64,000 nucleotides of DNA. Source: Acidobacteriota bacterium. Lineage in GTDB: Bacteria > Acidobacteriota > UBA890 > WLXD01. The translations under genes and the position numbers were made by a program. Shown piece after piece: positions 1 to 64,000 of this stretch. The notes below the pieces were generated by a model, which was given only the letters and a program-made list of their open reading frames with translations, made no database searches and had not been told where the DNA came from. How positions within the stretch are numbered: the first letter of the stretch is position 1; the number at the start of each line of letters is the position of its first letter. The stretch lies in the NCBI GenBank assembly GCA_963666055.2, contig CAXWPH010000012.1:160001-224000 (forward strand). The letters run 5' to 3'.

Positions 1-2
1 CC

Positions 3-509
3 GGCGAAGCGCTCATAGCCCGCCGAGTGCTTGGCGATTCCCTCGCGTACCTCGTACGTCAGGTTCAGCCCCCGGAACCCGGCGTATTTCTCCTCGAGCT
101 CCACCACCGTGCGCAGCGTGTGGCGGTTGTGCTCGAAGCCTCCCGTGTCACGCATCATCGCGTCCAGGACGCTCTCACCAACGTGTCCGAACGGCGGATG
201 ACCGAGGTCGTGTGCCAGAGCGATCGCCTCGCTGAGCGCCGTGTTGAGTCCCAAGACCCGTGCCACCGTTCGTGCCAGATGCGCTACTTCGATGGTATGC
301 GTCAAGCGAGTGCGGAAGTGGTCACCGTGATAATTGGGGAAGACTTGGGTCTTGTACTCGAGCCGCCGGAAAGCGCGCGAGTGAACGATGCGGTCGCGGT
401 CGCGCTCGAAAGGATCTCGGTATGGGTGCTCGGGTTCGGGAAAACAGCGCCCGCGCGATTCTTCTGATCGCACCGCGTACGGCTGCAGCTCACGGTGAAT
501 GCTCGACAT
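3..509 (-). CDS. dgt: deoxyguanosinetriphosphate triphosphohydrolase (dGTPase), 5' part; runs off window start
   Basis: Manual minus-strand translation from ATG 509: MSSIHREL...[24 protein letters not shown]...[11 protein letters not shown]...[18 protein letters not shown]...FEHN; HD-domain dGTPase motifs. Missing from ORF track because it is truncated. Confidence 0.93.
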
Positions 510-702
510 TCGCCCGACCTCGTCTGTAGGGACGCGGAAAACGGTAGTGAGAGGCGCCGCTCCGAGCAAGCTGAATGAGCCGTGGCCGGTAGTTGAATCG
601 ATGGTGCGGGTTATCATCGCGGCGCCTTGAACCGGCGCACGCGCCGCCGCGATTCGATCCAACACACTTCGTCCGCCGGCGGCGAGCGAGGGAGGCCCAT
701 CG

Positions 703-2055
703 GTGTCCGAGCGAGCGACCGAAATTCTTGTCCTGATAAACAGTTACCTCTGGGGTCCTCCCATGCTGCTGCTGTTGGTCGGGACCGGGGTCTACTTGAC
801 GGTGGTGCTGGGCGGGATTCAGTTCCGCCTGCTCGGGCATGCGCTCTACCTCGCTCTGGTAAAGCGTCGCGAGGAAGGCGACGCGGACGGCGACATCTCT
901 CACTTCCAGGCGCTGATGATGGCCCTAGCGGCCACCGTCGGCACCGGCAACATCGCGGGAGTGGCGACGGCGATCGCCGCCGGCGGCCCCGGGGCGCTCT
1001 TCTGGATGTGGGTGACCGGACTGTTCGGCATGGCTACGAAGTACGCCGAGGCGCTGCTGGCGGTGAAGTACCGCACTACTGACGCGCGCGGCCAGATGAG
1101 CGGCGGCCCCATGTACTACCTCCGCGATGGCCTAGGGAGCCCCTTCCTGGGCAGTGCCTTCGCACTGCTTACCGCCCTGGCGGCGTTCGGCATCGGCAAC
1201 ATGGTGCAGAGCAACTCCGTCGCCACGGCGATGGAGAGCTATTTCGGCTGGCCTGTCTGGACCACCGGACTGCTGATCGCGCTGGCGACCGGGACCGTGA
1301 TACTCGGCGGCATTCGCGGCATCGCGCGCGTCACCCAGTTTCTAGTGCCGGGGATGATCCTGCTGTACGTCGGTGCAGCTCTCGTAGTCATCGTGACGCG
1401 CTTGGACCAAATCCCCTCGGTGCTGGCGCTGGTGGTTAGCCAGGCCTTCTCGCCAACCGCTGCGGCAGGTGGCTTCCTGGGCGCCACCGTTGCCCAGGCG
1501 ATGCGCTACGGTATCGGCCGCGGCGTATTCTCGAACGAGTCCGGGCTGGGCTCTGCCGGGATCGCGGCAGCGGCAGCGCAAACGCGGCACCCGGTTACCC
1601 AGGCGCTGGTATCGATGACGCAGACGTTCATCGACACGATTGTCGTGTGTTCGATGACCGGCTTCGTGATCATCTCGACGGGGGTTTGGAGCAGTGGTGT
1701 CGACGGTGCCCCCTTGTCGGTCGACGCTTTCAGCGCCGGCCTGCCCGGCGCCGCGGGCGGTGTGGTAGTTCCGCTGGCGCTGGTCTTCTTCGCCTACTCG
1801 ACGATCCTGGGCTGGTCGTACTACGGCGAGCGATCGATCGAGTACTTGTTCGGCTCTAGGCTTATCACGCCGTATCGGGTCCTGTTCACGGCGATGGTTT
1901 TCGTTGGAGCGATCGGACGCGTCGACTTCGTCTGGCAGCTCGCCGATGCGCTTAACGCCGCCATGGCGGTACCGAACCTGATCGGCTTGATCGGACTCGC
2001 CTCGGTGTGCCGGAAAGAGACGCGCGACTACCTTGCCGGTCTGGTGACTCGCTAA
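703..2055 (+). CDS. alanine/glycine:cation symporter (AGCS family)
   Basis: [44 protein letters not shown] motifs; multi-TM 450 aa. Confidence 0.95.
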
Positions 2056-2279
2056 CGGGCCCTGGTGAAAATGTGGCGGGCCTGGTTAGGGCGCGTTGGG
2101 GTCAGATGCAAGGCGCCTGAACCGGCACGCAGCGGTTGCATCGAAGCCGGGACGCTGCGGCCAAGATTTGACCCGCTGCCATCGTGGCAGGTATCGTCAA
2201 GGAGTCCTCTGGCTGATCTCCGTTGGCGAATCCCCTTACCCCGCAAGGGGTGGGTCCCCCAGACAGAAGGGGTTCGACG

Positions 2280-4496
2280 ATGCGAAACCGCGGTCATTTC
2301 TCCTTGGCGGGAGCCCTGCTCTTTGCGCTCGCCCTCGCGGCGCCGGCGAACGCACAAGAAGGGAACGATCCAATCCCGGTGCGCGTGCGCTACTTCGAAG
2401 GCACCGTCACCGTGCAACGTGCGCACGCCGCCGAAACTTCCGCCGCCCTGGTCAACTTGCCACTGGACGCCGGTGACCGCCTGTGGACGAACGATCAGGG
2501 GCGCGTCGAGCTGACGTTTGGCGACGGCACTACTATCTGGCTCGACCACCTAACGACCGTCGACATCGTGGCACTACCTCGCGCTGACACAGGCGACACG
2601 ATCGTCCGTTTGTGGGGCGGCTCGCTGATCGCCGAGCGACCGGGCGCCTATGGTCGCCCGGAGCAGGTACTTCGAGTGGATACCGCCGACGCCGCCATCG
2701 TGTTGCGACCGCAGGGCTCTTATCGCGTCGATCTCGACGACGAGCATCGCACTTGGCTGTCGGTGTACGACGGCAGCGCAACCATGGACGCCGGCGGACT
2801 CACCGAGATCATCGCGGCCGGCGAAACGACCTACGTCGAGCCCGGAACGGCGCCCGCCGAAGTAGTCGATTTCAATACCGCAGAACACGACAACTTTTCC
2901 AGCTGGCAGGTCGAGCGCTGGGTGGCCATGGTGGACACTCAGAACCACGTTCGCGACCGCGATTACCTGCCTGCGGAAGCGCGTCCGTACGCCGCCGACC
3001 TGGAGCGCAACGGCGACTGGGTCTACTACGACGACTTCTCATCCTACGCCTGGCAACCTTCTGTCGCTGCCGGCTGGGCGCCGTACCGTAATGGGCGCTG
3101 GGTCTACTCCTATGCCGGTTGGACCTGGGTGCCGTACGCGTCCTGGGGCTGGGCGACGTCGCACTATGGGCGCTGGCACCACACCCCAGCCTATGGCTGG
3201 ATGTGGTTCCCTGGAGCCGTGTATTCGCCGGGCTGGGTGAGTTGGTACGCCGGCAGCGGCTACTTGGGTTGGAGCCCGCTCGGCTACTACAACCGGCCGT
3301 TTCTGTCGGTGAATCTTTTCTTCGGCGGCCACTACGGCTACGGAAGCGGATATCACGGCGGCCGCAACTACGACTACGCAGTGCGCCGCGGCGGCAAGGC
3401 AGTGGCTGGTTTGGGGTACGCTCGCAACCTTGACGCCGACCATGGCTGGACTTTCGTAAACGCCGATCATTTCGGAACTGGCAAGACAGAGCTTCGCGCC
3501 ATCGGGCGAAACGCGGTTCCTCGTCAGGCGACGGGCAGCGCGGTGAGCTTCGAGGGCAACCTCCGGCCCCGCAAGCCGAGCCTCCTGGCCAACGTTGCAA
3601 GCTCGCGCGGCAACGGAGTCGGCGCCACACTACCGAGCCGCGGAGCTCCCGGGGGCAGTCGCTCGGCGGTACCCCGCGGTTCGCTGTCCAGGCCGGACGT
3701 GGCCTCCGGGGCGAGGTCGGCCACCCGCCGCAGCTCCCCACGGGACGTCGTCCAGACGCGGCCGCGGACGGCTCGCGGCGACAACATTCGGCCGTCTTCG
3801 CCGCGCAGCGGAAGAGGATCGAGTGCCGGCGGACGAGCTACTGCTCGGCCGCGCGGCGGATCCTCGTCACGGGGCTCCTCGAAACCACGAGCCGGCGCGG
3901 CCAGGCCGCGCTCCGGGACTTCGAGTGACTCGTTCTCGGCGGCGCTGGCGCGTCGGCCGGATCTGCCAACGCGAGCTAACCTGACCGGTGCTTCAACAAC
4001 AGGCAACGACGCGCGGCGCGCCGTATCGCGCACGCCGATCAGCCGCTACACGCCGCGCACCAGCCAGTACCAACCTCAGACTCGCACCTACCAGCCCAAT
4101 ACGAGTCGCTATCAGCCACGCAGCGGAATCTACCGACCCACCGAGGCGTCTACCAGGACACCGCAGCCGCGCTACCAATCCGCCTCGCCACGCTACGCTC
4201 CCTTGCGGACGCAACAGTCGGCGAGGTCACGGTACATGCCGTCGATCCAGCTGCGAAACGCGTTCGGCTCTCGGTCGAGCGGGTCGAGCGGGTCGAGCCG
4301 ACGATCGTTCTCGGCACCACGATCCTTCTCGGCACCACGATCCTTCTCGGCGCCACGATCCTTCTCGGCGCCTCGAGGGCCATCCATTAGCAGCCGCAGC
4401 GGTGGACTATCCGGGCGGTCGTTCTCTGCCCCGTCGCGCGGCGCATCCGGCAGATCCTCGGGTCGCAGTGCGACTCGCCGCTCCGGGAGAAGGTAG
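2280..4496 (+). CDS. exported FecR-domain / DUF6600 protein with long R/S/G-rich disordered tail
   Basis: Signal peptide (ALAAPANA-Q), FecR-like beta domain (GDRLWT..GRVEL), WAPYRNGRWVY..GWTWV..WGWATSHYGRW region, low-complexity C-terminus. Confidence 0.8.
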   Translation: MRNRGHFSLAGALLFALALAAPANAQEGNDPIPVRVRYFEGTVTVQRAHAAETSAALVNLPLDAGDRLWTNDQGRVELTFGDGTTIWLDHLTTVDIVALPRADTGDTIVRLWGGSLIAERPGAYGRPEQVLRVDTADAAIVLRPQGSYRVDLDDEHRTWLSVYDGSATMDAGGLTEIIAAGETTYVEPGTAPAEVVDFNTAEHDNFSSWQVERWVAMVDTQNHVRDRDYLPAEARPYAADLERNGDWVYYDDFSSYAWQPSVAAGWAPYRNGRWVYSYAGWTWVPYASWGWATSHYGRWHHTPAYGWMWFPGAVYSPGWVSWYAGSGYLGWSPLGYYNRPFLSVNLFFGGHYGYGSGYHGGRNYDYAVRRGGKAVAGLGYARNLDADHGWTFVNADHFGTGKTELRAIGRNAVPRQATGSAVSFEGNLRPRKPSLLANVASSRGNGVGATLPSRGAPGGSRSAVPRGSLSRPDVASGARSATRRSSPRDVVQTRPRTARGDNIRPSSPRSGRGSSAGGRATARPRGGSSSRGSSKPRAGAARPRSGTSSDSFSAALARRPDLPTRANLTGASTTGNDARRAVSRTPISRYTPRTSQYQPQTRTYQPNTSRYQPRSGIYRPTEASTRTPQPRYQSASPRYAPLRTQQSARSRYMPSIQLRNAFGSRSSGSSGSSRRSFSAPRSFSAPRSFSAPRSFSAPRGPSISSRSGGLSGRSFSAPSRGASGRSSGRSATRRSGRR
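4302..4373 (+). repeat. 18-bp tandem repeat x4 encoding RSFSAP
   Basis: cgatc(g/c)ttctcggc(a/g)cc(a/t) x4 inside the CDS; preceded by 9-bp ggtcgagcg units at ~4273-4298. Confidence 0.95.
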
Positions 4497-4503
4497 CAGC
4501 TGG

Positions 4504-4878
4504 CTAGTTCAGCGCCGGCCATCCGGCGTCGGCCGCATCGATGGAGATCCGGTCCTTGAACGACTCCCAGGTAAAATGCCGGTGCAATATCTCGGTCTCA
4601 TCGGGCGCCCAGCACCACAAAACATTAGGATCGGGGCTGCGGAAATCGACCGTGAAGATACCCTTTGGCTGGGCACCAATCTCGAGAATCACGCGCGCCC
4701 ACTCATCGAGCACCAGCCGAGTCTCGGCGTCGACTTCCTCGGCTGCCGACGGGTCAGATTCCTGCTCCTGGCGCAGCTCGCGCATGCGTCGACGCGTACT
4801 CGCGGTCACCTGGTTGACCAGGCGTAGCGCCCGATTCGCCTCGTCCAGAGAGAATATTCGGAAACGATGGTGCGACAC
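4504..4878 (-). CDS. DUF2203 family protein
   Basis: RIFSLDEAN...VDF...LWCW..E.EI.H.H...F..R pattern; GTG 4878 with purine-rich RBS. Confidence 0.8.
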   Translation of the reverse strand: MSHHRFRIFSLDEANRALRLVNQVTASTRRRMRELRQEQESDPSAAEEVDAETRLVLDEWARVILEIGAQPKGIFTVDFRSPDPNVLWCWAPDETEILHRHFTWESFKDRISIDAADAGWPALN

Positions 4879-4948
4879 GGCTTCCCTACCCCCTTTTGCA
4901 CGAACGGTAGCACGGTAACGACTTGTCAAGGAAACTGGGCATCCCATC

Positions 4949-4977
4949 TTGCCTCATGATGGGGTCCCGGCTATGAT
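4949..4977 (+). promoter_or_regulatory. sigma70-type promoter
   Basis: TTGCCT-17 bp-TATGAT. Confidence 0.6.
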
Positions 4978-4983
4978 TCCGTA

Positions 4984-5179
4984 CTGCCCCAGCCGCTGAG
5001 GGCGGGATGGTCAGCCCCCCCACACCCCCGACCCCCGCCCTTTGAAGGGATTCCGGGTACCACCACAGCCCACCCCACCGGAATCCCTCTGCTCAGAAAC
5101 CGGTGCGGCGGCCAAACTGGCCGCCGCACCGGATTGAAATTCAGAGAAAGCCGGGCTCGTCCCGGCTTTCTCTACATTT
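4984..5179 (+). ncRNA. candidate structured sRNA or trpS leader with two C-rich loops
   Basis: Four consecutive hairpins downstream of the promoter, last one terminator-like; no credible ORF. Confidence 0.55.
5143..5179 (+). terminator. intrinsic terminator-like hairpin
   Basis: AGAGAAAGCCGGG-ctcgt-CCCGGCTTTCTCT then acattt. Confidence 0.6.
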
Positions 5180-5215
5180 GGGTGCCTACTCGGACGACCC
5201 CGGCAGGAGCAACGT

Positions 5216-6214
5216 GTGGACGTGGCGGTATCGCGCATATTCTCCGGAATTCAACCCACCGGCGATCTCCATCTGGGGAACTACTTCGGCGCGGTGCGCA
5301 ACTGGGTCAGATTGCAAGACGAGTACGAACAAACCATTTATTGCGTAGTCGACTATCACGCCATCACCCACGAGATCGACACCGACGGCCTTCCCGCACA
5401 TTCGCTACGGCTTGCCGGTGACCTGATTGCGTGCGGCATCGACCCCGAGCGCTCGATCCTCTTCGTACAGTCGCACGTGCCCGAGCACACCGAGCTCGCG
5501 TGGGTTTTCAGCGCGTTCACTGCGCACGGCGACCTCAGCCGCATGACGCAGTTCAAGGACAAGTCCGAACGTAGCGGCTACGTCAACGCGGGGCTGTTTA
5601 CCTACCCGGTGTTGCAGGCCGCGGATATTCTCCTGTACCGGTCCGATGGCGTTCCGGTCGGCGAGGATCAGTCCCAGCACCTCGAGCTGACGCGAGGCAT
5701 TGCGCACCGGTTCAATCAAACAGTGGGCACCGAGTTCTTTCCCGACGTCCAGACCATTCTCACTGCCGGCAGCCGCATCATGTCGCTGGCTGATCCGACC
5801 CAGAAGATGAGCAAGAGCCTGGGCGACAAGCACTACATTGGGATCATGGAGCCAGCGGATTCGGCGATCAAGAAAATCCGTTCCGCAGTAACCGACAGCG
5901 GCGGCGCGGCGGGCGACGAGCTAAGTGCCGGTGTCACCAACCTCCTCGGCATCTTGCGACTGTTGGACGCCGACCAGCTCGCCGATCAGATGAGCGCCGC
6001 GGCACGGCAAGGTGAGCTCATGTACGGCGATCTGAAAGCTGCCGTCGTCGAGCATCTAATCGCCGCTCTAGAGCCCATACGCGCGCGGCGAGCAGAGCTC
6101 GCCGATGCCGACATCGCGGCAACGCTACGCGCCGGCGCCGAGCGAGCCGCCGAGATAGCCGCCCAGACGATGAGCAGCGTGCGCCGACTCATCGGAGTCG
6201 GCGCGACCTACTGA
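5216..6214 (+). CDS. trpS: tryptophan--tRNA ligase
   Basis: SGIQPTGDLHLGNY (HIGH-like), YPVLQAADIL, VPVGEDQ, KMSKS. Confidence 0.98.
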   Translation: MDVAVSRIFSGIQPTGDLHLGNYFGAVRNWVRLQDEYEQTIYCVVDYHAITHEIDTDGLPAHSLRLAGDLIACGIDPERSILFVQSHVPEHTELAWVFSAFTAHGDLSRMTQFKDKSERSGYVNAGLFTYPVLQAADILLYRSDGVPVGEDQSQHLELTRGIAHRFNQTVGTEFFPDVQTILTAGSRIMSLADPTQKMSKSLGDKHYIGIMEPADSAIKKIRSAVTDSGGAAGDELSAGVTNLLGILRLLDADQLADQMSAAARQGELMYGDLKAAVVEHLIAALEPIRARRAELADADIAATLRAGAERAAEIAAQTMSSVRRLIGVGATY

Positions 6215-6285
6215 AATCACCTGGACGCAAGCAAACCGCCGCGGACGCGGGAAAGCAGGCGCAACCTGTGACCCTTCCTGTCCTG

Positions 6286-6374
6286 TAGTAGTCATTATTA
6301 ATCACTATAAGTACTTATAACGTTCTATCCGATATTAAAAATGTGTTGCACTCTGCATATCAGTTCGATACATT
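6286..6374 (+). promoter_or_regulatory. AT-rich promoter with palindromic operator-like site
   Basis: TTGCAC(6346)-17 bp-TACATT(6369); perfect 14-bp palindrome TATAAGTACTTATA at 6306-6319 in an AT-rich tract. Confidence 0.6.
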
Positions 6375-6380
6375 CCTGAA

Positions 6381-6508
6381 CATACTGAGTCACAGCGAGC
6401 GGGATTGGGTCTCCCCCTTGCATAGACCAGGAAATGCTCTGAGGAGCGCGTCGCCTGTGTTACGACCGGGGAGGTGGGACAGTCGGCGACGCGTTCTTCA
6501 TTTTTTTT
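6381..6508 (+). ncRNA. candidate sRNA (~130 nt)
   Basis: Between promoter and terminator stem GAGGAGCGCGTCGCC/GGCGACGCGTTCTTC + T8; no downstream plus-strand gene (next gene is convergent). Confidence 0.55.
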
Positions 6509-9248
6509 CGGGCGGATAGAGCACTGCTCCCTGGCGCACCAGATCAATCACCCGAGCACGCAACGCTCGCATGAAGAGCTCCTGCGACTCGCGGTCGGCG
6601 GCGCGCGGCAATCGCATCGCTTCTCCGAACACTACGGCGACAGCGTGCGCCCGGAAGCGCCCATCACGTGGCCACATCTCGTAGCTCCCCCAAAGTCCCA
6701 CCGGCACGACGGGTACCTCTAGATGCCGGGCCAGGATGCCGGCTCCACGACGAAACTGTTTCACCCTGCCGTCGCTAGAACGGCCGCCCTCCGGGAAGAT
6801 CCCCAACACCATGCCACGCCGGAGCCCCGCCGCCGCCGCCTGCATAGCTCGCTCTAGATGGCGACTCTGATCGATCGGAACGGTGCGCAGCAGCCTCGCG
6901 ACGCTACCCAGAACCAGGCCACGAAAATACGCGCTGTGGCCGACGAAGAAGATCCGTCGGTAGACGCGGCGCGGCAATGCCGCGACCAGCAGGAACGGAT
7001 CCACGAAGCTCAGGTGGTTCGGAGCCAGGATGAACGGAAAATCCTCAGGCAGGTGGTCGAGCCCGCGAACCTCGAAGCCCCACCATGACAGGCACCAGCG
7101 AGCCATCCGGAACATACGGAACAGCACCGCTTCCCAGAATGCTCGCGTGCGCAGGTAGGGCTCGACTTTCGGCGACGTGCCCGCCAGTACGCCTGCCCAG
7201 CGATCGCTGGCCGCACCGTCGACGGGGGCCGATCCGTCGATGTACGTACTGATCAAGTCGATCAGCTCACCCACCGTCTGCACCCCCGCCGCAGCTTGCT
7301 GCGGTAGATCCAAACCGAGCGCATCGGCAAGCTCGGCGTGAATCTCTATTCGGTCGAGCGACTCGAGACCGAGATCGAGATCGAGGTGTTGCGTGCGCGC
7401 CACCCTGTCTACCCGCGCATGGCGCGCCACGATGCCGCGCACCGAGCGAGCCCACGGAGGCTCATCCACCGCCACCTCGGGAACTGGCTCCTCACGCTGC
7501 GATCTGACGTCGCCGCGTGCCAGGATCTCTCGCTTCAGCTCAAAGCGCTTGAGCTTGCGCGTCGTGGTGCGCGGCAACGGATCGCTACGAACCTCCAGGC
7601 TCGTGACACGTTGCGGTGCCGGCAGCTGGAGGCCAGCTCCATCTATCTCCCAGATGACCATCTCGCGGATGTTCACGTGTCCGTGTCGCCGAGCGTGGTC
7701 GAGGTTCGGCACGACCACCGCGTGCAGGCGCTCGGCACCGCGGCGGGCAGGATCTTCCATGCCCAGAATACAGATCTCGTCGATAAACTCAGACTGGCCG
7801 TAGAAATCCTCCAGCTCCTCCGGGTAGATGTTCTTACCGGAGGCGAGCACTACCACGTCCTTGGCGCGTCCGGTGACCTGGAGATGACCGTTCGGCAGCA
7901 GGCGGCCTAGGTCTCCGGTCTTCAGCCAATCTCCATCGAAGGCCTCGGCGGTGGCCTCGGGATTGCGGTAGTAGCCGATCATCCTGCTAGGCGAGCGCGC
8001 CATGATCTCTCCCACCCCGGCTTCGTCAGGCGAACGGATTCGCAGCTCAACCCCGTTGATCGCTCTACCCACGGTGTCAGGCCGTAGCTCGTTCGGCGGG
8101 AGAACGGTCAATAGTGCCGTTGCCTCAGTAAGCCCGTAGCCTTGGAGAAGCGGAAAACCGAGGTCGAGAAAGTCCTGGAAGACCCGGGCATTGAACTTCG
8201 CACCTCCGGTCAACAAGATTCGCAGCCGCGACCCGAACGGCGCGTGCGCGGCAGGGAACAACCGACGCCCGATCGACACTCCCAAGGCTTTGCGGGCGAA
8301 ACGGCTCAGCCGGAGGAGCGCGTGCGCTAACCGGCGACGCAGTGGCGGCAGCGCTTGGATGCGACCCATGACCCGATCGTGAAAGCGGTAGAAGAACAGC
8401 GGTACGCAGGCGAAGGCGGTGATCCCGAAGCGCGGAAATGCGGCGATGATGCGGTCCGGATGCAGGTCGGTGAGAAACGTCGCCTGCGCGCCGATGAAGA
8501 CCGGAGCCAGACAGCTGGCCATCAAGGGCAGGGCGTGAAACAAGGGCAGCACCCCGAGTACATGATCGTCCTCGGTCAGGCCAATGCTCCGCAGGGCCGC
8601 TTCGATGTTGGTCGCCAGCGCGACTCGCGACAACGCGACGCCCTTGGGTAGCCCGGTGGTGCCGGACGTGTACATGATGGTCGCCGGCACGCCGGTCGCC
8701 TGTCGGGGAGCCCAATCGAAAGACCCGCGATGCTCGGCGACGAATTCGTCCCAGGCGGCCCCACAGTCTTCGCCGCCGGCAGCCGACATCCCATCCTCCT
8801 CGGCCTCACCGTCCCAGCGTCGATCGCCGCAGGCATCGACGTCGAGACACACTGGAGGCTCGTCGAGCCCGGCACAAGCTTCCACGAACTTGGGTCCCAA
8901 TCTGTGAGAAGTCAGCACGAGTCGCGTGCCTGAATGCTCGAGCACGCGCCGAATCGCCTGCGGCTCCAGTGCCGGATCGATCGGTACTACCGTCGCGTTG
9001 GCGTACCAGGTGGACAGATAGCCCACCGGCCATGCAGGCCGATTCTCCATGCAGAGGGCGATACGCTCGCCATCGTATAGCCGCGCCGCAACCAGCGCGG
9101 AACCGAGTCTTTGCACGTGCTCCGCGAGGGCCCCGTAGGTAAGCAGCACCGTGCCATGCTCGCCGGCGAGCCGGAACGCAGGCCGCGCCGAGTGGGCCGT
9201 AGCGTGCCTATGGAGCGACTCGATAAAATCACCGGACGCTTCACTCAT
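6498..9248 (-). CDS. AMP-binding acyl-CoA/ACP synthetase + ACP + lysophospholipid acyltransferase fusion (Aas-like)
   Basis: YTSGTTGLPKG, QGYGLTE, TGDLG; DLGLESL carrier Ser; NHLSFVD and FPEG acyltransferase motifs. Confidence 0.92.
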   Translation of the reverse strand: MSEASGDFIESLHRHATAHSARPAFRLAGEHGTVLLTYGALAEHVQRLGSALVAARLYDGERIALCMENRPAWPVGYLSTWYANATVVPIDPALEPQAIRRVLEHSGTRLVLTSHRLGPKFVEACAGLDEPPVCLDVDACGDRRWDGEAEEDGMSAAGGEDCGAAWDEFVAEHRGSFDWAPRQATGVPATIMYTSGTTGLPKGVALSRVALATNIEAALRSIGLTEDDHVLGVLPLFHALPLMASCLAPVFIGAQATFLTDLHPDRIIAAFPRFGITAFACVPLFFYRFHDRVMGRIQALPPLRRRLAHALLRLSRFARKALGVSIGRRLFPAAHAPFGSRLRILLTGGAKFNARVFQDFLDLGFPLLQGYGLTEATALLTVLPPNELRPDTVGRAINGVELRIRSPDEAGVGEIMARSPSRMIGYYRNPEATAEAFDGDWLKTGDLGRLLPNGHLQVTGRAKDVVVLASGKNIYPEELEDFYGQSEFIDEICILGMEDPARRGAERLHAVVVPNLDHARRHGHVNIREMVIWEIDGAGLQLPAPQRVTSLEVRSDPLPRTTTRKLKRFELKREILARGDVRSQREEPVPEVAVDEPPWARSVRGIVARHARVDRVARTQHLDLDLGLESLDRIEIHAELADALGLDLPQQAAAGVQTVGELIDLISTYIDGSAPVDGAASDRWAGVLAGTSPKVEPYLRTRAFWEAVLFRMFRMARWCLSWWGFEVRGLDHLPEDFPFILAPNHLSFVDPFLLVAALPRRVYRRIFFVGHSAYFRGLVLGSVARLLRTVPIDQSRHLERAMQAAAAGLRRGMVLGIFPEGGRSSDGRVKQFRRGAGILARHLEVPVVPVGLWGSYEMWPRDGRFRAHAVAVVFGEAMRLPRAADRESQELFMRALRARVIDLVRQGAVLYPPEKK

Positions 9249-9287
9249 CGTCGCGCAGTATAGACGGCACCCAGCGGACGCGAACCG

Positions 9288-9662
9288 ATGCCCAGAAAGA
9301 TCTCATTGGCGAGATTCGAGACCATTGTCGAGGAGGCTCTGGCGAGCCTGCCACCCGAGTGGGCCAACCGTCTGGACAACGTCGCGATCGTGATCGAGGA
9401 CGAGCCTAATGCGGAAGAGCTTGCCGGGGTCGGGATCCATCCAGACGACGATGACCAAGACTTGTTGGGTCTGTACGAGGGCACGCCTCAGAGCGTGCGC
9501 GAGAGCGGCGGCTGGGGCCTTCCCGACCGTATCGTGATCTTTCGTGGCCCGACGTTACGGGAGGCGCGTCACCGCGGCGAGATCGCAGAGATCGTGCGCC
9601 AGACGCTGCTGCACGAGATCGGTCACCACTTTGGCCTCGACGAGGGTGACCTGCCATTCTGA
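9288..9662 (+). CDS. zincin-like metallopeptidase (Zincin_1 family)
   Basis: LLGLYEG, PDRIVIFRGP, HEIGHHFG. Confidence 0.9.
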   Translation: MPRKISLARFETIVEEALASLPPEWANRLDNVAIVIEDEPNAEELAGVGIHPDDDDQDLLGLYEGTPQSVRESGGWGLPDRIVIFRGPTLREARHRGEIAEIVRQTLLHEIGHHFGLDEGDLPF

Positions 9663-9707
9663 ATCCGCCGCCCCCCTCGAGTGCCAACAAACGTTGCGCA
9701 CGGGACG

Positions 9708-11471
9708 CTAACGGGGCGGCGACTGATCGGCGGGCGGGTCAGGGAGCGCCAACGGCACCTGCCGGACAGGTGCCGAGCGCGAGCGCATCATCGGCCCGCC
9801 GGTACCGGCATCTTCGATCTGGATACCGAATTGCTGCAGCAATGTTCCCTTGTTGAGCTCCAGGTTGGCCAGCGACAGATTGAGGCCGATCAGCGACACC
9901 AATTGCCGCGTCCGTGCCAGCGTCAGCTGGCGCTGGAAGTTGAGCACCTGGAAGGTGGAGGTAATTCCCGCTTCGAAGCGCCGTAGCTCTGCAGCGTATT
10001 GGCGCTCCGCCAAGGCCAACGCGTTCTGCGCCGCATTCACCTGCTGAACGCCCCCGGTCACGTTCCTGGCCGCCTGCTGGACGGCCAGGCGGATCTGAAC
10101 CTGCCGGTCCTGGAGCTGCGTCACCGCCTGCGTCTCACGAATAGACGCTTGAGCATGCTGAGCGCGCGCTGCGTCGTTGCGCACCGGAAACGACACCTGC
10201 AGCCCGACCGACCAGTTGCGAAAGTCACCTGACAGCAACTGCCTCAGCGAGTTGGACAGTCCGCCCTCCTGAACTTCAACCACGCTGCCGCTCCCGAAAA
10301 TGCCGCCGGAGCGAAAGATCTGATCGCCACCCAACCCGCTGAGAGTGCCGCTGGCGATGAGGTCAAGCTGTGGTAATATACCGTTGCGCGCCGCCCTGAG
10401 GTCGATTTTTCTGCTCTCGACGTTCACCCGGTCGAGCCGGATGAGCGGGCTCTTCTGCAGCGCCTCCGCGACTGCTAGTTCCATGTCGATCTCGGGTGCG
10501 TTCCTAGCCGGCTCGTCGGTGGGAACGATCTCTACACTCCACCCCTCGGCCACCACCGAGTCGAGGTTGAGCAGAGACTTCACCTGATCCTGTTGGTTCT
10601 GCAGCGCGATCTGCGATTGGATCAACGTGAGCTCGGCGTCTGCCGCTTGTTGCTCCGTCTGAATCACGTCGACCCCGGCCAGCGTACCGATGCGCACCAT
10701 CGTGTTGTTGCGGTCGAGTTGCTCCAGCGCCAGCGCGAGGCTCTGCTCGGCGATGTCGACGAAACGGTACGCCGACACCAGATTCCAGTAGGCGACGATC
10801 ACCTGCGCGATCTGTTGCTGTAGCTGCTGGCCGAATTGGTGGCGACTTACCGAAAAGTCGTTCTGTGCCACGAGTAGCTGTTGTCGGTTCGCTGTGCGGC
10901 CGAAGTTACGCAGCAGCGGCTGCCGCACGGACAGCGTCATGCTCGTGGTGTATTGCGGGTTGAAGGTCGAAAATTCGTTGTTGGTGACCAGCCGCGATGC
11001 GCTACCCGAGACCGACCACCCGAAACCGAACGAGGTGTTCGACGACACGCTGAACCCAGCTACGATCGATTCTTGCGTGAGCACATCGGCCCCGCCAAGA
11101 ACGGAGGCTGTCGGCTGGGTCGATCGGTTGAACTGCTGGGGCAGATTGAACACGAACACGGGGTCAAACCTCGACCGCGCGAAACGTATCTGCTCTTCGG
11201 TCAGGTCCGGGTTGAGTGACGAGATGCGCACCTGGAGATTGTGGCGCAGTGCCAGCTCAACCACCTGGCGCAGCGACAGCTCCAGGACTTGTGCCTCCTC
11301 CTGTTCCAGCATCAGCGCAAGCGATTCGTTCGACACCGGATGGAGTGGGATGTCGGCCGACAGCACGGCCGTCGGAGTCACCGATTGGGGGGCGGCGGCG
11401 GCAATTGCGGGCACCAGAAGAAACAGGGAGCCCAGGATCGTCGCGAAGTGGCGATTCGAGTTCATGGACAT
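9708..11471 (-). CDS. TolC family outer-membrane efflux protein
   Basis: Signal peptide, LSLRQVVELALRHN, QPLLRNFG, AYWNLV, coiled-coil repeats; start estimated at MSMNSN. Confidence 0.88.
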   Translation of the reverse strand: MSMNSNRHFATILGSLFLLVPAIAAAAPQSVTPTAVLSADIPLHPVSNESLALMLEQEEAQVLELSLRQVVELALRHNLQVRISSLNPDLTEEQIRFARSRFDPVFVFNLPQQFNRSTQPTASVLGGADVLTQESIVAGFSVSSNTSFGFGWSVSGSASRLVTNNEFSTFNPQYTTSMTLSVRQPLLRNFGRTANRQQLLVAQNDFSVSRHQFGQQLQQQIAQVIVAYWNLVSAYRFVDIAEQSLALALEQLDRNNTMVRIGTLAGVDVIQTEQQAADAELTLIQSQIALQNQQDQVKSLLNLDSVVAEGWSVEIVPTDEPARNAPEIDMELAVAEALQKSPLIRLDRVNVESRKIDLRAARNGILPQLDLIASGTLSGLGGDQIFRSGGIFGSGSVVEVQEGGLSNSLRQLLSGDFRNWSVGLQVSFPVRNDAARAQHAQASIRETQAVTQLQDRQVQIRLAVQQAARNVTGGVQQVNAAQNALALAERQYAAELRRFEAGITSTFQVLNFQRQLTLARTRQLVSLIGLNLSLANLELNKGTLLQQFGIQIEDAGTGGPMMRSRSAPVRQVPLALPDPPADQSPPR

Positions 11472-11536
11472 TATCGGCTCCAGCGAGGGGTCGTTCAGTT
11501 CGTCAGGTGGTGGATGTAACCGTGCGGAACTAGAGC

Positions 11537-11552
11537 AGCAAGCCCTGTGCCA
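11537..11552 (-). promoter_or_regulatory. sigma54 (-24/-12) promoter for the TolC gene
   Basis: Minus strand TGGCACAGGGCTTGCT matches TGGCAC-N5-TTGC(A/T), ~65 bp upstream of start. Confidence 0.7.
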
Positions 11553-11669
11553 GCTTGTCGGTGTCAAACTCCCCTGGCGGCCCGTGGTTGTGCGGCGGTT
11601 GGCATGGGCCGTCGATCAAGTGTCCGCTTATGGGACGGCGCGTGCCAAAAGAGCGCACGTCACTCGGCG

Positions 11670-12605
11670 TCAATCGGCGCTGCAGTCCTCCAGCTTCGCA
11701 TCGACACCGACTCGCAGGCCACTCTCCAGCGTGGCCACTCCCCGGGCCATTCGTGGTGTATTGAAGACCGCTGCAGCCGACCCAGTATGATCCACGACGA
11801 TGAGCCCGCCCCGACCATCGACGCGTTCCAGGTCGGCAAGGGCAGCGCGGCCAGCGGCCGCCGCATCGTATCCCCATGCCAGGGAGCTAACCGCCGCCTT
11901 CGCCATCACGACGCGCAGAATCCCCTCTCCCCATCCGGTGGAAGAGGCGCCACCATGGCGTGAGTCAGCGTACGTTCCGGCGCCAATGAGCGCCGAATCC
12001 CCTACCCTCCCCGGGTACTTGTCGAGCGTGCCGCCGGTCGAAGTGGCGGCGGCGATCAGGCCATCACGATCTCGGGAGACCGCGCCCACGGTGCCCATAT
12101 GATCATCGGGGCCAGGCGCGAACTCCTCGTCAACCAGCGCAGTCTCACCGGCGCGTACTCGCAAATACTGCTCCCGTGCTCGTCCTACGAGCAGATCGCG
12201 CGCACCACACAGCGGCACACCGTGTTCCTCGGCAAAGCGGCGAGCACCGGATCCTACGAGCAACACATGCGGCGAGCTGTCCATCACGCGACGCGCCAGC
12301 GTGACCGGGTTGCGCACCCCCTGCACCGCCGCGACCGCTCCGGCGTCAAGGCCATCGCCCTCCATGATTGACGCGTCGAGCTCAACACGGCCCAACCGAT
12401 TGAGATGCGATCCCTTGCCCGCATTGAACGCCGGATCGTTTTCGAGCAGGCGAACCGCATGCTCGACGACATCCACCGATCCGGCTCCCGCGCGCAGCAT
12501 CCTCCAAGCGTCGCGCAACGCCTCGGCGACGCCGACCAGGTGCTGATGGACAGCGCCGTCAGGAACGTTCCAGGCACCGCCGTGCACCGCGAGCGCAATG
12601 GTCAC
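11670..12605 (-). CDS. iaaA: isoaspartyl peptidase / L-asparaginase (Ntn hydrolase)
   Basis: HGGA, FNAGKGS, ELDASIM, GTVGAV (Thr nucleophile), ATSTGG, GRVGDS. Confidence 0.92.
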   Translation of the reverse strand: MTIALAVHGGAWNVPDGAVHQHLVGVAEALRDAWRMLRAGAGSVDVVEHAVRLLENDPAFNAGKGSHLNRLGRVELDASIMEGDGLDAGAVAAVQGVRNPVTLARRVMDSSPHVLLVGSGARRFAEEHGVPLCGARDLLVGRAREQYLRVRAGETALVDEEFAPGPDDHMGTVGAVSRDRDGLIAAATSTGGTLDKYPGRVGDSALIGAGTYADSRHGGASSTGWGEGILRVVMAKAAVSSLAWGYDAAAAGRAALADLERVDGRGGLIVVDHTGSAAAVFNTPRMARGVATLESGLRVGVDAKLEDCSAD

Positions 12606-12813
12606 ACTAGTGGCCGGTGATACGTAACGAATATCTGGATACAGGCACTAGAGTCCGGGGTCGCAGGTAAGCTGCTTGCAACGGTCGCCCTTCGTGGCAC
12701 TGCTTGCGGTGGCCGGGCGGCTGTTCGCAAACTGTGGCAGCGGTCGGTCCCGCTGGCAAGCGCACCCCTGCAGCCGCCCTGTCGCTTCCATTCAACGACG
12801 GAGATCTGAGCCG

Positions 12814-13289
12814 ATGGAGATCGCAGAGCGTCTCGACGACATCGAGCACCGCCTACGGCAACGGAGCGCAGGGAGCGGCGGTGGCGACTCGCCTCCGCAG
12901 GACTGATCATCGGGGTCGGCGTGATCGTCGTCAGCGGACAGGCTCAGCGCGGTGGAATCATCGAGGCGAAGACCTTCGTCGTCCGCGACGCCAACGGGCT
13001 CGGCCGCGCGCAACTGGGCATGACCGAGAATGAACCCGCCCTCACCCTCTACGATGACAGCGGGCGCCTTCGGGTTGCCGTTGCCGTCGAGTCCGACGGG
13101 CCGATTCTCAGCTTCTTCAGCAGCTCCGGCAACCCACGCGCCGTGATCGGAGAGCGCGGCAAAACAGCGTTCGTGATTCTCCGTGACGCGGAAGGCGCAC
13201 CACGCGTGGCGATGGCGATTCAGGGCGACGGATCGCCGAGTTTGTACCTGCTCGATGAAAAGATGACGCCGCTGTGGAAACAGCCATGA
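12814..13289 (+). CDS. membrane-anchored beta-repeat hypothetical protein, frameshifted near 12857
   Basis: MEIAERLDDIEHRL continues in another frame as ATERRERRWRLASAGLIIGVGVIVVSGQAQ...; one base missing at ctacggca. Confidence 0.7.
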
Positions 13290-13349
13290 CGCCAGCCCGC
13301 AGCCGCACTCACGTTGCGGTTCCCGGCAACCACCGACTGTCCCGCGACA

Positions 13350-15020
13350 TCAGAACAGGCCTTCGACGCCCCCCTCAGGTGTGACGCGCATGCGGTTCGC
13401 GGCCGGCACCCTCGGGAGCCCTGGCATGGTCATCACGTTGCCGAGATGGGCAACGACAAAACCGGCTCCGGCCGACGGCGTAACGTCTTGCACGCTTACG
13501 GTAAAGCCCGTCGGTCGACCGAGCCGGCTCGCGTCATCGGTCAACGAGGCCGGCGTCTTGGCCATGCACACCGGCGTGTGTCCGAGGCCGTTGGCCTCTA
13601 GAAAGTCGATCGACTTGCGCGCCTTCGAGCTCAGCTCGACGCGCGCTGCGCCGTAGACGCTCGTAGCGATCGTCTCGATCTTGTCGGCAATCGAAAGGTC
13701 CGTCTCGTAAGCGTGTTTGAAGTCAGCCTCCCCGCTATCGAGCGCTGCCACGACCTTGTGGGCAAACGACTCGCCACCCTCACCACCGCGGGAATGGATC
13801 TCCAACGTATCGGCACAGACGCCGGTCGCGGCGCAATGCTCCAGAACGGCGTCGACCTCCGCGTCGGTATCGGTCGCGAAGCGATTGATCGCAACGAGGG
13901 GCGGCAGACCGTGTTGGCGCACGTTGGCAACGTGTGCGTCCAAGTTCGCGGTCCCCGCCACGACGGCGGCGATATTCTCGGTGGTCAGCGCTTTCGCCGC
14001 CGCACCTCCATGCAGCTTCAGCGCCCTAATTGTGGTTACCAGGACAGCTGCCTGCGGACTGATGCCACCCAGACGACACTTGATGTTGCAGAATTTCTCG
14101 AAGCCGAGGTCCGATCCGAACCCCGCCTCGGTGATCACCACGTCGGCCAGCGACATGGCCGCGCGCGTTGCAACCAGCGTGTTGCAACCGTGGGCGATGT
14201 TGGCAAACGGGCCGCCGTGCACGAAAGCCGGGCCACCCTCGATAGTCTGCACCAGGTTCGGTCTGATGGCATCCCGGAGCAGCATGGTCATGGCGCCGGT
14301 AACCTCGAAGTCGCGCGCCAAGACCGGGCGGCCCTCGCGGTCCGCACCGATGATGATTCGAGCGAGACGCACCTCGAGATCGTCTATACCCGTCGCCAGG
14401 CAGAACGTCGCCATCACCTCACTGGCGGCGGTGATCACGAATCCGTCCTCACGAGGCACGCCGCTCATCGGACCGCCGAGTCCGATGACGATTCGGCGCA
14501 AGGCACGATCGTTCATGTCGATGCATCGCCGCCACGTGATACGCCGCGGATCGATTCCGAGCTTGTTTCCCTGGTGTATGTGGTTGTCTATCGCCGCCGC
14601 CAGCAGGCTGTTGGCCGATGTAATGGCATGCAAGTCGCCGGTAAAATGGAGGTTGATGTCCTCCATCGGTAGAACCTGCGAGTAGCCGCCACCCGCGGCA
14701 CCACCCTTGATCCCGAACACTGGCCCCAGGCTCGGTTCACGGATAGCCGTCGCGACCTTCTGCCCAATGCGCCGTAGCGCCTGAGACAGTCCAACGCTGA
14801 CCGTCGTCTTGCCCTCGCCCGCGGCGGTCGGTGTTGTCGCGGTAACGATCACCAACTTCGACCTAGGCTCAAGGCGCTCGAGGGTGGCCCGACGTAGCTT
14901 GGCCTTGTCAGATCCGTACAGATCGAGGTCATCGGGCTCTAGCCCGAGCTCGGCTGCCACATCGGTGATAGGGCGCAGGGCGGCCGAGCTAGCGATCTCG
15001 AAGTCGGCAGGGAAGCTCAT
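13350..15020 (-). CDS. fhs: formate--tetrahydrofolate ligase
   Basis: TPTAAGEGKTT, EPSLGPVFGIKGGAAGGGYSQV, HGGPFANIAHG, TEAGFG, MTMPGLP. Confidence 0.98.
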   Translation of the reverse strand: MSFPADFEIASSAALRPITDVAAELGLEPDDLDLYGSDKAKLRRATLERLEPRSKLVIVTATTPTAAGEGKTTVSVGLSQALRRIGQKVATAIREPSLGPVFGIKGGAAGGGYSQVLPMEDINLHFTGDLHAITSANSLLAAAIDNHIHQGNKLGIDPRRITWRRCIDMNDRALRRIVIGLGGPMSGVPREDGFVITAASEVMATFCLATGIDDLEVRLARIIIGADREGRPVLARDFEVTGAMTMLLRDAIRPNLVQTIEGGPAFVHGGPFANIAHGCNTLVATRAAMSLADVVITEAGFGSDLGFEKFCNIKCRLGGISPQAAVLVTTIRALKLHGGAAAKALTTENIAAVVAGTANLDAHVANVRQHGLPPLVAINRFATDTDAEVDAVLEHCAATGVCADTLEIHSRGGEGGESFAHKVVAALDSGEADFKHAYETDLSIADKIETIATSVYGAARVELSSKARKSIDFLEANGLGHTPVCMAKTPASLTDDASRLGRPTGFTVSVQDVTPSAGAGFVVAHLGNVMTMPGLPRVPAANRMRVTPEGGVEGLF

Positions 15021-15088
15021 AGGTAGGTCCTGTCAGGTTCACGTTTCGTTGTCGGCGGCTGGGGAGCCGACCTATTTTAGGGAAGCTC

Positions 15089-15335
15089 ATGGCGCGGCGT
15101 ACTCCATCGGTATTGCCTGCCGCACCAGAGCACACCAGGCGCCCCGGCCGCGGGCTTTCGTCGCTACGTCCACATCGAGTCGATGAGCGCCGAACAGTAC
15201 ATCCGTCGTGTCTCGGCCGGCGAGTTATTCGATCCAACGCTGACATTCCAGATCGCCCATGGCTTCCAGCCGCGGGTGGCCATCCCCGACTACATGGGTG
15301 ACGACGCGGTCGGCAACAGGGCAGTGCCGGAGCCG
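15089..15335 (+). pseudogene. C-terminal remnant of GNAT-family acetyltransferase
   Basis: MSAEQYIRRVSAGELFDPTLTFQIAHGFQ...IPDY resembles the GNAT domain found in GNAT/C-N hydrolase fusions; no N-terminal part. Confidence 0.6.
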
Positions 15336-15347
15336 GATGAGTTTGGC

Positions 15348-17054
15348 TCAAGCTCCCGCGAGCAGCCGACTGCTGATCTCCGCGCGGCGGGTCTTGCCGC
15401 TCGAGGTGGCGGGGAGCGCGCTCACGAACTCGAGCCTCCGAGGGCGTGCATGTGCCGCCAGCCGAGTGGCGACGAAGTCTTGCAGCTCGGCGGCGAGCGC
15501 ATCGCTGGGCTCGAAACCAGGATTGAGTCGCACACACGCGGCCACGATCTCACCTCGGTCGAGATCCGGTAGGCCCACGACGCCCGCCTCCATGACAGCG
15601 TCGTGAGCCAGTAGCGCTCCCTCCACCTCTTCTGGTCCGATGCGATAGCCGCTCGCCGTGATCATGTCGTCGAGACGACCCGCAAAGTACAGGAAGCCAT
15701 CGGCGTCGACGCGGCCCGCATCGCCAGTACGAATCCAGCCGTCGCCAAACTTCGCTGCGCTTTGTTCGGGCCGATTCCAGTACTCGAGCATGACGACAGG
15801 GTCGTCACGGTGCACGGCGATCTCGCCCGAGGTGCCCGGTTCCACCTCCTGGCCATGCTCGTCCACGATTCGGGCTCGACGTCCCGCAACGACCTTGCCA
15901 ATGGCACCTTTCGGCGTTTCGAAGAGGGCACTGCACCCGGTGGCGATGTGGTTGACTTCGGTCTGACCGTAGATGTCGTTGACGGTGGTGCCGAGGGCCC
16001 GATGGGTCCACTCGAGAACCTCTGGCGGAGAAACCTCGCCGCCGGTCATCACGGCTCGGAGCGCGAACTGCACGTCAGGCGCGGGGGGCTCCGCCCGCAT
16101 GCGGCGCAGGGCTGCAGGCGCAAGAAACGGACAGGTGACGGTGTGCGCCGACAGGATCCGATACGCACCCCGGATGGAGAAGCGCTCGGCGCTCGCAACG
16201 ACAGGGCAGCCGAAATACAGCGCCGGAAGCACCAACTCGGCCAGCGATGCCACCCACGACCATACCGACGGAGTCCAGAAGACGTCTGCCTGGCGGGGCG
16301 CAAGGTCGAACACCATCTGGAAGCCTGGCAGATGGCCGATGAGCACGCGGTGGGCGTGCAGCACGCCCGCCGCGGGTCCGGTTGTGCCCGAGGTGTAGAA
16401 GAGGATCGCTGGGTCGTCGGCCCGACTATCCGCACACCGAGCCCCGATGGGATCGTCAAGTGCCGTTTTGAGCTCGTCGAGCGGAAAGACACCGGGTATC
16501 GTGGCGATCGGGGTTGGATCGACGGCGGGCGGGATACCCACAGCGCTGGTGGCAACGACGACATGGTCGAGCGCCGGCAGCCGTTGCCGTCGGCTGGTCG
16601 CCCCTGACGGGTGGAGCTTCGCTACGCCGACCAGGTCGGTAACCAGCAGGCGCGCCCCACAGTCGTTGAGTCGATAGGCCAGTCCCTCGGTGCCATAGAG
16701 CGATGCGATCGGTACCGAGATGGCGCCGATCTTGAAGCACGCCAGGTGCACCGCCAAGGCGTCGGCGCCCTGCTCCAGGGTGATCGCGACCCGGTCGCCG
16801 GTTCCGACGCCGCGACCCCGCAACCCTGCCGCCACGCGGTTCGACCGAGCCTCGAGCTCTCCGAAGCTGACGATCCGGTGCCCGTTCACGGGATCGTCTT
16901 CGATCACCGCCGGCGAATCCGGGATCGACCGAGCGTGGCGTGTGCATACCGCCTCGGCGATGTTGAAGCGCTCCGGGATACACCAGCCGAACTCGTCTTC
17001 GAGCGTTTCGTACGACGGAGTATCCGTGCGTATGACCATGGGGGACTCGGCCAT
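15348..17054 (-). CDS. acyl-CoA synthetase (AMP-binding)
   Basis: FNIAEAVC, YTSGTTG, YGQTE, TGDAG, SGYRIGPEEVE; start at MAESP (ORF-track 5' extension overlaps neighbour). Confidence 0.93.
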   Translation of the reverse strand: MAESPMVIRTDTPSYETLEDEFGWCIPERFNIAEAVCTRHARSIPDSPAVIEDDPVNGHRIVSFGELEARSNRVAAGLRGRGVGTGDRVAITLEQGADALAVHLACFKIGAISVPIASLYGTEGLAYRLNDCGARLLVTDLVGVAKLHPSGATSRRQRLPALDHVVVATSAVGIPPAVDPTPIATIPGVFPLDELKTALDDPIGARCADSRADDPAILFYTSGTTGPAAGVLHAHRVLIGHLPGFQMVFDLAPRQADVFWTPSVWSWVASLAELVLPALYFGCPVVASAERFSIRGAYRILSAHTVTCPFLAPAALRRMRAEPPAPDVQFALRAVMTGGEVSPPEVLEWTHRALGTTVNDIYGQTEVNHIATGCSALFETPKGAIGKVVAGRRARIVDEHGQEVEPGTSGEIAVHRDDPVVMLEYWNRPEQSAAKFGDGWIRTGDAGRVDADGFLYFAGRLDDMITASGYRIGPEEVEGALLAHDAVMEAGVVGLPDLDRGEIVAACVRLNPGFEPSDALAAELQDFVATRLAAHARPRRLEFVSALPATSSGKTRRAEISSRLLAGA

Positions 17055-17082
17055 CGGCTCTCCGGGGTGGTGTCGCGTCAAT

Positions 17083-18312
17083 CTACTGTCCGATGATTCG
17101 GACCGTCCCAGTCGCTGGCAGGTCGGCGGCGGACTGCTGCAGGGAAAGAAGCTGCGCGGCAAGCGCCAGCGACTGCATCGCCCGCCCGCCGCTGCATTCG
17201 CCCGTGCCGTTGGGCACAGAGTACCGCTGACCCTCGTAGTTGACCGCGATAATCGCGTTGCCGCACTCGGACGCCAGCGTGACCACGAACAGCCGCCGCT
17301 CCGCCGCGTTCTGGTTCGGCGACCGCGCAATGATGTGCACCTGCCTGCCGCGCCGCATGATTTCGCCCAGGTAGAACAAGACTGATTGCGGCGAGCGCAG
17401 CACCACCCTGCCTTTGAGCTCGTCGCGGTCTTGCTCGGACGCGGCCCGGAACGCCGCTTTAGAGTCGTACAAGTGGAGCAACGATGTCCCATCTTGGCCC
17501 GGCGAGCTGACGTTACCGCTGCACACGGACGCCCCTGGTACGACTAGGCGGAGTGTTTCCGATGGGCGCTCCAATCGCCAACTGCCGTCGGCGTTTTCCT
17601 GCAGTCGAAGCGGCCTCCCGGCAACCTGAATCAGCGTTCCCAGTCGCGCCACCTCGGCAGGTGCGACCGGCGGCCCGATCTGGATGGTCTGGTGCGGATC
17701 GAGCTCCCATTGCCCGCCTCGATAGATGGCCCCCACCAGCTCCTGGAAGTCGTCCCACGACGGCACCCCTACCTCGTTGATGAGCTCCATCGAACGAACC
17801 TCGCCGGCGTTGCGGCATTCCAGCTCGATGCGCTCGACTGCAAGAAAGAACAACACGTCGCGGGAGAATCCCTGGTCCCAGAAATACTCGACAAGCTCGA
17901 ACGTCAGCGGCGTCATGATGCCTCGGGTGAACGACTGCGAGTCGAGAACCGCAACGTCGAAGCTGGGCGCGTCGACGACGCTCAGGTCGACCCCCATGCC
18001 GATGCTATCGGAGGCGCCACTACGTGCCGTCCCCGAGGCGCCGATTCCAGCGCTCTGGCGAATGCTACCGGTAATGCGCGTCAGACCCGTGAAGACCATC
18101 GGCTTGCGGTCGCGCGCCCGCAAAACGTTGAGCAACAGCATCTCGTTGCGCGCCTGCTCCGCGGCGACGTTGTAATTCACCGCCCGGCTGGAGATCTACT
18201 GGCTACGAACGACACAACCTGACGTCGCCATCGGCAGCAAGCAGACGACGACCGCTAGGGCGCGCGCACGAACGGGTGAAGGACAGCGCCGGGGAAATAC
18301 GATCGGTGTCAT
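17083..18312 (-). pseudogene. hypothetical lipoprotein interrupted by an in-frame TAG at 18196-18198
   Basis: GGAG RBS + ATG 18312, MTPIVF...ALAVVVCLLPMATSGC-VVRSQ*ISSRAVNYNVAAEQARNEMLLLN in a single frame. Confidence 0.7.
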
Positions 18313-18362
18313 AGCGGCTCCATCGATGCGCCCTTCGGTATCTTGCACCGGCTGGACGCGGC

Positions 18363-21300
18363 TCACTTCTTGAGATACTTGAGCAGAACGCGAATCACGC
18401 CAATCGATACCTCTGGCCGCTCACGCATGAGCTGCCAGAACGGATCACGATCGATGCGCAGCGCCAGGACATCGCTCAACGCGACGCAAGTAGCGGCGCG
18501 TGGCTCGGCGGTGAGAATCGCCAACTCTCCGAGGACATCACGGGTCCGCAGTACGGTGTCGATTCGACTCCCGTCGATCTCGACTGCCACCTCGCCCTCG
18601 ATGAGGTTGTAGAGACAATCGCCCTCATCGCCCTGTCGGAGGATCTCCTCTCCCTCGCGGAAGGCCGCCTCGCCGACGATCGGCAGCAGCCCGGAGATCT
18701 CCTCGGCGGGGATCTGCCTGAACATCGGAATCTGCTTGAGAAAGAGAATCTTCTCCAGCGGAGCGAGGGCCATGCCCGATTTCTCCTTGATGAGCGCCGT
18801 CGAATCGCGATCCGATTCTGCCCCGCCTGACCGGTCACCGGTACCGTCCGCGGCTACCAACCGACCCAGCTGCAACAAAGTGTAAGCGGCGGTGTAGCGA
18901 ACGTGGGAATCATCGTTCTCGAGTGCCACCTGAACCTGCTCGGTCAACTGCGTCGCACCGGTGAGCCCGATGGCGTGAAGCGCACAAGCCTGGACCCATG
19001 AATCGGGCGCCTCGACCAGGTCTCGGAGACGATCGACCGTCGACACCGAGCCCAGCCGCAGCCGGCGGCGTGCTGCCTCTGCGCGGCGACGATCCGGACC
19101 GCCGAGGTATGGAATGAGCAGCTCCCTATGGGTGGTGACGACGTTGTCGATCAACTCGACCGCGTTGGCCTGCAGACGGCTATCCGTACTATCCAGAGCC
19201 TTCGAGAGCGAGCCAAACGACAGGTCGGAGTGCTGCAGACAGATCAACGCCAGTATTCGTCCGCGGTCGCCATCGACACGCGCGGCAAGCGCTTCGACCA
19301 GCAGTGGCATCTCGTCGGCGTTGGAGCGCAGATCGCGCCAGCACAGCCAGCGGTCGTAGGCGACGCGCAGCTCATCGCCGAGCTTGCGGCGCAGGTGGTC
19401 TTTGGCTAGCTCGGGCCTCTCGGCAGCATCCAACCGACACAGCGTCGCGTATGCGGTGCCCCGGACACCATCGTCGAGCTCGTGGATGAGCTCAACGAGA
19501 ACCTCGCCGCCTACTGCACCGGCCTGCCTGAGCGCCCCTACAAGTTGTTGGCGCACCGGTGCCGGCAGCCCGCGCTCCATCACGAGCTCACGCAACAGCG
19601 CCGGATCTTCACGGCTACAGGCCACCAGCGCGCGTGCGGTCTCCGCCTGCGTGCTGGCATCGTCCACGTTGCTGAGCAACCCGGGAACGAGCTCGGGCGC
19701 CCGTACCGTAAGCGACGCGCAGATTGCCTCCAATCGCACGCGCCTGTCGTCATCCTCGAGCATCTCGAGCAGCGGCGCGTAGAAACCGCCGACCCCCAGC
19801 TCACCGAGCAACCGGGCGCCCTGGCTCCGCTGCTGCGCGTCATCGCTTTCGAGCAAGCTGTGCAGCTGTCGCCCGGCGTGCAGCACACCCTCGAGCCCGC
19901 CAAACCGGATCAGCGCGACGATGGCGGTATCGCGAAGCCGTGGATCGAGCTCTTCGTCGGGGTCCGTTCCATCGTCTGATGCGCTGGCAAGACAGGGAAT
20001 CACCTGACGAACGCCCCGCGGGCCGCAGAGCTGACAGTAGGCCTCGATCGCCGCCCGGCGAACGTCGATGTCTCCCTTCCCCATCAGCTGCCGGATCGGC
20101 TCGACCTGATCCGTGGCAGAGCTCTCGGCGAGGTAGCGTAGCGCCATGACGCGCACGTTGGCGTCGTCGTGCTCCAGCAACGGCGCGACCCGGTCGGTCC
20201 AGTCAACGGTGCGGGCCTCGCGGATCAGACCGAGGGTGTGGATAACGCGCATGGCGTCGGGATGCTGCAGCGCCTCCGCGAGAACGCGGATACTGGTCTC
20301 GTCGGCCAGGTCGATCGCCTCGGCACCCAGGTCGAGGCGGCGCAACGCGATGCTGCGGCCGAGCGTGGTGACGTAGCGCCGTGAGGCGACGAACAACAAC
20401 CACACCCAGAGTGCCGACAGCAGCAGCAGCAACGGCGCCCAGGTGGTCGCCGACAAGCCCTCGAACCTGCCCATGACGAAGAACGCGACGCCCATCAAAG
20501 CCACGAGCGGCGGCTTGATCACACCGTCGATGACCGCCTTCGCCTTGGCACGCAAGGTGGGCGACAGCGGCAGGTACAGCAGGTTGAAGACCGAGTCGTT
20601 CACCGTGTACTTGAGCGAGATGTCCGCGGCCCGTGGAATCGCCACGGCCCACAACGCACCGCCGGTGATCAGAATCGACAGGCCGCCGAGAGCGATCGTG
20701 CCGGGCAACAGCAAGAGTGCCGGCAGAATGCCGAATCGCTCCATCAGAAAGCCGGCTACCAAGAACTGCAGCACCGCTGCCACCACGCCGGCCCAGAGCC
20801 GGAACACCGCGAGGAAGCGCACCATTCCCTGTCCGTCGTCGCCAAAAGTGTCCTTTAGCGCCAGGTCGAGCTGGAAGTCGGCAACGCTGCTGACCAGCGC
20901 GATGACCACGACGATGGCTCCAATTGTGACCATCAGCCTGGACCGCAAGACCTCCCGCAGGTCTCGTGCAAGCGTTCCGCGCGTTGCCGGCGCCGATGCT
21001 ACCGCCGAGCTCCGCTGCGAGCTGGGCTCCGGCTCGAGGCGAGCGCCGCTCAAGCGCCCCACGATGAACATCGACCCCGCGAGGCTCCCGATCACCACGA
21101 AAAGCAGATCCTCGGGGCGCACGGTGTCGGCAAGCTCGCTGAGGAAGGCGCCGAACGCAATATTCGACAGTGCGCTGCCGCCCGAGATGATGCCGAACAG
21201 CCGCCTCGCCTGCCGCGGGTGGAACAAGTCGCCAGCGAACGTCCAGAACTGGATCATGACGACGTTGCCGAGGATGTCGAAGAACACGAACACCGCCAGC

Positions 21301-21668
21301 AGTAGCGCCAGGCTGTCGCGCAACGGCGTAGCCAGGAGCAGGCGTGCGACCGCGACAATGACGATCGCAACGACAAACGTCAGCTGAATCAGACGCGCGC
21401 GGGTCCAACGGTCCGAGAACCGCGTGTACAAGGCCATCACCGCTACCAGTACCAGCGGCGGCAAGATGAACTTCAACGGGATGGCCGAGGCGGGTAGACG
21501 GCTCAAGAACAGCGCCCGACCGGCCAGTTGGCCGGTGATCACGACCCCGCCGACGGACAGGATCGAGTAACCGAGCATCGCGCTGACGATGCCGGCCTCG
21601 CCCGGCTCCACACGCAACAGCTTGCGGATCCAGCGCCAAGGCGCGCGACTCTTCTGGGAGCGGTCCAT
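18363..21668 (-). CDS. Npt1/TLC-like MFS transporter + HEAT repeats + cNMP-binding domain
   Basis: ALFLSR, QFWTFAGDLF..RQARRLFG, LYLPL..R.KAK..ID; helical repeats; C-terminal QGDEGDCLY...GELAIL..EPRAAT. Confidence 0.88.
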   Translation of the reverse strand: MDRSQKSRAPWRWIRKLLRVEPGEAGIVSAMLGYSILSVGGVVITGQLAGRALFLSRLPASAIPLKFILPPLVLVAVMALYTRFSDRWTRARLIQLTFVVAIVIVAVARLLLATPLRDSLALLLAVFVFFDILGNVVMIQFWTFAGDLFHPRQARRLFGIISGGSALSNIAFGAFLSELADTVRPEDLLFVVIGSLAGSMFIVGRLSGARLEPEPSSQRSSAVASAPATRGTLARDLREVLRSRLMVTIGAIVVVIALVSSVADFQLDLALKDTFGDDGQGMVRFLAVFRLWAGVVAAVLQFLVAGFLMERFGILPALLLLPGTIALGGLSILITGGALWAVAIPRAADISLKYTVNDSVFNLLYLPLSPTLRAKAKAVIDGVIKPPLVALMGVAFFVMGRFEGLSATTWAPLLLLLSALWVWLLFVASRRYVTTLGRSIALRRLDLGAEAIDLADETSIRVLAEALQHPDAMRVIHTLGLIREARTVDWTDRVAPLLEHDDANVRVMALRYLAESSATDQVEPIRQLMGKGDIDVRRAAIEAYCQLCGPRGVRQVIPCLASASDDGTDPDEELDPRLRDTAIVALIRFGGLEGVLHAGRQLHSLLESDDAQQRSQGARLLGELGVGGFYAPLLEMLEDDDRRVRLEAICASLTVRAPELVPGLLSNVDDASTQAETARALVACSREDPALLRELVMERGLPAPVRQQLVGALRQAGAVGGEVLVELIHELDDGVRGTAYATLCRLDAAERPELAKDHLRRKLGDELRVAYDRWLCWRDLRSNADEMPLLVEALAARVDGDRGRILALICLQHSDLSFGSLSKALDSTDSRLQANAVELIDNVVTTHRELLIPYLGGPDRRRAEAARRRLRLGSVSTVDRLRDLVEAPDSWVQACALHAIGLTGATQLTEQVQVALENDDSHVRYTAAYTLLQLGRLVAADGTGDRSGGAESDRDSTALIKEKSGMALAPLEKILFLKQIPMFRQIPAEEISGLLPIVGEAAFREGEEILRQGDEGDCLYNLIEGEVAVEIDGSRIDTVLRTRDVLGELAILTAEPRAATCVALSDVLALRIDRDPFWQLMRERPEVSIGVIRVLLKYLKK

Positions 21669-21783
21669 CGACGTTTCTCGCTATCGAGATGCCCGGCAGC
21701 AGAGCCCGGCCGCGCCCAGGCTACCGCGATTCCGATTGCTCCGGTAAGTAATCTACGCCGCCAAAGTGCCCGGTACCGCTAGT

Positions 21784-23409
21784 TTACTTGGCGCCGTTCC
21801 GCCGTAGCACGACGCCGGATCTCGCCCCGGTCGGCTCGCCGTCGCGCAGTGCAACGTCGCCGTTGACGAGCACGTGGACGATACCCTCGGAGTACTGATG
21901 CGGATCGGTATAGGTTGCCCGGTCAGTTATGCGATCGAGATCAAAGACCACGACATCCGCAAAGGTCCCGGATCGAATGAACCCTCGTTCCTCGATGCGG
22001 TAGGCGGTCGCCGGAAGGCTGGTCATGCTGCGGATCGCCGCCGGTAGCGTGACGAAACCATCCTCGAGCACGTACTTGCGGATCTTGCGGGGATAGGTGC
22101 CATAGGATCGGGGATGCGGCTTGCCGGCACCGAAGGCTGGCAATCCTCCGTCGGAGGAGGTCATCGTCCACGGCTGTACCATCAGCCGGCGAAGGTCGTC
22201 GGTATGCATGTTGAACGAGATGATCGAGCCGGGCAGTCCGCCGGTGATGATCTCGATGGCGACGTCGATGGGATCTGTTCGTTGCTGATCGGCCAGCGAC
22301 TGCAGCGTCCTGCCTTCCATCTCCGGGCCGCCGCCGGTGAACTGGAGTCGATCGGCACCGCCCCGCCGCGCCAGGTTGTCGACCATCGCCTGGCGAATTC
22401 GCGCGCGCGTCTGGCGGTCGGCAAAGCGCCGCGCCTGCACGTCGCTGCCCCCGGCCTGCGACCAGCGCGGCAACAGGGCCGCGGACAGGCCCGTGCTCGA
22501 AGCCTCGTAGGGATACTGGTCGGCGTACATCTCCACGCCCTCGGCTCGGGCCGCATCGATGCGCTCGACGATGGTCTCCGATTCACCCCAGGCGTTTGGC
22601 CCAAGCGCTTTGATGTGGGTGACCACACCGGGGATGCCGGCTTCGCGTGCCACCCGGATGACCTCGTCGACCGCGGCAACGACGCCGATCGTGTAGTCAG
22701 CTTCGTCGCGGATGTGGGCACCGTATGCGCCCCCGAGCTCGGCGACGACCTTAGCGAGCTCGATCACCTCGTCGAGCTCGGCATAGCTGCCCGGTGCATA
22801 GAACAGGCCGCTGGAAAGCCCGAACGCTCCATCCTCCATGGCCCGGCGGACGAGCACCCTCATCTGTGCTAGCTCATCGGCCGTCGGAGCGCGATCCTCC
22901 ATGCCGAGCACCGCGCCACGGACAGTTCCATGACCAACCATCTGGGCGACGTTCACGCCGAGGCCATGCGCCAGCAGAGCGTCCCGTTGCTCGGCGACAT
23001 CGAGGCCGCCGCCCCCGTCGGGATTGATCACCACCGTCGTCAGACCCTGGTACAGCAGCGGCGCGGCAGCGCTACGATCCTCGGTGATCAACCCGGCGAG
23101 GGCATGCGAATGGACATCGATGAAGCCTGGTGCCACGTAGAGCCCGGTGGCGTCGATCTCGACCTCGGCCGAGGCATCGGAAAGATCGCCCACCGCGACG
23201 ATTCGCTCGCCCTGAATGCCAACGTCAGCACGGATCCAGGGATTTCCGCTACCGTCGAACATACGCCCGCCGCGGATGATCAGATCGAGCCGCGGCTCCT
23301 CTGAGGCCTGCGGCGCCGCTCGCCCCGCGCCCACGGCCCCCGCGGCAAGCATCAGGCACCCAACGGCAAACCAGCGGATTCCGAACCGGGGTCGTATGGT
23401 TTCGATCAT
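21784..23409 (-). CDS. N-acyl-D-amino-acid deacylase (D-aminoacylase), exported
   Basis: APGFIDVHSH, GLSSGLFYAPG, HIRDE, DQYPY, SSDG, PHPRSYGTYP; signal peptide. Confidence 0.92.
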   Translation of the reverse strand: MIETIRPRFGIRWFAVGCLMLAAGAVGAGRAAPQASEEPRLDLIIRGGRMFDGSGNPWIRADVGIQGERIVAVGDLSDASAEVEIDATGLYVAPGFIDVHSHALAGLITEDRSAAAPLLYQGLTTVVINPDGGGGLDVAEQRDALLAHGLGVNVAQMVGHGTVRGAVLGMEDRAPTADELAQMRVLVRRAMEDGAFGLSSGLFYAPGSYAELDEVIELAKVVAELGGAYGAHIRDEADYTIGVVAAVDEVIRVAREAGIPGVVTHIKALGPNAWGESETIVERIDAARAEGVEMYADQYPYEASSTGLSAALLPRWSQAGGSDVQARRFADRQTRARIRQAMVDNLARRGGADRLQFTGGGPEMEGRTLQSLADQQRTDPIDVAIEIITGGLPGSIISFNMHTDDLRRLMVQPWTMTSSDGGLPAFGAGKPHPRSYGTYPRKIRKYVLEDGFVTLPAAIRSMTSLPATAYRIEERGFIRSGTFADVVVFDLDRITDRATYTDPHQYSEGIVHVLVNGDVALRDGEPTGARSGVVLRRNGAK

Positions 23410-23443
23410 CAACCTACTGCTGGACCCCTCCGGCCTACCCGGC

Positions 23444-23755
23444 TCAGCATACACACAGAGACACGGCGCGTGTAGCTGGGGGAACCCCAACTCCCGAGCG
23501 GCTCGGTGAGCGGACAAACCCCGTGAGGCTAGAGGACGATCTCAGCGCTTCGAGATCGGCGTCCAGGCGCTCCACGGACCCCGGCATGGCGATACCCAGG
23601 ATGCTCGGGGGGACCGGTTCGCGGGCGCTTGCTGCGCTGCTGAACAGCTCGACATACTCACCGGTTTGCGCCCCAGCCGGAAGGTCCGGTCCGTGCAGCA
23701 GCAGGGCGACCCCCGTGACGATAACCAACGGTCGGATCTTCGCAATCGCTCCCAT
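23444..23755 (-). pseudogene. probable 5' fragment of a secreted protein
   Basis: Signal-peptide-like start (PAGA-Q) then reads into non-coding-looking sequence. Confidence 0.35.
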
Positions 23756-23900
23756 TCGCGGCCCCCATGGACTAGGTCGTGCTACCCGCTGCCGGCCGCC
23801 ACGACCGAACCAATGCCCTCAGGCGAGCAATCAATCCGACCACGCGTCACGGCAGCCTGTCAATAAGCGCGGCGCGCTGCCAGCAGGGCTCCTGTATCGA

Positions 23901-25514
23901 CTACTGCTCGATCCCTTCGCCCGGCAGGACCGGGGTATGCAAGGGGTCGCGGCGTGCTCTGGTCAGCTGCTCAAACGCATAGCCAATTGCCAGCAGTCGC
24001 GCTTCGGTGAAGGCCGCGCCCAGGAAGGAGATGTTCACCGGCAGCCGGTTGCTGGTAAAACCGGCCGGTACGGTCAGATCGGGGAACCCGGTGAGGTTGG
24101 CGATGTTGGTCACCGACCTCCCGCCGCCACCGGTGCTGCCCTCCACGAGACTCGGGCGTGTTGGCCGGGTCGGATAGACGATGGCGTCGAGCTCGGACTC
24201 GCTGAGAATCCCTTCGACGATGGCGCGTACCAGGGCCAGGCCGTGATCTCGAACAGCGAGATACTCGCTGTCGGTCACCTCGCCGCTCTCCTCCTCCTTC
24301 TGCAGTAGTGCCCAACGCGTCGGGTTTGGCTGCGCCCCGTATTCCGTTCTGGCGGTAATCTTCTGCGAGCGCTCGATGAGCTCGGCGAGCGTCTTCGGGT
24401 ACTCCTCGCCCAGCGTGCTCAGATACTCGGCGATCTGGACCCGAAACTCGCGCCAGCGAATGGTAGTGTACATGTCGGCGCGCGCTTCGAGTAGCCACTC
24501 GGGAAACTTCACGTCGATGACTTCGGCGCCGGCGTCCCGCATAGCCTGCAACGAGGCCTCGATAATCCAGTCGACCTCCTGATCCTGCCCGAGAAAGTCG
24601 CGCGCGATGCCAAATCGCGCACCGTCGAGCGCGTCGGCATCCAGCGCCATGGTGTAGTCGGCCATGACCTTCCCCTCGCTCTTTCGCGTCGAGTCGTCGG
24701 CGGGATCCACCCCAGTCAGCACGCTGAGCATCGCCGCGACATCGTAAACGTGCCTAGCCATGGGACCGGCGGTGTCAAAAGAAAGACCCAACGGCACGAT
24801 GCCGTCCCGACTCACGAGACCGTGGGTGGTCTTCAGCCCCACAATCCCGTTGGCGGCAGACGGGCCGCGCACCGACCCACCCGTATCAGTGCCGATGCCG
24901 ATCTGCCCGAACGCGGCGGCGATGGCGACGCCCGTGCCACCAGAGGAACCGGATGGAGTGCGCGTCAGGCTGTGTGGGTTGCGCGTGTAGCCACCCATCG
25001 AGCTCATCGGAACGCCCGAGGCGAACTCGCTCATATTCAGCTTTGCCAGGATGATCGCCCCGGCAACCCGCAGCTTGCGAACGATGAACGCGTCGTCCGG
25101 CGGGATCGAGCCGGCAAGCAACACCGATCCCGCAGTGGTCGGCATGTCGTGCGTATCCACGTTGTCCTTCAGCACCACCGGGATCCCGTGAAGTCGGGAG
25201 CGAGGGCCACCCTCGCGACGTTCGCGGTCCAGCGCTCGCGCAGTCTCGAGGGCATCGCGGTTCATCCAGAGAATCGCGTTGAGCTCCGGCCCCTTGTCGT
25301 TGTATGCGTCGATCCTCGCCAGGTATTGCCGCAGCAGCGCCTCGGATGTGAGCGTGCCCGCGTCGAGCGCCGCGCTGATATCGGCGATGGTCGCTTCCGT
25401 CAGGCTCAGTGTCTGCGCCGCCAGCGCGCCGGGGAGAATTAGGCCCGCCAGGGCGGCCAGCAGCGAGATCGAGGCCACCGGTCGCGCACCGATTAGAAGC
25501 TGGATCACTCGCAT
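23901..25514 (-). CDS. amidase signature family protein, exported
   Basis: LHGIPVVLKDN, SGSSGG, GTDTGGSVRGPS; signal peptide. Confidence 0.93.
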   Translation of the reverse strand: MRVIQLLIGARPVASISLLAALAGLILPGALAAQTLSLTEATIADISAALDAGTLTSEALLRQYLARIDAYNDKGPELNAILWMNRDALETARALDRERREGGPRSRLHGIPVVLKDNVDTHDMPTTAGSVLLAGSIPPDDAFIVRKLRVAGAIILAKLNMSEFASGVPMSSMGGYTRNPHSLTRTPSGSSGGTGVAIAAAFGQIGIGTDTGGSVRGPSAANGIVGLKTTHGLVSRDGIVPLGLSFDTAGPMARHVYDVAAMLSVLTGVDPADDSTRKSEGKVMADYTMALDADALDGARFGIARDFLGQDQEVDWIIEASLQAMRDAGAEVIDVKFPEWLLEARADMYTTIRWREFRVQIAEYLSTLGEEYPKTLAELIERSQKITARTEYGAQPNPTRWALLQKEEESGEVTDSEYLAVRDHGLALVRAIVEGILSESELDAIVYPTRPTRPSLVEGSTGGGGRSVTNIANLTGFPDLTVPAGFTSNRLPVNISFLGAAFTEARLLAIGYAFEQLTRARRDPLHTPVLPGEGIEQ

Positions 25515-25583
25515 ACGTCTCTCCTGTGGCCCCCGTAGCGGGACCGGTTCCACAAGGAATCCACTGCACCAACCGTGCGGCCG

Positions 25584-26792
25584 TTACAGTCCACCAGCCA
25601 CACTCCGAACGTCGACGTTCGTCTCGAGATCCGTGCGGCACAGTGCATGCAAGAAACAGGTCTGCTCGCTCATGTCCAGCGCGGTGCAAGCGAACGCGTC
25701 GTCGCCAGGAGTCTCCAGGAAGACGTGGGTCTCGACTGCATCTGCCACTCCTTTGACACCCGACACGCCGCTCACGCCTCCTGGCGAGAAGTAGGTGTCC
25801 TGCACCACCCGACAGGCGTCGAGATCATGCTTGACGATGTCTGCGTACCTGCCGAACTGCGTCATGAAGCAGAAGGCAATACCGGCCGAGATGTAGCTTG
25901 CGGCGTCCGGAGCTCGGCGGCGGCGACCGGACACCGAATCCTCCTCAGAAAGAAAGCGGAAGCTCGAGCCGATCGGTTTGAACAGCGTCTGGTCGATCTG
26001 CCGTACACCATCCTCGCGAACAGTGCACACGCCGCGGCAGTGAAGCCGGCGGTCCTGACTCTCGGTCAGGCTGGTGTTGATCCCGCCGGGCTCGCTCTCG
26101 ACCCTCTCGGCCTCGGCAAACTTTCGGATCAGGTCACCGACGGGCTCCTCCGCAACGCGGACTTCAGAGAAACCATCCACCGGATCCGGCTGGGGCGCGC
26201 CTCGGAGGTGTTTCACCCTCGCTGGCACGATCTCGACACCGTTGTGACTCAGCGTGAACAGGCTCTCGTGCACTCCCCGAAGCAGTCCGGTAACCGGCGC
26301 GGCTTGTACCGCCTTCGCGACGAGACGCTGCAAGGCCGACTCCGACGCGTCTGCGTCGATCTCCACACGCAGCTCCGGCGCCAACGCTCCGCCGGTCATG
26401 GTGCCGCGAAGCACGCTGCCCTGCATCGAGTAGTAGTTGTCGAGGACGAGCCGTAGATCTCGGATTTCAACGTCGTGCTGCCGCGCTGCGGCGAGGATCT
26501 CGTTCATGTAGGCAGCCACCATCCCCGTGGTGAAGAACGAAAGTGGGCACGGGCCGACATCGTGCCCCGCAAGGTACGGCCCCTCGTCGCTGGTGAACCG
26601 CCAGGCGTCGTCGTTGGCGCCGTTGATCGTGATCGCCTCCTTCTGCATCCCGGAGAGCGTTCGAACCCAGGTACGCACCGACGCACCATGGCGAACAGCC
26701 GGCGGCGCCAACCCGAGAGCTTCGGCGTTCCCAACTGAAAAGAACAGCGGCCGCGGATCTGCGTCGAGGACGTTGGGATGCCGGCGGGTCAC
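25584..26792 (-). CDS. tandem OsmC-like domain protein
   Basis: Two units: FTSDEG..GPCPLSFF and FLSEE..APDAASYISAGIAFCFMTQ...EQTCFLHA; GTG with GAGG RBS. Confidence 0.7.
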   Translation of the reverse strand: MTRRHPNVLDADPRPLFFSVGNAEALGLAPPAVRHGASVRTWVRTLSGMQKEAITINGANDDAWRFTSDEGPYLAGHDVGPCPLSFFTTGMVAAYMNEILAAARQHDVEIRDLRLVLDNYYSMQGSVLRGTMTGGALAPELRVEIDADASESALQRLVAKAVQAAPVTGLLRGVHESLFTLSHNGVEIVPARVKHLRGAPQPDPVDGFSEVRVAEEPVGDLIRKFAEAERVESEPGGINTSLTESQDRRLHCRGVCTVREDGVRQIDQTLFKPIGSSFRFLSEEDSVSGRRRRAPDAASYISAGIAFCFMTQFGRYADIVKHDLDACRVVQDTYFSPGGVSGVSGVKGVADAVETHVFLETPGDDAFACTALDMSEQTCFLHALCRTDLETNVDVRSVAGGL

Positions 26793-26853
26793 GGTTCCTC
26801 CGCTTCGAGAATCTGGCTCCACGTACACACGTGGAGGGGCAAGCCCAAATAGG

Positions 26854-27933
26854 CTAGCCAGCCTCCGGGAAAATCTCCTTGGCGATCATCATGTGAACGC
26901 CGACGTTGCCGTCGACGAGCTGGGTAATGCGTAGGTCGGCGGCGATGCTCGCCAAGGCGTATGCGGCGCCGCGCTCGAGGCTCCGAGTCTGCATCAGGAA
27001 GTCGACCATTTCCTGAACGGCGATGCGGGTTGCCTCAGTGAGGTTCTCGTGCATGCCCATGGTGATGAAGTGAGTCGGCGTCTCGGCCCGCGGCCAGGCG
27101 AGTCGAGCACCCTTGTGCAGAAAGAACTGCAGGCTGCCGTCGAGCGAGGTCTCGATCGCCGTCTGATCGACCTCGCCGTCACCCTGGGCGGCGTGCCCGT
27201 CGCCTACCTCGAACAGCGCCCCCGGAACGTGCACCGGGATGAACAGGGTCGTACCGGCCACCAACTCCTTGTTGTCGAGGTTGCCGGCGTGAATCCATGG
27301 CGGGCTGCTGCTGATGCGGCCCGCATCGGGTGGCGGCGCCACCCCCATGCTGCCGAAGAAGGGTCGCAACGGAATCTCGATGCCGCCGCTGAACGGTGCC
27401 ACCATGCGCTCCTCATCGAACCGGAAGATGCGCATCCGCTGCTCATCGCAGTTCTCCGGCATGAAGCCGCTGCAGCCGTTATAGGCGTAGGGGATCGCCA
27501 GGTCGATGGAGAGCACCCGTACCTCCAGGGTGTCGCCCGGCTCCGCCCCCTCTATGTAAATCGGGCCGGTGAGAATATGGCCGCCGGGACCGCGGTCGGT
27601 CACCTGCTCGTATACGTCGCGCAGGGACTGCTGGACTTCCTCTGGCGGAATTCCCGCCCCCTCCAGCCTCGTCGGGCTCGAGGTCAGCAGGGTTTCGACC
27701 TCGACGATGTCCCCCGGCTCGATCCGCAGCACTGGCTCGGCTTCGGCCCAGTAGTAGCCCCACGCCACCGTTGCCGGGGTTGCCGGCAGCTGGTGAACGC
27801 GGGCCGGCGGAGCCTGCGGGGCGCGATCTCCGCTCTCGCCGGCCGGGCTGCCGACGCACGCTGCGTGCAGCAGGAGTGCAAGAAATAGCGCCAGGGTCGC
27901 AGCGCGCCGCGATCTTGTTGGGGAGCATTCCAT
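26854..27933 (-). CDS. acetamidase/formamidase family lipoprotein
   Basis: HILTGPIYIEGAEPGD, PFFGSMGVAP, GNLDNKEL, GDGHAAQGDGEV; HAAC lipobox-like. Confidence 0.93.
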   Translation of the reverse strand: MECSPTRSRRAATLALFLALLLHAACVGSPAGESGDRAPQAPPARVHQLPATPATVAWGYYWAEAEPVLRIEPGDIVEVETLLTSSPTRLEGAGIPPEEVQQSLRDVYEQVTDRGPGGHILTGPIYIEGAEPGDTLEVRVLSIDLAIPYAYNGCSGFMPENCDEQRMRIFRFDEERMVAPFSGGIEIPLRPFFGSMGVAPPPDAGRISSSPPWIHAGNLDNKELVAGTTLFIPVHVPGALFEVGDGHAAQGDGEVDQTAIETSLDGSLQFFLHKGARLAWPRAETPTHFITMGMHENLTEATRIAVQEMVDFLMQTRSLERGAAYALASIAADLRITQLVDGNVGVHMMIAKEIFPEAG

Positions 27934-28070
27934 GTTGGCCTACCTCAGGTTCGCCGCGATCAAGATTATGCCCAGCCAGATCACCGCGAGGATGGAGGAG
28001 ACTAGCACTGCATGGTTGCAGCGTCCCGTCTCCGGTCAGCCCCAGGCAGCTTGAATCATGAACCCGGATT

Positions 28071-28118
28071 CCACCTTAGCTGTGACCAAAACCTGTCCAA
28101 TGGATGGGGTCCACCTCT
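28071..28118 (+). mobile_element. isolated IS3-family-like terminal sequence
   Basis: CACCTTA-N-CTGTCCAATGGATGGGGTCCACCTC resembles IS3-family right ends as recalled; no transposase nearby. Confidence 0.4.
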
Positions 28119-28251
28119 AACGCTTCGTCGCTCGGCGCCTCTTTAAGCTCCTGGAGTCGACGGCGATGACCGCTTGACAGTCATAGAAGCATCAATTCAA
28201 CCAATCTGGCCGCGCAGTGGAATTCCCTGAATCCACCTAAGCCTTTTGTTA

Positions 28252-29376
28252 TCAACAGTGCCGGGGCTGGGACTCGAACCCAGATGACCTAAGGCCAGCG
28301 GATTTTAAGTCCGCCGCGTCTGCCAATTCCGCCACCCCGGCAATACCTACAACCCGCGTCTTATCAATGCTTTGAGAACTATTGGAGAACTTGTCTACGC
28401 CCGTTTTATCTGCTTGGGTAGCGCTCTGGGTAGCACTATCTAAGCGGTCAGCCGCGAGAGCGGTTTGCTCTTCTCCCAAATGCACATAGCGCTTGGTCAT
28501 CCATCCCGTCCGCTGCCGGAGGAAGTTCTGGATCTCGGCCTCGGTTGCGCCCGCCGCACCGAGCCGCGTGGCGAATCCGTGGCGCAGGTCGTGCAGCCTC
28601 AGGCCTGAAAGGCCAGCCCGTTTGAGCGCGCGGCGAAAAGCTCGGTACAACCTGTCGTAATCGATGGGACCGCTGCCATCCGCATTCGGGAACAACCACT
28701 CGGAGGTCTTAGGCAGCGACTCGAAGTGCTCACGCAGGGTTGATCGCAGCCGCTTTGTCATCGCGAGTCCCCCCTCTTTACCGCGCTTCGCAGCCGGAGT
28801 CGTGATCAACCCTTTGCCGTTGCGCCAGTCGAAGTTTAGGTGCTCTCTGCGCGTCCTCAGCACCTCGGAGCCGATTCGCATGCCGGAGTCGTAACAGACC
28901 GTCAGGATCACTGCGAGAAACGGCAAGAGGTCATCCCGAGAATGAGCCAGGATCAGGTCGAACTCCGCCTCTGTTGGGACGGACCAGGCGCTGGTGTTCT
29001 CGGGGTACCGCCTGATTCGGCGGACTGGGTTGATCTTGATCCGATCATCTTCTTCGAGGCACGACATGAAATCCGAAAGGGTCGCCAGGTATCGATTCAC
29101 GGTGGGGCCACCTCGCTTGCGCTCGGAGGCACCGCCCTTCCCCGCGATTAGGTCCTTCTTACGTTGTCGGACCGTGAACTTGGTGATGCGGTCGACGCGA
29201 AGGCCGGGGAGCAGGTTCCCAATAACCGTGAGGTGATTCCGTTTGTCGCCCAGCGTGCTCTTGGCGTTGGGTACCTCCTTCTCGCGGAAACACGGCGAGC
29301 GAACCCGAAGCCCCCCGTATTGCTTCTCCGCAACCCACGGACTTCCCGGGCGATCTGTCCGACGAAAGACGCCCAT
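28252..29376 (-). CDS. int: tyrosine recombinase / integrase; C-terminus reads through tRNA-Leu
   Basis: TVNRYLATLS, GMRIGSEVL (R), HDLRHGFAT (HxxR), TKRYVH (Y). Confidence 0.92.
   Translation of the reverse strand: MGVFRRTDRPGSPWVAEKQYGGLRVRSPCFREKEVPNAKSTLGDKRNHLTVIGNLLPGLRVDRITKFTVRQRKKDLIAGKGGASERKRGGPTVNRYLATLSDFMSCLEEDDRIKINPVRRIRRYPENTSAWSVPTEAEFDLILAHSRDDLLPFLAVILTVCYDSGMRIGSEVLRTRREHLNFDWRNGKGLITTPAAKRGKEGGLAMTKRLRSTLREHFESLPKTSEWLFPNADGSGPIDYDRLYRAFRRALKRAGLSGLRLHDLRHGFATRLGAAGATEAEIQNFLRQRTGWMTKRYVHLGEEQTALAADRLDSATQSATQADKTGVDKFSNSSQSIDKTRVVGIAGVAELADAADLKSAGLRSSGFESQPRHC
28259..28341 (-). tRNA. tRNA-Leu (anticodon TAA)
   Basis: GCCGGGGTGGCGGAATTGGCAGACGCGGCGGACT-TAA-AATCCGC, long variable arm, GGTTCGAGTCCCAGCCCCGGCA; CCA not encoded. 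Confidence 0.96.
28362..28437. promoter_or_regulatory. att-arm-like region: IHF-like site and direct repeats
   Basis: TATCAATGCTTTG (28362-28374) fits WATCAANNNNTTR; TGGGTAGC x2 at 28415 and 28427; GAGAACT x2 at 28374 and 28385. Confidence 0.5.
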
Positions 29377-29579
29377 CAGCTTTGCTCGCAGATTGAGCGT
29401 TCCACCTCGCTCAATCGAAAGCGCCGTGTACGTGGGCCGAGTGCATGGCTCGGGATCTTACCCTTGATCGCCCAGCGGTAGACAGTGGCCGGGTTAACGC
29501 CGAGGAACCTTGCGATGACCGTCACTTTCACAAACGGTTCCCGCTCGGTGTTGATGCGTAGGCGCTCCGCCTCGCTCAC
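29376..29579 (-). CDS. excisionase-like helix-turn-helix protein
   Basis: IARFLGVNPATVYRW..GKIP...RRFRLSEV; stop overlaps integrase start. Confidence 0.88.
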   Translation of the reverse strand: MSEAERLRINTEREPFVKVTVIARFLGVNPATVYRWAIKGKIPSHALGPRTRRFRLSEVERSICEQS

Positions 29580-29770
29580 TCAGCCACCTCTGCCCGAGCG
29601 CTGGCAGCACGTAGGCTCCCGGTGGTCTCCTGGTTAGGGTGAGCGAGGGCCAGGTCAAGCTCGTGTACGTTGCTCCAAACACGCTTGTGTGGGCTGGTCG
29701 AACTGAGACCGGTGCACGACCAGAGTGGCCAACGGCTCGTAGGCTGCTCTCGAATCCAAGGGCCCGAAAG

Positions 29771-29881
29771 ATGCCGCCCGTGTCGCCCGTATCGCCCAGA
29801 CTCGTGCTGCGCGGGATGACAACGAGCCACGAAGCCCTCCCCAGAAGCGCGTTTGGGCGGCATGGGCGTTATGGGCGTGGA
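29771..29881. repeat. two inverted arrays of three 9-bp iteron-like repeats
   Basis: atgccgccc gtgtcgccc gtatcgccc (29771-29797) facing gggcggcat gggcgttat gggcgtgga (29855-29881). Confidence 0.75.
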
Positions 29882-30123
29882 GTTACCTCACTTTGGTGGA
29901 CACCTGAACGCTTGGAGTTTGGGTACTCGTAGTAGCAGTGAAGTGGGAACTCGTGGGAGCCGCATAGCGCTCGGTCGACCGTCGCCTCCGGATTCGTGAT
30001 CTCCGGCGTGCCGAGCATCGCTATCCTCGTGCCGAGTCGATCCTGCTCGGCCATCAGCCGCGCGTGCTGCGCGTCTTTCGCTCGCCAGAGGGTGTTCCTA
30101 CGCTGGGCGCTGATCACCGCCAC
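29869..30123 (-). CDS. hypothetical protein or fragment of the element
   Basis: 84-aa ORF co-oriented with xis/int, no motif recognised. Confidence 0.3.
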   Translation of the reverse strand: MAVISAQRRNTLWRAKDAQHARLMAEQDRLGTRIAMLGTPEITNPEATVDRALCGSHEFPLHCYYEYPNSKRSGVHQSEVTPRP

Positions 30124-30229
30124 CCCAGCGAGGCAATCGTGCTACGGGGACGTCGGGCGGGTCGCTGGGGGCAACGCTGGTTGCCGTCGACCGGTCGGCC
30201 TGTCTCCGCGGCCCGCCGGAGCAGAGCCC

Positions 30230-31018
30230 ATGCTTTCACGATCGATCCGAGTCGCCCTGGCGCTCGTGTTCGTCTTCTCGGCTGCTGCGGCGTTCGCACA
30301 GCAGGGCGGGCGCGGCGCCGCCAACCTCCCGAACCCCATGACCGCCTTCGTCGACTTCACCGTCGATCAGCTCATTGTCCGCGGCGGCAGGCTGTGCCCG
30401 ACTCCGAACAAGGTGAAGGCGGTGTTCCTCGGCGGTGACCCGCTGACGGTCATCTCTAGCCGCGAACGGCTGATGATTCTCGCCTTCGACCGCAGGCTCA
30501 TCGAGTTCGGCGTCTCGCACCTGCTGTCGATCCGCTGCGATGGCGGCCAGGAAGAGCAGTTCGAGGTCTATATCGAGCGGGCCGGGAAGCAGGGGCCGAC
30601 GGGTGACACCGGTGCAACGGGGCCGGCAGGTCCACAGGGTGTGCCGGGCGGACCCGGTCCCGCCGGGCCTCCGGGTCCGGCAGGTCTACAGGGTGTGCCG
30701 GGCGGACCCGGTCCCGGAGGCAGCCTGACCCTCGAGACCGCCCAGGTAACCACGAACATCGCCGGTTTGAACGGTACGACTGCCACGGGCGGCACGGTCG
30801 GCGCCAGCAGCACCAACACCCTGTTGTGTCCCACACCGACTCGTCGGGTGATCGGGGGCGGTGTGCTGATCGATAACGCGGCCATCGGACAAAACGTCGA
30901 CTTGCAGGCAAGCTACCCGAGCGCCGCCAACGCCTGGACCGGGACGGTGACAAACAAGGCCACTGCCAACGTCGAAGGAGGTAGCTATACCGTTTACATC
31001 ATCTGCGCGGACGCCTAG
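30230..31018 (+). CDS. secreted collagen-like protein
   Basis: Signal peptide (AAAFA-Q), G-X-Y run [24 protein letters not shown]..., C-terminal CPTP...IGGG...YIICA domain; 40-bp internal duplication 30623/30677. Confidence 0.85.
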
Positions 31019-31533
31019 GCTCGGCGGCCTCCTTCATGGCTTCTCTACAAACCAGTGTGACAGGGGGCTTGCCCGGCGGCGGCTAACCATGCCGACGTTC
31101 CGCAGTTGCGCCGCGGCGCCCCTCACCCGACCCTCGCGAGGTTGCGCTACATACTCGGCGTGGTGTTCAACATCCTTGCATTGGGGCTACTCCTCCCCTA
31201 TCCGGCACCAGACTTGTCCTCAAGCTGCACCCGAGTCCCGAGCCCGGCAGCGGTCCGCTCTCGGGCAGATCGTGTACCAAAGGTAAACGACAGAAGCGCC
31301 GTGGCGCCGCTCAGCTGATCCGCGAACTGACGCCTTGTAACCCAGCGGAGCGCAGCCGGCTTTAACAACGTCGCGTCGGGGGCGAGCTCCAATAACCTCT
31401 TGTCAGCACCGATCCTATGAGTTACGAAAGTACCCAAACCCTTGGGCAAGGCTAACCTGGGCTGCCTTTCGAGTCAGACCAACCAAGGAGGCCTGCCGAA
31501 ATCCCACTTCGAACGCTAGTAGGGGAAGCTGCC

Positions 31534-31740
31534 GTGAAAGTAGATCGGTACACCAAGATCGTACTAACCATCATCGCCGCCGGCCTGTGGACGTTGATCC
31601 TCATGGCCGCCCTGTTTCCTCAGCCTGCCGTCGCCGGCATCGGTCTTGCGGGTGGCGGAGAAGAACAGCTCAGCATCACGGGCCTCGGCGGTTCTGAAAA
31701 CCCACTCCACATCGACCTCACCTGCCACGGCTGCCGATAG
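31534..31740 (+). CDS. small membrane/secreted hypothetical protein
   Basis: MKVDRYTKIVLTIIA TM start, AGGGG RBS, C-terminal CHGC. Confidence 0.65.
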   Translation: MKVDRYTKIVLTIIAAGLWTLILMAALFPQPAVAGIGLAGGGEEQLSITGLGGSENPLHIDLTCHGCR

Positions 31741-31836
31741 GCCAACATCCGTGTAGAGCTTCCAGAGAGGGCTTCCTGCCTACTACGACAATGGCTAATA
31801 CCGAAGCCGAACCCTTTCGGAACAAGGAGGATTGAC

Positions 31837-31980
31837 ATGAGATCGTCTCTGCGTACCGTCGCAGTGTTGACCCTGATCGCGATTATTGCGGGCTGCTCGC
31901 CTGCCGCCGAGGAGGCAGCCTCGCCCGAAGCCGAGGTCGGCACCGCCACCACGCCAGAGACATCGCTGTACGAGCGGTGA
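31837..31980 (+). pseudogene. lipoprotein 5' fragment, probably a group I truncated hemoglobin
   Basis: AAGGAGG RBS; MRSSLRTVAVLTLIAIIAGC-SPAAEE...TSLYER*; SLYER(LGG) is the usual trHbN start. Not in ORF track. Confidence 0.5.
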
Positions 31981-32056
31981 TGTCGCGTCGGACACGCGGC
32001 CCGTAGCCACAGCCAGCGGCCGTGTGAGGCGCTCGTTCTCAACCAGGGAAAGCCTG

Positions 32057-33751
32057 ATGCAACATGATCGAAGAGCTTTTCTCAGGAACGCGTTCGCCGG
32101 CGCGGCAGTAGCGGGAGTGGGCGAGCTCGGTCTCTCGAACTCAAACGTCAGACGAGATCTGGCCTTCCTGCAGGCCGTTGACAGAATCGGTGATCAGGAG
32201 CGGAAGGAGCTCATCGCTGAAGCTCGATTCGGTCGAAAGACGCCTGCGCAGAGCCGGACGAGCATGGCGATCACCTCTCATCCGCTTGCCACGCGCGAAG
32301 CCGTCAATGTCCTGAAGTCGGGCGGCAACGCCTGCGACGCAGCGCTCTGCGTAGCCATCACGCAGACCGTCATCCAGCCACACCTGGTGGGTGTTACTGG
32401 GTATTTGACGTTGACGTACTACGACGCCGCGAGCGGCAAGACGATGTATGTCGATGGCAGTGCCAATGTACCGCTTCGAGCCGAGGAAGCTGACGCCACT
32501 CCCGAGAGCTGGGGGGGAGTTGGGGTGCCGGGGTTTTGGGCCGGTTTCGAGGAGTCACTCTCTCGTTTCGGTACGAAGTCGAAGAAAGAGCTCATGGCTC
32601 CGGCCATCCGCTACGCTCGCGAGGGGTTCGAGACCCATCCGTTCCTCTGGGGAGAGATCTTCATGGAGGCCGAGAAGATCGGCCGCTCCGATGCTGGGCT
32701 GAGGATCTACATGCCCGACAGCGCCATCCCCCGCCCGGGCGAGATGCTCTACCAGCTTGAGGCCGCGGATACGCTCGAACATCTGGTCGAGCGAGGTAAC
32801 GAATACTTCTACCGCGGTGATTTCGCCGAGGAGTTCTGCCGTATCTCCCACGAAGCCGGCCGCAACGTCACCCGCCAGGACATGGAGCGCTACGAGGCGA
32901 CGACCGAAGAAGCAGCTTCGAGCAACTACCGTGGATTCGAGGTACGCGCGCTGCCGATCGCCTACCGTGACTTCAAGGGCTACGCGCTGCCGGTGATTAC
33001 CGAGACCTTGGATGTTCTGGAGTTGCTAGATATCCCGGCGCAGGGCCCGCCCACGGAATCGCCCGACACCATGTACCAGATGATCCGCAGCCTGACGATC
33101 GTCGAGGGAGACTACCTCAGACAAGGTTCACGCGACCTCGACCCTGACGAGTTGGCGCGCCGGCGCCTCGAGCAACTGAACACTCAGGAAGTAGCGCCAG
33201 ACACGTTTCCCGACTCCCTGCCCGAAGACACCTGCGCCGTGACCGTTGCCGACGGACAAGGGAACGTCGCCTGCATGGTGCACTCGTCCAACCAGGCTCC
33301 TTTCGAGACCGGTCTGTGGGTGAAAGGCGTCAACCTGTGCTCTTTGCGGGTTTATGGTGGCAGTCCGGGCGAGCGGGGGCTCGTGGGCCCCGGCGGCATG
33401 GTCGTCTTCAAGGACGGGGCACCCTTTCTCGCCGGCGGGTCGCCGAGTCGGAGCCTCTCCCAGTGCATGCTCCAGAACGCCGTCAACATCATGGACTTCG
33501 CCATGCCGATCGAGGAATCGGTGAACCGTCCGCGCTACGGGAGCCCGGTCGGCGGCCGCGGCATCACGATCGAGAAGAACTACGACCAACGTGTCCGCGA
33601 GAGCGTGGAGCAGCGGGGTATTGACTTCGACGTCGTCAATCCCTGGAGTCTCTATCACGGCGCCTTCGAAGGAATCCACTTCGAACCGGGCTCAGGCAGG
33701 TTGACCGCCTGCGGCGATCCTCGCCGCTGCAGCAAGGCCGAGGGTCTATAG
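32057..33751 (+). CDS. gamma-glutamyltransferase-family Ntn hydrolase with Tat signal
   Basis: DRRAFL Tat motif; GGNACDAA, VGVPG, APAIRYAREGF, DTCAVTVADGQGN (Thr), DPRR. Confidence 0.9.
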   Translation: MQHDRRAFLRNAFAGAAVAGVGELGLSNSNVRRDLAFLQAVDRIGDQERKELIAEARFGRKTPAQSRTSMAITSHPLATREAVNVLKSGGNACDAALCVAITQTVIQPHLVGVTGYLTLTYYDAASGKTMYVDGSANVPLRAEEADATPESWGGVGVPGFWAGFEESLSRFGTKSKKELMAPAIRYAREGFETHPFLWGEIFMEAEKIGRSDAGLRIYMPDSAIPRPGEMLYQLEAADTLEHLVERGNEYFYRGDFAEEFCRISHEAGRNVTRQDMERYEATTEEAASSNYRGFEVRALPIAYRDFKGYALPVITETLDVLELLDIPAQGPPTESPDTMYQMIRSLTIVEGDYLRQGSRDLDPDELARRRLEQLNTQEVAPDTFPDSLPEDTCAVTVADGQGNVACMVHSSNQAPFETGLWVKGVNLCSLRVYGGSPGERGLVGPGGMVVFKDGAPFLAGGSPSRSLSQCMLQNAVNIMDFAMPIEESVNRPRYGSPVGGRGITIEKNYDQRVRESVEQRGIDFDVVNPWSLYHGAFEGIHFEPGSGRLTACGDPRRCSKAEGL

Positions 33752-33826
33752 CGGCACTAACGAAACGAACCTGGCTAGGCGCGCCTGCGTTGCGTGACTG
33801 TTGTACGACTTGGAGGCCAGACCGAG

Positions 33827-34675
33827 ATGGGAGTTCTTGAAGGCAAAGTCGCGGTAATCACGGGGTGCGGTCGGGCACGCGGAATGGGCGAGGCGTCGGC
33901 TCTCAAGCTGGCGCAGGAAGGCGCCGCGGTGGTCGTCACCGACATCTGCCACCCCTACGCCGAGGACCTCGGCGAACGCACGCCGGAGGCCAACTCGGTG
34001 CTCGGATCCAAGGCCCATCTCGACGACGTCGTCGAGGCGATCGGTGGCCAAGCCCTGGCCGTGTGCTGTGACGTTACGCGCCGCCACGACGTCGAGAACC
34101 TTGTTCGGGCAACCGTCGAGGCGTTCGGCCGACTCGACATCCTGGTGAACTGCGCCGCCACCACGGTGGGGACCGTGCCATTTCTGGAGATTCCCGAGCC
34201 GGCATGGGACAAGACCTTCGCGGTGAACGCCAAGGGGCCCTTCTATACCATGCGCGCCGCGATACCCGAGATGCGCAAGGTCGGGGGCGGCAGGATCGTC
34301 AACGTCGTGACGTCGTTCACCGGCGGGGCCGGATACGGCGCCTACATCGCCAGCAAGGCCGCGCTGTGGTCGATGACCGAGTCGGTTGCCCAGGAATTCG
34401 CGCCGGAACACATCCTGGTGAACTCGATCACGCCGGGCTGGGTGGCCACTCAGATGGGCGAGCACGAGCTGCAGTGGTACGCGAGCGTAAAAGGAACCTC
34501 GGTCGGGAAAGTCGAACGGCAGATCTCCGAGAGCATCCCCCGCGGGAGGCGCGCCGAGGGACTCGACATTGCCAACCTGATTCTGTTCCTGGTCTCGCCG
34601 CTGAACGACTATATCGTGGGACAGAACATCAAGATCGATGGCGGCTTCGACATGACGCGAGCGATGCAGCTTTGA
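33827..34675 (+). CDS. SDR family oxidoreductase
   Basis: TGCGRARGMG, DILVNCA, YIASK, VNSITPG, IDGG. Confidence 0.93.
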   Translation: MGVLEGKVAVITGCGRARGMGEASALKLAQEGAAVVVTDICHPYAEDLGERTPEANSVLGSKAHLDDVVEAIGGQALAVCCDVTRRHDVENLVRATVEAFGRLDILVNCAATTVGTVPFLEIPEPAWDKTFAVNAKGPFYTMRAAIPEMRKVGGGRIVNVVTSFTGGAGYGAYIASKAALWSMTESVAQEFAPEHILVNSITPGWVATQMGEHELQWYASVKGTSVGKVERQISESIPRGRRAEGLDIANLILFLVSPLNDYIVGQNIKIDGGFDMTRAMQL

Positions 34676-34698
34676 CGTTCACGGGACCCCGGCCGCGT

Positions 34699-36240
34699 CT
34701 ACCGAGGCGGCGTCGATGCCCGTTCGTCGGAACGGAGCGATTTCGTCAACGACACGGCCATCGCCACGCCGGCGAACAAAATCGGAAACGACGCCAGAAG
34801 CGCCGCCAGCCGTATGACCTGCAGGCCGCCGACGAACAACATGAACAGCGGCAACGCACCGAGCACTAGCGCCCAGAACAACCGGTGTACTCGACCCGGG
34901 TTCTCGGCCGCCTCGAGCTCCTGGGTCACCGTCGCGGCGATCGTGTAGGACGCCGAGTCATAGCTCGTGGCGGCAGACACTATGCTCACCACGGCCATGG
35001 TCGCCAGCGCCACGGCGCTTGCCGGGAGCGAGGCCAGGATCTTGGCCGTCGCCACGCTCATGCCCGCTTCGGCGAGGATGTCGCTCACCGGCAGGAGGCC
35101 CTCGAGCTCCAGAAAAAGCGCGTAGTTGCCCAGCACAAAGAAAAAGACCCAGCAGCCGGCGCTGCCCAGGCAGGTCATCCCCAGGATCACCTGGCGAAGC
35201 GTACGGCCACGCGAGATACGGGTCACGAAGGTGCCCACCACCGGCGCGAAGGCGATCCACCAAGCCCAGTAGAAGACGGTCCACGACTCCACGAAACCGG
35301 CATCCCGGACCGGATCCGTCCAAGTGAGCATGCGGACGAAGTTCGCCATCATGAATCCGAGCGTCTCGGTGGACAGCTTGAGGATAAACAACGTCGGCCC
35401 GACGACGAAGATGTAGGTTAGAAGAAGGCCGAACAGCACCACGTTCAGATCACTGAGCCGCTTGATACCCGACTCCAGGCCCAGGTACACGCTGGCACCG
35501 AACAGCGCCACGCAGACCGCCATCGCAAGACCCTCCAAGGCGAACGAGGTGGCGATGCCGAAGAGCTCGGCAACGGTCGCGGCGATCAAGGGGGCAATGA
35601 AGCCCAGCGAAGTGCCGGCGCCGCCGAGGATTCCGAGCACGGCGGCGAGGTTCACCAATCGGCCGAAGAGGCTCCGATGCGCGTCCGGCCCCAGCAGTCC
35701 GTAGCAGGCCGTGCTGGCGCATAGATGCGGTACCCGATTGACATAGAACGGGTAGGCGATCGCCACCGTCGGCAACGCGTAGATACACCACGCGACCACC
35801 CCCCAGTGGAACGGACCATAGGCAGTCGCCCAACTGAGGGCCTCGGCGGAACGAGGCTCTGCGCCGAAGGGCGGGTTGCTGTAATAGGCGACCCATTCCA
35901 CCGCCCCCCACGACAGCAACGCGGCCCCGGTTCCGGCACAAAACAACATACCAGCCCACGAGAATGTCGAGAAATCCGGCTCCTCGTGCTCGGCCCCCAG
36001 ACGCACCGATCCGAAGCGTCCAAACGCTAACCACGCCAAGAAGCCGATCACGCCAACGGCCAACCACTGGTACAGGAAGCCGAAGTTGCTCGTCAGAGCA
36101 TCGTAGAGCTCGGAGACGAAGGCACCCGCCCGCTCCGGCATGAGACCCAGGGGTATGCACGTGGAGCCCACCACCAGCAGCACGACTGCGAGCATGACGC
36201 GGTCGATCTGCGGCGCCGACGCACCGTCGGTGGAGTCCAC
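34699..36240 (-). CDS. BCCT family transporter
   Basis: SWAGMLFCAGTG, FHWG, WTVFYWAWWIAFAP, RISRGRT. Confidence 0.95.
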   Translation of the reverse strand: MDSTDGASAPQIDRVMLAVVLLVVGSTCIPLGLMPERAGAFVSELYDALTSNFGFLYQWLAVGVIGFLAWLAFGRFGSVRLGAEHEEPDFSTFSWAGMLFCAGTGAALLSWGAVEWVAYYSNPPFGAEPRSAEALSWATAYGPFHWGVVAWCIYALPTVAIAYPFYVNRVPHLCASTACYGLLGPDAHRSLFGRLVNLAAVLGILGGAGTSLGFIAPLIAATVAELFGIATSFALEGLAMAVCVALFGASVYLGLESGIKRLSDLNVVLFGLLLTYIFVVGPTLFILKLSTETLGFMMANFVRMLTWTDPVRDAGFVESWTVFYWAWWIAFAPVVGTFVTRISRGRTLRQVILGMTCLGSAGCWVFFFVLGNYALFLELEGLLPVSDILAEAGMSVATAKILASLPASAVALATMAVVSIVSAATSYDSASYTIAATVTQELEAAENPGRVHRLFWALVLGALPLFMLFVGGLQVIRLAALLASFPILFAGVAMAVSLTKSLRSDERASTPPR

Positions 36241-36427
36241 GGTTCGCTCCTTAGAGTCCCAGGTTGACGAAGAGAGACCCCGAAATCAGCACGGCTAGCG
36301 TCACTGACACCGCCACGCTCAGCACGGCATTGAAGAACAGCAGAAATACCTCGAGATTCGGTTGCATGCCCGCTTGCGTCCCCCGTCGTCATGACGTTGA
36401 TTGGCTCTGCACGAGCTCGGAGAATAC

Positions 36428-37435
36428 ATGGCAATAGACGTTGAGATGCAAGAGCCGGGCTTCGGCTCGCACAGCGAGTTCGGCCGGCTGCGCGAGGTGG
36501 TGGTCGGCATCGCCGACGGGCTGACTCTGCCGCCGTTCTCCAAGGATCTCAGTCACTACAACGAGCAACTGCGCGCCGCGCTGGTCAACAATGACGGCAA
36601 GCCGCTCGATATCAGGGCGGCCTTTCCTGAGCGTTGGCAAGCGACCCTCGATCAAATGAACGCCATCGCCGCGACCTATGAGCGATTCGGCATCACGGTG
36701 CATCGCGTGCGCCCCTATACGCCGGAGGAGACCCTCTACCTTGACCACCTGCAACGTGGCCATTCCCAGCTTTATGTCGCCGACCCGGTATTCGTTATCG
36801 GGAAGCACTACATAGAGGTTTCGATCCGGCGCGCCTATCGCCGCAAAGAGGTTTTCCCGCTGCGCGACCTGATCTTGCCGATGATCGAGGACGACCCCGA
36901 CGCCCATTACGTGGCCATGCCACCATCAGGCCCTTGGACACCGCCGCACGAAGGGCCGGGTCCGTTCCTGGAGGGCGGCGACATTCTGATCCACGGCCGG
37001 GATGTCATTGTCGGTGTCGGTGATCTGTGCTCGGACCGCGCGGGTGTCGGCTGGCTCGCCCGCTACATCGGAGGCTTCGATTACCGGGTGCACCGCATGC
37101 CGATCAAGGGCGGGATACTCCATGCGCTGGGCGTCATGTGCCTGCTGCGCGAGGGTCTGGTCATGGCCCATCTGCCAGCCCTCGAGGAGGGGCTACCGGA
37201 GCGACTCAGGGATTGGGAAGTGCTGGAAATCACACGCCAGGAAATGGACGCGCACGCCACCGTCGGCGTCAGCCTCGACGACAGCCATTACATGATCAAC
37301 CCACGATTCAGCCGAATCATGGACATCCTCGACAAGCATGGCATCGAGCCGGTTCCAACCCCATGCGACTCGATCGGCTTCTGGGGCGGCGCCATCCGGT
37401 GCATCACGTTACCGGTGAGACGAGATGCAGCGTGA
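36428..37435 (+). CDS. amidinotransferase / arginine deiminase superfamily (pentein) protein
   Basis: SEFGRLREVVVG, LEGGD, GGAIRCITLP catalytic Cys. Confidence 0.88.
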   Translation: MAIDVEMQEPGFGSHSEFGRLREVVVGIADGLTLPPFSKDLSHYNEQLRAALVNNDGKPLDIRAAFPERWQATLDQMNAIAATYERFGITVHRVRPYTPEETLYLDHLQRGHSQLYVADPVFVIGKHYIEVSIRRAYRRKEVFPLRDLILPMIEDDPDAHYVAMPPSGPWTPPHEGPGPFLEGGDILIHGRDVIVGVGDLCSDRAGVGWLARYIGGFDYRVHRMPIKGGILHALGVMCLLREGLVMAHLPALEEGLPERLRDWEVLEITRQEMDAHATVGVSLDDSHYMINPRFSRIMDILDKHGIEPVPTPCDSIGFWGGAIRCITLPVRRDAA

Positions 37436-37457
37436 GCACACAGGGTCGGGAGACGAG

Positions 37458-37967
37458 TTGAGCGAGACGGCTCCCCAGACCATCGACGACCAGCTCGCCG
37501 TTGATATCCTCGCCGCGGTCGAGGCCAGCTTCGAAGCGCAGACCATCTTTACCCAGGACCTGATCCGCCACCCATCGCTGCGCGGCCGGGAGCACACCTG
37601 TCAGGAATTCATCTTCCGGCAACTGGCGGCGCGCGCCACCCCGTTTCTGGCAAACAACCCACCTGAGGTCGAGTTCAACGGCTTCTTCGCCGAAGGTTAT
37701 GTGCTTGAAGAAGACTCCGACGCGGAACAGACGCTGACGCATGCCCATGTCAGAGCCTTCGGAACATCGCTGCAGAGCTTCGTTACGCCCGGCTACCTCG
37801 ACGGCCGCGTGTTCGTGCTCTATGACGATTGTCCGTGCCTCGTCTATGGCCCCTGCTCGGAGAACATCCACGCGTTCGATGAACGCGTCAGCCTGGCGTC
37901 CGTCAAACGGATCACCGGCACGATCGCACTGTTCATCGCCGAGTGGTGTGGCCTCGAGCCGGCTTGA
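37458..37967 (+). pseudogene. ArgE/DapE-family deacylase with large in-frame internal deletion
   Basis: N-term (DLIRHPSLRGRE) joined directly to C-term (NPPEVEFNGFFAEGY...YLDGR...YGP..IHAFDERV); metal-binding core absent. Confidence 0.8.
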
Positions 37968-38134
37968 CAAGCGACAACCCCGCACAACCTTCGCGCGACC
38001 CTGGCGAGCCACCCTCCTTGGATCGAGGGACGCTCTGACGATAGGCTTCAGGACGCGCTGCCGTTGCTGAGGCGGCGTAGGTTGACCGTCATCCGTTTCG
38101 ATGGCGCAGCTCGATCGTCCACGGAGGTAGGACT

Positions 38135-38974
38135 ATGACTCTTTGGGTTGCACCGTTGGCCGGCCTGATCGCCGCGATTCTCGGTCTCGGGCCGGCGCCG
38201 GCCGAGTCGCAGGTTGTCGCAACAACTGACTTGGACTACCGGCTTGACGCGGAGTACGAAGACCACCGAGACCTACTCGACGTCTATATGCCAGATCGTG
38301 CCGATCGTGTTCCGGTCATCGTCTTCTACCACGGTGGAGCCCTCCGCGCCGGGGACAAGAGCCAGGGAAAGGCGCTCGCCGACCGCTTCGTTCCAGCTGG
38401 GATTGGAGTGGTATCGGCCAACTACCGACTTTCCCCCCGAGTGATGCACCCCGCCCATGTCCAAGACGCTGCCGCGGCGTTCGCCTGGGTTGTGGAGAAT
38501 ATCGATCGCTACGGAGGTGATCCAAGCAACGTGTACGTTGCTGGCCATTCGGCTGGTGCCTACCTCGCCGCCCTCCTGGCGCTCGACGCCACCCATCTAG
38601 CCCAACATCATCTGGAGTTGAGCGCGATCCGCGGAACGATTGCAATCAGTCCGTTTCTCTACGTGGAGGAGACTGCTAGAGACCGGCCGAAGGACGTTTG
38701 GGGCGAGGATCCCGCCGCCTGGTCGAACGCGTCAGTCACGCCGCACATTGCCGCCGGAAAAGGGCCCATGCTGTTGATCTACGCCGATCACGACGCCGAA
38801 TGGCGCAGGCGGCAGAACGATAGCTTCGCTGAAGCCATGCGCGCCGTGGGGAGCAACGAGGTAGCCGTGATTGAGGTCCCAGACCGCGACCACCTCAGCC
38901 TCATCTCGAAGTTGAACGCGGAAGACGACCAGATCCGGGAAGCCGTTCACAGGTTCATGCATGATCGGCGCTAG
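38135..38974 (+). CDS. alpha/beta hydrolase (esterase, HSL-like), exported
   Basis: LDVY, HGGA, NYRLSP, GHSAG. Confidence 0.9.
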   Translation: MTLWVAPLAGLIAAILGLGPAPAESQVVATTDLDYRLDAEYEDHRDLLDVYMPDRADRVPVIVFYHGGALRAGDKSQGKALADRFVPAGIGVVSANYRLSPRVMHPAHVQDAAAAFAWVVENIDRYGGDPSNVYVAGHSAGAYLAALLALDATHLAQHHLELSAIRGTIAISPFLYVEETARDRPKDVWGEDPAAWSNASVTPHIAAGKGPMLLIYADHDAEWRRRQNDSFAEAMRAVGSNEVAVIEVPDRDHLSLISKLNAEDDQIREAVHRFMHDRR

Positions 38975-38996
38975 CGGGCCGTGGCGAAAATACGCC

Positions 38997-40151
38997 ATGA
39001 ACCGAACCACGCTCACGCTCTTCGCGCTGCTCTCCGCCCTCTCGGCTGATACCTCGAGTGTGGCGCAACAACTCGACCGCACCGCGCGCTTGATGGAGGA
39101 GCTCACCAACGCCCCCGGTCCGTCGGGATTCGAAGGCCCAGTGCGAGAGATCGTCGTGCGCGAGTTCGGGGAGTTGAACGCGGCGATCGAGTACGACGGA
39201 CTCGGCTCCGTCATCGCGACGCTGCCCGGTGCTGCTGAGGGGCCGCGCATCATGGTAACCGCGCACCTGGACGAAGTCGGCCTGATGGTGCAGCACGTGC
39301 GCCCCGACGGCTTCATCAAGTTCAAGACGCTGGGCGGCTGGCTCCGGCAAGCACTTCCGGACCAACGGTGGATGATCGTCGGCGCCAATGGGCCAGTGCT
39401 GGCGATAAGCGGCCTGCGGACGGTCCACGTAACACCGCAGAGCGAACGCAACCAAGTCTGGCCCCTCGAGCAGATCTTTCTCGACGTGGGGGCCGGATCG
39501 GCCGACGAGGTCGCGGCGATGGGAATCCGACCAGGAGATCCAATCGCGCCTTGGAGCCCTTTCGCGATGCTTCCCAACGACCGATACGCGGCCAAGGCCT
39601 GGGATGATCGAGTCGGCCTCGCGGTGATGCTCGAAGCGGCGCGGCGCATTACCGAGCGGAGCATCAGTTTGCCGAACCGGGTTTTCTGGGTGGCGACCGT
39701 GCAAGAAGAGATCGGTCTGCGCGGTGCGCAGACATCGGTGCCGATCGTCGATCCAGACCTTGGCATCTCGATCGAGGCTGGGGTCGCCGCCGACTACCCT
39801 GGAGCGCGGCCGGAGCAGGCACAGGAGCGACTCGGTGACGGTCCCGGCATTTTCCTGCTCGACAGCTCGATGATCCCCAACCAGAAACTGCGCAACTTCT
39901 TCTTTGACGTTGCCGATGAGGAGGGCCTCGACCTTCAAGCGGATGTGCTAACCGGTTACGGGGAAGACGGGGCCGAGATCCAGCGTTACGACACCGGACG
40001 GCCGTCGGTGAACATGACCGTGCCGACCCGTTACCTGCACGCGCATAGCGGCATCATCCAGCGTAGCGATTTCGATCAGGCGGTCGATCTGCTGATCGCC
40101 GTGCTAACCCGGCTCGATGCTACTACGGTGGAGCGGCTCAGCGCTTTCTGA
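38997..40151 (+). CDS. M42 family aminopeptidase
   Basis: SGFE, AHLDEVG, KAWDDRVG, VQEEIGLRGA, RYLH. Confidence 0.93.
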   Translation: MNRTTLTLFALLSALSADTSSVAQQLDRTARLMEELTNAPGPSGFEGPVREIVVREFGELNAAIEYDGLGSVIATLPGAAEGPRIMVTAHLDEVGLMVQHVRPDGFIKFKTLGGWLRQALPDQRWMIVGANGPVLAISGLRTVHVTPQSERNQVWPLEQIFLDVGAGSADEVAAMGIRPGDPIAPWSPFAMLPNDRYAAKAWDDRVGLAVMLEAARRITERSISLPNRVFWVATVQEEIGLRGAQTSVPIVDPDLGISIEAGVAADYPGARPEQAQERLGDGPGIFLLDSSMIPNQKLRNFFFDVADEEGLDLQADVLTGYGEDGAEIQRYDTGRPSVNMTVPTRYLHAHSGIIQRSDFDQAVDLLIAVLTRLDATTVERLSAF

Positions 40152-40226
40152 ACAGCGACCTCTTGTTGATGCATGGATTCGCACGCGCTTTCTAGCAACC
40201 GGCTGATACCAAACAAGGAGAACATC

Positions 40227-40655
40227 ATGATTCGCAAATACGGTCTTGTGGTTGGGGTGGCGGCTCTTGCGTTCGTTGCCGGCATGTCGGTCACCGCGGC
40301 GACCACGGTGGCGGCGCAGAGCAACCAGATCTACGAGCTCCGCATCTACACCACGGCCGAGGGCCGCCTGCCAGCGTTGCTTGAACGTTTCGGGGGAGGC
40401 GAGCTCGAGCTGTTTCACAAGCAAGGCATGACCAGCGTCGGCTATTGGGTGCCGGATGACGCGCCGGGCTCGGACAACACGATGATCTACATGCTCGCGC
40501 ATGACAGTCGCGAAGCTGCGGCGGAGTCGTGGCAAGGATTTTTTGACGATCCCGACTGGGAGAGGATGCGTGAAGCGTCGGTTGCGGACGGACCCATCGT
40601 GACGGATGTCGAGTCGACGTTCATGAACCCGACCGATTTCTCACCCGCCAGGTAG
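40227..40655 (+). CDS. NIPSNAP family protein, exported
   Basis: IYELRIY, VGYW, PTDFSP; AAGGAG RBS; signal peptide. Confidence 0.9.
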   Translation: MIRKYGLVVGVAALAFVAGMSVTAATTVAAQSNQIYELRIYTTAEGRLPALLERFGGGELELFHKQGMTSVGYWVPDDAPGSDNTMIYMLAHDSREAAAESWQGFFDDPDWERMREASVADGPIVTDVESTFMNPTDFSPAR

Positions 40656-40929
40656 CGGGGGCTCGGTGCGGGGGCGACCTCCGGGTCGCCGTCCGATGCC
40701 GGCCCAGAAGGGTCTGCCGAAGGCTCTCAACCGATCGGCAAACGGGTTCGAGGTGATTCTCTCGCCGCCGTTATGCTCTGCCAGGGGGGTCGTCTCCGCG
40801 TGCCCAGAGGGCACCGTGATCCGCACGCCGCAAGGTGAGTGGCCGGGTACCCGCTCGGCCGATAGGCTTCAGACGCCACCCACCATGCTGTGAAGGCAAC
40901 TGGACTCGACGACTCTGGGGCTCACCGCC

Positions 40930-42263
40930 ATGAAAGCTCTTTTCTCCTGCACCTCGTTTCGAGGCCGATTGCTCGCCGCCACCCGGCGTGGCGCGGCGCT
41001 GTCCGGCGTCGCCGGGCTGGCGCTGATGACTACGGCAGTGGCAGCCGCCCAGCAGCCGCCGGGCCCGCTGTTGCTGGTGCCCGATAGGGTCTTCGACGGC
41101 GAACGCAGCCACCAGGGCTGGGCGGTGTTGGTGGAGGGCGAGCGGATTGTCCAGGTGGGTCCCGCCGCCGAGCTCGTGACAACCGCCGATGCCAGGGTGG
41201 TGCGGCTCGCGGATGCGACGTTGCTGCCGGGCCTCATCGAGGGGCACTCGCACTTCCTGCTGCACCCATACGACGAGACCTCGTGGACCGATCAGGTGCT
41301 ACGCGAATCGTTGGCCGAACGCACCGCTCGTGCGGTCGTGCACGCCCGCAAGACCCTGCTGGCCGGGGTTACGACGGTGCGCGACCTGGGCACCGAGGGT
41401 GCCGGCTACGCCGATGCCGGGCTCAAGGAAGCAATCGACAAAGGTGTGATACCCGGACCACGCATGCTGGTCGCGACCCAAGCGATCGTCACCACCGGCA
41501 GCTACGGCCCACGTGGCGCCCCCGAGATCCGCTTCCACAAAGGGGCCGAGATCGCCGACGGCCACGACGAGCTGATCCGCGTGGTGCGCGACCAGATCGG
41601 CCGCGGCGCCGACTGGATTAAGGTCTACGCCGACTATCGCTGGGGCCCGGACGGCACGGCGCAGCCGACTTTCACCCAACGCGAGCTAGAGCTCGTCGTC
41701 GAGGTAGCCGAAAGCTCGGGTCGGCGGGTGGTGGCCCACGCCGCTACCGCGGAGGGCATGCGGCGCGCCGCCCTGGCCGGTGTCCGTACCATCGAGCACG
41801 GCGACGGCGGCGATGCCGACACGTTCGCCATCTTGGCTGCCAACGACGTCGCGCTGTGCCCGACGATTGCCGCCGGCGACGCGATCCTGCAGTACAGCGG
41901 CTGGCGAAAGGGAGAAGACCCGGAGCCCGAGCGGGTGCGGAGCAAGCGCGACAGCTTCGCCGCAGCGATGGCCGCCGGTGTGTCCATCTGCTTCGGCGGC
42001 GATGTCGGGGTGTATCCGCACGGCGACAATGTGCGTGAGCTCGAGCTGATGGTGAACTACGGCATGACGCCGAGAGCCGCGCTACGCGCTGCCACCGCCG
42101 GCAACGCCGCCGTCTTCGAGAGCTCGACGAGGATCTCGGCTTCATCCGCGCCGGGATGCTCGCGGATCTCGTCGCAGTACTTGGCGACCCGACGCGCGAC
42201 ATCTCCGCCCTGCGCAACGTGATGCTGGTGATCAAAGGCGGTTCGGTAGTCATCGAGCCATGA
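40930..42263 (+). CDS. metal-dependent amidohydrolase (Xaa-Pro dipeptidase-like), frameshifted near 42120
   Basis: PGLIEGHSH, TTVRDLG, AHA, IEHG, GGDVGV; after gagagctc the family tail LDEDLGFIRAGMLADLVAV..GDP..VIKGG continues in another frame to TGA 42263. Confidence 0.88.
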
Positions 42264-42525
42264 GCAAGAGGCGGATCACGTACGTTGGTCCGAGCGGCTC
42301 GTGGGCCAGGGAAGCGTCAACTTTGTAGCTGCGCCTTACTTCAGCCTTGGCGGTCACACGTCGGGCGCGTCAGGAGGAACGCCGGTGACACGCGCTCGCC
42401 TGGTTCGACGAGTACCTCTACGGCGCCGACACGCCGGATTTCGTCCACCCGGTTCCACTGAAGGAGTAGGCGCTAGTCGCCCCTCGATCTGGGATCGGAG
42501 CTACCGCCGCCGCCGCCGGCGACGC

Positions 42526-43494
42526 TCAGCTGTTTTCTCGCGCCCAGCGCTCCAGGTAGCCGACGTAGCGTCGCAGCTCCCGGCTGAGGTCGCCCATCGA
42601 GGTGATGTCCTCGATGCTCAGCGGGACCGAAAACGCCACCGTACCAGTGTCTGCCCTCACCAGCTCGAGATGGCCCTGCAACGCGTGCGTGAGCGGCTCT
42701 TCGGTGCCAGTCATATGCGTGTTGGGGTTGGCGTTTGTCGACATCATCTCGGCGTCGACCACCTCCGTTGGCAGATCGCCCGGGTTGCTGGCCGAGTCGG
42801 CGTAGGCGGCATTGCCGTAGTCGCTGACGCTGAGCGCGACCACGTACTCGGCGAGCTCTCGGGCACGCACCAGGCCGAATCCGGGTGAGTTCCGGAGCGC
42901 CTGCCCGAGCTGTTGCTGCACGGTCGCCAGCTCTCCCTGACCGAGCATCAGTGCGTTGTCCAGGCCGGTGTCGTGTTCTCTTACCGACGTATCCATCTCC
43001 GCGACGAAAGCGCGCGGTGCCTTGAGCCGTTCCTTCAGGTCGCGGGGCGGATCGGCCACCTCCTTCAGCTGCTCGATCTCGAGGCTCATGTTCCGGCCCG
43101 CCTGATGGGCAAGGATAGTTTGCTCCCAGCAGATGTCGTAGTCACCCAGGCCGAAGGACGCAATCCCAGCCCAGAAGTAGATATCGGCTACCCCGGGATT
43201 GAGATCGTCGGCGGCCAGAAACGCCTCTAGCGCGCCTTTCTCATCTCCGAGCTGTCCAAGAGCCATACCCTTGAGAAACTGTGCCGTCCACAGGCCGCCA
43301 TCCTCCTGCAGGGCGCTGTCGAGCAATCGCAGAGCGAACTCCGCTTCATCGTGATCAATATGCCATTGAGCCCTTCGAATCGTCTGATCTTGTAGCTCGG
43401 CCTCGACCTCTTGCGCAGCTGCGCCCGCCGCACTCGGTGACACCGTCGCAGCGAGCGTGACCAGCACCAGCGTCGCCGTCGAAATGGAGCTCAT
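42526..43494 (-). CDS. secreted tetratricopeptide-repeat protein
   Basis: Signal peptide and TPR-like helices (AQFLKGMALGQLG, IYFWAGIASFGLG). Confidence 0.75.
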   Translation of the reverse strand: MSSISTATLVLVTLAATVSPSAAGAAAQEVEAELQDQTIRRAQWHIDHDEAEFALRLLDSALQEDGGLWTAQFLKGMALGQLGDEKGALEAFLAADDLNPGVADIYFWAGIASFGLGDYDICWEQTILAHQAGRNMSLEIEQLKEVADPPRDLKERLKAPRAFVAEMDTSVREHDTGLDNALMLGQGELATVQQQLGQALRNSPGFGLVRARELAEYVVALSVSDYGNAAYADSASNPGDLPTEVVDAEMMSTNANPNTHMTGTEEPLTHALQGHLELVRADTGTVAFSVPLSIEDITSMGDLSRELRRYVGYLERWARENS

Positions 43495-43621
43495 GGAGGT
43501 GTCCTTCACGGTAGGAGGCTCGCGGCCGCAGCCTGAGCGCCGCCTGATTCTACCGCAGCCGAACAGCTTCCGGTCTGTTGTCGACGGCACATTCGTGACC
43601 TGCGGCCGACCCGTGCGCCGG

Positions 43622-44749
43622 TCAGATCCGCAGGAAGACCCGCTTTCGGTAGAGGAGGTACAAGAACCCCCATTCGACGAGCACGAAGCCGCTCCACCAG
43701 AGCGTCGCTCTGGCGGGCTCGCTGAACGGTCTCAGCAAGCCCTGCAGGAAGAAGTCCGTCGAGTGGCCGAAGTCGACGATCAACCCGGCCATGTAGATGA
43801 GGATGGAGTTCATGCCGATGACGATGAAGAACATCGCCCATCGCCTCTTGCCCCACACGTCGATCACCGCGTAGAAGGCGGCGAGCAGGAGCAGGCTCCA
43901 CCCGCCGGCATATAAGACGAAGGAGCTCGTCCACAAGTTCTTGTTGATCGGAAAGACCAGATCCCAGAGCGCCCCGGACAGCAAGCCCACCGCACCGGCC
44001 CCGATCAAGATCCAAACCTTGCGCACGGCTGTGACGCCGGCATGGCGGCTGCGCAGCAGATGACCGGCGAACGCCCCGAGCAGTGCTGTCGAGATCGCTG
44101 GAATCGTCGACAGCAATCCCTCCGGATCATGGACACCCAGGTGCAGCCTGCCGGGAATCAGTAGTCGATCGAGGTAGCCAGCGAGGCTCCCGTCCACGGT
44201 CAGCTGGCCGGCGCCGTGGCCGGGCACCGGGATCAGCGTCATGGCTGCCCAATAGCCGAGAAGCAAGCTAGCGAACCAAGCGACCTGCGCGCGCCAGCGA
44301 GTGTTCAACACAATGAGAGCAGCGAACATATACGCCAAACCGATCCTCCCCAGCACGCTGGGGTAGCGCATCTGCTCGGCGCTCACGCGGAACAGCCCGT
44401 TGTTGTAGACGACTCCCAGGGCGACCAACACGAGGCCGCGCCGGACGACGTGGAGGATCAGCGCCCGCTTGTCCTCGCCGCGCTCCAGGCGCCCGGTTAG
44501 CGAGAACGGCATCGCCACGCCAGCGACAAACAGAAAGAGCGGGAAGATCAGGTCGTAGAAGACGAACCCGTCCCATTCGACATGACGTAGCTGGATCGAG
44601 CCCCACACTGCCAACGACCAGCCGGTGAGCTCGGCGAGCGCGTGGACGATGTCCTCGCCGCCGATGATCCAGAACATTACGAAGCCGCGCAGGGCATCCA
44701 GTGACCCTAAGCGAGCAGCACGCGTTGAGGGCGCTGCCAACGAACCCAC
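43622..44749 (-). CDS. DUF5009 / heparan-alpha-glucosaminide N-acetyltransferase-like membrane protein
   Basis: SLDALRG, DLIFPLFLF, VLGRIG, DPEG, PINKNLWTSSFVL. Confidence 0.92.
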   Translation of the reverse strand: MGSLAAPSTRAARLGSLDALRGFVMFWIIGGEDIVHALAELTGWSLAVWGSIQLRHVEWDGFVFYDLIFPLFLFVAGVAMPFSLTGRLERGEDKRALILHVVRRGLVLVALGVVYNNGLFRVSAEQMRYPSVLGRIGLAYMFAALIVLNTRWRAQVAWFASLLLGYWAAMTLIPVPGHGAGQLTVDGSLAGYLDRLLIPGRLHLGVHDPEGLLSTIPAISTALLGAFAGHLLRSRHAGVTAVRKVWILIGAGAVGLLSGALWDLVFPINKNLWTSSFVLYAGGWSLLLLAAFYAVIDVWGKRRWAMFFIVIGMNSILIYMAGLIVDFGHSTDFFLQGLLRPFSEPARATLWWSGFVLVEWGFLYLLYRKRVFLRI

Positions 44750-44765
44750 GCGGCGGTTCGCCTGG

Positions 44766-47091
44766 CTACTCGCCTTCCACCACCTGCAACGGCATCAGCC
44801 GGATCGCCTGGCCATCGGCGGTCGTATCCACTAACTGCAGCTCGACCAGGTACTCGTCGGGGTCGAGATACGGCAGCGGCAGAACCCCGCCGTGTACGCC
44901 GGGCCCCTCCAGCTGCAGTGCCTGGGGCCGGCACTTCGGCGATGGTACGTCGCGTGGCGCGATGGAAGATCGAAGCAGAAACGTAGGGGCTCGTGGCGCC
45001 GCGAACCTGAACGCTCGCGGAGATCTGGATGCCCGCAGGCACGCCCTGCTCTAGCAAGGGTCTGAGCCCGGCATCGGCGTCCACCACCACGAGCATCGGG
45101 TCCGCCATCGTCCACCCAGCGCTGGACGGAACCCGTATCTGCAGCCTTGAGGTGCCGAGTCGGTCACCGCCGTCTTCGGCCACCAGCAGACGGATATCGT
45201 AGGTCCCCGGCTCGACCGACCACTCCGTCGTATAGCGGAAGTGTCGGAAGGCTGCATCAGGTGCGTACTCCGCCAGATCCGCACGTGGCTGAACCACCTC
45301 GTGGGTCTCGCCGCTGATCTCGCCGGCACGGTTCAACACGATCGCATGGACGCGGAAGAACGGGATGCCGAGCATGTCGATCATTGCCTCGGGGATATCC
45401 TCGGCGGGATCGATTCCTCCGAACGCCGGTGCCCAGCTACCGGTGACCGCCTCTGCGGGCCGTGGCAACCCGGCAACCAGCACGATCTTGGCCGAGCCGT
45501 CGGCCTCAAAACGGTGGAACGCCGCGGTAGGCACGGGGCGTCCCATGACCGAACCCGGCAAGGCCAAGGCGGCGGCTACCTTGAGCGTCTCGAGCTCCGA
45601 GCCCGGCAGCTCTCGATAGCCTGGCCGCGCTCGCACCTCGGCATCCGGGTAGCTCACCCGCACCTCGATCTCGTGGTATTCACCATCCTCGTGCGGCGCT
45701 GGCGGCTCATAGAAGATCAGGTAGAACTGCGTCGAGTCGTTGTATTGCTCCTCGAACGCCCGGTCGAGATCACCCCAGCCGATGAACGCCCGGCCGCCGG
45801 TCTTGGCAGCCAACTCCACGAGCGGTGCGGTGAGGTCGCGATAGGCCGGCCGGACGTGGCGTCGCAATGCCGTGGAGACCAAGCCCTGGCCAATGGCGGC
45901 GCTGGTGCCGAGGCTGTTGAGCTCCGAGATCGGTCGCGGATCGACCGTGTAGATGCTCACGTTACCCGTGTTCGCCGTCTCGTACACCTCCTGCATCAAG
46001 TCCAGGATATGCGTATTGGGTGCCGACCTTGCCAGAGTCGATGTTCCCATCGGAGCGTCGACCGCCTCACGTACCGCTGCCGAGAACGCCGAGTAGGGTC
46101 CACCCTCGGTGATCATCGCACCCGACGAGATCCACACCAGGGCGGTGCGGCCCTCCATTGCCGACAAGGCGTTGGTGAACTGAAGAAGTGTGCGGAGCGT
46201 CCGTTCGCCGCGCAGACGCTCGACCTCGCCGTCTCTCTCGGCCTTTCGCTCTAGATTCTCGACGATGTTGCGCACCGTAATGGGCATGGAGTCGTCCAGG
46301 CCTCGTGCGCCGGCCGACGCCGCATTCTGCGCGTCGATAGCCAGCTGCATCAGTGGCTGATACTCGCGCTCCATGCGGCTGAAGATAGACGTGCTCGTTA
46401 GCCCTGCCGCCGCCACCGCCGCCGCCGTGTTACGAAGCACTTCACGATCGGTCGTCAATGGGGCCAGCTCCTGAACGGTGCCGCTGTTATCGATCATGAA
46501 CACGCTGCGCGGTACCTCCAGGTCGCCCTCCCCTTCGAAGAACGCCTCGAAAGTCTTGGTCAGCCGCGGCTTGTTCCGTCGATCCAGACTCGGCAGGTCG
46601 ACCAGATAGACGACCGCACCCAGACTCGCCGGGCTTCGCCGGACCGGCGTGGGCTCCGCCGGCGCGTTGGGCGGTTGCGGGCGCGCCAGCGGTTGGCTGT
46701 CCCCCGGGTTGCCGTCAATGTCGCCATTGAACGCCGTGGCCGCCTCGTCATGAGATGCCACGGTGGTGACCTGTCCTTCTGTCAGGCTGACGAACTGGAC
46801 GTTCAAGATCTCCTGCTCGACCCCGTCCTCGAAGACCCGGAAGTCGTCCGCCTTCAAGTCGTCGATAAAGCTGCCGTCTTTGTCGGAAACGATGGCGTCG
46901 ACACGCACGCGCGTCACCGCGGACCGAAAGTTCGGTTTCTGTGTCGGCAGCGCCTCCTGCGCCAACTTCCCAGACGACGTCGCACTCGAGCTCGCGCCAG
47001 CCGCCACGCCGGCGCTCGAAACCGCCGGCCCCGTGAAGGTCAACGCCAGGAGGAGCCCGAAAAACCGAATCGCGCGCTCGCGCTCTTTCAC
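44766..47091 (-). CDS. Acidobacterial-type VWA-domain protein, frameshifted near 44927
   Basis: FRSAVTRVRVDAIVSDKDG..DLKADDFRVFEDG, IYTVDPR, TGGR, RARPGY; removing one base of the G4 run gives PAQALQLEG...YLVELQL...VVEGE* ending before the next gene. Confidence 0.85.
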
Positions 47092-47189
47092 CGAAGATCT
47101 CCTGCGCCCCAGGGCATCTCACACATCGCCTTAAACCTATCTGCCGGGCACGGGCCGGTTCAACTGCCCGCCAACCCTGGATGTGGGCG

Positions 47190-47420
47190 TCGCCGCCATC
47201 GCCGCACCTATTGTCTCGGATCGCCGGTACTCATCGCCCAGCTTGCGCTCGAGCTTGGCTGCCTCACGCAGAACGACACCGCCGTGCATGATCAATCTGC
47301 TGGGGACGATGGCCGCGATGATGAGAAGACTATCAAACGACGCTCCAATGCCGAGCTAAGCAAGGAAAAGACTGCGACACCTCGGGTTCCCGCGGCCATC
47401 GGAGCGGCCCCTTGTCGAGG
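47190..47420 (-). pseudogene. remnant of isoprenylcysteine carboxylmethyltransferase-family gene
   Basis: Manual translation: GPLRWPR / SLFLA*LGIG...IMHGGVVLREAAKLERKLGDEYRR resembles ICMT C-terminus; stop and frameshifts. Confidence 0.55.
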
Positions 47421-47508
47421 TCATCCGGGTCGGGTCGTTGCGTCCGGTGTGCGCGGGCTCCATTCTACTGGTCGCCGCGTCCACGCCCCTTGGATCAGGA
47501 GATTTCGG

Positions 47509-49032
47509 ATGAGCGAGCGCCGAGCTTCAAAGATACCGACGACAAGGACGCTGGCGGCCGGGTTGATCCTCACCCTCGGCGCTTGGGCAAACGGACAGGA
47601 ACCCGCCGACATCCCGCGGTTGGAGCCGGCGGAATGCGTCACCGAGGAACTGGCGGCCGCCGTCGCAGATTGCTATCGCTTCTACGCACAGGAGAATCGC
47701 GACCACCCCAACGGTACGGTGGTCGAGCTACCCCTGGGGATCATCCCGCCAAAGAGCGGCACCGCGCCGTCCGTTGACCCTCTGTTTTACTTTCCCGGCG
47801 GCCCCGGCGGGTCACCGCTCCGCGGCTTCGACTGGTTGCTCGACGTAAGCGGTGATCGCGCCGTCGTCGTCATTGATCATCGCGGGTTCGCCAACGCCAA
47901 GCCACACCTGGAGTGCCCGGGAAGTCAGCTCTCTCCATGGTTCAACCAGCTGTCGCCAGCGATCGTCTCATCCACCGACACCTGGGAGCGGCTGCGCATC
48001 CATGCCGAATCCGTCGAGCGCTGCTACGAGAAACTGGTCGGCGAGGGCATCGACGTTGCCCACTACAACGAGTACGACGTTGCCCGCGACGTTGACGAGA
48101 TTCGTGCCCTGCTCGGCTACGACAAGATCAACATCCTCGGTTGGTCGACCGGCGGCGGTGGGGTGATCTCGTACTTGCGCTACTACCAGGAAAACGTGCG
48201 CTCCATGGTCCTCGGCGCGCCGTGGTTCGGCGAATACCGCAACCGCGCCGCGATCGACGAGTTCTACACCTTGAAACAAAAGTACACGGACATCCTGGGG
48301 CTCTGTGTGGCCGAGGATCCACACTGCCGAGAGCTGCTGCCCGCCTGGTACTACGCCATCGATCGCGCCCGGCGCGCCCTCGACGAAAAGCCCTTCCTGA
48401 GCGCCGTCGAGACCAGCACAGGCGAGCCGCGCACGTTGTCTTTCGACGGCGTCGCGCTGATGGGCAAGATCTACCGCGACTTCGAGAACATCTACGCCAG
48501 GTTGCCGAACGTCCTCTCGAGGATCCAGCGCCATGACTACTCGGCCCTGGACGACTTCTTCGGAACGGATCAGTGGGTCGAGGTGTCGGGCGACAATACT
48601 TCCGGCATTCTCCCCTACGGCTACTACCTGGCACATATCTGTGGCGACCTGGGAACCAACCGTCCCTCCAAAGACGACGTTCGCGCCATGCTCGAGCGCG
48701 AGCCGGCCCTGCTTGGTTTCGAGGACATCAAGATCTGCGCCTGGTGGGGCGTTGATGGCGCCGTTCCGTCCGAACACAACGATCGTTTCCACTCCGAAGT
48801 TCCGGGATTGTCGCTACACGGCCAGGTCGACTCGTGTTGCGGTATTCGTTGGGGGCACTACGTGGCCAGGACCATGCCCAACCTGCAGCTCGTGGAGTTC
48901 CAGGCGCTCGGACACGGGATCCCGGGGACCTGCCGCACGACGATGATCGCGGGCTTCCTCGAAGACCCGTACGCTGTCGTCGACGCTAGCTGCACGAACG
49001 ATGTGCCGCTGGGCCCCTGGGTCTTCCAGTAG
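47509..49032 (+). CDS. alpha/beta hydrolase (TAP-like peptidase), exported
   Basis: PGGPGG, DHRG, GWSTG nucleophile elbow, GQVD, GHG; start MSERR (ORF-track extension spurious). Confidence 0.88.
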   Translation: MSERRASKIPTTRTLAAGLILTLGAWANGQEPADIPRLEPAECVTEELAAAVADCYRFYAQENRDHPNGTVVELPLGIIPPKSGTAPSVDPLFYFPGGPGGSPLRGFDWLLDVSGDRAVVVIDHRGFANAKPHLECPGSQLSPWFNQLSPAIVSSTDTWERLRIHAESVERCYEKLVGEGIDVAHYNEYDVARDVDEIRALLGYDKINILGWSTGGGGVISYLRYYQENVRSMVLGAPWFGEYRNRAAIDEFYTLKQKYTDILGLCVAEDPHCRELLPAWYYAIDRARRALDEKPFLSAVETSTGEPRTLSFDGVALMGKIYRDFENIYARLPNVLSRIQRHDYSALDDFFGTDQWVEVSGDNTSGILPYGYYLAHICGDLGTNRPSKDDVRAMLEREPALLGFEDIKICAWWGVDGAVPSEHNDRFHSEVPGLSLHGQVDSCCGIRWGHYVARTMPNLQLVEFQALGHGIPGTCRTTMIAGFLEDPYAVVDASCTNDVPLGPWVFQ

Positions 49033-49054
49033 ATAACTGCCGACGGAGGGTTTC

Positions 49055-49603
49055 ATGAGCAATGCTGTCATCGGGCTCGGAATCGTCATCGCGCTCCAGC
49101 TCGCCAGCGCGCCTGCGGGCACATTCCTGCAGAGCAGCGCCGAGGTCGCTGCCGCCACGCTCGTAACCGATGCCGAGATTCGAGCTGTCATCGACGCGGC
49201 TCCAGAAGATCGGGTCAGCGACGTGCAGTTCCGCATGGTGGACGCCGGCGGGTACAACGTCGGCATCGGCGTGGTACAGCGGCCCGCATCGGCGCCCGGG
49301 GGTGCGATCGAACACGACAAGCAAACCGAGATCTACCGCGTCCTGGCGGGTTCGGGGACGCTGATCACGGGTGGCGAGCTGATCGACGGTCAGCGTCTCC
49401 CCTCCGACGGCGACGTCGTCAAGCAGCTGACCGGCCCGAGCTCCTACGGCAGCGGCATTCGAGGCGGCGAAAGCCGGCAGATCACAGCCGGCGACATGGT
49501 CATCATCCCGGCCGGTGTGCCGCACGGGTTCAGCGAGCTGCAGACGGACATCATCTACCTGGTGGTACGGGTGGATCCAGAGCAGCTCGTGCAACTCAAG
49601 TGA
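49055..49603 (+). CDS. cupin-domain protein, exported
   Basis: EHDKQTEIY..GSG, GDMVIIPAGVPHGF; GGAGG RBS. Confidence 0.85.
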   Translation: MSNAVIGLGIVIALQLASAPAGTFLQSSAEVAAATLVTDAEIRAVIDAAPEDRVSDVQFRMVDAGGYNVGIGVVQRPASAPGGAIEHDKQTEIYRVLAGSGTLITGGELIDGQRLPSDGDVVKQLTGPSSYGSGIRGGESRQITAGDMVIIPAGVPHGFSELQTDIIYLVVRVDPEQLVQLK

Positions 49604-50565
49604 CGGGTGACGCGGCGTTTCGGCGCAAGCATCTCAAAGGCAGCGGCATCGAGTCGACGTACGCCGGGGCGCTGTCGTTCATGCGGCGCAAGTACACCCG
49701 TGACCTGGCCGGGGTCGATATCGCGGTCACCGGCATCCCGTTCGACCAGGCCACCAGCAACCGTCCCGGCACACGCCTCGGGCCTCAGGGGGTGCGGCAA
49801 GCATCGGCGAACTACGCCTGGGGACCGCAGTGGCCATGGATGTTCGACCCGTTCGACACCTTGGCGGTCACCGACTACGGCGATTGCCTGCTCGACTATG
49901 GCAGCCCGACGAAGGCGCCAGGCGCGATCGAGACACACATCAGCGGAATCATAGCCGGCGGCGCATCGTCGCTGGCGATCGGCGGCGATCACTACGTCAC
50001 CTACCCGATTCTACGAGCCTACGCCGAGGACCATGGACCGCTATCGTTGATTCAGTTCGATGCGCACCGGGACGTAGAACCCGGCGGGCGCGAGCGCATC
50101 GACCACGGAACCATGTTTGGCCAGGCTATTCGGGACGGCGTCATCGATCCGCAACGGTCGGTGCAGATCGGCATCCGCACCACCTACCCAGGCGAGCAAG
50201 TGTTCGGCATGCGGGTTCTATACGTCGACGAGGTCCACGCTTCCTCGGCCGAGGAGATCGCTGAGGAGATCCAACGCACGGTCGGCGATCGCAAAGCTTA
50301 TCTGACCTTTGACATCGATTGTCTCGATCCGGCCTTTGCGCCCGGCACCGGCACTCCTGTACCTGGCGGCCTGAGCACGCACCAGGCGTTGTCTATCCTG
50401 CGAAAGCTGACAGATATCGACTATGTTGGCATGGACCTCGTCGAGGTTTCGCCGCCGTACGATCACGCCCAGATCACGTTGCTCGCCGGGGCGGCGATTG
50501 TGCTCGAGTACCTGTGTATCCGCGCCTGGCAAGGCGGCGCACGCGGCACCCAGATGCCGGACTGA
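49600..50565 (+). CDS. speB: agmatinase / ureohydrolase
   Basis: RPGTRLGP, GGDH, FDAHRD, DHGT, FDIDCLDP, PGTGTP. Confidence 0.92.
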   Translation: MTGDAAFRRKHLKGSGIESTYAGALSFMRRKYTRDLAGVDIAVTGIPFDQATSNRPGTRLGPQGVRQASANYAWGPQWPWMFDPFDTLAVTDYGDCLLDYGSPTKAPGAIETHISGIIAGGASSLAIGGDHYVTYPILRAYAEDHGPLSLIQFDAHRDVEPGGRERIDHGTMFGQAIRDGVIDPQRSVQIGIRTTYPGEQVFGMRVLYVDEVHASSAEEIAEEIQRTVGDRKAYLTFDIDCLDPAFAPGTGTPVPGGLSTHQALSILRKLTDIDYVGMDLVEVSPPYDHAQITLLAGAAIVLEYLCIRAWQGGARGTQMPD

Positions 50566-50587
50566 GCCCGCGAACAGGGCGGCCCTT

Positions 50588-52060
50588 CTACTGCCTGGTG
50601 AGCGGTCGGATCTTCAGCTCCCAGGCATCGTGATCGTCGGGCCCGGATGGGCCGATCATCCCCTCGGCTGACTTCAGCAACGCCGCCGGGTCGTACACCA
50701 CCCCTGCCTTGATCACCACGCGGACGTTGCGAGCGGTCGAGATGTCCTCCAGCGGGTTGCCCTCGGCAATAAACAGATCCGCGAGCTTGCCGGGTTCGAT
50801 CGAGCCGAGGCGATCCACGACCCCGAGCGCCCGGGCGCCGTTGATCGTGGCGGCCTTCAGCACCGCTGCCGGTGGCAGCCCGGCGTAGGCCATGACCATC
50901 AACTCGCGCTGGTAGGCGAAGCCTGGCAGCCAGGGCCCTGAAGTGGGCTCGTCGGTGCCGATGATGATCAGATCGGCGCCACCCGATTCGAAGAACGCTC
51001 CAACCTCGGCCATCCGCTGGCGAAAGCTCACCGACTCCACGTAGTCGCCTTGGCGCGCCGGGGTGGAGGCCAGACGCTCCCTGATCCGCGTTTGCGCGTA
51101 CGGCGTGAAGAACTTGAACTCGTCGACCCACACCATGTCCAGCTTCGTATGATTGGCCATGTCACCGCCAAACATCTGCAAGTTGGCATCGAAGTAGACC
51201 TGCTCTTCCAAGAACAGGTCGATCAGACGCTCGAGCTCGACCGGGTCCTCGCTGCTGCCACGCGTGATCCAATGCTCGACTCGATCGAGCCCCATCGCAA
51301 TAGCATCCTCGGGCTCAACGTCGTAGCCCCCAGCGTAGTTAGCGAGATGACTCGTGGTCGTCATGCCACGTCGATGCGCCTGGTCGATGAGGATGCGCAT
51401 CTCGTCCGGAGTCGACTGTTTGATCTTGATGCTCGTGACTCCTCGCTGCGCCCAGTAATCCACCTCGGCACGAATCTCCGGCTCGGTGATGTCGTTCGGC
51501 CACGCCGGGCAGTCGTCTTCGGCTGTCTGGATCTGGTACTCGCATCGGAACGCACCGAAGTAGGGTCCAGACGCGAATACGCGCGCCCCGATCGCCTCGC
51601 CACGATCGATCCGGTCGCGCGCTTCGATGACGCGCTCGGGAAAGAACTCCCCCGCCGACCAGGTGGCGGTCACACCGTTTGCCAGAAAGATGATCGAGTT
51701 GTAGGTAACCTCCTCGGCGCGCCCTACCCCCACCATGTTCATGTTGTGGTGCGCGTGGAGATCGATCATCCCCGGCAAGATGGTGGCACCGTCGTCGAGC
51801 TCAATCACCCGTGCCGCCGGGAAATAGCGGCCGCTGAGGTCGGCGCCGACCTCGATAAACTTGCCGTCTCGGATGACGATCCCGGTGTTGCGAACGCGTG
51901 TATCGCGGATGCCGTCGAACAGCCAGCCGCCGGTGATCACGACCTCACGAGGCGGCGCCTGAGCCCACTGTCCGGCCGCCGGCGCCACCCCGGATACCGC
52001 CAGCACCGCCAGCACCACCAGGCCCGCAATATTGGATGCGCGCACCCCTCCCGTCTTCAT
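50588..52060 (-). CDS. amidohydrolase family protein, exported
   Basis: PGMIDLHAH, NGVT, IGTD, GSIEPGKLADL..GNPL. Confidence 0.9.
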   Translation of the reverse strand: MKTGGVRASNIAGLVVLAVLAVSGVAPAAGQWAQAPPREVVITGGWLFDGIRDTRVRNTGIVIRDGKFIEVGADLSGRYFPAARVIELDDGATILPGMIDLHAHHNMNMVGVGRAEEVTYNSIIFLANGVTATWSAGEFFPERVIEARDRIDRGEAIGARVFASGPYFGAFRCEYQIQTAEDDCPAWPNDITEPEIRAEVDYWAQRGVTSIKIKQSTPDEMRILIDQAHRRGMTTTSHLANYAGGYDVEPEDAIAMGLDRVEHWITRGSSEDPVELERLIDLFLEEQVYFDANLQMFGGDMANHTKLDMVWVDEFKFFTPYAQTRIRERLASTPARQGDYVESVSFRQRMAEVGAFFESGGADLIIIGTDEPTSGPWLPGFAYQRELMVMAYAGLPPAAVLKAATINGARALGVVDRLGSIEPGKLADLFIAEGNPLEDISTARNVRVVIKAGVVYDPAALLKSAEGMIGPSGPDDHDAWELKIRPLTRQ

Positions 52061-52136
52061 GTCTCGCCCTCCAGGTCAGCAGTGGAACTCACGCACAGCA
52101 AACTTCGGCCACTGGACTGCCGTCCAACGCGTGCCG

Positions 52137-53408
52137 CTATGACGCAGACAGCGCTTGATCCAAGTCGCCGAGAATATCGTCGATATGCTCGATGCCCACG
52201 CAAAGCCGGATCATGTCCGGAGTCACGCCGGCGGCCTTTAGCTCGGCGTCGTTCAGCTGCCGGTGGGTGGTAGACGCCGGGTGGGCGGCGAGTGATTTGG
52301 CATCGCCGATGTTCACCAGCCGTTTGAACAACTCGAGCGCATCGTAGAATTTCACCCCGGCGTCAAATCCCCCCTTGGCCCCGAAGCTCAACAGCGCGGA
52401 TGGACGGCCGTTGGTGTACTTCTGCGCCAGGTCGTAGTACTTCGAGTCCGGCAAGCCCGCATAGTGCACCCAATCCACTTTGGCGTGTCCTTGCAGAAAC
52501 TCCGCTACCGCCTGCGCATTGTCCACATGCCGCTCCATGCGCAGCGGCAGCGTCTCAATGCCCTGCAAGATCAGGAACGCGTTGAACGGGCTGATGGCCG
52601 AACCGGTATTGCGCAGCGGCACAGTCCGCGCTCGTCCGATATACGCGGCCGGGCCTAGGGCGTCGGTATAGACGACGCCGTGATAGGAGGGCTCAGGCTG
52701 GGTGAGGCCCGGGAACTTGTCGGCATGATCGGCCCATGGAAAGTTCCCGCTATCGACGATCAGGCCGCCAAGCGAGTTACCGTGGCCGCCCATGTACTTG
52801 GTCAGCGAGTGCACAACGATGTCGACGCCGTAGTCGATCGGCTTGAGCAGCGGGGGCGGAGCCACCGTGTTGTCCACGATGACCGGAATACCGTGTTCGT
52901 GCGCCATCGTCGAGATCGCTTCGATGTCGGCAATATTGCCGGCGGGGTTGCCGATGGTCTCCGCGAAAACCGCAACCGTCTTGTCGTCGATCAGCTTTTC
53001 CAAATTGGCAGAGCTGTCGTCTTCCGCAAAGCGCACTTCAATGCCTTGCTTGGGCAACATGTGGGCAAATAGCGTGTAGGTACCGCCATACAGAAGGGGC
53101 ACGGAGACCACGTTGTTGCCGGCTTCGGCAATGTTGAGAATCGAATAGTTGGTCGCGGCTTGACCGGAGCTCACGGCCAGACCCGCGACGCCCCCCTCCA
53201 GTGCCGCAACGCGTTGTTCGAGCACATCCGCCGTGGGATTCATGATGCGGGTATAAATGTTACCCGGAACGGCAAGATTAAAGAGATCGGCCCCGTGCTG
53301 CGCATTGTCAAACTCGTAGGCCACGGTTTGATAGATCGGTACCGCCACCGCTTTGGTTGTCGGGTCGGTTGTATAGCCGGCATGTATGGCCAGCGTTTCG
53401 TCCTTCAT
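52137..53408 (-). CDS. metY: O-acyl-homoserine aminocarboxypropyltransferase (sulfhydrylase)
   Basis: PIYQT, YTRIMNPT, VHSLTKYMGGHG (PLP Lys), NIGDAKSL, HPASTTH. Confidence 0.96.
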   Translation of the reverse strand: MKDETLAIHAGYTTDPTTKAVAVPIYQTVAYEFDNAQHGADLFNLAVPGNIYTRIMNPTADVLEQRVAALEGGVAGLAVSSGQAATNYSILNIAEAGNNVVSVPLLYGGTYTLFAHMLPKQGIEVRFAEDDSSANLEKLIDDKTVAVFAETIGNPAGNIADIEAISTMAHEHGIPVIVDNTVAPPPLLKPIDYGVDIVVHSLTKYMGGHGNSLGGLIVDSGNFPWADHADKFPGLTQPEPSYHGVVYTDALGPAAYIGRARTVPLRNTGSAISPFNAFLILQGIETLPLRMERHVDNAQAVAEFLQGHAKVDWVHYAGLPDSKYYDLAQKYTNGRPSALLSFGAKGGFDAGVKFYDALELFKRLVNIGDAKSLAAHPASTTHRQLNDAELKAAGVTPDMIRLCVGIEHIDDILGDLDQALSAS

Positions 53409-53480
53409 GTGAATCTTCTCTCCCTTGTCAGTTACCTGTGTCGTCGACGATAGCGAAATCACCTGCGGATGGTTGGCGAG

Positions 53481-54560
53481 TCAACGGGAACCAAGCCCAA
53501 GGCCGAGCGGGTCCTTCGCGTCTACCCCAGAGGCGAACGGCCGACGACGATCATGGTTCGTGTACTGGTAAACCAGTCCGAGCCAGTTGTTGAAAATGGC
53601 TTTGCCGGTATCGTTCCAGGTGTTGTCTAGATGGGGCGTTAGCTCCACCTCCGGGAACTCTGGAACGGCGTCCCCGGTGTTCTTGGCTTGCATCGCACTG
53701 CGCAGATAGGCCTCGGCAATATCGACGGCCGCGTCGTTGAAGTAGTTCTCGGGATATGGGGGCGGCGCGTCGACCTCGTCGTTGAGAAATCGAAACACCT
53801 CACGTTTGTATTCCTTGAGCAGACTATTGGAATCGTATTCGGGATGCCCCTGCATGTAGACGATGCGGAATTGGTCCGGGCTGGCCGCCATGTGTACTCC
53901 TGCTACCTCGCTTTCCACCAGGGTCTTCAGACCTGCCGCTTCCAGTTCGTCGCGCCGCACCTCGTTCCAACGAGAGTGCGGCACATCAAAGCGGGTGTTG
54001 ATGTCTTGCATGAGCGGATGATGTCTATCCAGCACTTGATGGCTAAACACTCCCCAACGTTTGCACGGCAACCGATGCCGGTCGATCTGATGCAGATGTT
54101 TGACCAGTGCATGGGTAGACAAGCATGAGCACAAGACGCTGGTGACGTTCTCAGCGGCCCACGCAATGACGTCCTGTAGTGGCTTCCAGAACGGTTCCAG
54201 TTGGATTGAAGGGCTGGTGACGTTGGCCCCCGAGATAATGAGGGCATCGAGGCCCGCTTCGCGCAACTGGTCGAAGCTGGTGTAATGGTTGTCTATGTAG
54301 GCCTCGGCCTCGGCGCTACGCGGTAGACCGGAAACCGAGAAGGGATGGACGTAGAATTGCGCAATCTTGTTGGAGCTACCGATGAGCCGCATGTACTGCT
54401 GCTCGGTGACCCTCAAAGCGGCATCCGGCATCATGTTCAGCAGGCCAACATGAAGCTCCCGTATGTCTTGCGACAGCGCCCGCTCCAAGCTGAGAACCTC
54501 CTGTCCTCGCGCTCGCAAGCGATCAAAAGTCGGCAGCTTAGAATGGGCGACCAGCGGCAT
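53481..54560 (-). CDS. metA: homoserine O-acyltransferase, MetA family
   Basis: MPLVAH, QDIRELHVGLLNMMPD, PHSR, GHPEY. Confidence 0.95.
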   Translation of the reverse strand: MPLVAHSKLPTFDRLRARGQEVLSLERALSQDIRELHVGLLNMMPDAALRVTEQQYMRLIGSSNKIAQFYVHPFSVSGLPRSAEAEAYIDNHYTSFDQLREAGLDALIISGANVTSPSIQLEPFWKPLQDVIAWAAENVTSVLCSCLSTHALVKHLHQIDRHRLPCKRWGVFSHQVLDRHHPLMQDINTRFDVPHSRWNEVRRDELEAAGLKTLVESEVAGVHMAASPDQFRIVYMQGHPEYDSNSLLKEYKREVFRFLNDEVDAPPPYPENYFNDAAVDIAEAYLRSAMQAKNTGDAVPEFPEVELTPHLDNTWNDTGKAIFNNWLGLVYQYTNHDRRRPFASGVDAKDPLGLGLGSR

Positions 54561-54720
54561 GCTCGCTTCCCTACCTGCGGTGGCTTGGCGCCAGAAGTCA
54601 GCAGTCCTTGGCCAGACTACAGGAACCCGACCACCCACACGCGGAGGCCGTCACGCCAGGCAGCCGGCAGCGGGAACCCGGATCTCGAGTTCCGCGGCGA
54701 AGAGCATCGAACGGTCTAGA

Positions 54721-55455
54721 TCACGGGCCGCCCAGCGCAACAGCGTGCCACACATGCATCTGGCCGCCGACATCTGTCCGTGGGCTGGCCAGTACCGCCG
54801 GGTGGCCGATCATCGGCACGAAGCCGGCCCACGGTGTCGGGTCACGAAAAGCCAGATACCAGGCACCGGTGCCGCCGTCCGACACCCCCACCACGTGCAC
54901 ACGGTTCTCGTCGACGTTGTAGATCAGCTTCAGACGCTCCAGTATTCCCGCAAGGCTGGCAAGCTGGCTTTCTTGCCACCACTTGGACGCGCCCCAAGCG
55001 GCGGGAAACACGGCGATGTGGTTGTTGCTCGCCAGCCGGTCTGGATCACGCCACCAGTCGCCGTTGGTCGGCAACTCGCGACGCGCAACGCCGCCGTGCA
55101 GATAGACGCGTACCGGGTAACGCGCCTCGGGGTCGTAACCATCTGGCACCAGCACCAGATAGGGGTGCTCGAGGCCACCAACGCGGTGGCTCCCCTGTAC
55201 TCGACCCGTGGCAACCTGGCTCCCGTAGCGAGGGCCAGCTTCGAGCGCGGCGAAGATCTCGTCAAAAGAACCCGTCTCAGCCAAGTGGTCCGCGACTGCC
55301 AGGCGGTGGGCCAAGTCGCCCTGCCAGATCTCCGAGGCGACATCGACGCCCTGCCGAGCATCGGTCGGCGATCCAGCCGAAGCTGCCGCGACCAGCAAGG
55401 CGGCAAGGATGCCGCCGAGTCTCTTGGGCCAACCGAGCCGTCCGCTTCTCGTCAT
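54721..55455 (-). pseudogene. secreted esterase/peptidase-like protein, apparently 3'-truncated
   Basis: Signal peptide, YLHGG, VDENRVHVVGVSDGG; ends ~40 aa after the nucleophile, before Asp/His. Confidence 0.6.
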
Positions 55456-55491
55456 CGAGCGCTTCCGCAGGGAGATATGTCGACAGGCGCT

Positions 55492-55768
55492 TAACAGGGT
55501 GCTGAAAAACTCTGATGGGTCTGGCGGGTGGGTCTTGCTGGCGAGATCAAGGAAGAGCGACGAGGGCGATGCCAGGGTCATCGTCGAGGAGCTCTGACGC
55601 TGAGATCGCCAGCAAGACCCACCCGCCCAACGGGTTACGGCGTCGTGGAGCCATCTGCAGCGTTGGCCCTCCTGGACGATACGACAAGCATCGCCCGCGT
55701 CGCGCCGCCTTGCATCTGGCTCCACGACGCCGTAACCAGACCCACCAGAGTTCTTCAGCACCCTGTTA
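55492..55768. mobile_element. MITE-like element, long copy (two internal palindromic modules)
   Basis: TIR TAACAGGGTGCTGAAAAACTCTG / CAGAGTTCTTCAGCACCCTGTTA; near-identical to 63703-63880 plus ~100-bp insert. Confidence 0.88.
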
Positions 55769-55865
55769 GTGTATTGAAGCGCAACCAGGGTAGACTGCGT
55801 GACCAGTGATCGGCCGCCGGTCGCGGACCCCACCCAGGCGCCGCAACGTTGGAGCGAGGAATTCG

Positions 55866-57242
55866 ATGACCTTGCGCACCGTGACGCTCGAGATTCTAGT
55901 GATGCTGCTGGCATTCTTGCCGGCCAACGGTCATGCACAGCAAGACCAGGGCGGGTTGCAGATCGGCCGCCCCTTCCCGGACATCGCGCTGCCAGACCTG
56001 GACGGCAACCGTCGCAGCGTTGCCGACTTTCGTGGCCACAAGCTGATCCTGCATGTGTTCGCCTCGTGGTGAGCTGGCTGCCGCGTGCACGTGCCCGGGT
56101 GGCACGAAGCGACGAAGGCGTGGCAGGCGGCCGGCGACGTACAGATGCTCGGCATCGTTCAGGAACAGCATCCGGAACGAGCGCGCCTGTTCATGCAATG
56201 GAAGGAGATGGATTGGCCGGTGCTGGTCGACTCTCTCGATCTGCTCGAGATCCAGGTCGTTCCGCTGACCTTCGCGATCGACGAGCACGGCATCATCCGA
56301 CAGATCCATCCGCCGCTGGATCGTCCGGATGAGCTGCGGCGTACGTTCGTGGATGTGCAGTTTGAGCCGCTAGACAACACGGCGTCGACGTCGATGGCGC
56401 CACCCGACCTACATCGTCAGCGGGCCCACGATCTGTACCGCTGGGGTGACGACACCCAGATCGACGCCATCGTCGATGCATTCAAGACCGCCGCCAGCGA
56501 CAGCCCGGAGCATGGCTACGGGCTGTTCCGCACCGGCGTGGCATACCGACGCCGGCACGACTCAACCGCGGCGCACCTCGGTGACTTCCAGCGCGCCGTG
56601 CACTACTGGGAGGCTGCGCTAACGGTCGATCCTAACAACTACATCTGGCGCCGCCGCATCCAGCAGTACGGCCCACGGCTCGACAAACCCTACCCGTTCT
56701 ACGATTGGGTGCCGACAGCCCGCACCGAGATCGCCGCCCGCGGAGACGTGCCAGCGAGCCTGGCTGTCGAGCCCGGTGGTGCGGAGTTCGCGCAGCCAGC
56801 ACCAGCCTTCGCTGCCGACGCCACCAAGCCGCCCGAGATTGACGACCGCATCTTGCGCGACGACGGTACTTACATCGTCGCTGAGAGCACGCTCGTCCCC
56901 GGCACCGTTGCGCCGGGTGCCAGCACGCGCGCTCACATAACGTTCCTGCCCAACGCGGCGATCAAGGCGCACTGGAACAACGAGGTCGACGATCTCGTGT
57001 TCTGGATCGAGCCTCCCGACGGATGGGAGGTCGATCGTCGCTTGGTGACGGTAGCCAACCCACCACAAACCGTGAGCCTGGAGCCGCGTACGGTCGAGTT
57101 GGAGATTCGAGCTCCGGGCAACGCTACGAGTGGCGAGATAACCCTTCCTGGGTACGCTCTCTACTACGTCTGCGAAGACGTCAACGGTATCTGTCTCTAT
57201 CGTAGCCAGGACGTTGCGTTACAACTTCGCGTGCAGAACTGA
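55866..57242 (+). CDS. putative exported selenoprotein: TlpA/AhpC-like UxxC domain + helical region + DsbD-alpha-like domain
   Basis: ORFs 55806-56072 and 56085-57242 are in one frame, joined by TGA 56070-56072: HVFASW-U-AGC-R; signal peptide; C-terminal YYVCEDVNGICLY. Confidence 0.85.
56082..56111 (+). promoter_or_regulatory. putative bacterial SECIS element
   Basis: CGTGCC-CGGGT-GGCACG hairpin (56090-56106), G in second loop position, loop ~24 nt after the TGA. Confidence 0.7.
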
Positions 57243-57290
57243 ATGAAGGCCGTCCACCGAGCCACGCGCCAGAGCGTGCGGCGCAGGAGC

Positions 57291-58724
57291 ATGCAAATGT
57301 CGAGGACCTGTGTCTGGGCTACGGTGCTTGTCGCACAGGCAAGCCTTGTGGCCGCCCAAACATCATCTAGCCTCGCCCCGGAGACCATGGAGTTCGTCAG
57401 CGTCGACGCTCCGATCGTCGCGCTGACCGACGTGCAGCTGATCGATGGCACTGGCGGGCCGCCAAAGACCGGCCACACCGTGCTCGTGCGAGACGGTCGA
57501 ATTGCCGCCGTAGGTCCCGCCGACGAAGTAACCATCCCGGCAGGGGCCGAGGTGCTGCAGCTGAGCGGCCACACGGTCATTCCCGGCCTCGTTGGCTTGC
57601 ACAACCACACCTTCTACACATCGCCCGGCGCGAACTACAGCCACATGGTGTTCACGGCGCCTCGCCTTTACCTCGGGAGCGGCGTCACGACGATCCGTAC
57701 CACCGGCACGCTGATGGCCTATAGCGATCTGAACATCAAAGCGCAGATCGACCGCGGCGATATTCCCGGACCGAGAATCCACGCCACCGGCCCCTACCTT
57801 GACAACAGCGCCAACCCCCTCGACACGATCGAGCCGAAGACCGCCACCCCAGAGGACGCCCGCAGGCTCGTGGCCTACTGGGATGAGGAGGGCATCGAGT
57901 GGTTGAAGGCGTACACCAGCATCAGCCGCGAGGCCCTGGGCGCGGCGATCGACGAGGCGCACAAACGTGGGCTCAAGGTAACCGGGCATCTTTGCTCGGT
58001 GACCCACGGCGAGGCGGTCGAGCTCGGAATCGACAACCTCGAGCACTCCTTCATCACGATGAGCGACTTCGTACCCGGCAAGGAGGTCAACGAGTGTCCG
58101 CCCGAGATGAGCGCGACGCTTGCCAATCTGGACATTGCCAGCGATGAGGTACAGGAATCCATCCGCCACATCGTCGCCCACGGGGTGTCGCTGACGTCGA
58201 CGCTGTCGGTGTTCGAGTGGAGGATCCCCAACCGCCCGGACATACATCCGCGGGCCCTCGAGATGATGACTCCGCGGCTGCGCGAGGAGTACGCGGAGCT
58301 TCGCGAACGAACTCGCGAGACCGCCGATGAGCGCGCCTTCATGACGGGGTTGCTGACCAACGCCATGGCGTTCAACCGAGCGTTCGTTGACGCCGGGGGC
58401 GTGCTGGCGAGCGGCGTTGATCCGGCGGGCGGGGCGCTGCCGGGATTCGGCGATCATCGCAACTACGAGCTGTTCATCGAGTCGGGGTTTCGGCCGGAGG
58501 AGGCCATCCAGATCATGACGGCGAACGGCGCCGAGGTGCTCGGCGTGAGCAACGAGCTCGGCACGGTCGCGGTTGGTAAGTTGGCAGACCTGGTGGTGAT
58601 CGATGGCGACCTCACCGCGGACGCAAGCATGATCCGTAACGTGAGCATCGTTTTCAAAGATGGTGTTGGCTTCGACGCCGGTAAGCTGCTCGACTCGGTC
58701 AAGGGCCAGGTGGGGCTGCGTTAG
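57291..58724 (+). CDS. amidohydrolase family protein, exported
   Basis: AGGAG RBS; PGLVGLHNH, GVTTIRTTG, TGHL, LEH, GKLADL. Confidence 0.9.
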   Translation: MQMSRTCVWATVLVAQASLVAAQTSSSLAPETMEFVSVDAPIVALTDVQLIDGTGGPPKTGHTVLVRDGRIAAVGPADEVTIPAGAEVLQLSGHTVIPGLVGLHNHTFYTSPGANYSHMVFTAPRLYLGSGVTTIRTTGTLMAYSDLNIKAQIDRGDIPGPRIHATGPYLDNSANPLDTIEPKTATPEDARRLVAYWDEEGIEWLKAYTSISREALGAAIDEAHKRGLKVTGHLCSVTHGEAVELGIDNLEHSFITMSDFVPGKEVNECPPEMSATLANLDIASDEVQESIRHIVAHGVSLTSTLSVFEWRIPNRPDIHPRALEMMTPRLREEYAELRERTRETADERAFMTGLLTNAMAFNRAFVDAGGVLASGVDPAGGALPGFGDHRNYELFIESGFRPEEAIQIMTANGAEVLGVSNELGTVAVGKLADLVVIDGDLTADASMIRNVSIVFKDGVGFDAGKLLDSVKGQVGLR

Positions 58725-58769
58725 ACCCCCGTCGACGCCACCAATTCTCGTCGCCTCCAAGGAGCGCCC

Positions 58770-60020
<1,251 letters not shown>

Positions 60021-60048
60021 GCGGCACGATCGAGCGTCGACACGACGC

Positions 60049-62265
60049 CTACAGTCGAAGCAAGTAGATCCATTTGACGATCAGGCTACGCTCGCGAAGC
60101 AGCCAGGCGCTCTCGGGGCTGATGGCACGCTCGCTGAACACCACGTAGATGTCGCTGCCAGGTCGGTACGTGTAACGGAGACGCGCGTTGACGCCCAGCT
60201 CGCGACTCACGCTATTCCACTGCACGAGCGTTGACGTCCAGATGCGCGGGTTGAAAATGTAGGTGCCGCGCAAGCGCATTAGCGTGGCATCGAGATCGCC
60301 GGTCGACAGGTGGATGCTGCTGTTGGAGTAGCCGGCGTCCACCAGCAGGTGCCGGCTGGCCTTGAGAAACGCGTCGGCGCCCACATCGGTGCGAGTACCG
60401 CCGAAGAAGCCGCCGCCGCGCAGGCGTAGGGTTGCAAACAGATTCCGGCTCTGTGAGGTAGCGACGCGAAGCTGCCAGTAATTGAACCCGTAGCTCCCGT
60501 TTTCTACCGGCAAAACGCCGGCGACGAGAAACGGCTGCTGCACTACCTCATCAGCGCTCTGCCACCCGAACAACAGCGTATCGTCGGACTCCGATTGGAT
60601 CGTCAGGCTCTCCTCCCAGACCCGCGTCTCGAGAATACCCTGCAGATCCTCGACGTAGTCGAGCTCCGTGCGCAGGTAGATCTTGCGAATGCCGAGTCGT
60701 CCCGGCCGTGGGCTCACCTGTGCCTTGATATAGCGGCGGTTCATGCCGCGACGCTGCACGAAGCCAACACCGGGGTCGAAGGCGTCACCGACGCGCATCC
60801 AGTCGGTCTCGAAACCCAGCAGGTCATTCTCCAGCAGCACATGCGCCCGGTACGCGGACGAGCTCTCGCCGGCCCGATCGTCGCTGCTGCGCACCCAGAA
60901 CAGGTCGGCCTTGTTACGCGCCCCAAACGCCACGTTGGCGTCGAGTCCGAACACCTGGTTGGCGGTGTCGGTGCCACTGGAACGGCGATCGGTGAAGAGC
61001 ATCCCGACGCTTGACCGACCGAAGACGTCTCGCTTGATGCGCACTGCCGAGAAGTCGTTGCGCTCGTATTGCCCCTCCGCCGCAGTGCGCAATCCCAGCA
61101 CACCGACGCTGTAGCCACCCAGCTTGCCGGTCAGGCGGCCGCCCCCGCCGATCGGCACTGGCACACCATCCTCCAGCCCGATTCTACGACTGAAGAACGG
61201 CAGCACGCGGTAGTCGCCGTTGCGCACGCCGAAATCAAAGATCCCCTGCCCCTCTTGGAAGAACGTGCGCTTCTCCGGGAAGAACAACCCGAAGCGGGTC
61301 AGGTTGATCTGCTGCTCGTCCACCTCGACCTGGGAAAAGTCGGTGTTGTACGTCAGGTCGAGGTTCAGGCTCGGGGTGAACCCGTACTTGAGATCGAGTC
61401 CCGGCTCTACTCCCGACTGCGTGCGCTCCAGCCCTGCCACCTGGGCGCTGGAGTCGATCGACGCATACGGCTTGATCTCCACGTTATGGCCGCCGCCGAT
61501 CCCTTCCAGCCCATCCAGATCGGCGGCCGACGAGAGCTCGCCGATGCCCTGCGACGGATGAGAGTAGGCCGGCGATATCTGGGTCGCGTGCACCCATTCG
61601 TTGCGGTACAAGATGGCGCGCCGGACGTTGATCCCCCAGCGCCCGCCTCCGCTACGGTAGCGAATGCTCTTGAATGGGATCTCCACCTCGGCGGTCCAGC
61701 CTTGTGTGGTGATCTTCGTGGCGACATCCCAGACCGGATCCCAGAACCGGTTCCAGTGGCGCCCCTCGTCCGTACAGGCCCAGTCGCCACGCGTTCCCAA
61801 AGCGTTGAATATGAACTCGTAGCCATTGCGATGGTCGTGAAAGGTATCGAGGATGATGGAGATGGTGTCGTCCTGCCGGTGCATCTGTGGCTGGTCGTAG
61901 CGCAGCTCGTTGGCACGAATCGTGTCCGGATCGCGCTGGTAGACGCGTACGCCGAAGTACAGATCGGTGTCGGTATACAGGATCAGCACCTCGGTTAGTT
62001 CGCTCGCCGGCGCTCCGGTGTTGGGCACCTGCTGAAGGAACTGATCGAAGGGCACCGCCTGGTCCCAGATCCGCTCATCGAGGACGCCGTCGAGCCTCGG
62101 CGCCTCAGCAACACGTGTCGCGTGGAGCACCGTTTCGCCTGCTCCTGGCGACTGAGGCCGCGGCGATGCCTCCGCCGGGCCGGCAGGCGACCCTAGGAAG
62201 GCGACCACCACCGACACTGCGACGCGCTCAGCGCGAGAGCGGCGGAGACGCGCGCATCTCTGCAC
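60049..62265 (-). CDS. CBM9-like / DUF5916 outer-membrane protein
   Basis: PRLDGVLDE, DTFHD, GWTAEVEIPF, NTDFSQVE.D, FFPEKR.FF, FFSRRIG; start uncertain. Confidence 0.85.
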   Translation of the reverse strand: MQRCARLRRSRAERVAVSVVVAFLGSPAGPAEASPRPQSPGAGETVLHATRVAEAPRLDGVLDERIWDQAVPFDQFLQQVPNTGAPASELTEVLILYTDTDLYFGVRVYQRDPDTIRANELRYDQPQMHRQDDTISIILDTFHDHRNGYEFIFNALGTRGDWACTDEGRHWNRFWDPVWDVATKITTQGWTAEVEIPFKSIRYRSGGGRWGINVRRAILYRNEWVHATQISPAYSHPSQGIGELSSAADLDGLEGIGGGHNVEIKPYASIDSSAQVAGLERTQSGVEPGLDLKYGFTPSLNLDLTYNTDFSQVEVDEQQINLTRFGLFFPEKRTFFQEGQGIFDFGVRNGDYRVLPFFSRRIGLEDGVPVPIGGGGRLTGKLGGYSVGVLGLRTAAEGQYERNDFSAVRIKRDVFGRSSVGMLFTDRRSSGTDTANQVFGLDANVAFGARNKADLFWVRSSDDRAGESSSAYRAHVLLENDLLGFETDWMRVGDAFDPGVGFVQRRGMNRRYIKAQVSPRPGRLGIRKIYLRTELDYVEDLQGILETRVWEESLTIQSESDDTLLFGWQSADEVVQQPFLVAGVLPVENGSYGFNYWQLRVATSQSRNLFATLRLRGGGFFGGTRTDVGADAFLKASRHLLVDAGYSNSSIHLSTGDLDATLMRLRGTYIFNPRIWTSTLVQWNSVSRELGVNARLRYTYRPGSDIYVVFSERAISPESAWLLRERSLIVKWIYLLRL

Positions 62266-62276
62266 GGACTTGCGCC

Positions 62277-62813
62277 CTACCGGTGCTCCGGTGCCTGGAG
62301 CGGCACCTCCAACACCACGTCCTCGTCGAGAAAATCGTGCCCGACAGTCGCATGGTGGTAGCCCTTGCCCTGCGTGTTCTCGTAGCTCTGACTCCCCTCG
62401 ACCGGTAGCGGCGATGTGTGCCACACATCGGGGAGCATGCTCATACCGAGAGAACCATCGGAATAGAACGCCACAAAGTCCTCCGGGCGGAGGTTGTTCG
62501 TCGGCTTGGCGAGCAGGAACACGGTAGGTTTGCGATCTGCACCGATGAACGCCTGTGTCGCATCGCTGTGGAAGTTCACGTGGCTGACGTGTGCCGCGCC
62601 CTCGACCAGGGTGGCCACCACGCCTTCGTCACCCACCGCGAGATTCGCGAAGTACAGCTCGTCGCCCTTACGGAGCATCTCCATGCGCTCCGTCACCATC
62701 TCGCCCTCGCGAACCACGGGCTCCACTTCATCGAGGCTGCGAATCACCTTGCCGAAGCCCTCGGCATTCTCGCGCGTGAGTTGCTTCAAAGGAACGCGCA
62801 CCACTCGTGGCAT
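62277..62813 (-). CDS. ureidoglycolate lyase-like cupin
   Basis: LTRENAEGFG, FHSDATQAF, FVAF, PDVWH. Confidence 0.65.
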   Translation of the reverse strand: MPRVVRVPLKQLTRENAEGFGKVIRSLDEVEPVVREGEMVTERMEMLRKGDELYFANLAVGDEGVVATLVEGAAHVSHVNFHSDATQAFIGADRKPTVFLLAKPTNNLRPEDFVAFYSDGSLGMSMLPDVWHTSPLPVEGSQSYENTQGKGYHHATVGHDFLDEDVVLEVPLQAPEHR

Positions 62814-62826
62814 CGTATGGGACCTC

Positions 62827-63657
62827 TCAGACAAAGAAATCGGGGAGCAACTCCCCACCAGGGGTCATCGCATAGGAGTCGAGATCCGTTCCTCCTTCGG
62901 CAGTGAGGATCTCGTCGTCGATCACGAAGTTGCCGGTGAAATCGCGGCTGCTTTTGGTAAGGATGGCATGCGCGGCGTCGGCCATGATCTCGGGCTTGCG
63001 GCACCGCCTTATCGCCTCATCACCACCCAGAAGATTCTGTACCGCGGCGGTGGCGATGACAGTCCGTGGCCAGAGAGCGTTGACGGCGATGCCGTCTTTT
63101 CTGAGCTCCTCCGCCATCCCGAGCACGCACATGCTCATGCCGAACTTCGCCATCGTATAGGCGAGGTGCGGCGCGAACCATCGCGCTTGCATATCCAGCG
63201 GCGGCGAGAGGTTGAGAATGTGCGGATTGTCGGCGTTCTTCAGATGCGGGATGCACGCTTTGGAACACACGAAAGTGCCGCGCGTGTTGATGGAGTGCAT
63301 CAGGTCGTAGCGCTTCATCTCGGTCTGAAGCGTACCCGTCAGACTGATGGCACTGGCGTTGTTGACCAGGATGTCGATTCCGCCAAAGGTCTCGACCGCC
63401 AGTGCCACCGCGGCTTCGACCTGTTCCTCGAAGCGGATGTCGACCTGACAGGCGAGAGCCGCGCCCCCGGCCGACTCTATTTCCTCGGCAGCCGTATGGA
63501 TCGTCCCGGGCAGCTTGGGATGGGGCTCCACCGTCTTGGCGGCAATGACCACGTTGGCCCCGTCGTGCGCCGCGCGCACGCCGATTGCCTTGCCGATGCC
63601 GCGGCTGCCGCCGGTAATGAACAGAGTCTTTCCACTCAGGCTCGATGTCGTTGGCAC
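62827..63657 (-). CDS. SDR oxidoreductase (HSDL2 / citronellol dehydrogenase-like)
   Basis: TGGSRGIG, AKTVEPHPKLPGTI, NNASAI, YTMAK, LWPRT; ORF-track 5' extension is the MITE. Confidence 0.93.
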   Translation of the reverse strand: MPTTSSLSGKTLFITGGSRGIGKAIGVRAAHDGANVVIAAKTVEPHPKLPGTIHTAAEEIESAGGAALACQVDIRFEEQVEAAVALAVETFGGIDILVNNASAISLTGTLQTEMKRYDLMHSINTRGTFVCSKACIPHLKNADNPHILNLSPPLDMQARWFAPHLAYTMAKFGMSMCVLGMAEELRKDGIAVNALWPRTVIATAAVQNLLGGDEAIRRCRKPEIMADAAHAILTKSSRDFTGNFVIDDEILTAEGGTDLDSYAMTPGGELLPDFFV

Positions 63658-63702
63658 TCGACGACTTCCTTGTCTCAGGCGACCGGGATCAGGAGAGGAG
63701 TT

Positions 63703-63880
63703 TAGCAGGGTGCTGAAAAACTCTGATGGGTCTGGCGGGTGGGTCTTGCTGGCGAGATCAAGGAAGAGCGACGAGGGCGATGCCAGGGTCATCGTCGAGG
63801 AGCTCTGACGCTGAGATCGCCAGCAACCCCCACGCGCCCAACGGGTTACAGACCCACCAGAGTTCTTCAGCACCCTGCTA
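63703..63880. mobile_element. MITE-like element, short copy (one module)
   Basis: TIR TAGCAGGGTGCTGAAAAACTCTG / CAGAGTTCTTCAGCACCCTGCTA. Confidence 0.88.
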
Positions 63881-64000
63881 GGCTGCCCGCGACCTCGACG
63901 CTCAACAGCGATCCACCATCATTCGGCTTCGCCGTGTCTGGCCAAGCTCGCCGCGGTAGAGTTCGAATCGCTACGGGTCGAGACTGGTGCAAGTCGCTCG

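Follow-up and report, generated by a model that had tools for sequence, protein, structure and literature searches.

Structured RNAs upstream of aminoacyl-tRNA synthetase genes include the T-box leaders of trpS and the Escherichia coli thrS operator, the geometry of which is that of 7-nt anticodon loops, and the Acidobacteria have noncoding RNA motifs of their own in Acido-1 and Acido-Lenti-1. Similar in design to the locus described here are two groups of small RNAs that display C-rich loops on adjacent hairpins. 6C RNAs are defined by two hairpins with a run of at least six C in each loop (PMC1950547); the mycobacterial 6C RNA B11 is reported to have C-rich loops that bind G-rich 5′ UTRs without chaperones (PMC6486639), and a 6S-like RNA, scr3559, is distinct from 6C (PMC8539372). 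For the cuckoo sRNAs, cotranscription with a neighboring gene is known (PMC4615179).

We examined an intergenic locus upstream of trpS in a 64,000-nt stretch of an acidobacterial genome (contig CAXWPH010000012.1, positions 160,001–224,000; herein the window), for which the original prediction had offered either an unannotated small RNA of ~195 nt or a non-T-box trpS attenuator. It is very probable that the locus encodes a functional RNA, and this RNA is a real family, previously uncatalogued, though the supplements of motif surveys may hold it. The first of the two proposals is supported by a class-wide core, a conserved promoter and G-U changes in the stems; the length of ~195 nt applies only where hairpins H3 and H4 exist (family f1).

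Architecture and genomic setting

The promoter listed in the original prediction is present on the + strand and is of the sigma70 type, with a −35 element TTGCCT (4949–4954), a 17-nt spacer and a −10 element TATGAT (4972–4977), and no other promoter-like site occurs within 4300–5600 (shuffle mean 0.3). The promoter would place the transcription start of the RNA at ~4983–4984. A TTGC..TA[TAG][CGA]AT pattern lies 62–69 nt 5′ of H2 in 18 of the 20 loci from relatives' genomes, the remaining two being one variant and one locus cut off by a contig end. A single-stranded 5′ leader (4984–4998, + strand) reads CCCCAGCCG in most of family f1 and differs in family f2.

The 206-nt stretch has a minimum free energy of −110.3 kcal/mol (z = −8.46), and none of 200 shuffles is equally stable. 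Its predicted fold contains both of the tandem C-loop stems that had been proposed. H1 (4999–5041, + strand) has 11–12 bp with a floating 2-nt bulge, the pairs being kept while the position of the bulge moves and family f2 gaining one G-C pair, and encloses a C-rich loop of 17 nt (5013–5029). H2 (5046–5088, + strand) has a near-invariant stem of 10–11 bp across relatives; in this genome it comprises 11 bp and a 21-nt loop (5057–5077) with CCCAC/CCA repeats. The AGCCC..ACCCC pattern said to be common to both loops is borne out by the sequence, CCCAC occurs three times in loop 2 and once in loop 1, exactly one 7-nt repeat unit of loop 2 is missing in one lineage, and both loops are predicted to be ~97% unpaired. 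Within loop 2, the near-invariant module GCCCACCCCA (5068–5077, + strand), which is predicted to seed pairing with ribosome-binding sites of the GGGGUG(GG) type, is identical in 40/40 aligned matches, of which the 20 metagenomic ones were retrieved by a pattern containing this motif. A genome scan for C-rich hairpins missed H2 through its C-fraction filter and is hence unsuited as a control.

Downstream of this pair, H3 (5100–5132, + strand), first described as a 15-bp hairpin, consists of 14 Watson–Crick pairs and an A-U pair closing a 3-nt loop, and H4 with its U-rich tail (5143–5175, + strand) is a predicted moderate intrinsic terminator, in agreement with the terminator-like hairpin originally placed ~40 bp before trpS. 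The H4 hairpin itself (5143–5173) has 13 bp and ends 42 nt 5′ of the trpS GTG (5216); a simple terminator scan did not call it, and since its tail holds five T in eight nucleotides it would be a terminator of moderate strength. H3 belongs to family f1, where its structure is retained despite differing sequences (12–16 bp in most, imperfect in one genus) and where the terminator role falls to it in two genera. Among 14 distinct f1 loci, 12 have H4. It is absent from f2, where the interval up to the next start codon contains just a weak, variable hairpin and lacks a terminator with a U tail. Weak pairing between the 5′ leader and the 5′ arm of H4, worth 3.5–9.5 kcal/mol, is predicted for the nascent f1 RNA in most of 12 loci. 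H3 and H4 are additions of family f1, and the conserved unit is H1+H2 (4999–5088); because H3 and H4 are confined to f1, the RNA would be ~190–195 nt long in this genus and a leader-derived core of ~105 nt in f2.

The RNA is flanked by a divergent DUF2203 gene that lies outside it (4504–4878, − strand; Pfam PF09969) and by trpS downstream (5216–6214, + strand; TIGR00233 above cut-off, GTG start at 5216). Of the 20 genome loci, one is cut by a contig end and the other 19 all have DUF2203 next to the RNA; trpS lies downstream wherever the contig extends that far. In 14 of the 20 genomes the RNA is followed first by a gene for a class I/II aminotransferase, and where this gene intervenes trpS starts about 1.2–1.35 kb farther on. 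On three metagenome contigs (L174, L177 and L178) the intervening aminotransferase is reduced to an N-terminal remnant of 35–64 codons, an independent loss resembling the state in genus g1 and in G005. On the far side of DUF2203, a FecR-DUF6600 gene (2223–4496) has its stop 8 nt from the convergent DUF2203 stop and carries an 18-nt tandem repeat (SRSFSAPRSFSAPR..) in its Ser/Arg-rich tail (4300–4375 of the window).

Elsewhere in the genome, ARAGORN calls a tRNA-Pyl(CUA) at contig C5:65608–65685 (L261) with no PylS reaching the family cut-off; this call, amid repeated Ser/Thr-kinase-like genes, is probably spurious or atypical. There are also two tRNA-Sec calls, and tRNA clusters are duplicated on different contigs (Lys-Glu-Thr at C7:18700–19226 and C10:20556–21078; Sec at C6:7932–8029 and C13:66090–66187), possibly as strain duplicates in the assembly.

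Distribution and constraint

BLAST searches of the 5.7-Mb genome with the individual hairpins returned only this locus and chance matches of 14–23 nt; the element is single copy, and a genome-wide repeat, one of the outcomes that would have counted against the original prediction, is ruled out. Of 61 relatives' genomes, 20 gave a BLAST match to the element, all from one order, and a covariance model recovered the same 20 among 26 genomes of this uncultured class, with one copy in each and including 12/12 of high quality. A 21st class genome carries an element cut by a contig end. In four of the remaining five genomes trpS gave no match, and the fifth has a trpS fragment at a contig end; DUF2203 is missing in all four of these five that were tested for it. 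Because these assemblies lack the trpS locus, the absence of the RNA is best read as reflecting assembly gaps. In metagenomes, a loop-only pattern gave 25 matches, of which 20 were confirmed by the covariance model, and every confirmed match (20/20) adjoins DUF2203, the aminotransferase or trpS. Genome and metagenome loci together form an alignment of 40 rows with 31 distinct sequences.

Beyond the class, we found no copy in 138 sampled genomes of other classes (second covariance model under strict filters, with 28 candidates scored per genome), no significant match in DUF2203 neighborhoods (0/17 loci) and no covariance-model match in 26 trpS loci of other classes. One genome flagged as unpublished (G047) counts only toward tallies such as those of the 61 relatives and the 138 other-class genomes and underlies no claim. 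A pattern scan of 185,579 genomes gave at least 116 matches, with the flanking stem in none of those inspected, the pattern being too loose to extend or bound the range, and a viral scan gave two matches, both by chance.

The H1+H2 core is 84–89% identical between families f1 and f2 (89–93% for H2 alone), as against about 51–66% for TrpS. The original prediction depended on structure being conserved among relatives, and H1+H2 is indeed present in 21 of the 26 class genomes. The covariation looked for in the relatives' DUF2203–trpS regions is weak by comparison: the structure is kept, but only 1 of 22 pairs shows a two-sided change (31 distinct sequences) and most pairs never vary. The compensatory change, from G-C to A-U at one pair in H1, occurs in 4 of the 31 distinct sequences, and all three one-sided stem changes counted, one of them in H1, are G-U on the + strand; the G-U changes and the compensatory pair together support an RNA transcribed from the + strand.

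Candidate function and rival readings

We hypothesize, with a probability of roughly 0.55, that the element is a trans-acting, Hfq-independent small RNA, which would base-pair through its C-rich loops with ribosome-binding sites of the G-rich GGGGUG type; type IV pilus genes are possible targets. Transcription would begin at ~4983; in family f1 the RNA would end at H4, with read-through into trpS, and in f2 it would be released from the aminotransferase–trpS leader by processing or Rho termination. Pairing of the exposed loops with such sites would lower translation of the target mRNAs, possible examples being pilM and other type IV pilus genes. The genome (95.7% complete) has no Hfq match (PF17209) and encodes rho. 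The element has no read cover in four metatranscriptomes and three possible RNA runs, in which the organism is barely present.

The loop motif CACCCC is this genome's anti-Shine-Dalgarno sequence CACCUCC minus the U; its pairs with GGGGUG would therefore be Watson–Crick, whereas the ribosome has to form a G-U wobble with that sequence. In keeping with this, GCCCACCCCA favors GGGGUG over GGAGGUG, and the duplex predicted on the pilM site has −19.7 kcal/mol vs −9.5 for the 16S tail. If the target reading is true, type IV pilus production is tuned by a one-base variant of the anti-Shine-Dalgarno sequence that singles out the GGGGUG subclass of ribosome-binding sites. Two other partners were rejected: mimicry of or pairing with 16S/23S rRNA is no better than for shuffled loops (p = 0.31–1.0), and the DUF2203 mRNA, as a cis target, has a G-rich Shine-Dalgarno (SD) site chiefly in genus g1.

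Ranking of 4535 predicted start regions against the loop module, by means of our own simple gene caller that places some starts wrongly (DUF2203 among them), put pyrG second and pilM third. Three of 15 pilus genes fell in the top 23 (p = 5e-5, the category having been picked after the fact), and 1 of 40 shuffled modules placed three pilus genes there. At the SD position of pilM, GGGUG is found in 15/16 class orthologs vs 3/30 outside the class, a comparison that counts as one event because the class is one clade; canonical GGAG/GAGG/AGGA is found in 1/16 vs 20/30. GGGG is present in 13 of the 30 outgroup pilM sites, and the three outgroup GGGUG cases are those of family f32, which has no detectable copy of the RNA and in which there may be a different C-rich RNA. 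The f32 loci (L460, L465 and L467, outside the class) share an identical stretch 5′ of pilM that ends in GGGGUGAGCG, the same SD type as that of family f2 pilM.

Other candidate sites gave a mixed picture. G-rich sites of the pilus ABC ATPase gene, pilS and pyrG are kept across f1 and not in f2, and pilO drifts toward canonical SDs. Of the genes picked blind, a SPOR gene keeps GGUG, which is a valid SD half on its own, in 5/5 other f1 genomes, and a TPR gene and coaD keep their sites in 0/4 each (some starts uncertain). Over the whole genome, the complementarity of start regions to the loops does not exceed that to shuffled loops, and strong sites are retained in relatives in 11/49 pairs, inside the shuffled range, or in 2/37 once four hand-picked genes are removed. 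Of all 5-mers in 527 ortholog families, GGGUG is retained most often (8/23 pairs), but all eight pairs come from pilM, the pilus ABC ATPase gene, pilS and pyrG, around which the regions had been chosen; shared 8-mers in 18 of 167 orthologs are due to descent. Given this mixed outcome of the retention, blind and outgroup tests, the link to pili is a lead and not a result.

The pilus leaders have features of their own. In f1, a TTGAC-17-TACAA/TACTA promoter is conserved upstream of the pilMNOPQ operon, whose 5′ UTR is ~45 nt long (L290–L306). The pilM leader of this genome (contig C14, about 187507–187580, − strand) is a candidate cis element in its own right; by eye, a short hairpin is seen in both families (in f2, GGCAG/CUGCC around a GGGG loop) and four G-runs in f1. 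The leader of pilA, encoding the major pilin (contig C15, about 2197060–2197110; L353–L374), has a conserved GGGG..CCCC just 5′ of a canonical SD in both families.

The near-invariant stems, which set the element apart from 6C and cuckoo RNAs, need further explanation. Together with the modular repeats they are, in form, about equally suited to a protein-binding RNA, which is the main rival to a trans-acting sRNA. Candidate binders of C-rich RNA include Rho and KH-domain or S1-type proteins, one of which the CCCAC repeats, held on two invariant stems, would bind and titrate as CsrB does CsrA. We consider such a sponge unlikely, although the distribution of CCCAC over the two loops, the deletion of exactly one 7-nt unit in one lineage, a stem sequence conserved in a manner more typical of protein recognition, the lack of a genome-wide excess of mRNA partners and the presence of rho would all be expected of it. 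It has, however, no linked partner gene (DUF2203 occurs outside the class without a significant match to the RNA nearby, 0/17 loci), a single copy offers few sites, and the experimentally studied C-rich twin-loop RNA, 6C, works by pairing (PMC6486639).

Somewhat more doubtful still is a cis-acting leader of the (aminotransferase)–trpS operon, either a non-T-box attenuator or a synthetase-feedback element, in which TrpRS might read CCA triplets (the Trp anticodon) or the 5′ leader might serve as an antiterminator against H4. The constant presence of trpS downstream is what such a leader would require, and no second promoter-like site precedes trpS in the window; in f2, which has no terminator, the core probably serves as 5′ UTR of the operon. 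Loop 2 contains four CCA triplets in 35/40 loci and two in the other five, but loops rich in C and A would contain CCA by chance, and loops of 12–22 nt are unlike the 7-nt anticodon loops. Similarly, the predicted pairing of the f1 leader with the H4 arm is opposed by a terminator fold favored by 11–20 kcal/mol. There is, moreover, no covariance-model match in the 26 other-class trpS loci and no Rfam match in 20 trpS loci. The trpS attenuator of the original prediction is hence unlikely: the aminotransferase comes first in 14/20 genomes, neither a leader peptide (uORF) nor a UGG codon is conserved, and terminator hairpins are found in one family only. A leader-peptide Trp attenuator was rejected, ATG/GTG starts occurring within the element in 15/40 loci in varying frames and lengths with no TGG among their first 30 codons. 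Also rejected were a uORF rich in Pro that begins in H1 and a GTG-TGG-ACG-TGG frame overlapping the trpS start, which are confined to this genome or vary in frame.

It seems very improbable that the CCA repeats form a tRNA-Trp anticodon array, in which invariant stems would present them to dimeric TrpRS for T-box-free feedback on aminotransferase–trpS, the loops possibly having a second role in trans on pilus mRNAs. Least likely of all is an element of the DNA or of the opposite strand (a G-quadruplex on the G-rich template strand, a protein-binding DNA site or an antisense RNA), for which several G-runs on the − strand could be cited but against which stand the G-U stem changes (A-C on the − strand), the + strand promoter kept at a fixed distance and the conservation of stems that a quadruplex does not need.

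Relation to described RNA families

No Rfam 15 family reached its cut-off at the locus (E up to 10), and a search of 12 homologous loci (E up to 1) returned nothing relevant; the unannotated status claimed at the outset thus stands. Collinsella-1 (24.4 bits vs a cut-off of 35) and sucA-II (23.7 bits vs 70) were rejected as chance matches of hairpin shape on H2–H4. 6S RNA (RF00013) has no match genome-wide, and the fold consists of four local hairpins in place of a long rod with a central bubble. Acido-1 and Acido-Lenti-1, which resemble the element as phylum-restricted structured RNAs of Acidobacteria, are not among the matches in either search (E up to 10 at the locus, E up to 1 on the 12 homologs). 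We found no prior description of the motif in the literature, with the proviso that the supplements of the Breaker-lab motif surveys could hold it, nor in the main text of a 2026 language-model survey of prokaryotic intergenic RNA, whose supplements could also do so.

With T-box leaders and the thrS operator, the element shares a structured RNA upstream of an aminoacyl-tRNA synthetase gene and, in f1, a terminator. It differs from them in having no conserved antiterminator and in the position of the synthetase gene, which is usually 1.2–1.35 kb off behind the aminotransferase, and from the thrS operator in loops much larger than anticodon loops. A T-box leader was rejected: there is no match at the locus, at 20 trpS loci or on the 12 homologs, the loops contain no UGG, and f2 has no terminator.

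Like the cuckoo RNAs RSs0680, SmelA075 and SmelA099, the element has adjacent hairpins that each carry an anti-SD-like loop (PMC4615179). In contrast to those RNAs, it is single copy, its stems are conserved and not variable, and its host has no Hfq match and lies outside the Alphaproteobacteria (PMC4615179). Membership was rejected, since the CCUCCUCCC motif is absent from the loops (CCCAC repeats, no CCUCC) and no Rfam match was obtained; two loop hairpins with near-invariant stems in another phylum take the place of the two to four hairpins with variable stems that characterize the alphaproteobacterial family.

The 6C RNA (RF01066) gave no match within 3500–6500 (E up to 10) or on the 12 homologous loci, and its best score genome-wide (20.5 bits, at another locus) compares with a gathering cut-off of 47 bits. 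Loop 1 has 6–8 C in most f1 and f2 rows and fewer in some f2 rows, but loop 2 consists of CCCAC repeats with a longest run of four C, where 6C loops have at least six. The stems are nearly invariant (two-sided change at 1/22 pairs, 31 distinct sequences), whereas those of 6C covary, and the host is an acidobacterium and not an actinobacterium: one member of the 90%-identity cluster of its pilin is labeled Acidobacteriota, and DUF2203 neighbors in the Atlas point weakly the same way. The likeness nevertheless extends to two adjacent C-rich-loop hairpins in a core of ~90–100 nt, a high-GC host without detected Hfq and the proposed pairing with G-rich ribosome-binding sites. 6C RNAs are also reported near partitioning and pilus-assembly genes, and pilus genes are here only candidate targets elsewhere in the genome.

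The kinship with 6C and cuckoo RNAs raised by the original prediction is therefore one of design, tandem hairpins with C-rich loops, and not of family membership, for which the tests fail in both cases. The locus is a class-wide, single-copy and very strongly constrained RNA gene in a phylum for which the literature searched yielded no description of a C-rich-loop sRNA, and the comparison suggests a repeated origin of regulators built from twin hairpins with C-rich loops, here in a high-GC lineage in which no Hfq was detected.
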